In this document: positions 1 to 64,000 of the stretch, one piece after another
Position numbering within the stretch: the first letter of the stretch is position 1
Layout: each line of letters starts with the position of its first letter
Translations under genes and position numbers: made by a program
Assembly: GCF_965641715.1 (NCBI RefSeq)
Contig: NZ_OZ282453.1
Strand: one strand, 5' to 3'
Source of the DNA: Escherichia coli
GTDB lineage: Bacteria; Pseudomonadota; Gammaproteobacteria; Enterobacterales; Enterobacteriaceae
Length of the DNA stretch: 64,000 nucleotides
Notes under the pieces: model-generated
What the model saw: only the letters and a program-made list of their open reading frames with translations
What the model was told of the DNA's origin: nothing
Databases searched by the model: none

Positions 1-596
1 TAGGGGTAACCTGTAGGGATGTACCACCCACCTTAAAATAAAGGGGTAAAATCGCTTAGAATGCGTTACAGAGCGTCTGAGAAGCCATATTCACAGATTT
101 TACTAAAACCTCAGACTTCTAAGTGGTCTTTTTAACAGGAGGGTTCTTTCTCATGTATCACCCTCTCTTCCCGCCAAGTAAGCTACACAGACCTAGAGAA
201 TATGCCTTCACAGCATCTATATCAGGTCAGATTTAGAGGTCTTGATAGAATCTTCAAAGGTACTTGACAGATAACTATGAAGTTGTTAGGAAGGGGTGTT
301 TAACGGGGGAAGAGATACGATATAACCCGAAGGGGAGAGTATCATCTTAACAGTGATTGTAAGAGTAAAACTGAAAAGATACTTAACAGAACTACCAAGA
401 GGGAGCGATAAGACCAGAGGTAGTGACCTGTTAAACAGTTCGTTTCAAAGCTCTTAAGAGTCTGTTAAGTAAGGTCATGTGAACAATCATATCATTTTGT
501 CAATGCTTTTGTCTTTGACCTAAATCAATAAAATGTATCGTTTGATGTGCTTTTAAACAAAATAGTTAAAAATCTTTTTAGAGGGGCGCTTCGCTT

Positions 597-1265
597 GTGT
601 CACATCCAATAATCCATATCGGTCGTTATCATGGTGGTTCTGATGACTGGCGTACACCGTATCGTCTATTTCATAACCTGCATCGTGAGTATAGCTTCAG
701 TCTAGATGGCGCTGCAACTGAGCATGACGCATTGTTGCCACGGTTCACCGATGATATAAACCGTCAATCATGGGTTGGTGAACGGGTCTTCGTTAACCCG
801 CCGTTTAGCATGGCTGAACAGTTCCTCGCAAAAGCCCCTGAAGCTGATGTGTGTGTATGTCTGGTTCCGCACAGGTCAAAGACAACTTACTGGCTTCGGT
901 GTGTATATACAAACCCCTTCCTGCATGAGATTCGAACATTACACCGAGCGGTTAAATACCTTCCACCAGCAGGAAAGAGAGGTGTTGTAGCGCGTTCACC
1001 ATTTGCAAGCTGTGTTTTGATATACAGGAACACACCCCGTAAACCGAAGGTTGAAATTACCCAGACAATCTATTGTGGCGACACAATGCTTTTACTTGCC
1101 GTGGTTAATAGGGGTGGTTTACGTGGAAGACCTCATATACACGATGCACAGACGCTTGACAGGTTGATTAAAATGCATGACCAAGGGCAATCCGTCAAGA
1201 GTATCGCAGAATCGCTAAGAATGCCTCTAAGCACCACTTACAGGATTGTTCAAAGGTTGAGCTAA
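597..1265 (+). CDS. Phage Dam-family DNA N6-adenine methyltransferase with C-terminal HTH-like segment
   Basis: GTG start with GAGGGG RBS about 11 nt upstream; WRTP...GERVFVNPPFS motif typical of phage Dam-type MTases; C-terminal QSVKSIAESLRMPLSTTYRIVQRL resembles an HTH. Confidence 0.6.
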   Translation: MSHPIIHIGRYHGGSDDWRTPYRLFHNLHREYSFSLDGAATEHDALLPRFTDDINRQSWVGERVFVNPPFSMAEQFLAKAPEADVCVCLVPHRSKTTYWLRCVYTNPFLHEIRTLHRAVKYLPPAGKRGVVARSPFASCVLIYRNTPRKPKVEITQTIYCGDTMLLLAVVNRGGLRGRPHIHDAQTLDRLIKMHDQGQSVKSIAESLRMPLSTTYRIVQRLS

Positions 1266-1300
1266 AATTCTCATATAGAGCACTGATTATGAGAATGTTA

Positions 1301-1333
1301 AAGAGGCGATTTCCCCTTTCTGGGGTTATTCGC
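1301..1333 (+). repeat. About 30-nt element containing CCCCTTTCTGGGG hairpin followed by T-run (copy 1); possible MTase terminator
   Basis: aagaggcgatttcccctttctggggttattcgcttttt; a near copy occurs at 1521..1552. Confidence 0.4.
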
Positions 1334-1520
1334 TTTTTACTGGAAGGGTTATTTTACAGAGGTTTTTCAAACCCCCTCAATAATAAAAAACGAGCAACAA
1401 ACGAAGAGCGAGAAATAAAATATTGAGACTGGTGAACGGGGTCTGTAAAGATTGTTTAAGAAGTCGGTTTAGGGATTGGTAGATGATTCGGATGAAGCAT
1501 CCTCATAACAATACCAATTA

Positions 1521-1552
1521 GAAGGTGGCTCTCCCTTTCTGGGGATATCGCC
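1521..1552 (+). repeat. About 30-nt element containing CCCTTTCTGGGG hairpin (copy 2)
   Basis: gaaggtggctctccctttctggggatatcgcc, similar to 1301..1333. Confidence 0.4.
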
Positions 1553-1575
1553 TTGTATCTTAGTGAGTCCAGGAA

Positions 1576-1760
1576 GTTCTCTGTGAAGGGACTTGTCAGT
1601 CCTTTATATTGGCTAATTACAACTTATTGAAAAATAAGCATTTTTAGAAATCACTGTTAAGGTTACAGAGTTCTCTGTGAAGAGACTCGTCAGCTCTCTA
1701 TATTGGCTAATTACAACTCATTGAAAAATAAGCATTTTTAGAAATTGCTGTCAGAGAGGT
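1576..1760. repeat. Tandem direct repeat, 2 copies of about 94 bp (about 90 percent identical)
   Basis: gttctctgtgaag(g/a)gact(t/c)gtcag...tattggctaattacaac...ttgaaaaataagcatttttagaaat occurs at 1576 and again at 1670. Confidence 0.8.
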
Positions 1761-1833
1761 GAGTACTTGATAGATACAGCTTTCCGGTTCTGTCAAGATA
1801 TTTTTTAATAGATAGCACAAAATGCTAAAGATA

Positions 1834-1863
1834 CCCCTATACCATCACGTACAGGGGGTTTTG
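1834..1863 (+). terminator. Hairpin plus T-run (intrinsic terminator-like), between repeat region and minus-strand small genes
   Basis: cccctataccatcacgtacaggggg followed by ttttg. Confidence 0.35.
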
Positions 1864-1871
1864 AAGGGAGT

Positions 1872-2060
1872 TTAACGGGGTTCTGTGTGGTTATCTGTTC
1901 TGGTCCTGTCCTTGAGGTCAAATGACCATTCACGACCAAACAATCTGAACACGATAAACACCCGAACGATGAAATAGCGGAGCAGAAGACCTGCAATCAG
2001 CCCAACACCTCCACCAGCCCATACATCAGGTGACCCCAGCTCAGGAGGGAGATTTACCAT
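1872..2060 (-). CDS. Small predicted membrane protein (62 aa), unknown function
   Basis: Internal ATG with AGGAA RBS; single hydrophobic helix WAGGGVGLIAGLLLRYFIVRVFIVF; start overlaps the stop of the upstream 34-aa ORF (TAATG). Confidence 0.35.
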   Translation of the reverse strand: MVNLPPELGSPDVWAGGGVGLIAGLLLRYFIVRVFIVFRLFGREWSFDLKDRTRTDNHTEPR

Positions 2061-2164
2061 TAAATTTCCTGTGTGCAATGCAATACCATGTGACATACAT
2101 AGTTGATTCGGTTAGTTGGGCTTGTACCAACCCCTATCGAATAAACCTCATAGCCACGCTTCAT
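2060..2164 (-). CDS. Small ORF (34 aa) translationally coupled to the 62-aa membrane protein
   Basis: ATG preceded by GAGGGGGAA RBS immediately downstream of a minus-strand promoter; MKRGYEVYSIGVGTSPTNRINYVCHMVLHCTQEI. Confidence 0.25.
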   Translation of the reverse strand: MKRGYEVYSIGVGTSPTNRINYVCHMVLHCTQEI

Positions 2165-2186
2165 ATTTCCCCCTCTCTCATAAACC

Positions 2187-2216
2187 ATTATACCACAAAT
2201 GTTACGAAATTGTTAA
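2187..2216 (-). promoter_or_regulatory. Sigma70-like promoter (TTAACA, 18 nt spacer, TATAAT) on minus strand
   Basis: Reverse complement reads ttaacaatttcgtaacatttgtggtataat; drives the 34-aa and 62-aa ORFs. Confidence 0.45.
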
Positions 2217-2222
2217 AAATAC

Positions 2223-2251
2223 TTGACATTAGTCTTTGAAAATGCTAGTAT
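2223..2251 (+). promoter_or_regulatory. Sigma70-like promoter (TTGACA, 17 nt spacer, TAGTAT) on plus strand
   Basis: ttgacattagtctttgaaaatgctagtat, about 50 nt upstream of the 2300 operon; back to back with the minus-strand promoter. Confidence 0.45.
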
Positions 2252-2299
2252 TGTATATAAGTTAACAGAGAATTAACAATTATAAGGACTAGCTTATGA

Positions 2300-2857
2300 A
2301 TGAACGACAGAGAATTTAGAGCGATGCTTCAGGCATCGAGACAACGTAACAGATACAACTCCTACAGCTACACAGACACCCCCACCAGCTACGAACTACC
2401 CAAGCTCACCAGAGCAGAACGCAAAGGCCTTGATGAATTAATTCGTAGCATTACGCCACGAGATAGATTTATGCCAACCAGAAAGAGCACGAAGAACACT
2501 ATTAAAAATTATCTGGCTAACTTTGACAGCTACGAACAATTACCAAGTAAGCTTGATGATGTAATTATCGGATTCTGTAGAAGTGAAGGTCACCCGAAAT
2601 ACAACAAAAAACTATTTTATCTTCTAAAGAATCTTGACGAAATTAACTCAGCCACCGTGACAAATCATCTTCAGCGTCAAGCAACCAGACTTAGCCATGA
2701 ATTACCAAGCGATAAATATTGCGCTTTGCTTGCTGTAATGTGCGCAAAGTTAATTGGTGTTGTTGAGCATCATATTGCCGTTGGAAATATTGAGCCAATG
2801 GAAAACGAGCAACCAGATTTCGAGTTTGACCCGTATTTAGTTACAGAGGAATTTTAA
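2300..2857 (+). CDS. Hypothetical phage protein (185 aa)
   Basis: ORF with AAGGA RBS; first gene of a coupled operon; no recognisable motif. Confidence 0.5.
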   Translation: MNDREFRAMLQASRQRNRYNSYSYTDTPTSYELPKLTRAERKGLDELIRSITPRDRFMPTRKSTKNTIKNYLANFDSYEQLPSKLDDVIIGFCRSEGHPKYNKKLFYLLKNLDEINSATVTNHLQRQATRLSHELPSDKYCALLAVMCAKLIGVVEHHIAVGNIEPMENEQPDFEFDPYLVTEEF

Positions 2858-3136
2858 ATGAAGAAACACACTTTGACCCGTATTTCAGAAGAAGCCTTTC
2901 ACGAGCTTACCCGAATTAAACAGACAACTAACCTCCCTCATCAAACTGTTATGCAGCTTGCAATTGCTAAAGAGGTTACTGAGTCGGATTTACTGAAATA
3001 TCCAGTCTCTAAAGGTCGTAAGCACATCCGAATTACTCAGGACGCTTTAGATACTTTGAAGGCACTTAACAACTTTAAAATTGATATCGCCCGACTATTG
3101 AGTATTAAGATTCACAAGTTAGCAATGGGGGTTTAA
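2858..3136 (+). CDS. Hypothetical protein (92 aa), possible ribbon-helix-helix DNA-binding fold
   Basis: ATG directly after upstream stop; N-terminal HTLTRISEEAFHELTRIKQ...QTVMQLAIAKEV fits a strand-helix-helix pattern (inference). Confidence 0.4.
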   Translation: MKKHTLTRISEEAFHELTRIKQTTNLPHQTVMQLAIAKEVTESDLLKYPVSKGRKHIRITQDALDTLKALNNFKIDIARLLSIKIHKLAMGV

Positions 3137-3351
3137 TGCTATGCGTTACCTTTGAATACCACACGGATAAAATGATTCGCTACATCTCCGACCTCCTGAT
3201 TGAAGGAAACGGATTCGGTGACATCCATAACTCAAAAGATATTTTCATTAAAGCCATTGGCCCAAATGAAGTACTGAAAACAGCAGTTAAACCGGAATGG
3301 TTTGAGCGTCACAAGATTGAATTAGGTTATTGGGGTGAGGAGGTTTTATGA
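3136..3351 (+). CDS. Hypothetical protein (71 aa)
   Basis: TAATG overlap with upstream gene; no recognisable motif. Confidence 0.4.
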   Translation: MLCVTFEYHTDKMIRYISDLLIEGNGFGDIHNSKDIFIKAIGPNEVLKTAVKPEWFERHKIELGYWGEEVL

Positions 3352-3635
3352 AACCTTGGCATGAAGATGTTAGACGATATTTTACAGAACACCTTATCTA
3401 TGATGAATCCAGTGATTCCCTGTGCTGGTCTGATGGAGAGTCAGTCACGATAAACACCGACGACTACGGCAACAAAACATTTAATATAGGCCGATATACT
3501 TTCTACGTGAAATATGTTGTCTGGTTCCTTTATCATGGCTATCAATCCAACAAGCAAATTATCCATCGAAATGGTAACAGAGCCGATACCAGACCAAAAA
3601 ATCTTATGCAAGTCCGAGACTTTAAGAGAAATTAG
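3348..3635 (+). CDS. Small HNH-family endonuclease (95 aa)
   Basis: ATGA overlap with upstream gene, GAGGAGG RBS; motif IHRNGNRADTRPKNL resembles the HNH_3-type H-x-NGN-x-D-x-R-x-x-NL signature. Confidence 0.55.
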   Translation: MKPWHEDVRRYFTEHLIYDESSDSLCWSDGESVTINTDDYGNKTFNIGRYTFYVKYVVWFLYHGYQSNKQIIHRNGNRADTRPKNLMQVRDFKRN

Positions 3636-3642
3636 AAAAACA

Positions 3643-3766
3643 GCTTCTCAGACGCTCTCAATCGCATTCTAACGCAAAAAACTATCTTATTTTAGGGTGG
3701 GTAATACCACTGTACAGGCTACCCCTGAAAAAGACTGTTTAGCTCGTTACAGAGCGATTGAGGAGG
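3643..3766. promoter_or_regulatory. Inverted pair of operator-like 10-bp-periodic motifs flanking about 75 bp upstream of the 3792 gene
   Basis: 3643..3672 (minus orientation) reads ttagaatgcgattgagagcgtctgagaagc; 3745..3766 reads cgttacagagcgattgaggagg; both are related to 56..85. Confidence 0.4.
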
Positions 3767-3791
3767 TCTGGTAAAAAGGAGATTTTAAGAA

Positions 3792-4121
3792 ATGAGAGAA
3801 TTAAACTTCCCACTACAGATTTTTATTGATACCGACACCGCCATGATGATTCAGGCTTTCACTGATGTAGGTGTTAGCATTGACTTTGATAAGTTGTTAG
3901 AGTTAATGACTGATAATGCGGAAAGCATCTCTGACTTTATTCAGTCGGTGGAGTTTAACGAGCCTCGAATGATGCTACCAATTAAAGACAGCAACATGAA
4001 AAGATTGGTTATCGAGCAAACGAACAAATTCAGCGTTAGCCCTGAAAAATATCTCAAGGCGGCTATAGCAATTTTGTACGCTGACAATATTTTGGTGACG
4101 GATTCGAAGGTGGTGCATTAA
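3792..4121 (+). CDS. Hypothetical acidic protein (109 aa)
   Basis: AAGGAG RBS; no recognisable motif. Confidence 0.5.
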   Translation: MRELNFPLQIFIDTDTAMMIQAFTDVGVSIDFDKLLELMTDNAESISDFIQSVEFNEPRMMLPIKDSNMKRLVIEQTNKFSVSPEKYLKAAIAILYADNILVTDSKVVH

Positions 4122-4186
4122 TGGAATTGGTGATTATCTGTTTTGTATTGATTGGTATGATTGCAGGTGCATCTATTAAAGTATAA
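4121..4186 (+). CDS. Tiny hydrophobic peptide (21 aa, MELVIICFVLIGMIAGASIKV), translationally coupled
   Basis: ATG overlaps TAA of upstream gene (TAATG); entirely hydrophobic single-helix peptide. Confidence 0.25.
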   Translation: MELVIICFVLIGMIAGASIKV

Positions 4187-4211
4187 ATGTTACCAATCTG
4201 TTAAAAATCTG

Positions 4212-4240
4212 TTGACAAATAACCTTGAGCATGACATAAT
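4212..4240 (+). promoter_or_regulatory. Near-consensus sigma70 promoter (TTGACA, 17 nt spacer, CATAAT)
   Basis: ttgacaaataaccttgagcatgacataat. Confidence 0.55.
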
Positions 4241-4246
4241 TGTATA

Positions 4247-4503
4247 TATATGAGGATAGTCTTCTATCCGAAGTCTATAGGGAGAGCAATTCTCCTTGAA
4301 TTAAAATATTAATCATCTCTACATCAATGATAACTATATTCTGAGTTGGTGAGGTATGTTCTATACCGAACATTCTGAAAGGTGCAATGCTTTTCGTCAT
4401 GGCCTTTCAGTTTAGTCTGAGAGGCTATCTCAAAAAGTGCTTAATCATTCATTCATTGAATCCTTTACAGCTTTGCCCTAATCATGAGTTAGGGCGTTTC
4501 TTT
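4247..4503 (+). ncRNA. Candidate small RNA or structured leader (about 255 nt) from promoter to first intrinsic terminator
   Basis: No ORF of 60 aa or more in about 460 nt; several stable hairpins (4254..4269, 4356..4373); ends at terminator 4475..4503. Confidence 0.3.
4475..4503 (+). terminator. Intrinsic terminator (7-bp GC-containing stem plus T-run)
   Basis: gccctaatcatgagttagggc then gtttcttt. Confidence 0.5.
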
Positions 4504-4574
4504 AAGAGTTTTAAGCAGAGCTTTTAAAGAAAGTTTTTCCTGAAACTTCGTTAACGTTATAAAGCAAACCTTCA

Positions 4575-4610
4575 AAGCCCTTCACAGATTCAATGTTTAG
4601 GGCTTTTCTT
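4575..4610 (+). terminator. Second hairpin plus T-run (terminator-like)
   Basis: aagcccttcacagattcaatgtttagggctt then ttctt. Confidence 0.4.
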
Positions 4611-4707
4611 AATAGAGCATCTTTAATAAATCGTTAAGTCATCTTCTAAGTGTATTGGCGTTGAAGGTGCTCTGTTAAGAAATAAACCACACTTAGAGGA
4701 AGTTATA

Positions 4708-5418
4708 ATGACAAACGATTTATATATTAACGGTAAAAAGGTTGATAGCTTCGGTGACTGGTCGCCACAGACTGAACATCCAGCTATCACTATTCAGCGC
4801 AAAGAACACGATGAAAGAATTGCACTTGAGCAAGAAATCCGAATGTCACCAAAGGTAATTTCCTTTGTGGCTCCTGAGCCTCAAGATATGCCGGATATTT
4901 GCAAAACTGAAGCATTGCTTGAGCTTGAAAAGAAATTTTACCCAGCTTTAAAAGCACAGCGTCTTAAACTAGATGACGCTTACAGTAAAGTTACCCTGAT
5001 GCAATCAGCTATTGAGCCATCAGAATTTGAGATTCAGGATGAATTGTCACAGAAACCATTTGTCTATTACCAATATGAAGACAATGATGGTTTTGGTACT
5101 TTTCCTGAGAATATCCCAGACGTGATTAATAATCCGATGGATGGATATCGAATTGTGAAGATGGTTAAGGCATCAAGAGGTGCTGGTCAGTTTATTTACA
5201 TGACTAATAAGAGCGATGAAGAACTCGCTGAACTTGCTAGACAGAACATCTTGGCATCACGTAACAAGCAGCTTGATAATGTTAAGTTGTATCTCTCAAG
5301 AGAGCTTCAGGCTATGAAAGACCTTGTGAAAGAATATGAAGATGCTAAGAAGATTGCTATGCAAGCCGATATTGAGCAGTTAGTGAAGATTTCTAGCAAA
5401 TATGCAAAGGCTATTTAA
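4708..5418 (+). CDS. Hypothetical phage protein (236 aa), charged with coiled-coil-like C-terminus
   Basis: GAGGAAG RBS; first gene of a co-directional module ending at 8794. Confidence 0.5.
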   Translation: MTNDLYINGKKVDSFGDWSPQTEHPAITIQRKEHDERIALEQEIRMSPKVISFVAPEPQDMPDICKTEALLELEKKFYPALKAQRLKLDDAYSKVTLMQSAIEPSEFEIQDELSQKPFVYYQYEDNDGFGTFPENIPDVINNPMDGYRIVKMVKASRGAGQFIYMTNKSDEELAELARQNILASRNKQLDNVKLYLSRELQAMKDLVKEYEDAKKIAMQADIEQLVKISSKYAKAI

Positions 5419-5437
5419 TTATGATGTGAGGTGAAGA

Positions 5438-5653
5438 ATGATTGATTTAACTGAACGCTATGAAGTTATTAAGTCTGTTTGTGAGAACTTAAAGCTTCAG
5501 ACTAAACCAAAGCTACGAATTAAAAATCAGCATCAAGTTATCACCTCACACAAACCAAAGGTTAGAAGGATTCCTTCATGGTGTATTGACCGTGTTCCTG
5601 CTGATGCTCAATTAATTGGTGAGTCTGGTTCTTACACTTATATCCTTCATTAA
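5438..5653 (+). CDS. Hypothetical phage protein (71 aa)
   Basis: GAGGTGAAG RBS; immediately upstream of the tape-measure-like gene. Confidence 0.45.
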   Translation: MIDLTERYEVIKSVCENLKLQTKPKLRIKNQHQVITSHKPKVRRIPSWCIDRVPADAQLIGESGSYTYILH

Positions 5654-5734
5654 AAATTACAAAGGGGAGAGATTAGCCTTAATTGGTTAGTCTTTCCCTT
5701 TTTCGTATATGAACACTTAAGAGGTGAAACATGA

Positions 5735-28744: not shown

Positions 28745-29487
28745 ATAAATTACAGTCGTATTTCATTGCCAGCGTACTTTACGTAATGACACCCCATGCC
28801 TTTGCGCAAGGAACGGTGACTATTTATCTGCCTGGCGAACAACAGACACTTTCCGTTGGCCCCGTGGAGAATGTTGCCCAGTTGGTGACACAACCGCAAC
28901 TGCGCGATCGCCTCTGGTGGCCTGGTGCCCTGCTGACCGACTCCGCGGTGAAAGCTAAAGCGCTTAAAGACTACCAACATGTCATGGCACAGCTTGCTTC
29001 CTGGGAAGCAGAAGCTGACGACGATGTGGCGGCAACGATTAAATCCGTGCGCCAGCAGTTACTCAATCTCAATATCACTGGTCGCTTACCGGTCAAACTG
29101 GACCCTGATTTTGTACGAGTGGATGAGAACAGCAATCCCCCGCTGGTCGGGAACTATACGCTCTATACCGTACAGCGCCCGGTGACTATTACTCTTCTGG
29201 GTGCGGTTTCTGGGGCTGGGCAATTGCCCTGGCAGGCAGGCCGTAGCGTTACCGATTATCTGCAAGATCACCCCCGTCTTGCAGGCGCGGACAAGAATAA
29301 CGTTATCGTGATTACGCCTGAGGGTGAGACTGTCGTCGCCCCTGTTGCCCTGTGGAATAAAAGACATGTGGAACCACCGCCTGGCAGCCAGCTTTGGTTA
29401 GGCTTTTCTGCGCATGTACTGCCCGAAAAATATGCTGATTTAAATGACCAGATTGTGTCTGTTTTAACGCAACGTGTTCCTGACTGA
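28741..29487 (+). CDS. gfcC: Group 4 capsule protein GfcC
   Basis: Signal peptide; overlaps gfcB stop; synteny. Confidence 0.85.
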
Positions 29488-31583
29488 TGAAGAAGAATTC
29501 TTATCTTTTAAGCTGCCTGGCCATTGCCGTCTCCAGTGCCTGTCATGCTGAAGTATTAACCTACCCGGATCCGCTGGGTTCGTCGCAATCGGACTTTGGC
29601 GGCACAGGATTGTTGCAGATGCCAAATGCGCGCATCGCACCGGAAGGTGAATTCAGCGTCAACTACCGGGATAACGATCAATACCGTTTCTACTCCACCT
29701 CCGTGGCGCTGTTCCCATGGCTGGAAGGCACCATTCGTTATACGGATGTGCGCACACGTAAATATAGCCAGTGGGAAGATTTCAGCGGCGATCAGTCATA
29801 CAAAGACAAATCTTTCGATTTTAAACTTCGCTTGTGGGAAGAAGGTTACTGGCTACCGCAAGTGGCGTTTGGTAAACGTGATATTGCTGGTACGGGTCTG
29901 TTTGACGGTGAGTATCTGGTGGCCAGCAAGCAAGCGGGGCCATTTGATTTCACCCTCGGGATGGCATGGGGCTACGCCGGTAATGCGGGCAATATTACCA
30001 ACCCGTTTTGCCGGGTGAGCGATAAATATTGTCATCGCGCAGAGTCTCACGATGCGGGCGATATCAGCTTTAGCGATATCTTTCGTGGCCCGGCTTCCAT
30101 CTTTGGCGGCATTGAGTATCAAACGCCGTGGAATCCCCTGCGTCTGAAACTCGAATACGACGGCAACAATTACCAGAATGATTTCGCTGGCAAACTGCCT
30201 CAGGCAAGCCATTTCAACGTCGGTGCAGTTTATCGCGCTGCCAACTGGGCAGACCTCAACCTGAGTTATGAACGCGGTAACACGTTGATGTTTGGTTTCA
30301 CTTTACGGACCAATTTCAACGATCTGCGCCCTGCCCTGCGCGATACGCCAAAACCGGCATATCAACCTGCGCCTGAATCTGAAGGATTGCAGTACACCAC
30401 GGTAGCAAACCAACTTACCGCCCTGAAGTATAACGCGGGCTTTGACGCGCCAGAAATTCAGCTACGCGATAAGACGCTGTATATGTCTGGTCAGCAATAC
30501 AAATACCGTGACTCTCGTGAAGCGGTCGATCGTGCCAACCGGATTCTGGTGAATAACCTGCCGCAAGGCGTTGAGAAGATTAGCGTGACGCAAAAGCGCG
30601 AGCATATGGCGATGGTGACTACCGAAACCGACGTAGCCAGCCTGCGCAAACAGCTGGCTGGTACAGCGCCTGGTAAATCAGAGCAACTGCAACAACAACG
30701 TGTTGAAGCAGAAGATCTTTCTGCCTTTGGTCGGGGCTACCGTATTCGTGAAGATCGCTTTAGCTACTCTTTCAACCCAACACTTTCACAATCGCTGGGC
30801 GGCCCGGAAGATTTCTATATGTTCCAGTTGGGGCTGATGTCCAGCGCCCGCTACTGGTTTACTGACCACCTGCTGCTTGATGGCGGTATTTTCACCAATA
30901 TTTACAATAACTACGACAAGTTTAAGTCTTCGCTATTACCCGCGGACTCTACCCTGCCCCGCGTGCGCACGCATATCCGTGATTACGTTCGCAATGACGT
31001 TTATCTCAACAACTTGCAGGCGAACTACTTTGCCGACTTAGGCAATGGTTTCTATGGCCAGGTGTATGGCGGTTATCTGGAAACGATGTACGCCGGTGTC
31101 GGTTCCGAGCTGCTTTATCGCCCGCTAGATGCCAGCTGGGCGCTGGGTGTGGACGTTAACTACGTGAAGCAACGTGACTGGGACAACATGATGCGCTTCA
31201 CCGATTATTCCACGCCAACTGGTTTCGTGACGGCTTACTGGAACCCGCCGACGCTCAATGGCGTACTGATGAAACTTAGCGTTGGGCAATATCTGGCAAA
31301 AGATAAAGGCGCAACGATCGACGTCGCCAAACGCTTTGACAGCGGCGTGGCGGTAGGGGTATGGGCGGCAATCAGTAACGTATCTAAAGATGACTATGGC
31401 GAAGGCGGCTTTAGTAAAGGTTTTTATATCTCGATTCCGTTCGACTTGATGACCATTGGACCTAACCGCAACCGCGCGGTGGTTTCGTGGACACCATTGA
31501 CGCGTGATGGTGGACAAATGCTGTCACGCAAATACCAGCTCTATCCAATGACGGCAGAGCGAGAAGTACCGGTTGGACAATAA
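29487..31583 (+). CDS. gfcD: Outer membrane lipoprotein GfcD
   Basis: 698 aa, signal with Cys; synteny. Confidence 0.85.
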
Positions 31584-31628
31584 CCTGACGTAATTCATAA
31601 CATTACATTGACTGATAAATATAAACCA

Positions 31629-32768
31629 ATGAAAAAGAACATTTTTAAGTTTTCGGTACTGACATTGGCTGTTCTGTCTTTGACAGCATGTACCCTTGTT
31701 CCTGGTCAGAATTTATCGACCAGTAACAAGGATGTCATTGAACTACCTGACAATCAGTATGACCTGGACAAAATGGTCAATATCTATCCCGTCACGCCAG
31801 GATTGATTGATCAGTTGCGCGCCAAACCGATTATGTCGCAGGCTAACCCGGAGCTGGAGCAGCAAATCGCGAACTATGAATATCGTATCGGCATTGGTGA
31901 TGTGTTGATGGTTACGGTCTGGGATCACCCGGAACTAACCACCCCCGCAGGGCAATACCGTAGCGCCAGTGATACCGGCAACTGGGTTAACGCCGATGGT
32001 GCGATTTTCTACCCCTATATTGGTCGCCTGAAAGTGGCCGGGAAAACACTTACCCAGGTACGCAACGAGATTACAGCGCGTCTCGATTCAGTCATTGAAA
32101 GCCCGCAAGTCGATGTCAGCGTCGCGGCGTTCCGCTCGCAAAAAGCGTACGTCACCGGCGAAGTCAGCAAATCGGGTCAGCAGCCGATTACCAATATTCC
32201 TCTGACCATCATGGATGCGATTAACGCCGCGGGCGGTCTGACCGCAGATGCAGACTGGCGCAATGTGGTGCTCACCCAGAATGGCGTAAAGACCAAAGTG
32301 AACCTCTATGCGCTGATGCAGCGTGGCGACTTGCGCCAGAACAAACTGCTGCACCCGGGCGATATTTTATTTATTCCGCGCAACGATGATCTGAAAGTCT
32401 TCGTGATGGGTGAAGTGGGTAAACAGAGCACGCTGAAAATGGACCGCAGCGGTATGACCCTGGCGGAAGCGCTGGGTAACGCTGAGGGTATGAATCAGGA
32501 TGTCGCTGATGCGACGGGGATTTTTGTTATTCGTGCAACGCAAAACAAGCAGAATGGCAAAATCGCCAATATTTATCAGCTGAATGCGAAGGACGCATCG
32601 GCAATGATACTCGGAACGGAATTCCAGCTTGAACCTTACGACATTGTTTATGTCACTACCGCGCCTCTGGCTCGTTGGAACCGTGTGATTTCTCTGCTGG
32701 TACCGACGATTTCCGGGGTGCATGACCTGACAGAGACTTCACGGTGGATTCAAACATGGCCCAACTAA
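31629..32768 (+). CDS. gfcE: Wza-like polysaccharide export lipoprotein GfcE
   Basis: [21 protein letters not shown] lipoprotein signal; Wza family; 379 aa. Confidence 0.85.
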
Positions 32769-33202
32769 AATTTAACTCAATCCTGGTGGTTTGTACCGGC
32801 AACATTTGCCGTTCGCCCATTGGCGAGCGCTTGCTGCGTAAACGTCTGCCGGGCGTAAAAGTCAAATCGGCAGGTGTTCATGGTCTGGTAAAACACCCTG
32901 CAGATGCGACAGCGGCAGATGTTGCCGCTAATCATGGCGTATCTCTTGAAGGACATGCCGGACGTAAGCTCACTGCTGAGATGGCACGAAATTACGATCT
33001 GATTCTGGCAATGGAGTCGGAACATATTGCTCAGGTTACCGCAATCGCTCCCGAGGTCCGCGGGAAGACAATGCTGTTTGGGCAATGGCTGGAACAGAAA
33101 GAGATCCCGGATCCCTATCGTAAAAGTCAGGACGCATTTGAACATGTCTACGGTATGTTGGAGCGCGCCAGTCAGGAATGGGCGAAGCGCCTCAGCCGGT
33201 AA
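32756..33202 (+). CDS. etp: Low-molecular-weight protein-tyrosine phosphatase Etp
   Basis: CTGNICRS P-loop motif. Confidence 0.85.
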
Positions 33203-33221
33203 TTTGAGTTTATAAAATACG

Positions 33222-35402
33222 ATGACAACTAAAAATATGAATACGCCACCAGGCAGCACTCAGGAAAATGAGATCGATCTGCTTCGTCTGGTCGGCGAGT
33301 TATGGGATCACCGTAAGTTTATTATCAGCGTGACCGCGTTATTCACGCTGATCGCTGTCGCTTACTCGCTGTTAAGCACGCCAATTTATCAGGCAGACAC
33401 TCTGGTCCAGGTTGAGCAAAAACAGGGCAACGCCATTCTCAGCGGCCTGAGCGATATGATCCCTAACTCATCGCCCGAATCAGCACCGGAGATCCAACTG
33501 CTGCAATCGCGCATGATTCTCGGTAAAACCATTGCTGAACTGAATCTGCGCGACATGGTTGAGCAGAAGTATTTTCCGATTGTGGGTCGCGGCTGGGCGA
33601 GATTAACCAAAGAAAAACCAGGTGAGCTGGCGATCAGCTGGATGCATATTCCACAACTGAATGGTCAGGATCAGCAACTGACACTCACGGTTGGGGAAAA
33701 CGGCCACTATACGCTGGAAGGTGAAGAGTTCACCGTCAATGGTATGGTCGGCCAGCGTCTGGAAAAAGATGGCGTTGCGCTGACTATCGCGGACATTAAG
33801 GCCAAACCAGGAACACAGTTTGTCCTGAGCCAGCGTACCGAACTGGAAGCGATTAACGCGTTGCAGGAAACCTTTACCGTTAGCGAACGCAGTAAAGAAA
33901 GCGGGATGCTGGAACTTACCATGACTGGTGATGCTCCCCAGTTGATTACTCGTATTCTGAACAGCATCGCTAACAACTATTTGCAACAGAATATCGCTCG
34001 CCAGGCGGCGCAGGATTCACAAAGCCTTGAATTCTTACAGCGCCAGTTGCCAGAAGTGCGCAGCGAGCTGGACCAGGCGGAAGAAAAACTCAACGTTTAT
34101 CGCCAGCAGCGCGATTCGGTTGACCTTAACCTGGAAGCCAAAGCCGTTCTTGAGCAGATTGTGAACGTTGATAATCAACTCAATGAGCTGACCTTCCGCG
34201 AGGCAGAGATCTCCCAGCTGTATAAGAAAGATCACCCAACTTATCGTGCGCTGCTGGAAAAACGCCAGACGCTGGAGCAAGAACGCAAACGCCTGAATAA
34301 GCGGGTATCGGCAATGCCTTCCACCCAACAGGAAGTGTTGCGTTTAAGTCGTGACGTAGAAGCGGGCCGTGCGGTATATCTGCAATTACTTAACCGCCAG
34401 CAGGAGTTGAGTATTTCGAAATCCAGTGCCATTGGTAACGTGCGGATTATCGACCCGGCAGTCACTCAGCCGCAGCCAGTGAAACCGAAAAAAGCGTTGA
34501 ATGTGGTGCTTGGTTTTATTCTTGGCCTGTTTATTTCGGTGGGTGCCGTGCTGGCGCGTGCGATGTTGCGTCGTGGTGTAGAAGCCCCGGAACAACTGGA
34601 AGAGCACGGCATCAGCGTTTATGCCACCATCCCGATGTCCGAGTGGCTGGATAAACGTACCCGTCTGCGTAAGAAAAATTTATTTTCTAATCAGCAGCGC
34701 CATCGTACTAAAAATATCCCCTTCCTGGCGGTGGATAACCCGGCGGATTCTGCTGTGGAAGCCGTACGTGCGCTACGAACCAGTCTGCATTTCGCTATGA
34801 TGGAGACTGAGAATAACATTCTGATGATCACCGGTGCGACGCCAGACAGTGGTAAAACATTTGTCAGTTCAACTCTGGCAGCGGTGATCGCCCAGTCCGA
34901 TCAAAAAGTGTTATTTATTGATGCCGACTTACGCCGTGGTTATTCGCATAACCTGTTTACCGTGAGTAATGAACATGGCTTGTCGGAATATCTGGCAGGT
35001 AAAGATGAGCTCAACAAAGTGATCCAGCATTTTGGCAAAGGAGGCTTTGATGTGATTACTCGCGGTCAGGTGCCACCTAACCCGTCTGAACTGCTGATGC
35101 GCGATCGGATGCGTCAATTACTGGAATGGGCGAACGACCATTACGATCTGGTGATTGTCGATACGCCGCCGATGCTGGCGGTGAGCGATGCTGCGGTCGT
35201 GGGGCGCTCTGTCGGCACCAGCCTGCTGGTTGCACGTTTTGGCCTGAACACCGCCAAAGAGGTGAGTTTGTCAATGCAGCGTCTGGAACAGGCAGGCGTC
35301 AATATTAAAGGCGCTATCCTCAATGGTGTGATTAAACGCGCCAGCACCGCTTACAGTTACGGCTATAACTATTACGGTTATAGTTACTCCGAGAAAGAGT
35401 AA
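33222..35402 (+). CDS. etk: BY-kinase (tyrosine autokinase) Etk
   Basis: Wzc-like; Walker A GATPDSGKT; C-terminal Tyr cluster YSYGYNYYGYSY. Confidence 0.9.
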   Translation: MTTKNMNTPPGSTQENEIDLLRLVGELWDHRKFIISVTALFTLIAVAYSLLSTPIYQADTLVQVEQKQGNAILSGLSDMIPNSSPESAPEIQLLQSRMILGKTIAELNLRDMVEQKYFPIVGRGWARLTKEKPGELAISWMHIPQLNGQDQQLTLTVGENGHYTLEGEEFTVNGMVGQRLEKDGVALTIADIKAKPGTQFVLSQRTELEAINALQETFTVSERSKESGMLELTMTGDAPQLITRILNSIANNYLQQNIARQAAQDSQSLEFLQRQLPEVRSELDQAEEKLNVYRQQRDSVDLNLEAKAVLEQIVNVDNQLNELTFREAEISQLYKKDHPTYRALLEKRQTLEQERKRLNKRVSAMPSTQQEVLRLSRDVEAGRAVYLQLLNRQQELSISKSSAIGNVRIIDPAVTQPQPVKPKKALNVVLGFILGLFISVGAVLARAMLRRGVEAPEQLEEHGISVYATIPMSEWLDKRTRLRKKNLFSNQQRHRTKNIPFLAVDNPADSAVEAVRALRTSLHFAMMETENNILMITGATPDSGKTFVSSTLAAVIAQSDQKVLFIDADLRRGYSHNLFTVSNEHGLSEYLAGKDELNKVIQHFGKGGFDVITRGQVPPNPSELLMRDRMRQLLEWANDHYDLVIVDTPPMLAVSDAAVVGRSVGTSLLVARFGLNTAKEVSLSMQRLEQAGVNIKGAILNGVIKRASTAYSYGYNYYGYSYSEKE

Positions 35403-35417
35403 AACTGAAGGTAAAGT

Positions 35418-35452
35418 GACCGGATGCGGCGTGAACGCCTTTTCCGGTCTAC
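35418..35452. repeat. REP element
   Basis: gaccggatgcggcgtgaacgccttttccggtctac. Confidence 0.6.
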
Positions 35453-35521
35453 GCATTAGACAGTTCTTCGTTTGTCATCAGCCTCAGAGCATTCAGGTAG
35501 CTGAATGCTCTTTTTTATGCA

Positions 35522-36820
35522 TTACAAACTGCACGCCGGTATGCGTGCTTCATTCACGATTTGCGTAAAACCGGCCAACGAACACATGCCCTGCGCATTT
35601 CGCTCTTCACATCCTGCCAGGGTCAGTTTCACCTCTCCGGGCGGCGTATTTAATGACAGCGGCGTTTTATCACGCATCTGCTGTAAAGTCTGGAAGACCA
35701 GCGAAACCTGAATCCACTGGCTGTTATCGCTTAGCCGACGCCAGCGTTCAAACACCAGTTCACCACCTGGCGGCGTGTTATCCGGCTGACCTGGAAGCGT
35801 CCAGTTGAGCTCCAGTGCGCCGCCGAGATTTGCCAGATTAGTATCGTGTCCGGCGATAAACAGCACTGAAGTGGGTAATGTCACACCATACGCCTGTTTT
35901 TGCGGTGGATGGGGCGTCAACGCTGTCATGATCAAATCCAACAACGGGGTGGCGCGGCTGCGGGCAACCTCTGGCGTGCGTTGTAGTAAATAAAATTGCG
36001 CGTTATGCAAACTTAGCAACGTGTTCCACTGGTGTGAATCAGTGATCCTTCCCCACCCCGGCTCCGGCATTCCCTGTGCTTGTTGCAGGAGAAATATTTC
36101 CGTCAGCATTGATGCGAGGCTTACCGCACCGGTTAATGAGACATTGTCGGCGCTCACCTTGAGTTCCGATGGTAATGCCTGCGTTAATGAACAGCTTTCG
36201 TCCTGTTTCTCACGATTAAGGCACAAGTTTGATTGCGGGAAATTAAGCACCCGTTCCAGTTCGCGAAACGCCGTTTGCCGATGCCCGGTAAAGTCAGCAA
36301 TTGCCCCTCCTGCCCTGCTGAGGATCGCGTCAGTCACGTTCGCGTTATCCAGTTGGCAAACGCCAGTTTTTAGAGGATTAAATAACGGATCGGGACTGGA
36401 CGTATCTGCCTGGGTATGTACGGTTATTGCACAGTCAGGTGCCAGCCCGGCGGCGAAGGCTTCGCCTGTTTTACGGGTACGCTCGTCGACATCAGCAATA
36501 ATCGCGACCTGACCAGACTGCGGGCAGCCCTTTTTCGCCAGCAATCCGTCGGCTACCAGACGCTGGCGTTGGTAATGTCCGAGATAGGCGATTAGCTCAC
36601 CACCGCGCGGTGTCAGCCAACCCAGTTTTACCGGCCAGGTTGGCCATGCGTCTGGGGTGACATCCTGCATCAGTTGCGTGGCCTTGGTTGGTGCACGCAC
36701 ACCATGACGACTGACAATCACCACACTTTCCAGCTTCAGTTCCGGCTCACTCTGAGCGAATGCAGATTGTGGGGTTAACGGAATCAAAAGAGATAAAAAT
36801 GGGATTAAGATCGCTTTCAT
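35522..36820 (-). CDS. appA: Periplasmic phytase / acid phosphatase AppA
   Basis: MKAILIPFLSL... signal; RHGVRAP active-site motif; 432 aa. Confidence 0.9.
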   Translation of the reverse strand: MKAILIPFLSLLIPLTPQSAFAQSEPELKLESVVIVSRHGVRAPTKATQLMQDVTPDAWPTWPVKLGWLTPRGGELIAYLGHYQRQRLVADGLLAKKGCPQSGQVAIIADVDERTRKTGEAFAAGLAPDCAITVHTQADTSSPDPLFNPLKTGVCQLDNANVTDAILSRAGGAIADFTGHRQTAFRELERVLNFPQSNLCLNREKQDESCSLTQALPSELKVSADNVSLTGAVSLASMLTEIFLLQQAQGMPEPGWGRITDSHQWNTLLSLHNAQFYLLQRTPEVARSRATPLLDLIMTALTPHPPQKQAYGVTLPTSVLFIAGHDTNLANLGGALELNWTLPGQPDNTPPGGELVFERWRRLSDNSQWIQVSLVFQTLQQMRDKTPLSLNTPPGEVKLTLAGCEERNAQGMCSLAGFTQIVNEARIPACSL

Positions 36821-36854
36821 CGATATGTTTCCGCTTTTCATATCCGACATTATT

Positions 36855-36886
36855 GCCTGATGCGACGCTAATGCGCCGCATCAGGC
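36855..36886. repeat. REP element
   Basis: gcctgatgcgacgctaatgcgccgcatcaggc. Confidence 0.6.
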
Positions 36887-36895
36887 TTACGTTCG

Positions 36896-36988
36896 TTAAC
36901 TTTTCAGACGCGGGTCCAGCCATACCAACACAAGGGTGGAGAGCGAACACATCAACAAAATGCCGACGAACCAAAGTAAATACCACAT
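36896..36988 (-). CDS. appX: Cytochrome bd-II accessory small subunit AppX (30 aa)
   Basis: Manual translation MWYLLWFVGILLMCSLSTLVLVWLDPRLKS; below the ORF-track cutoff. Confidence 0.6.
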   Translation of the reverse strand: MWYLLWFVGILLMCSLSTLVLVWLDPRLKS

Positions 36989-37000
36989 TGTTCCTGCTCC

Positions 37001-38137
37001 TTAGTACAGCTCGTTTTCGTTACGGCGGAGAGTTTCTGTCGTCATGCGTCCCCACATTTTGTAGTAGCTCCAGAGAGTGTAGAGCAACACAATAGGCAAA
37101 AATATCAGCACGATTACCAACATAATGCTCAGCGTCAGCTGACTGGAAGTGCTGTCCCACAACGTCAGGCTGGAGATCGGACTCACGCTTGACGGCATGA
37201 CAAAGGGGAACAGCGTGATGCCTGCCGTGAAAATCACGCCAAATTGCATCAATGATGCCATCAAAAATCCCCAACCCGGGCGACCACGATAAATCGCCAT
37301 CACCGTCAGCAATGGGCAGAAGAACCCCAGCAGCGGGAAGATCCACAAAACGGGCGATTCGACAAAATTATTCATCCAGGCACCAGGTAGCACTGCCACC
37401 AGTTTCATTAACGGATTGGAAGGACCGTTAGCATCTTGGGCGAGCAGTACAAAGCCATCAATACCGACCCACAGCCAGTAACCCGCCAGCAAAAAGCACA
37501 GCATCACCAACAGTGCAGCGCGTTTAGTCGCCAGCTGTGAACGCAGATGAATCACACCAACAGTTTTCAGTTGTAACCAGACGCCACCTTGCAAAATCAC
37601 CATCCCAAGGCTGAGCAATCCGCACAATAAAGGGAATGGCGTCAGCAGTTGCCAGAAGCTGCCGAGATACTCCACGCGTAATTGCGGTGTGAAGGCAAAC
37701 GGCACGCCGAGCAGCAAGTTGCCGAAGGCGATACCGAAGACTACCGGCGGCACCAGACTGCCGATGACCAGACCGGCATCCCACATTTTACGCCAGCGTG
37801 CATCGGCGATTTTTCCGCGATAATCAAAGGCCAGCGGACGGAAGAACAGCGAGCACAGCACCAGGATCATCGCCACATAAAAGCCGGAAAACGCCGCTGC
37901 ATACACTCTGGGCCAGGCGGCAAATAATGCCCCACCTGCGAGGATCAACCAGACCTGATTGCCTTCCCAGTGCGCACCAACGCTATTAATCACTATCCGG
38001 CGTTCATCATCATTACGCGCCACCAGCGGCAGCAAACAGCCGATCCCCATGTCAAATCCGTCGGAGATCATAAAGACCACCAGGATCACGCCAATCAGCA
38101 GCCACCAGATGAAGCGCAATGTTTCATAATCAAACAT
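37001..38137 (-). CDS. appB: Cytochrome bd-II ubiquinol oxidase subunit II
   Basis: 378-aa polytopic membrane protein; synteny with appC. Confidence 0.9.
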
Positions 38138-38148
38138 GATTTTCTCCT

Positions 38149-39693
38149 TTACCCCTGTTGCTGCGTCGGTTGTTCACTCTGCATCGCGCTCGGCCCCAGA
38201 CGGGCATATTTCTGCATCAGGTAGACTTCGGCGATTAAGAACAGGGTGTAAAGGCCTACGATCATGATCAGTGAGAAAGCCAGTTGTCCTGTGGTTAAAG
38301 CGGAGTGCGCGGAGTATGTCGGTAAGATGTCCTGTATCGCCCACGGCTGACGACCAAACTCGGTCATAAACCACCCGGCTTCAATCGCAATCCACGGCAA
38401 CGGCAAACTCCAGAGCGCCATTTTCAGCACCCAGCGATGCTGGTCGATTTTGCCACGCAGCATCTGGACAAGCGCAATCAGCATCACCAGTAGCAGCAGG
38501 GAACCACAGCCCACCATGATGCGGAAACTCCAGAATACCGGCGCAACCTGAGGTATCGCGCCACGCATCGCCGCCTGGTACTGTGCGGCTGTGACATGAT
38601 TCATATCCGGCGCATAGCGGGAGAGCAACATGCCGTAGCCCAGGTCGCCTTCCAGCTCCCGGAATGACTGCAACACATGCGGCTCACGATTGCCTTGCGA
38701 TATTTCCTGCATTAACAGCCAGGCCATACGTCCGCGTTGCAAGCGTGGGTAGGTTTCAGCCATCAAATTCTTCAGACCCGGCACGGGTTTATCTAATGAG
38801 TGAGTGGCGAGGATCCCTAGCAGCGCGGGAATTTTGATGGCAAAGGCGTTACGCTCTTGATCCTGTTCCGGCCATGCAACCACATGGAACGGTGCAGGTG
38901 CAGGTTCCGTTTGCCACTCCCCTTCCATCGCCGCCAGTTTTACCGGTTGTACTTGCGCGACTTCATACGCAGAACTGTCTCCGAGTTGCAGCGTGCCAAT
39001 AATCGCCAGAGTACCGAAGACGGAACCGATGGCAAACGAGCGTAATGCGACATCGCGCTCCCGTCCGCGCAGTAAATACCAGGCGCTGATCGCCATAATA
39101 AACATGGCCCCGGTCACGTAGCCCGCCATTACGGTGTGCACAAATTTCACCTGGCTGACCGGGTTAAAGACCAGCTCGCTGAAGCTGGTCATCTCCATAC
39201 GCAGGGTGTCGATATCAAAATGCGCACCGGTCGGGTATTGCATCCAACCGTTGGCATTCAATATCCACAATGCAGAGAGATTTGAACCGAACGCCACCAG
39301 CCACGTCACCAGCAGGTGCTGGTATTTATTCAGCCGCTGCCAGCCGAAGAAGAAAAGCCCGACAAAGGTGGATTCGAGGAAGAAGGCCATTAATGCTTCC
39401 ATCGCCAGCGGTGCGCCAAAAATATCGCCCACATAGTTGGAATAGAATGACCAGTTAGTACCAAACTGAAACTCCATGGTCAGGCCGGTAGCCACGCCAA
39501 GAGCAAAGTTGATACCGAAGAGCTTACCCCAGAAGCGCGTCATATCGCGGTAGATTGTTTTGCCGGTGACCACGTAAATGGTTTCCATGATAGCCAGCAA
39601 AAAAATCAGCCCCAGGGTAAGGGGTACAAATAAAAAGTGATACAGCGCGGTCAGCGCAAACTGCCAGCGCGATAAATCAATGACATCCCACAT
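38149..39693 (-). CDS. appC: Cytochrome bd-II ubiquinol oxidase subunit I
   Basis: [28 protein letters not shown]...; 514 aa. Confidence 0.9.
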
Positions 39694-39826
39694 GCGCACT
39701 CCTGTAGGCGAAGAGAGAAAAATAACCCGATAATGGTAGATCTCCCTCTTTATCCTGAAACTCTACGACCAGAGGTATTCGCCGATTGCGATATTCATAA
39801 GACTGAAAGCGATACTTACCGTCTTT

Positions 39827-40684
39827 TTACGTCGGTGCAGCTTCCGCCAGCCACTGACATACCTCGCTAAGCCGCTGCGCAGAGTCGACCAAATCTTCTG
39901 GCGCTGCCAGCACCACTTCCGGTATTGGGCAGATTTCATAACTTTCCAGTAACGGGCCTTTTAAGGTGTCCGTACAGCGTAAATGCCAGACATGGCGTAA
40001 CCCCGTGGCGTTGATATAGCTCTCGCCATAGCCAATGGTACGAATCTGAATATTTCCCGGCCCACAGAGACGTGAGAGAAAAAGCCGATCAGCCTCGCTG
40101 ATGGGTAATTGCGTCAGATTAATGCTGTGCGGCTGCGCGTCGGGGTTACGTACATGCGCCAGTAACTCATGCGCCAACGGTAGGCCATTCATCAGGCCAT
40201 CAATGGGCGGCGGTAACAGCGAATCTGTCGGCAAGAGATTTTGCGTGGCCGCCTGCCACAACGCCAGCGGCGCGCAGCCGGCCTCCAGTTTGTCCTCCAG
40301 CAACTTTTCGCCGCGACGTCTGCGCACCCGCCATAATCCGCAGAAGATCGCCTCCTGTATTTCACTTTCGCTGTCGTCAGCCTGCTGAATGCGCACTGAC
40401 ACTTCCCCTTCCCCGAGAAGCGTATTGATAAAGTGACGATCGTCGGCGTTGAGATTTAACAGATCGACTGCCAGCACCTCGCCCAACGGCGGCTGGCGTT
40501 CGCTTAGTTGATGTTGTAACTCGTTTAACAGCGCAATCACCTGCGGGCTGTGAGCACACTGTTCCAGGGCCGCCATACTCGGTTCATCATTCACCTGACA
40601 GGTGATCGGCAGTGGATTCATGCTGAAACTGTCATCGTTCGGTTGCGTTCCTGGCCCCAGCAGATGGAAAAAAGTTTCGCTCAT
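39827..40684 (-). CDS. hyaF: Hydrogenase-1 operon protein HyaF
   Basis: [18 protein letters not shown]...; 285 aa. Confidence 0.85.
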
Positions 40685-41079
40685 GAGGCACGCTCCTGTT
40701 GTGGTTCGACAAGCCCACGCATCAGGTTTATCAGTTCCGCCCACGGGTGAATACCATTCAGCACGCCGCGATAGTTTCCGCCGGTAAACACTAAAGTGGC
40801 GGGAAAGCGAAAGACGCCAAAGCGATCGCCGATGGCTTCGCTCTGCTCAAGGTCAGCAATCGCCACCTGCCATGTATAGTCGGGAAACTCGCGCAGTAAT
40901 TCGCCAATCATTACCGGATTATCGCTGACCTCTGGCGTGCGTTTCGGGTCACTGTTTAATAACACCACGCCGTCTGGCGCTTGCGTAAGCCAGTCGTCAA
41001 GACGGGATTCACTGACCGGCGTCCAGCCGCGCGCCAGCATTCGTTGCCACAACGCATCAAATGGCGTGTCGTTGCTCAT
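40681..41079 (-). CDS. hyaE: Hydrogenase-1 operon protein HyaE
   Basis: 132 aa; ATGA overlap with hyaF. Confidence 0.85.
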
Positions 41080-41663
41080 CCCTGCTCCTCCAGTGTCATC
41101 CTGTACTGGCGCAAGCGAACGCCTTCGTAATTTTCCATCGACAGACAGTCATAATTGAGACAGCGCGATTCAATAGCCGGTTGCGGCACAATTCCCCATG
41201 CAGCCAGCTGCGCCAGCGCCGCCTGTTCCGCTGCGGGCAGTTGCTCCCGTGCCAGTTCGCTCAGGCTGCCGCCGTAGTCGTCGAGCATTGCGGGTTGCAG
41301 ACCGACGAGGGCAATATGTGCTGGCAGATGTCCGCGGATATCTGCCAGCGCCAGCACTTCGGAGAAACTGTTCTGGTGCAGGCTCATTTTCTTCGCGCTG
41401 AGATAAGCCGGAATACGTTCTCCGGCATAGGTTCGCAGCGTTCCAGGTTCCAGCCCGTAGTCAATGGCATCGAGAATCAACAGATGGCTGGCGCTTTCGA
41501 CATACCCCAGCAAGTTCAGTCCCTGAGTACCGCCATCGACAATCTCCACATACTCGGGCCAGTGGTAATGGGCATACAACCGTTCCGCCACCCGCACGCC
41601 GAAACCTTCATCGGCCCACAGCAGGTTGCCCAGCCCCATTACCACCACGCGTTGCTCGCTCAT
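41076..41663 (-). CDS. hyaD: Hydrogenase-1 maturation protease HyaD
   Basis: [22 protein letters not shown]... endopeptidase family. Confidence 0.9.
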
Positions 41664-42367
41664 GAACGCTCCTTGTTACTTATTTTGCCAAATTTGTGGC
41701 TACGGTAGCCGTTGACCATGGTGGAGATCACCGTGTCGTCGGACATGATGTCTTCACGCAGCGCCATATAGACATGACCGATCACAAACGCGCCAATCAG
41801 CCACATCCCCAGCCGATGCCAGCTGTGAATGTCCATTGAGTTGCCTCCCGTCCAGTAGAAAAATTCCACCACATAACGGAACGGCGCAAAAATAGCGTAC
41901 TGGCTGTGTTCGCTGTACAGCGCAAAGCCGGTGATGATCATAAAGACCGACATCAGGAAATAGCCGAACATCGCCGCCTGGGCGATGGGGTTATGGCCTA
42001 TATCGGCACTCGGACGTTTTGCCAGAAACAGATACCAGCGGATTTCATACCACACGCCCTGCCACCAGCTTTTACGCCATACCGGCACGATAAACAGCTC
42101 GCGGGAGTATCGATTGCCAACAAAAGCCCAGTAGATCCGCATCAGCAAGACCACGGTAAAAACCATCCCGGCGCTGAAGTGAATTAACCTGATGTAGCCC
42201 ATATAGAACAGATACGTCGCCTCGCCGCTGACGGAAGGTAGCGGCTTGCCGATAAAGTATCCGGTGACCATCAACACCGCCATGCATAACACCGTCAGCC
42301 AGTGCCAGATGCGGACTGGCGCTTCAAAGACATAGTGGCTGACAACGTTGTCGCTTTTCTGTTGCAT
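41660..42367 (-). CDS. hyaC: Ni/Fe-hydrogenase-1 b-type cytochrome subunit HyaC
   Basis: 235-aa membrane cytochrome b. Confidence 0.9.
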
Positions 42368-42385
42368 GATGATTCTCCTTCGCTG

Positions 42386-44179
42386 TTAACGCACCTGCAC
42401 GGAGATCAGCTCGCTACCGTCGTCGCCCAGCACGTGTGTTGAACAGGCGAGGCACGGGTCAAAGCTGTGCAGAGTACGCAGGATCTCCAGCGGTTGCTCG
42501 GGGATCGCCATTTTGGTGTTCATCAGCGCCGCTTCATAAGCGCCAATCTGCCCTTTGGGATCGCGCGGGCTGGCGTTCCAGGTGGTCGGCACCACGCACT
42601 GGTAGAGATCAATCTTGCCTTCGCGAATGGCGGCCCAGTGGCCTAACGCCCCGCGCGGCGCTTCGGTAAAGCCGACACCACGGCACTCTGTCGGCCAGGT
42701 TGTGGGTTCCCATTTTTCCGTGGAGGCGGTGGCAAGATTGCCGTTTTTCAGGTTGGTCATCAGCTTGTTGAAGAAATACTGCAACTTACCTGCGGCCCAC
42801 TGTGCTTCGTGCGCGCGGCACAAAATGCGGCCCAACGTTGACTGGATACCGGAAAGCGGCAGGTTCAGCGCCGACATCATGCGATCGACCGACTCAACGG
42901 TCGCAGCATCGCCTTTGTGATAAGCGATTAACGTGCGTGCCAGCGGCCCCACTTCCATCGCGTTACCGCGCCAGCGGGGCGCTTTGATCCACGAGTAGCG
43001 TTCCTGTTCATTCAGCTGCTGAATGTTGGTATCGCTGCCTTTGACATCGCCGGGGTTGTACCACGGGTCGGTAATGCCATCGAACGGATGACGCCCGACC
43101 TGATCGTTGGGATATCGATACCAGGCGTGGTCGACAAACTCCTGCACCTGCTGCGGATCAACCAAATCCACTGGCAGCACATTGTTGAAGTCGCCGTTAA
43201 TCACCGCGCCGCCAGGCATCAGCAGACTTTTCTCGCCAAAGTCGTTGGCAATATCCGGGAATGCGCCGTAGCTGAGGACACATTTATCAGAAAGACCCGT
43301 GCCGATTTCGCTCCACGGTTTGTTGAACTGACCAATGGCTAAGGCGTCGGGGATCATCACGTTGTTAATGAAATCCGCCGTGCGGGTGATAATCGACTGC
43401 ACCAGGTTCAGGCGTTCCATATTGACCGCCCCGACCGCGCCGCTTTCGTCAATGTTAATGGCGCAAGGCATCCCGCCGACAATCCAGTTTGGATGCGGGT
43501 TTTTACCGCCAAAGACCGCGTGGATTTTGACAATTTCACGCTGGAAATCGAGAGCTTCGAGATAGTGGGCAAAGCCCATCAGGTTAGCTTCTGGCGGCAG
43601 TTTGTACTGCGGGTGCCCCCAGTAGCCATTGCGGAAGATCCCCAACTGGCCGCCTTCAACGAATTTCTTCAGGCGATTTTGTACGTCGAAGAAATAGCCA
43701 GGGGATGATTTCGGCCAAGAGGAGAGACTTTGCGCCAGTTCGGAGGTTTTCCGCGGGTCGGCTTTCAGCGCATCTAACACATCGATCCAGTCCATCCCGG
43801 CAAGCTGATAGAAGTGCACCAGATGATCGTGGCACCAGAGCGTTGCCAGCATAATGTTGCGGATGATATTGGCGTTGTCCGGCACTTTAATACCGATGGC
43901 ATCTTCGATGGCGTAAACCGAAGCCAGAGCGTGTACGCCAGTACAGACGCCGCAGATACGTTCAACGAACACCCACGCATCGCGCGGGTCGCGCCCTTGC
44001 AGGATGATCTCCAGCCCGCGAAACATGGTGCCGCAGGAGACGGCATTGGTGATCACATTCTGATCGTTAATATTCACTTCGCAGCGCATGTGGCCTTCAA
44101 TGCGCGTAATCGGGTCGACCACCAGGCGGCGTCCGGCATTATTGATGGTGTATCCCTGAGTTTCGTACTGAGTGCTCAT
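42386..44179 (-). CDS. hyaB: Hydrogenase-1 large subunit HyaB
   Basis: 597 aa; N-terminal RICGVC and C-terminal DPCLAC Ni-binding motifs. Confidence 0.95.
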
Positions 44180-45294
44180 GCCTGTTTATCCTCATTGCCT
44201 GGCTGATGTTCGGTTTCTGTAGGTTGCTGGTTATGACGTCTGCGCTGGTCAACGGCGCTGGCGACTGCGTGCACACCAACAGCCGCTGCCACCACGCCAA
44301 GCGCGGTTAAACCGACGGTATCGGCGGTGGAATGAGTACCCATTTGCGGAATATCGACCACGCGGCTGTAGAACGAACCGCGATCCCAGAAACCATTTTC
44401 CGCACAGCCCAGGCAGCCGTGACCAGACTGGATTGGGAAAGAAACGCCATCATTCCAGCGTGTGGAGGAACAGGCGTTATAGGTGGTAGGCCCTTTGCAA
44501 CCCATTTTGTACAGGCAGTAACCTTTGCGGGCAGCGTCATCATCCCAACTCTGCACGAACTCTCCGGCGTCGAAGTGAGCGCGGCGATAGCATTTATCGT
44601 GGATACGCTGACCATAAAACATCAGTGGACGACCCATTCTGTCGACATCTGGCAAGCGATCAAAGGTCACCATGTAAGTAATGATGGCGCTCATCACATC
44701 CGGGATCGGCGGGCAGCCAGGTACTTTGATAATGGGTTTGTCGGTGATGACTTTGTCGATAGGCGTTGCCTGTGTCGGATTAGGTCGCGCGGCCTGCACG
44801 CAGCCCCAGGACGCGCAGGTTCCCCAGGCGATAATCGCGCTGGCTCCGGCAGCGGCACGTTTGAGTTTCTCAATAAACGGTCGACCGCTGCTGATACAGA
44901 ACATCCCCTGCTCGCCCAGCGGCGGATTACCTTCTACTGCGAGGATATATTTGCCATTGTATTGCGTGATGATGTCTTCAAAGACTTCTTCCGCCTGGGT
45001 TCCGGCGGCAGCCATCAAAGTATCGTCGTAATCGAGGGAAATCAGGGAAAGGATGACGTCCTTTGCCAGCGGGTGAGCGGAGCGGATAAAAGATTCGGTA
45101 CAGCAGGTGCATTCCAGACCGTGGATCCATACCACTGGAATGCGGGGTTTATTCTCCAGCGCCCAGGCAATCTTTGGTGCCATTCCCGCGCCTAATCCCA
45201 GCGACGTGGCAGCCAGACTACAATATTTGAGAAAGCTGCGCCGGGTAACGCCCTGACGCCGCATGGCCTGGTAAAATGTTTCCTCGTTATTCAT
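44176..45294 (-). CDS. hyaA: Hydrogenase-1 small subunit HyaA (Tat signal)
   Basis: [24 protein letters not shown] twin-arginine signal; 372 aa. Confidence 0.9.
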
Positions 45295-45719
45295 ATCGCA
45301 CGTCTCTTCTCCTTGCGACACCGGCAGGACACCGGGCGCTTATGGTCGGCAAGCGACGTCCCTGTAGCAAGGCAAACCATCGCTTCACGTGAGATGCTGA
45401 AAACGAAAGCTCATCCTTCTGCACTGGCGCACGTCGCCAGAAAGTAATGTTAATAAAGCGTAGTGAAACTTTTGCACAAAACAATACAAACTGTGTGGAT
45501 TTATCTTTTAGCGATAAAAATGGACCTATTTTTCTTTGGCAGAGCGGTGGGGATGTTTAGCCGGTTGCTAAACGAGTAAAAGAGAAGGAATTCATGGTGA
45601 TTAAATGATCAACCTGCTGTTATTTCACGCGATCAATGCACATTTGGCTGTTTTTCAGGCAAACAAACAAATTAGGGGTTTACACGCCGCATCGGGATGT
45701 TTATAGTGCGCGTCATTCC

Positions 45720-45807
45720 GGAAGTGTGGCCGAGCGGTTGAAGGCACCGGTCTTGAAAACCGGCGACCCGAAAGGGTTCCAGAGTTCGAATCTCTGCGCT
45801 TCCGCCA
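45720..45807 (+). tRNA. serT: tRNA-Ser (anticodon UGA)
   Basis: ggaagtgtggccgagcggttgaaggcaccggtcttgaaaaccggcgacccgaaagggttccagagttcgaatctctgcgcttccgcca; long variable arm, CCA end. Confidence 0.9.
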
Positions 45808-45815
45808 GATAAGAT

Positions 45816-45850
45816 AAGGGGTTAGCTAAATGCTAACCCCTTTTTCTTTT
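45816..45850 (+). terminator. serT intrinsic terminator
   Basis: aaggggttagctaaatgctaacccc then tttttctttt. Confidence 0.6.
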
Positions 45851-46013
45851 GCCTGTCGAAATTCTCAGGGCGTTATATTTGCTTAATGACCTGATAATCC
45901 GCTGTTAAACCTGTTCCAGATCAAATGCGTAAAGATGGGTAAAACTTCTGGGTGCCCTTACGCATTATCATTATGCTGCTTAATTAATTACATCTGTCAT
46001 AGAGAGTGACTCA

Positions 46014-46673
46014 ATGGATCGTATTGTTAGTTCTTCACATGACCGTACATCACTGCTTAGCACCCATAAGGTGCTGCGTAATACCTATTTTCTGCTGAGC
46101 CTGACGCTGGCCTTTTCGGCGATTACCGCAACTGCCAGTACGGTGCTGATGCTGCCATCTCCGGGTCTGATTCTGACGCTGGTGGGTATGTATGGTTTGA
46201 TGTTCCTGACCTATAAAACGGCGAATAAGCCGACCGGGATTATCTCCGCATTCGCCTTTACCGGTTTTCTGGGTTATATCCTCGGACCAATTCTGAACAC
46301 CTATCTGTCTGCCGGAATGGGTGACGTAATCGCTATGGCACTGGGCGGAACGGCGTTAGTGTTCTTCTGCTGCTCTGCATATGTGCTGACCACCCGCAAA
46401 GATATGTCGTTCCTCGGCGGTATGCTGATGGCGGGTATTGTGGTGGTGCTGATTGGTATGGTTGCTAATATCTTCCTGCAGCTGCCTGCTCTGCATCTGG
46501 CGATCAGCGCGGTCTTCATTTTGATCTCCTCTGGCGCTATTTTGTTTGAAACCAGCAACATCATTCATGGCGGTGAAACGAACTATATTCGTGCCACGGT
46601 TAGCCTGTATGTTTCGCTGTACAACATCTTCGTCAGCCTGCTGAGCATTCTGGGCTTCGCCAGCCGCGATTAA
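46014..46673 (+). CDS. yccA: FtsH modulator YccA (BI-1 family membrane protein)
   Basis: 219-aa 7-TM protein; synteny after serT. Confidence 0.9.
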
Positions 46674-46763
46674 TCTCACCCGCTAACACTGTCATAGCCT
46701 CGCTTTATGCGGGGCTTTGTTTTTTGTTACACTGCCGGCAGTCTGATTAAGGTAGTAATAATT

Positions 46764-47093
46764 ATGCTGATCTTCGAAGGTAAAGAGATAGAAACGGATA
46801 CCGAAGGCTATCTCAAAGAAAGCAGCCAGTGGAGTGAGCCGCTGGCAGTGGTGATTGCAGAGAACGAAGGGATTTCGCTGTCGCCAGAACACTGGGAAGT
46901 GGTGCGTTTTGTGCGTGATTTCTATCTGGAATTCAATACTTCTCCGGCGATTCGTATGCTGGTAAAAGCGATGGCGAATAAATTTGGCGAAGAAAAAGGT
47001 AACAGCCGCTATTTATACCGACTGTTTCCGAAAGGCCCGGCAAAGCAAGCCACCAAAATTGCTGGCCTGCCAAAACCGGTAAAATGTATTTAA
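46764..47093 (+). CDS. tusE: Sulfurtransferase TusE
   Basis: [20 protein letters not shown]...; 109 aa. Confidence 0.85.
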
Positions 47094-47368
47094 CGGATAC
47101 GAAAATCGGCTAATTCCCCCGAGGGATGATGCGGCTCGCTAAGCACCCGTTCCACACGCGCAGAACGCGGGCCGCCACTCTTTAACCACTGCATTAATTT
47201 TTCCACCTGCCCTTCTTCACCGCAGGCAACCACTTCCACGCTGCCATCGTCAAGATTTTTGGCGTACCCGGTTAAGCCCAGTTTTTTCGCTTCGTACTGC
47301 GTGGTGTAGCGAAATCCTACGCCCTGAACTCGCCCGTAAACCCAGGCAATTATGCAGACTTTCGACAT
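47090..47368 (-). CDS. yccX: Acylphosphatase YccX
   Basis: [21 protein letters not shown] acylphosphatase signature; 92 aa. Confidence 0.85.
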
Positions 47369-47462
47369 TGCTGCTCTCCTTATCCTTAATGGACGCGTTG
47401 CAAATCCATGGAAAACTCCGGACAATGACGCCCATTTCTTTGCATCGACAGAAAAGTAAATT

Positions 47463-48653
47463 ATGAGTGTACGTTTAGTGTTAGCCAAAGGGCGCGAAAA
47501 ATCATTACTTCGTCGCCATCCGTGGGTCTTTTCCGGGGCCGTTGCCCGCATGGAAGGTAAAGCCAGCCTCGGTGAAACCATCGATATTGTTGATCATCAG
47601 GGAAAATGGTTAGCACGCGGCGCTTATTCACCAGCTTCGCAAATCCGGGCGCGCGTCTGGACGTTTGACCCGTCTGAGTCTATCGACATTGCTTTTTTTT
47701 CCCGCCGTTTGCAACAAGCACAAAAATGGCGTGACTGGCTGGCGCAAAAAGATGGCCTCGACAGCTATCGTTTAATCGCAGGTGAATCTGATGGCCTGCC
47801 GGGTATTACTATCGATCGTTTCGGTAATTTTCTGGTGCTGCAACTGCTGAGTGCTGGCGCAGAATATCAGCGCGCGGCATTAATTAGTGCCCTGCAAACG
47901 CTGTACCCGGAATGTGCGATTTACGATCGCAGCGATGTTGCGGTACGTAAAAAAGAAGGGATGGAGCTGACCCAGGGCCTCGTCACCGGCGAGTTGCCGC
48001 CTGCCCTGCTGCCGATTGAAGAACATGGCATGAAGCTGCTGGTGGACATACAGCACGGACACAAAACGGGCTACTACCTGGACCAGCGTGACAGCCGCCT
48101 GGCTACCCGCCGCTACGTTGAAAATAAACGCGTACTGAACTGTTTCTCCTATACCGGTGGTTTCGCCGTATCGGCACTGATGGGCGGTTGCAGCCAGGTT
48201 GTCAGCGTTGATACCTCCCAGGAAGCGCTGGATATTGCACGGCAGAACGTTGAGCTGAACAAACTGGATCTGAGCAAGGCTGAGTTTGTCCGTGATGATG
48301 TCTTTAAATTGCTGCGTACTTATCGCGATCGCGGTGAAAAATTTGACGTTATCGTGATGGACCCGCCGAAGTTTGTTGAGAATAAAAGCCAGTTGATGGG
48401 CGCGTGTCGTGGCTATAAAGACATCAACATGCTGGCGATTCAGTTGCTGAATGAAGGCGGTATTCTCCTGACTTTCTCCTGTTCCGGTCTGATGACCAGC
48501 GATTTATTTCAGAAAATCATCGCGGATGCCGCAATTGATGCCGGTCGTGATGTACAATTTATAGAGCAGTTCCGTCAGGCGGCCGATCATCCGGTGATCG
48601 CTACCTATCCGGAAGGGCTATATCTGAAAGGGTTTGCCTGTCGCGTCATGTAA
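47463..48653 (+). CDS. rlmI: 23S rRNA m5C1962 methyltransferase RlmI
   Basis: 396 aa; PUA and SAM-MTase domains. Confidence 0.9.
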
Positions 48654-49028
<375 letters not shown>

Positions 49029-49037
49029 TCCCTGAAC

Positions 49038-49075
49038 AAATCCCCGGAAGGTTTTTGCCTTCCGGGGATTTTTTA
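49038..49075. terminator. Bidirectional terminator between hspQ and yccU
   Basis: aaatccccggaaggtttttgccttccggggatttttt. Confidence 0.55.
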
Positions 49076-49486
49076 TTTGGCCAGGCCCAGGCGAGGGATC
49101 TCAATAGCCGGGCAGCGATCCATCACCACATTCAACCCGGCATCCCGTGCCAGTACTGCCGCTTGCTCATTAATCACCCCCAGTTGCATCCAGAGGGTTT
49201 TCGCGCCAATGGCAATAGCTTCCTGTGCCACGCCCCACGCCGCTTCTGAATTACGGAAAACATCGACCATATCGACCTTTTCCGGAACGTCTGCCAGCGT
49301 GCCATACCCCTGCTGGCCTAGCAGCGTTTTGCCGGCAACTTTTGGCGAAACCGGAATGACGTGATACCCCTGGTCGAGTAGATATTTCATCACGCGATAG
49401 CTGGGACGATCGGGTTTGTCGCTTGCCCCCACCAGCGCAATGGTATGAGTGGACGTTAAAATGCCTGCAATATCGGTTTCTTTCAT
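49073..49486 (-). CDS. yccU: CoA-binding protein YccU
   Basis: [25 protein letters not shown]...; 137 aa. Confidence 0.85.
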
Positions 49487-49658
49487 TATTTCCTCCAGAC
49501 TGTTTCACAAAGTGTACGACAAAGCCGACATGCCAACCATGCAGCTAATACGAATGAATGAGAGCAAAAGCGGGAAATATGTCTATATGTTAGTAAGTAT
49601 GATTAAAGAAAAATTTTGACACATTATTATTCGGGCGGTCTTTTGACAGGAGCTACCT

Positions 49659-50321
49659 ATGAAAACCGGCATCGTGACCACCTTGATTGCATTATGTTTG
49701 CCGGTATCCGTTTTTGCCACCACGCTGCGGCTTTCAACCGATGTCGATCTTCTGGTACTCGACGGCAAGAAGGTTTCCAGCTCTCTGCTGCGCGGTGCGG
49801 ACAGCATTGAACTGGATAATGGACCGCATCAGTTAGTGTTTCGCGTTGAGAAGACGATTCATCTTTCCAATAGTGAAGAACGGCTGTATATCTCACCACC
49901 GCTGGTGGTCAGTTTTAATACCCAGCTCATCAACCAGGTCAATTTTCGCCTGCCTCGCCTGGAGAATGAGCGGGAAGCTAACCATTTTGATGCCGCGCCG
50001 CGCCTTGAATTATTGGATGGCGATGCGACGCCGATTCCGGTAAAGCTGGATATTCTCGCCATTACCTCAACGGCAAAAACGATTGATTATGAGGTCGAGG
50101 TTGAACGCTATAACAAATCCGCGAAACGCGCTTCACTACCGCAATTTGCCACGATGATGGCAGATGACAGTACGCTGCTTTCGGGTGTTTCCGAGCTGGA
50201 TGCTATTCCACCGCAGTCTCAGGTGCTCACAGAACAACGGCTGAAGTATTGGTTTAAACTGGCTGACCCACAAACGCGAAATACTTTCCTGCAGTGGGCG
50301 GAAAAACAACCATCTTCCTGA
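49659..50321 (+). CDS. yccT: UPF0319 periplasmic protein YccT
   Basis: 220 aa with signal peptide; synteny. Confidence 0.85.
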
Positions 50322-50416
50322 GATTTTTGTGCCTGTGCGCAGGCTTTTTCGGTCTTTAACTTGCAGCGATAAGTGCTTACAGTAATCTGTAGGAAAGTTA
50401 ACTACGGATGTACATT

Positions 50417-50875
50417 ATGGAACTGACGACTCGCACTTTACCTGCGCGGAAACATATTGCGCTGGTGGCACACGATCACTGCAAACAAATGCTGATGAGC
50501 TGGGTGGAACGGCATCAACCGTTACTGGAACAACACGTACTGTATGCAACAGGCACTACCGGTAACTTAATTTCCCGCGCGACCGGCATGAACGTCAACG
50601 CGATGTTGAGTGGCCCAATGGGGGGTGACCAGCAGGTTGGCGCATTGATCTCAGAAGGGAAAATTGATGTATTGATTTTCTTCTGGGATCCACTAAATGC
50701 CGTGCCGCACGATCCTGACGTGAAAGCCTTGCTGCGTCTGGCGACGGTATGGAACATTCCGGTCGCCACCAACGTGGCAACGGCAGACTTCATTATCCAG
50801 TCGCCGCATTTCAACGACGCGGTCGATATTCTGATCCCCGATTATCAGCGTTATCTCGCGGACCGTCTGAAGTAA
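50417..50875 (+). CDS. mgsA: Methylglyoxal synthase
   Basis: [23 protein letters not shown]...; 152 aa. Confidence 0.9.
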
Positions 50876-50906
50876 TATTGCACAGGTGGCAAACGCCACC
50901 TGTTTC

Positions 50907-52961
50907 TTACGGTTTTCTCGCCACCGGCACATCCAGATTTTTCAGTATTTCGACAAAGGGAGAGGGATTTTCTTTGTTAAACAGTGCCCATACCCGATGG
51001 CGTGCCCGGGTCAGCGCCACGTACATTAACCGCCGTTCTTCCGCGTCCGGGAAATCCTCAACCGGTGGCAGTAGCGCCTCTTCCATAATCGATTCCCGCG
51101 CCGCAGCCGGAAAACCATCACTCCCCTCCTGCAAGCCAACGATGATGACGTAATCCGCCTGTTGCCCTTTGCTGGCATGAATGGTCATAAAGTCGATTTG
51201 CAACTTCGGCCAGCGTGTTGCCGCTTTTTCCAGGCTGGCAGGCCTCATGTGATGGTAACGCGCCAGGATCAGAATGCGCTCTTCCGGTTTGGCATAACCA
51301 GAGAGCTTATCCAGCAAAGCGTCAAGTTGACTCTCATCCAATAACGTGACGGCTTTTTTGTCTCCATTGGTTAAGCTGTTTAGCAGCTTTTTCAGCTGGC
51401 CTGGGTTCTGCTGAATAAACCGGTTTGCCACCTCACCGATACGACTGTTAAAACGGTAGGTCGTGTCTAAATCACAGCGATCGCCTTCACCAAAGTTTTC
51501 ATGGAAAGCGGTGGTGAGCGACATTTGCGCACCGCTGAATCGGTAAATCGCCTGCCAGTCATCACCAACGGCGAACAACGTCGTCTGACTGTTTTGCTTG
51601 CGTAATGCCGCTAACAACGCTGCCCGCTGCGGCGAGATATCCTGAAATTCATCAACCAGAATATGCTTCCACGGGCTGATAAAGCGACCTTTCTCCAGAA
51701 TCACAATCGCCTGATGAATAAGGCCCGAAAAATCGACAGCGTTTTCTGCCTTCAGCGCACCTTTCCAGGCTTTTAATAACGGGGCCATCAACTTGATACG
51801 TTTACTGAACAGATCGCGAATCTCTTCGGGTGCACTGGCAATCATTTCTGCCTGTGCACCACCGTGCATCCGCATCAGACTTACCCAACGATCGAGGCGT
51901 GAGGCAAGACGACGCTGTAATTTTTCATCATCCCAGAAGTTACCTTCTGGCACTGACCACTGCATTTCTTCCGTCAGCCATTGCCGCCAGCCCTTCGCCT
52001 GCGCTTTCTTTTCGCTGCATTGCTTGCGCCACTCAGCAATAAAGAGTTCATGACGGGCAGCGGTATCATTTTCCAGTTTGCTGACTATCGGAACTTTTTT
52101 GCTGCCCTGCTGAATAATATGCAGCGCCAGCGCATGAAACGTGCGTGCGGTAATGTCTTCGGTATGTAGCCGTTCGCGAATACGCTCGTCCATCTCTTCA
52201 GCGGCTTTGCGACCAAACGCCAGCAATAAAATTTGCTCAGGGGACGCTTCACCACGCGCCAGCAACCAGCCTGCACGGGCCACCAGCACCGACGTTTTTC
52301 CGCTTCCTGCACCTGCCAGCACTAACAGAGAATGCTCGCCATTAACGACTGCCCGGGCCTGCGCCGGATTCAGCGGTGAAGACTCGACCTGGCGGAAAAA
52401 ATCCGCATATTCGGTAAGCATGGCTTCGGTATACGCCTGGTTATGCTGCAACCGAGCGCTTTCAATATCTTTCAACCAGGCCTGACATTTACGCCACGCC
52501 TCACGGCAGTTATCGAATTCTTCCAGTCGGTTAACCGGCAACGGCAACGCCGACAAAGCCTGGCGGATTTGTTGCTGAACGCCAGAGGTTTGCTCACGCG
52601 TCAGCCATTTATTTTCTCCAGTGCGCGTGGCAATCAAATCCAGTTGCTGGCGTAAAACACCAGACGCAATTTCGCTCATCTCGCCACTCCACCGCCGCCA
52701 GTGAGCATCAAGATGATGGTAAAAACGCTGCGTCTCGCCCCATTCGGTGCCGTGCAGACGCACCACTTTTTCGTCCGGCAGTACAAATTCCAGCTCGCCC
52801 CATACCAGACCGCGCTTACAGTGAATCGCCAGTAATTGATTGAAAGGAATAAGGTATTCGTGGCGATCGCCGGAGACTTTAATCCCGGCATTGAGGATCA
52901 CCGCCCGATCGTAAGGGTGCTGTGCCAGACGTTTTCCAAGCGTTGTCGCTTTCAGTTCCAT
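50907..52961 (-). CDS. helD: DNA helicase IV
   Basis: MELKATTLGKRLAQ...; UvrD-like helicase with Walker A GAGSGKT; 684 aa. Confidence 0.9.
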   Translation of the reverse strand: MELKATTLGKRLAQHPYDRAVILNAGIKVSGDRHEYLIPFNQLLAIHCKRGLVWGELEFVLPDEKVVRLHGTEWGETQRFYHHLDAHWRRWSGEMSEIASGVLRQQLDLIATRTGENKWLTREQTSGVQQQIRQALSALPLPVNRLEEFDNCREAWRKCQAWLKDIESARLQHNQAYTEAMLTEYADFFRQVESSPLNPAQARAVVNGEHSLLVLAGAGSGKTSVLVARAGWLLARGEASPEQILLLAFGRKAAEEMDERIRERLHTEDITARTFHALALHIIQQGSKKVPIVSKLENDTAARHELFIAEWRKQCSEKKAQAKGWRQWLTEEMQWSVPEGNFWDDEKLQRRLASRLDRWVSLMRMHGGAQAEMIASAPEEIRDLFSKRIKLMAPLLKAWKGALKAENAVDFSGLIHQAIVILEKGRFISPWKHILVDEFQDISPQRAALLAALRKQNSQTTLFAVGDDWQAIYRFSGAQMSLTTAFHENFGEGDRCDLDTTYRFNSRIGEVANRFIQQNPGQLKKLLNSLTNGDKKAVTLLDESQLDALLDKLSGYAKPEERILILARYHHMRPASLEKAATRWPKLQIDFMTIHASKGQQADYVIIVGLQEGSDGFPAAARESIMEEALLPPVEDFPDAEERRLMYVALTRARHRVWALFNKENPSPFVEILKNLDVPVARKP

Positions 52962-53083
52962 GACTCTGTAGATCCACACGAAATTATTTCTTATCAGTGT
53001 AACCGTCAGAGAAAACGTGCTCCAGCCCAAAAAAACGTTACAATTGCCGCCCATTACTGAAAACCACAGTAAAGCGAGGTTTT

Positions 53084-53530
53084 ATGCGTACCGTTTTGAA
53101 CATTCTGAACTTTGTGCTTGGCGGATTTGCCACCACTCTGGGCTGGCTGTTGGCGACTCTGGTCAGTATTGTGCTGATTTTTACCTTACCGCTGACACGA
53201 TCCTGCTGGGAGATCACTAAACTGTCTCTGGTGCCTTATGGCAATGAAGCTATTCATGTCGATGAACTGAACCCGGCTGGCAAAAATGTGCTGCTGAATA
53301 CTGGCGGTACGGTATTGAATATTTTCTGGCTGATTTTCTTTGGCTGGTGGTTATGCCTGATGCACATTGCAACGGGCATCGCACAATGTATTTCAATCAT
53401 TGGCATTCCTGTCGGCATTGCGAACTTTAAAATTGCCGCTATTGCACTATGGCCGGTTGGTCGTCGCGTGGTATCGGTAGAAACAGCGCAAGCTGCGCGT
53501 GAAGCCAATGCACGTCGTCGTTTTGAATAA
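53084..53530 (+). CDS. yccF: Inner membrane protein YccF
   Basis: 148-aa hydrophobic protein; synteny. Confidence 0.85.
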   Translation: MRTVLNILNFVLGGFATTLGWLLATLVSIVLIFTLPLTRSCWEITKLSLVPYGNEAIHVDELNPAGKNVLLNTGGTVLNIFWLIFFGWWLCLMHIATGIAQCISIIGIPVGIANFKIAAIALWPVGRRVVSVETAQAAREANARRRFE

Positions 53531-53548
53531 TCCACTAATATGGCCTTT

Positions 53549-64000: not shown

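What the first reader, a model, noticed from the sequence alone, without database searches (positions are those of the whole stretch)
4212..4707. Near-consensus promoter driving about 460 nt without a sizeable ORF; candidate phage small RNA
A TTGACA-17-CATAAT promoter is followed by a structured region with several hairpins and two intrinsic terminators (4475..4503 and 4575..4610) before the next gene at 4708. Only a 19-aa ORF with RBS (4356..4415) is present. A regulatory RNA (immunity or antisense) or an attenuated leader is more likely than a protein gene.
Basis: seen in the sequence. Interest (0 to 1): 0.6.

Follow-up and report, generated by a model that had tools for sequence, protein, structure and literature searches.

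The report
Terminator-gated RNA leader of phage-like island
The region is a real, conserved non-coding RNA leader (a strong promoter, covarying hairpins, stop signals and a masked ribosome site) that most likely keeps the tail-protein genes of a small, apparently undescribed E. coli mobile island switched off until some signal arrives; a second role as a free small RNA is possible but unproven.

Summary
TTGACA-17-(TG)CATAAT at 4212-4240 is one of only two promoter matches of at least 11/12 in the 64-kb window. Two intrinsic terminators follow (4474-4503, 4574-4612). No ORF is conserved: the 19-aa ORF starts inside a 28-nt insert found in 22 of 79 distinct leaders.

The context is not a prophage. 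It is an ~11-kb integrative island, present in at least 558 of 5426 complete E. coli genomes, that carries tape-measure and Dit-like genes related to virulent Felix O1-like phages.

In five diverged lineages the island's best promoter sits at this same place. It is followed by a 280-480 nt leader with one to five terminator-like hairpins and an anti-Shine-Dalgarno element. A third terminator precedes the tape-measure gene.

A two-hairpin core (4375-4435) shows strong covariation: 96% paired, 8 of 19 pairs changed on both sides. It matches no Rfam family.

Best reading: a terminator-gated, translation-locked cis-leader, presumably opened by an unidentified antiterminator, with ~255 and ~365 nt terminated RNAs as default products.

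A lead for trans action: the invariant H4 loop 9-mer is complementary to the 5' UTR of a divergent small membrane-protein mRNA in 47 of 69 islands. This is unproven.

The parts
4188..4215 (+). Three direct TGTTAC / TGTTAA / TGTTGA repeats at 11-bp spacing; the last overlaps the -35. Candidate operator.
   Evidence: Read from the sequence. The same repeat lies upstream of promoter P1 (2187-2220 resembles 4175-4208). It is conserved in lineages A, B, C and E. TGTTA(A/G) arrays also fill a 1.7-kb non-coding region of Felixounavirus VpaE1.
4212..4240 (+). Promoter P2: TTGACA, 17-nt spacer with TG, CATAAT. Predicted start near 4247.
   Evidence: It occupies the same syntenic position, and is the best or joint-best promoter match in the scanned stretch, in L009, L013 and L015, and it was found in the 18 leaders examined (16 distinct). 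The 109 loci were retrieved with this promoter as the search pattern, so they say nothing about its conservation.
4247..4275 (+). Optional mobile mini-hairpin insert (GAGGATAGTCTTCTATCCGAAGTC).
   Evidence: Absent from WCHEC020031. Present in 18 of 79 distinct leaders. A further copy lies elsewhere in L003.
4280..4295 (+). Hairpin H1 (GGGAGAGCAAUUCUCC) near the 5' end of the RNA.
   Evidence: The stem is kept with sequence changes, and the loop is flipped in some relatives.
4349..4376 (+).
   Evidence: present in 22 of 79 leaders.
4375..4435 (+). Conserved core. H4 spans 4377-4395 (loop GCAAU; invariant 9-mer GUGCAAUGC at 4382-4390). H5 spans 4399-4428.
   Evidence: Covariance model R1 scores 86 bits here and finds one copy per island, on the leader strand only. 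Covariation: 96.3% of cells paired, 8 of 19 pairs changed on both sides, 0 of 500 shuffles reach this, slid controls 42-55%. The 9-mer is present in 79 of 79 distinct leaders. Folds at -23.6 kcal/mol, z -4.8.
4474..4503 (+). Intrinsic terminator T1.
   Evidence: A T1-type hairpin is present in 57 of 79 distinct leaders.
4497..4532 (+). Hairpin S, formed by the T1 U-tract and downstream sequence in read-through RNA.
   Evidence: I3, 92% complementary. L047 carries a U-to-C change that turns a G-U pair into G-C.
4574..4612 (+). Intrinsic terminator T2, a paralogue of T1.
   Evidence: z -5.05; D1, I6. A T2-type hairpin is present in 76 of 79 distinct leaders.
4605..4682 (+). Long hairpin L (22-bp arms 4605-4626 and 4661-4682) that encloses the anti-SD in its loop.
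   Evidence: I1, 86% complementary; -36.7 kcal/mol, z -4.8. Equivalent long hairpins occur in the other 3'-end forms.
4631..4653 (+). Anti-Shine-Dalgarno stretch (UCUUCUAAGUGU).
   Evidence: (I2).
4689..4711 (+). Shine-Dalgarno sequence and AUG of the 236-aa gene, complementary to 4631-4653.
   Evidence: An anti-SD:SD duplex of -13 to -22 kcal/mol (controls about -10) is found in nearly all of 73 distinct 3' ends, in three covarying sequence forms. L015 has UUUCCUAUU / AAUAGGAAA.
4708..5418 (+). First gene of the controlled operon (236 aa). RefSeq calls it 'transposase', which nothing here supports.
   Evidence: No PHROG, NCBIfam or PADLOC family. Only 18 cluster representatives in 1.84 billion proteins.
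5661..5705 (+). Intrinsic terminator T3, inside the operon just before the tape-measure gene.
   Evidence: -29.3 kcal/mol, z -6.3. A terminator lies at the same position in L009, L013 and L015.
2187..2216 (-). Leftward promoter PL (TTAACA, 18-nt spacer with TG, TATAAT). It is the window's only other 11/12 promoter and lies back to back with P1 (2223-2251).
   Evidence: Conserved in L009 and L013.
2073..2081 (-). GCAUUGCAC in the PL 5' UTR, a perfect complement of the H4 9-mer, 2 nt upstream of the SD of a 62-aa membrane ORF (2060..1872).
   Evidence: Present at the syntenic place in 47 of 69 loci with enough upstream DNA (34 distinct contexts, lineages A, B and E). Duplex energy -13.2 kcal/mol.

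Best explanation
The region is the promoter and 5' leader RNA of the island's tail-module operon (236-aa protein, 71-aa protein, tape-measure homologue, Dit-like protein).

Proposed mechanism. P2 is a near-consensus sigma-70 promoter that fires readily. It may itself be occluded by a protein bound to the TGTTA repeats that overlap its -35. By default RNA polymerase stops at T1 or T2, giving RNAs of about 255 and 365 nt. Polymerase that escapes both meets T3 before the tape-measure gene. In full-length RNA the ribosome-binding site of the first gene is paired with an upstream anti-SD held in the loop of a long hairpin. Expression therefore needs read-through of several terminators, which implies processive antitermination, plus unmasking of the RBS. 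The conserved H4-H5 double hairpin upstream of the first terminator is the likeliest recognition or loading site for the factor that does this. That factor could be encoded by the island's P1 operon or by an infecting Felix O1-like phage.

Shown: the promoter, the terminators, hairpin covariation, SD complementarity, and conservation of the arrangement across lineages.

Inferred: that termination is efficient, that an antiterminator exists, what H4-H5 does, and what the trigger is.
For: The arrangement is tied to the operon rather than to the sequence. In lineages whose 236-aa proteins are only about 22-40% identical in the alignment (25-41% by phmmer), the best promoter lies just after a tiny hydrophobic ORF and 310-500 nt before the homologous gene, with one to four terminators between them. 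L013 and L015 share no leader sequence with the window.

All 79 distinct leaders from genomes and metagenomes are 281-480 nt long and carry at least one GCCC...GGGC hairpin with a U-tract.

No other promoter-like site lies between T2 and 4708 on the + strand.

T3 is conserved in position in four lineages.

Anti-SD:SD pairing is found in nearly all 73 distinct 3' ends, in three covarying forms.

H4-H5 covaries and uses G-U pairs, so it is a + strand RNA structure.

T1 folds as an independent hairpin with no competing fold in the minimum-energy structures. This fits control by a factor rather than by an alternative RNA fold.
Against: No antiterminator was identified. None of the island proteins matches a Q, N, NusG/RfaH-like or any other regulator family.

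The terminator U-tracts are interrupted (UUUCUUU, UUUUCUU), so efficiency is unknown and read-through might be substantial.

H4-H5 is absent from lineages C and D, so it is not essential to the general arrangement.

No transcript data were available.

In the window, hairpin L is thermodynamically favoured and the SD is free in the nested minimum-energy fold. SD masking therefore needs a loop-to-tail pseudoknot or an alternative fold, which these tools cannot evaluate.
Confidence: 0.58

Rival explanations
1. The T1-terminated RNA (about 180-300 nt across islands) is itself the functional product: a trans-acting antisense small RNA. Its invariant H4 loop pairs with GCAUUGCAC beside the ribosome-binding site of the PL-driven 62-aa membrane-protein mRNA and represses it, in the manner of a type I antitoxin or immunity RNA. 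Alternatively, the PL RNA acts on the leader. This is compatible with the leader role; the question is which function is primary.
For: The H4 9-mer is invariant in 79 of 79 leaders. Its perfect complement lies in a single-stranded stretch of the PL 5' UTR, 2 nt before the SD in the window and 3 nt before it in lineage B, and is conserved in 34 distinct contexts whose flanks vary by indels. The two RNAs come from the only two 11/12 promoters in 64 kb. Duplex energy is -13.2 kcal/mol. By my estimate, the chance of a 9-mer match between the 61-nt core and a 150-nt UTR is about 0.03. The RNA also has the usual small-RNA layout: 5' hairpins, an A/U-rich linker and a terminator.
Against: Only 9 nt are complementary, and the match was found after the fact. 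22 of 69 islands with enough upstream DNA lack the target although H4 stays invariant. In 'type ii' islands about 100 nt separate the target from the SD. Both partners are invariant, so no compensatory change can be scored, and L139 has an uncompensated G-to-A change in the target. Lineages C and D lack H4-H5 and show only chance-level complementarity. No outlier duplex was found with any island start site or with the phage.
Confidence: 0.22
2. H4-H5 is a self-acting antiterminator RNA of the HK022 put type. It would bind the transcribing polymerase in cis and let P2-initiated transcripts pass T1, T2 and T3 without a protein factor. Regulation would then lie at P2, through the TGTTA repeats.
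For: Two adjacent conserved hairpins lie between a strong promoter and a series of terminators. Iteron-like repeats overlap the -35 and could provide promoter-level control.
Against: There is no sequence or model-based link to put. H4-H5 lies about 130 nt from the start, with variable inserts in between. Lineages C and D have terminators but no H4-H5. The additional SD masking argues that transcripts are not meant to be expressed by default.
Confidence: 0.1
3. The region acts as DNA rather than RNA, for example as a replication origin, a packaging site or a recombination site of the island.
For: It is non-coding, A+T-rich (37% G+C) and rich in repeats and palindromes. TGTTA repeats are shared with a non-coding region of the related phage.
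Against: The hairpins use many G-U pairs, which would be C-A on the other strand. The model finds the motif on one strand only (60-86 bits against 15-34 bits on the reverse strand). The U-tracts follow the stems only on the + strand. The structure z-score is stronger on the + strand. The SD pairing makes sense only as RNA.
Confidence: 0.05
4. A small protein or leader peptide is encoded here: the 19-aa ORF, or the ORF that starts at the AUG in the H4 loop.
For: AAGG lies 4-5 nt before the invariant AUG in GCAAUGC, and all versions begin MLF.
Against: The ORF from that AUG ranges from 5 to 58 aa, with frameshifts between relatives. The 19-aa ORF start is present in only 22 of 79 leaders and lies 1 nt from its 'RBS'. 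H4 covaries as a hairpin.
Confidence: 0.03

Closest known systems
Lambdoid late leader: PR' promoter, 6S RNA, tR' terminator, read through by Q. In Stx phages the terminated transcript is the small RNA StxS. (From my own knowledge of the literature, not checked with the tools.)
   Same: A strong, essentially constitutive promoter lies upstream of structural genes. The default product is a short terminated RNA. Expression requires processive antitermination. The terminated RNA may have a second, trans-acting role.
   Different: No Q-like protein or any identifiable antiterminator. The leader is two to three times longer, with two or three tandem terminators plus one inside the operon. The RBS is masked as well. 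The element is an 11-kb island related to a virulent myovirus, not a lambdoid prophage.
Satellite P4 immunity and the P1/P7/N15 C4-type RNAs (Rfam C4 antisense RNA family). (From my own knowledge.)
   Same: A mobile element related to a helper phage, with a constitutive promoter. A leader-derived RNA controls downstream genes by premature termination or RBS blocking through short RNA-RNA pairing.
   Different: No hit to any Rfam family. No internal seqA/seqC-type repeats complementary to a processed RNA. The only candidate pairing is 9 nt, with a transcript from a divergent promoter 2.1 kb away.
HK022 put RNA. (From my own knowledge.)
   Same: A double hairpin lies between a promoter and its terminators.
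   Different: No detectable similarity. The position relative to the start is variable, and the motif is not present in all lineages.
Lambda N leader, where an RNase III hairpin masks the N ribosome-binding site. (From my own knowledge.)
   Same: A long (22-24 bp) hairpin lies just upstream of an SD that is paired in the unprocessed RNA. Cleavage could unmask translation.
   Different: RNase III cleavage is purely conjectural here, and there is no nut-like boxA/boxB.
Type I toxin-antitoxin pairs such as tisB/istR-1, shoB/ohsC and zor/orz. (From my own knowledge.)
   Same: A small single-pass membrane protein is made from a strong promoter with a long 5' UTR. A separately transcribed RNA is complementary next to its SD.
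   Different: Complementarity is 9 nt rather than about 18-23 nt. The RNA is encoded 2.1 kb away as the leader of another operon. Toxicity is unknown.

Membership tests
Any Rfam 15 family, including C4 antisense RNA / P4 CI | Score at or above the family's gathering threshold. | tested here: not met
   No hit in 4050-4760 at gathering thresholds. The permissive scan gave only chance-level hits to miRNA and snoRNA families, E at least 0.25 and 13-25 bits against thresholds of 59-230.
P4-type RNA immunity | A leader contains an internal sequence (seqB) flanked by two copies of its complement (seqA, seqC). | tested here: not met
   The repeats within 4240-4720 are the terminator paralogues, the hairpin arms and the anti-SD. 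There is no A-B-C arrangement.
Q-type late antitermination unit | A strong promoter followed by terminator(s) upstream of structural genes, giving a short default RNA. | tested here: met
Q-type late antitermination unit | A Q-family antiterminator gene in the element. | tested here: not met
   No PHROG, NCBIfam or PADLOC family of that kind for any island ORF. Distant homologues cannot be excluded.
Q-type late antitermination unit | A Q-binding element in the promoter and a sigma-dependent promoter-proximal pause. | not testable with these tools
   A conserved TATGG/TATATG lies around the predicted start. That is not a test.
Attenuator or riboswitch with mutually exclusive terminator and antiterminator folds | An upstream segment able to pair with the 5' arm of the terminator. 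| tested here: inconclusive
   T1 and T2 form as independent hairpins in the minimum-energy and centroid folds, with no competing helix. The only complements of the T2 5' arm lie downstream of it (I4). Suboptimal or co-transcriptional folds were not explored.
Conserved structured RNA (generic) | Base pairs maintained through compensatory changes across homologues, beyond controls. | tested here: met
   H4-H5: 96.3% paired, 8 of 19 pairs changed on both sides, 0 of 500 shuffles reach this, slid controls 42-55%. The plain MAFFT alignment gave 92.8% paired. Caveat: alignment A8 is fitted to the model.
Translational operator that masks the SD | An upstream sequence complementary to the SD/AUG, kept despite sequence change. 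| tested here: met
   Three different anti-SD:SD sequence pairs, plus a fourth in L015. z is -2 to -6 against shuffled upstream sequence.
Type I toxin-antitoxin | A small hydrophobic protein, plus an RNA complementary to its translation-initiation region. | tested here: inconclusive
   A 62-aa ORF with one hydrophobic segment. The complement next to the SD is only 9 nt and is present in 47 of 69 islands. Toxicity is not testable here.
Phage satellite (PICI, P4-like, PLE, PICMI) | An integrase, plus excision as a circle. | tested here: met
   A large serine recombinase at 8814-10457. A circular junction in L011.
Phage satellite (PICI, P4-like, PLE, PICMI) | Its own replication, packaging or capsid-redirection genes, and helper-dependent transfer. 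| tested here: not met
   No primase, replication, terminase-small-subunit or capsid family was found. The island instead carries tape-measure and Dit homologues. Helper dependence is not testable here.

The most novel reading that the evidence does not exclude
The leader and the divergent PL RNA would form a two-RNA switch in a previously undescribed class of about 11-kb excising islands that parasitise or defend against virulent Felix O1-like phages. In uninfected cells, tandem terminators, SD masking and H4-loop pairing would keep both a small membrane protein and a set of substitute tail proteins silent. These tail proteins are a tape-measure homologue whose ends match the phage's at the DNA level, and a Dit gene 90.6% identical in DNA to the phage's. 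Infection would supply the factor that opens the leader, releasing proteins that enter or poison the phage's tail assembly.
Probability: 0.15. Interest if true: 0.85.

Novelty: new variant of a known kind. Interest (0 to 1): 0.62.

Why it matters
About one in ten complete E. coli genomes carries this island (at least 558 of 5426), and it also occurs in Salmonella and E. albertii. Its only recognisable cargo is a pair of tail genes shared with virulent Felix O1-like phages, which are widely used for Salmonella and E. coli typing and biocontrol.

The leader appears to be the control point for that cargo. It has a covariation-supported RNA motif with no known family, stacked terminators and a masked ribosome site. 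Learning what opens it would show how a chromosomal element senses a virulent phage. It would also show whether the island is a satellite, a defence system or both.

The region is a well-defined test case for factor-dependent antitermination outside lambdoid phages. It is also a candidate dual-function leader and small RNA.

Tried and rejected
DNA similarity. The region found nothing in the phage collection or the plasmid collection.

Rfam. No family at gathering or permissive thresholds.

Wider locus retrieval. The alignment of the 236-aa family was too diverged to seed a locus search. A scan of species-representative genomes with the Dit alignment found nothing.

Small ORFs. Rejected: they are not conserved, they are frameshifted between relatives, and the 19-aa ORF has poor RBS spacing.

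P4-like internal repeats. None found.

Antisense to the phage. blastn of the whole island against the Felixounavirus VpaE1 genome matched only the tape-measure and Dit genes and one 20-mer, with nothing in the leader. Model R1 found no copy in the phage.

Antisense to island start sites. A duplex scan of the T1-terminated RNA against 14 translation-initiation regions gave no outlier (best z -1.5).

Complementarity in lineage C (L013). Leader against PL RNA gave only an 8-mer, which is chance level.

Protein families. No regulator or antiterminator assignment in PHROGs, NCBIfam or PADLOC.

Literature. Searches for the island, for Felix O1 satellites, for yecE elements and for the exact motif sequences found nothing relevant. 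The library is incomplete, so this is not proof that the island is undescribed.
Full report
OBSERVATION

TTGACA (4212-4217), a 17-nt spacer with an extended-minus-10 TG, and CATAAT (4235-4240) match 11 of 12 consensus positions. In my own scan of the whole 64-kb window only two sites reach 11/12: this one and a leftward site at 2216..2187. First-order Markov simulations of the 10.5-kb island give 0.25 such sites, or 0.03 with TG.

T1 (4474-4496, followed by UUUCUUU) was found by the scan. T2 (4574-4606) has a loop too long for the scan's rule but folds at -13.7 kcal/mol, z -5.05.

The 369-nt RNA from the predicted start (about 4247) to T2 folds at -109 kcal/mol, z -6.3. The reverse strand gives z -4.8.

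The 19-aa ORF (4356..4415) exists. However, its GAGG lies 1 nt from the ATG, and both lie in a 28-nt insert (4349-4376) absent from close relatives.

CONTEXT

The window is E. coli. The flank at 10450-14400 is 98-99% identical to the wrbA-yccJ-agp-yccE region.

Positions 1 to about 10,500 are a low-G+C (37-42%) island. On the + strand it encodes:
- a Dam-like methylase;
- a four-gene block with an HNH nuclease;
- a 109-aa protein;
- a 21-aa hydrophobic ORF (4121-4186);
- the region under study;
- a 236-aa protein;
- a 71-aa protein;
- a 709-aa tape-measure homologue (phrog_4036, 1.7e-82);
- a 264-aa protein (phrog_3721; Dit_like in relatives).

A large serine recombinase lies on the - strand.

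Relatives sit in yecE and other sites. The leader region matches 444 of 5426 complete E. coli genomes, and the whole island matches 558.

The Dit-like protein is 66-76% identical to the gene just downstream of the tape-measure gene in Felixounavirus, the Felix O1-like virulent myoviruses of about 86-90 kb. At the DNA level, 8036-8554 is 90.6% identical to phage VpaE1. The two ends of the tape-measure gene are also similar in DNA, while its middle is only 29% identical in protein. No other island protein has a homologue in the phage.

One sequencing-run contig (L011) is the circular junction of the L009 island, so the element excises as an 11.27-kb circle. Many metagenome contigs consist of the whole element and nothing else.

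I found no description of this island in the searchable literature.

CONSERVATION OF THE ARRANGEMENT

The 236-aa family is tiny: 18 representatives at 50% identity among 1.84 billion proteins. Even so, it defines five lineages. In the alignment the other lineages are about 22-40% identical to the window protein (25-41% by phmmer).

In L009, L013 and L015 the strongest or joint-strongest promoter match in the scanned part of the island lies immediately after a tiny hydrophobic ORF and 310-430 nt before the homologous gene. The sequences are TTGACA-17-CATAAT, CATAGT and a perfect TATAAT respectively. Several terminator-like hairpins lie in between, and another terminator lies between the short second gene and the tape-measure gene. 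The leaders of L013 and L015 share no sequence with the window.

A metagenome scan with the promoter as pattern brought the total to 109 loci and 84 distinct leaders. All 79 with a callable gene have 281-480 nt between start and AUG and carry at least one terminator-like hairpin. A T1-type hairpin is present in 57, a T2-type in 76 and both in 55. The one that fails the patterns has a variant hairpin followed by a U-run. The first terminator ends 180-300 nt from the start.

Leaders are mosaics of modules. Small hairpin cassettes come and go.

RNA STRUCTURE

The segment 4375-4435 forms two hairpins. H4 is GAAAGGU-GCAAU-GCUUUUC. H5 is AUGGCCUUUCAG...CUGAGAGGCUAU.

A covariance model built from 25 distinct sequences finds exactly one copy per island in lineages A, B and E and in L019, always on the leader strand (60-86 bits). 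The reverse strand gives only weak echoes. There is no copy in the Felixounavirus genome or in L013, and only a weak reverse-strand match, probably chance, in L015 (19.5 bits, E 0.027).

On 37 distinct sequences, 96.3% of cells are paired. Eight of 19 pairs show changes on both sides, for example AUGGCUUAUUUAG/CUAAAUAGGCCAU replacing AUGGCCUUUCAG/CUGAGAGGCUAU. None of 500 column shuffles reaches any of the five measures, and sliding the partners drops pairing to 42-55%. The alignment is fitted to the model, but the plain MAFFT alignment already gave 92.8% with the same controls. RNAalifold recovers both helices.

The many G-U pairs show that the constraint acts on + strand RNA.

The 9-mer GUGCAAUGC, which is the H4 loop plus its closing pairs, is invariant in all 79 leaders.

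3' DOMAIN

Arms 4605-4626 and 4661-4682 form a 22-bp hairpin, L (-36.7 kcal/mol, z -4.8). Its loop holds UCUUCUAAGUGU (within 4631-4653), which is complementary to ACACUUAGAGGA at the Shine-Dalgarno sequence of the 4708 gene (4689-4711).

Across 73 distinct 3' ends, an anti-SD:SD duplex of -13 to -22 kcal/mol is almost always the best interaction (shuffled controls about -10). It occurs in three different sequence forms...CUCUUCUAAG/CUUAGAAGAGG, CUUCACCUCU/AGAGGUGAA, and the window's form. L015 has a fourth, UUUCCUAUU/AAUAGGAAA.

In the window's nested minimum-energy fold, L forms and the SD is free. Masking would therefore require a loop-to-tail pseudoknot or a fold alternative to L, which I could not evaluate.

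INTERPRETATION

The feature that stays constant across lineages is an arrangement, not a sequence: a strong promoter, terminators, a masked RBS and then the same operon. This indicates a cis-acting leader.

Three terminators are spread over the leader and the operon, and no competing antiterminator fold appears for T1 or T2. This points to factor-dependent processive antitermination, as at lambda PR'-tR'. The terminated RNAs of about 255 and 365 nt would be the default products, and H4-H5 is the candidate recognition element.

The factor is unknown, because no island protein matches a regulator family.

The TGTTAC/TGTTAA/TGTTGA repeats, spaced 11 bp apart with the last overlapping the -35, are shared with promoter P1. 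They resemble dense TGTTA(A/G) arrays in a 1.7-kb non-coding region of the phage. P2 itself may therefore be controlled by an island or phage DNA-binding protein.

A LEAD FOR TRANS ACTION

The H4 9-mer has a perfect complement, GCAUUGCAC (2081..2073, - strand), in the 5' UTR of the transcript from PL, the window's other 11/12 promoter.

It lies 2 nt before the SD (AGGAAA) of a 62-aa ORF with one hydrophobic segment (AUG 2060, stop 1872). That ORF is followed by a terminator at 1857..1834.

The complement is present at the syntenic position in 47 of 69 loci with enough upstream DNA. These give 34 distinct contexts, including lineage B, and their flanks differ by indels in a U-run, which shows the stretch is non-coding.

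Several points weigh against it. The match is only 9 nt (-13.2 kcal/mol). I noticed it after the fact, and by my estimate the chance of such a match is about 0.03. Twenty-two islands lack it although H4 is unchanged. In some islands a roughly 100-nt insert separates it from the SD. Because both partners are invariant, no compensatory change can be scored.

I rate a primary trans-acting role at about 0.2. It is compatible with the leader role, as with StxS in Stx phages.

VERDICT

The region is a regulatory RNA and not a protein gene. It is best read as a terminator-gated, translation-locked leader of the tail-module operon of a small island related to Felix O1-like phages. It is not established as a stand-alone phage immunity RNA.

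The RNA motif belongs to no described family. The regulatory logic resembles known phage late leaders. I therefore classify it as a new variant of a known kind. The more surprising biology is likely to be the island it controls.

Noticed in passing
window 1-10500: The whole low-G+C segment is an integrative island of about 11 kb. Its only recognisable cargo is a tape-measure homologue and a Dit-like gene related to virulent Felix O1-like phages. 8036-8554 is 90.6% identical in DNA to phage VpaE1, and both ends of the tape-measure gene are similar to the phage's in DNA while the middle is diverged. It is present in at least 558 of 5426 complete E. coli genomes. I found no description of it in the searchable literature.
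   Followed up: partly
L011 against L009 (L011 1-2444 = L009 11254-13697; L011 2432-9969 = L009 2432-9969): A sequencing-run contig joins the island's right end to its left end with a 13-bp overlap. This is an excised 11.27-kb circle. Many metagenome contigs of 11-12 kb also consist of the element alone.
   Followed up: partly
window 1834-2216 (- strand): A leftward unit consisting of promoter PL (TTAACA, 18-nt spacer with TG, TATAAT; 2216..2187), a 5' UTR of about 120 nt, a 62-aa single-pass membrane ORF (2060..1872) and a terminator (1857..1834). Its UTR carries the complement of the leader's invariant H4 loop. Possibly toxin- or holin-like. No family was found.
   Followed up: partly
window 4121-4186 (+): A 21-aa hydrophobic ORF (MELVIICFVLIGMIAGASIKV) overlaps the stop of the 109-aa gene (TAATG). 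Equivalent tiny hydrophobic ORFs occupy the same position in L009, L013 and L015 although their sequences are unrelated.
   Followed up: partly
window 4247-4275, 4349-4376, about 2100-2150 (- strand); L148 14650-14675: A family of small mobile hairpin cassettes with the pattern GAGG...(T)ANCCGAA... is inserted at different places in different islands: after the transcript start, before H4, inside the T2 loop, and in the PL UTR. One is also present in the non-coding region of Felixounavirus VpaE1. Their nature is unknown.
   Followed up: partly
window 340-470, 1650, 2262-2275, 4188-4215, 4672-4678; L148 13900-15200: CTGTTAA/TTAACAG (TGTTA) motifs recur in the island and densely fill a 1.7-kb gene-free region of the phage. 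They look like iterons for a shared DNA-binding protein involved in replication origin, packaging or regulation.
   Followed up: partly
window 2-118 and 3610-3726: Two inverted-repeat blocks (40 nt at 80% and 63 nt at 73% complementary) flank the 3.6-kb segment that holds the methylase and the P1 operon. Related islands carry a small resolvase/invertase gene in this part. The segment may be invertible.
   Followed up: no
window 1575-1657 and 1669-1751: An 83-nt tandem direct repeat (90% identical) lies within a stretch of about 1 kb (1290-2300) that has no sizeable + strand ORF.
   Followed up: no
window 5661-5705: A strong intrinsic terminator (18-bp stem, -29.3 kcal/mol for the 86-nt segment 5650-5735, z -6.3) lies inside the operon just before the tape-measure gene. 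It is conserved in position in four lineages.
   Followed up: yes
window 4708-5418: RefSeq annotates this 236-aa protein as 'transposase' in many genomes. No Pfam, PHROG, NCBIfam or PADLOC family supports any function, so the name is probably propagated in error.
   Followed up: partly
window 26482-26904 (-), 15721-15799 (+), 45720-45807 (+): Rfam and ARAGORN hits in the chromosomal part of the window: a cspA-type thermoregulator leader (161 bits), naRNA4 (82.5 bits) and tRNA-Ser(UGA). All are ordinary E. coli features.
   Followed up: no
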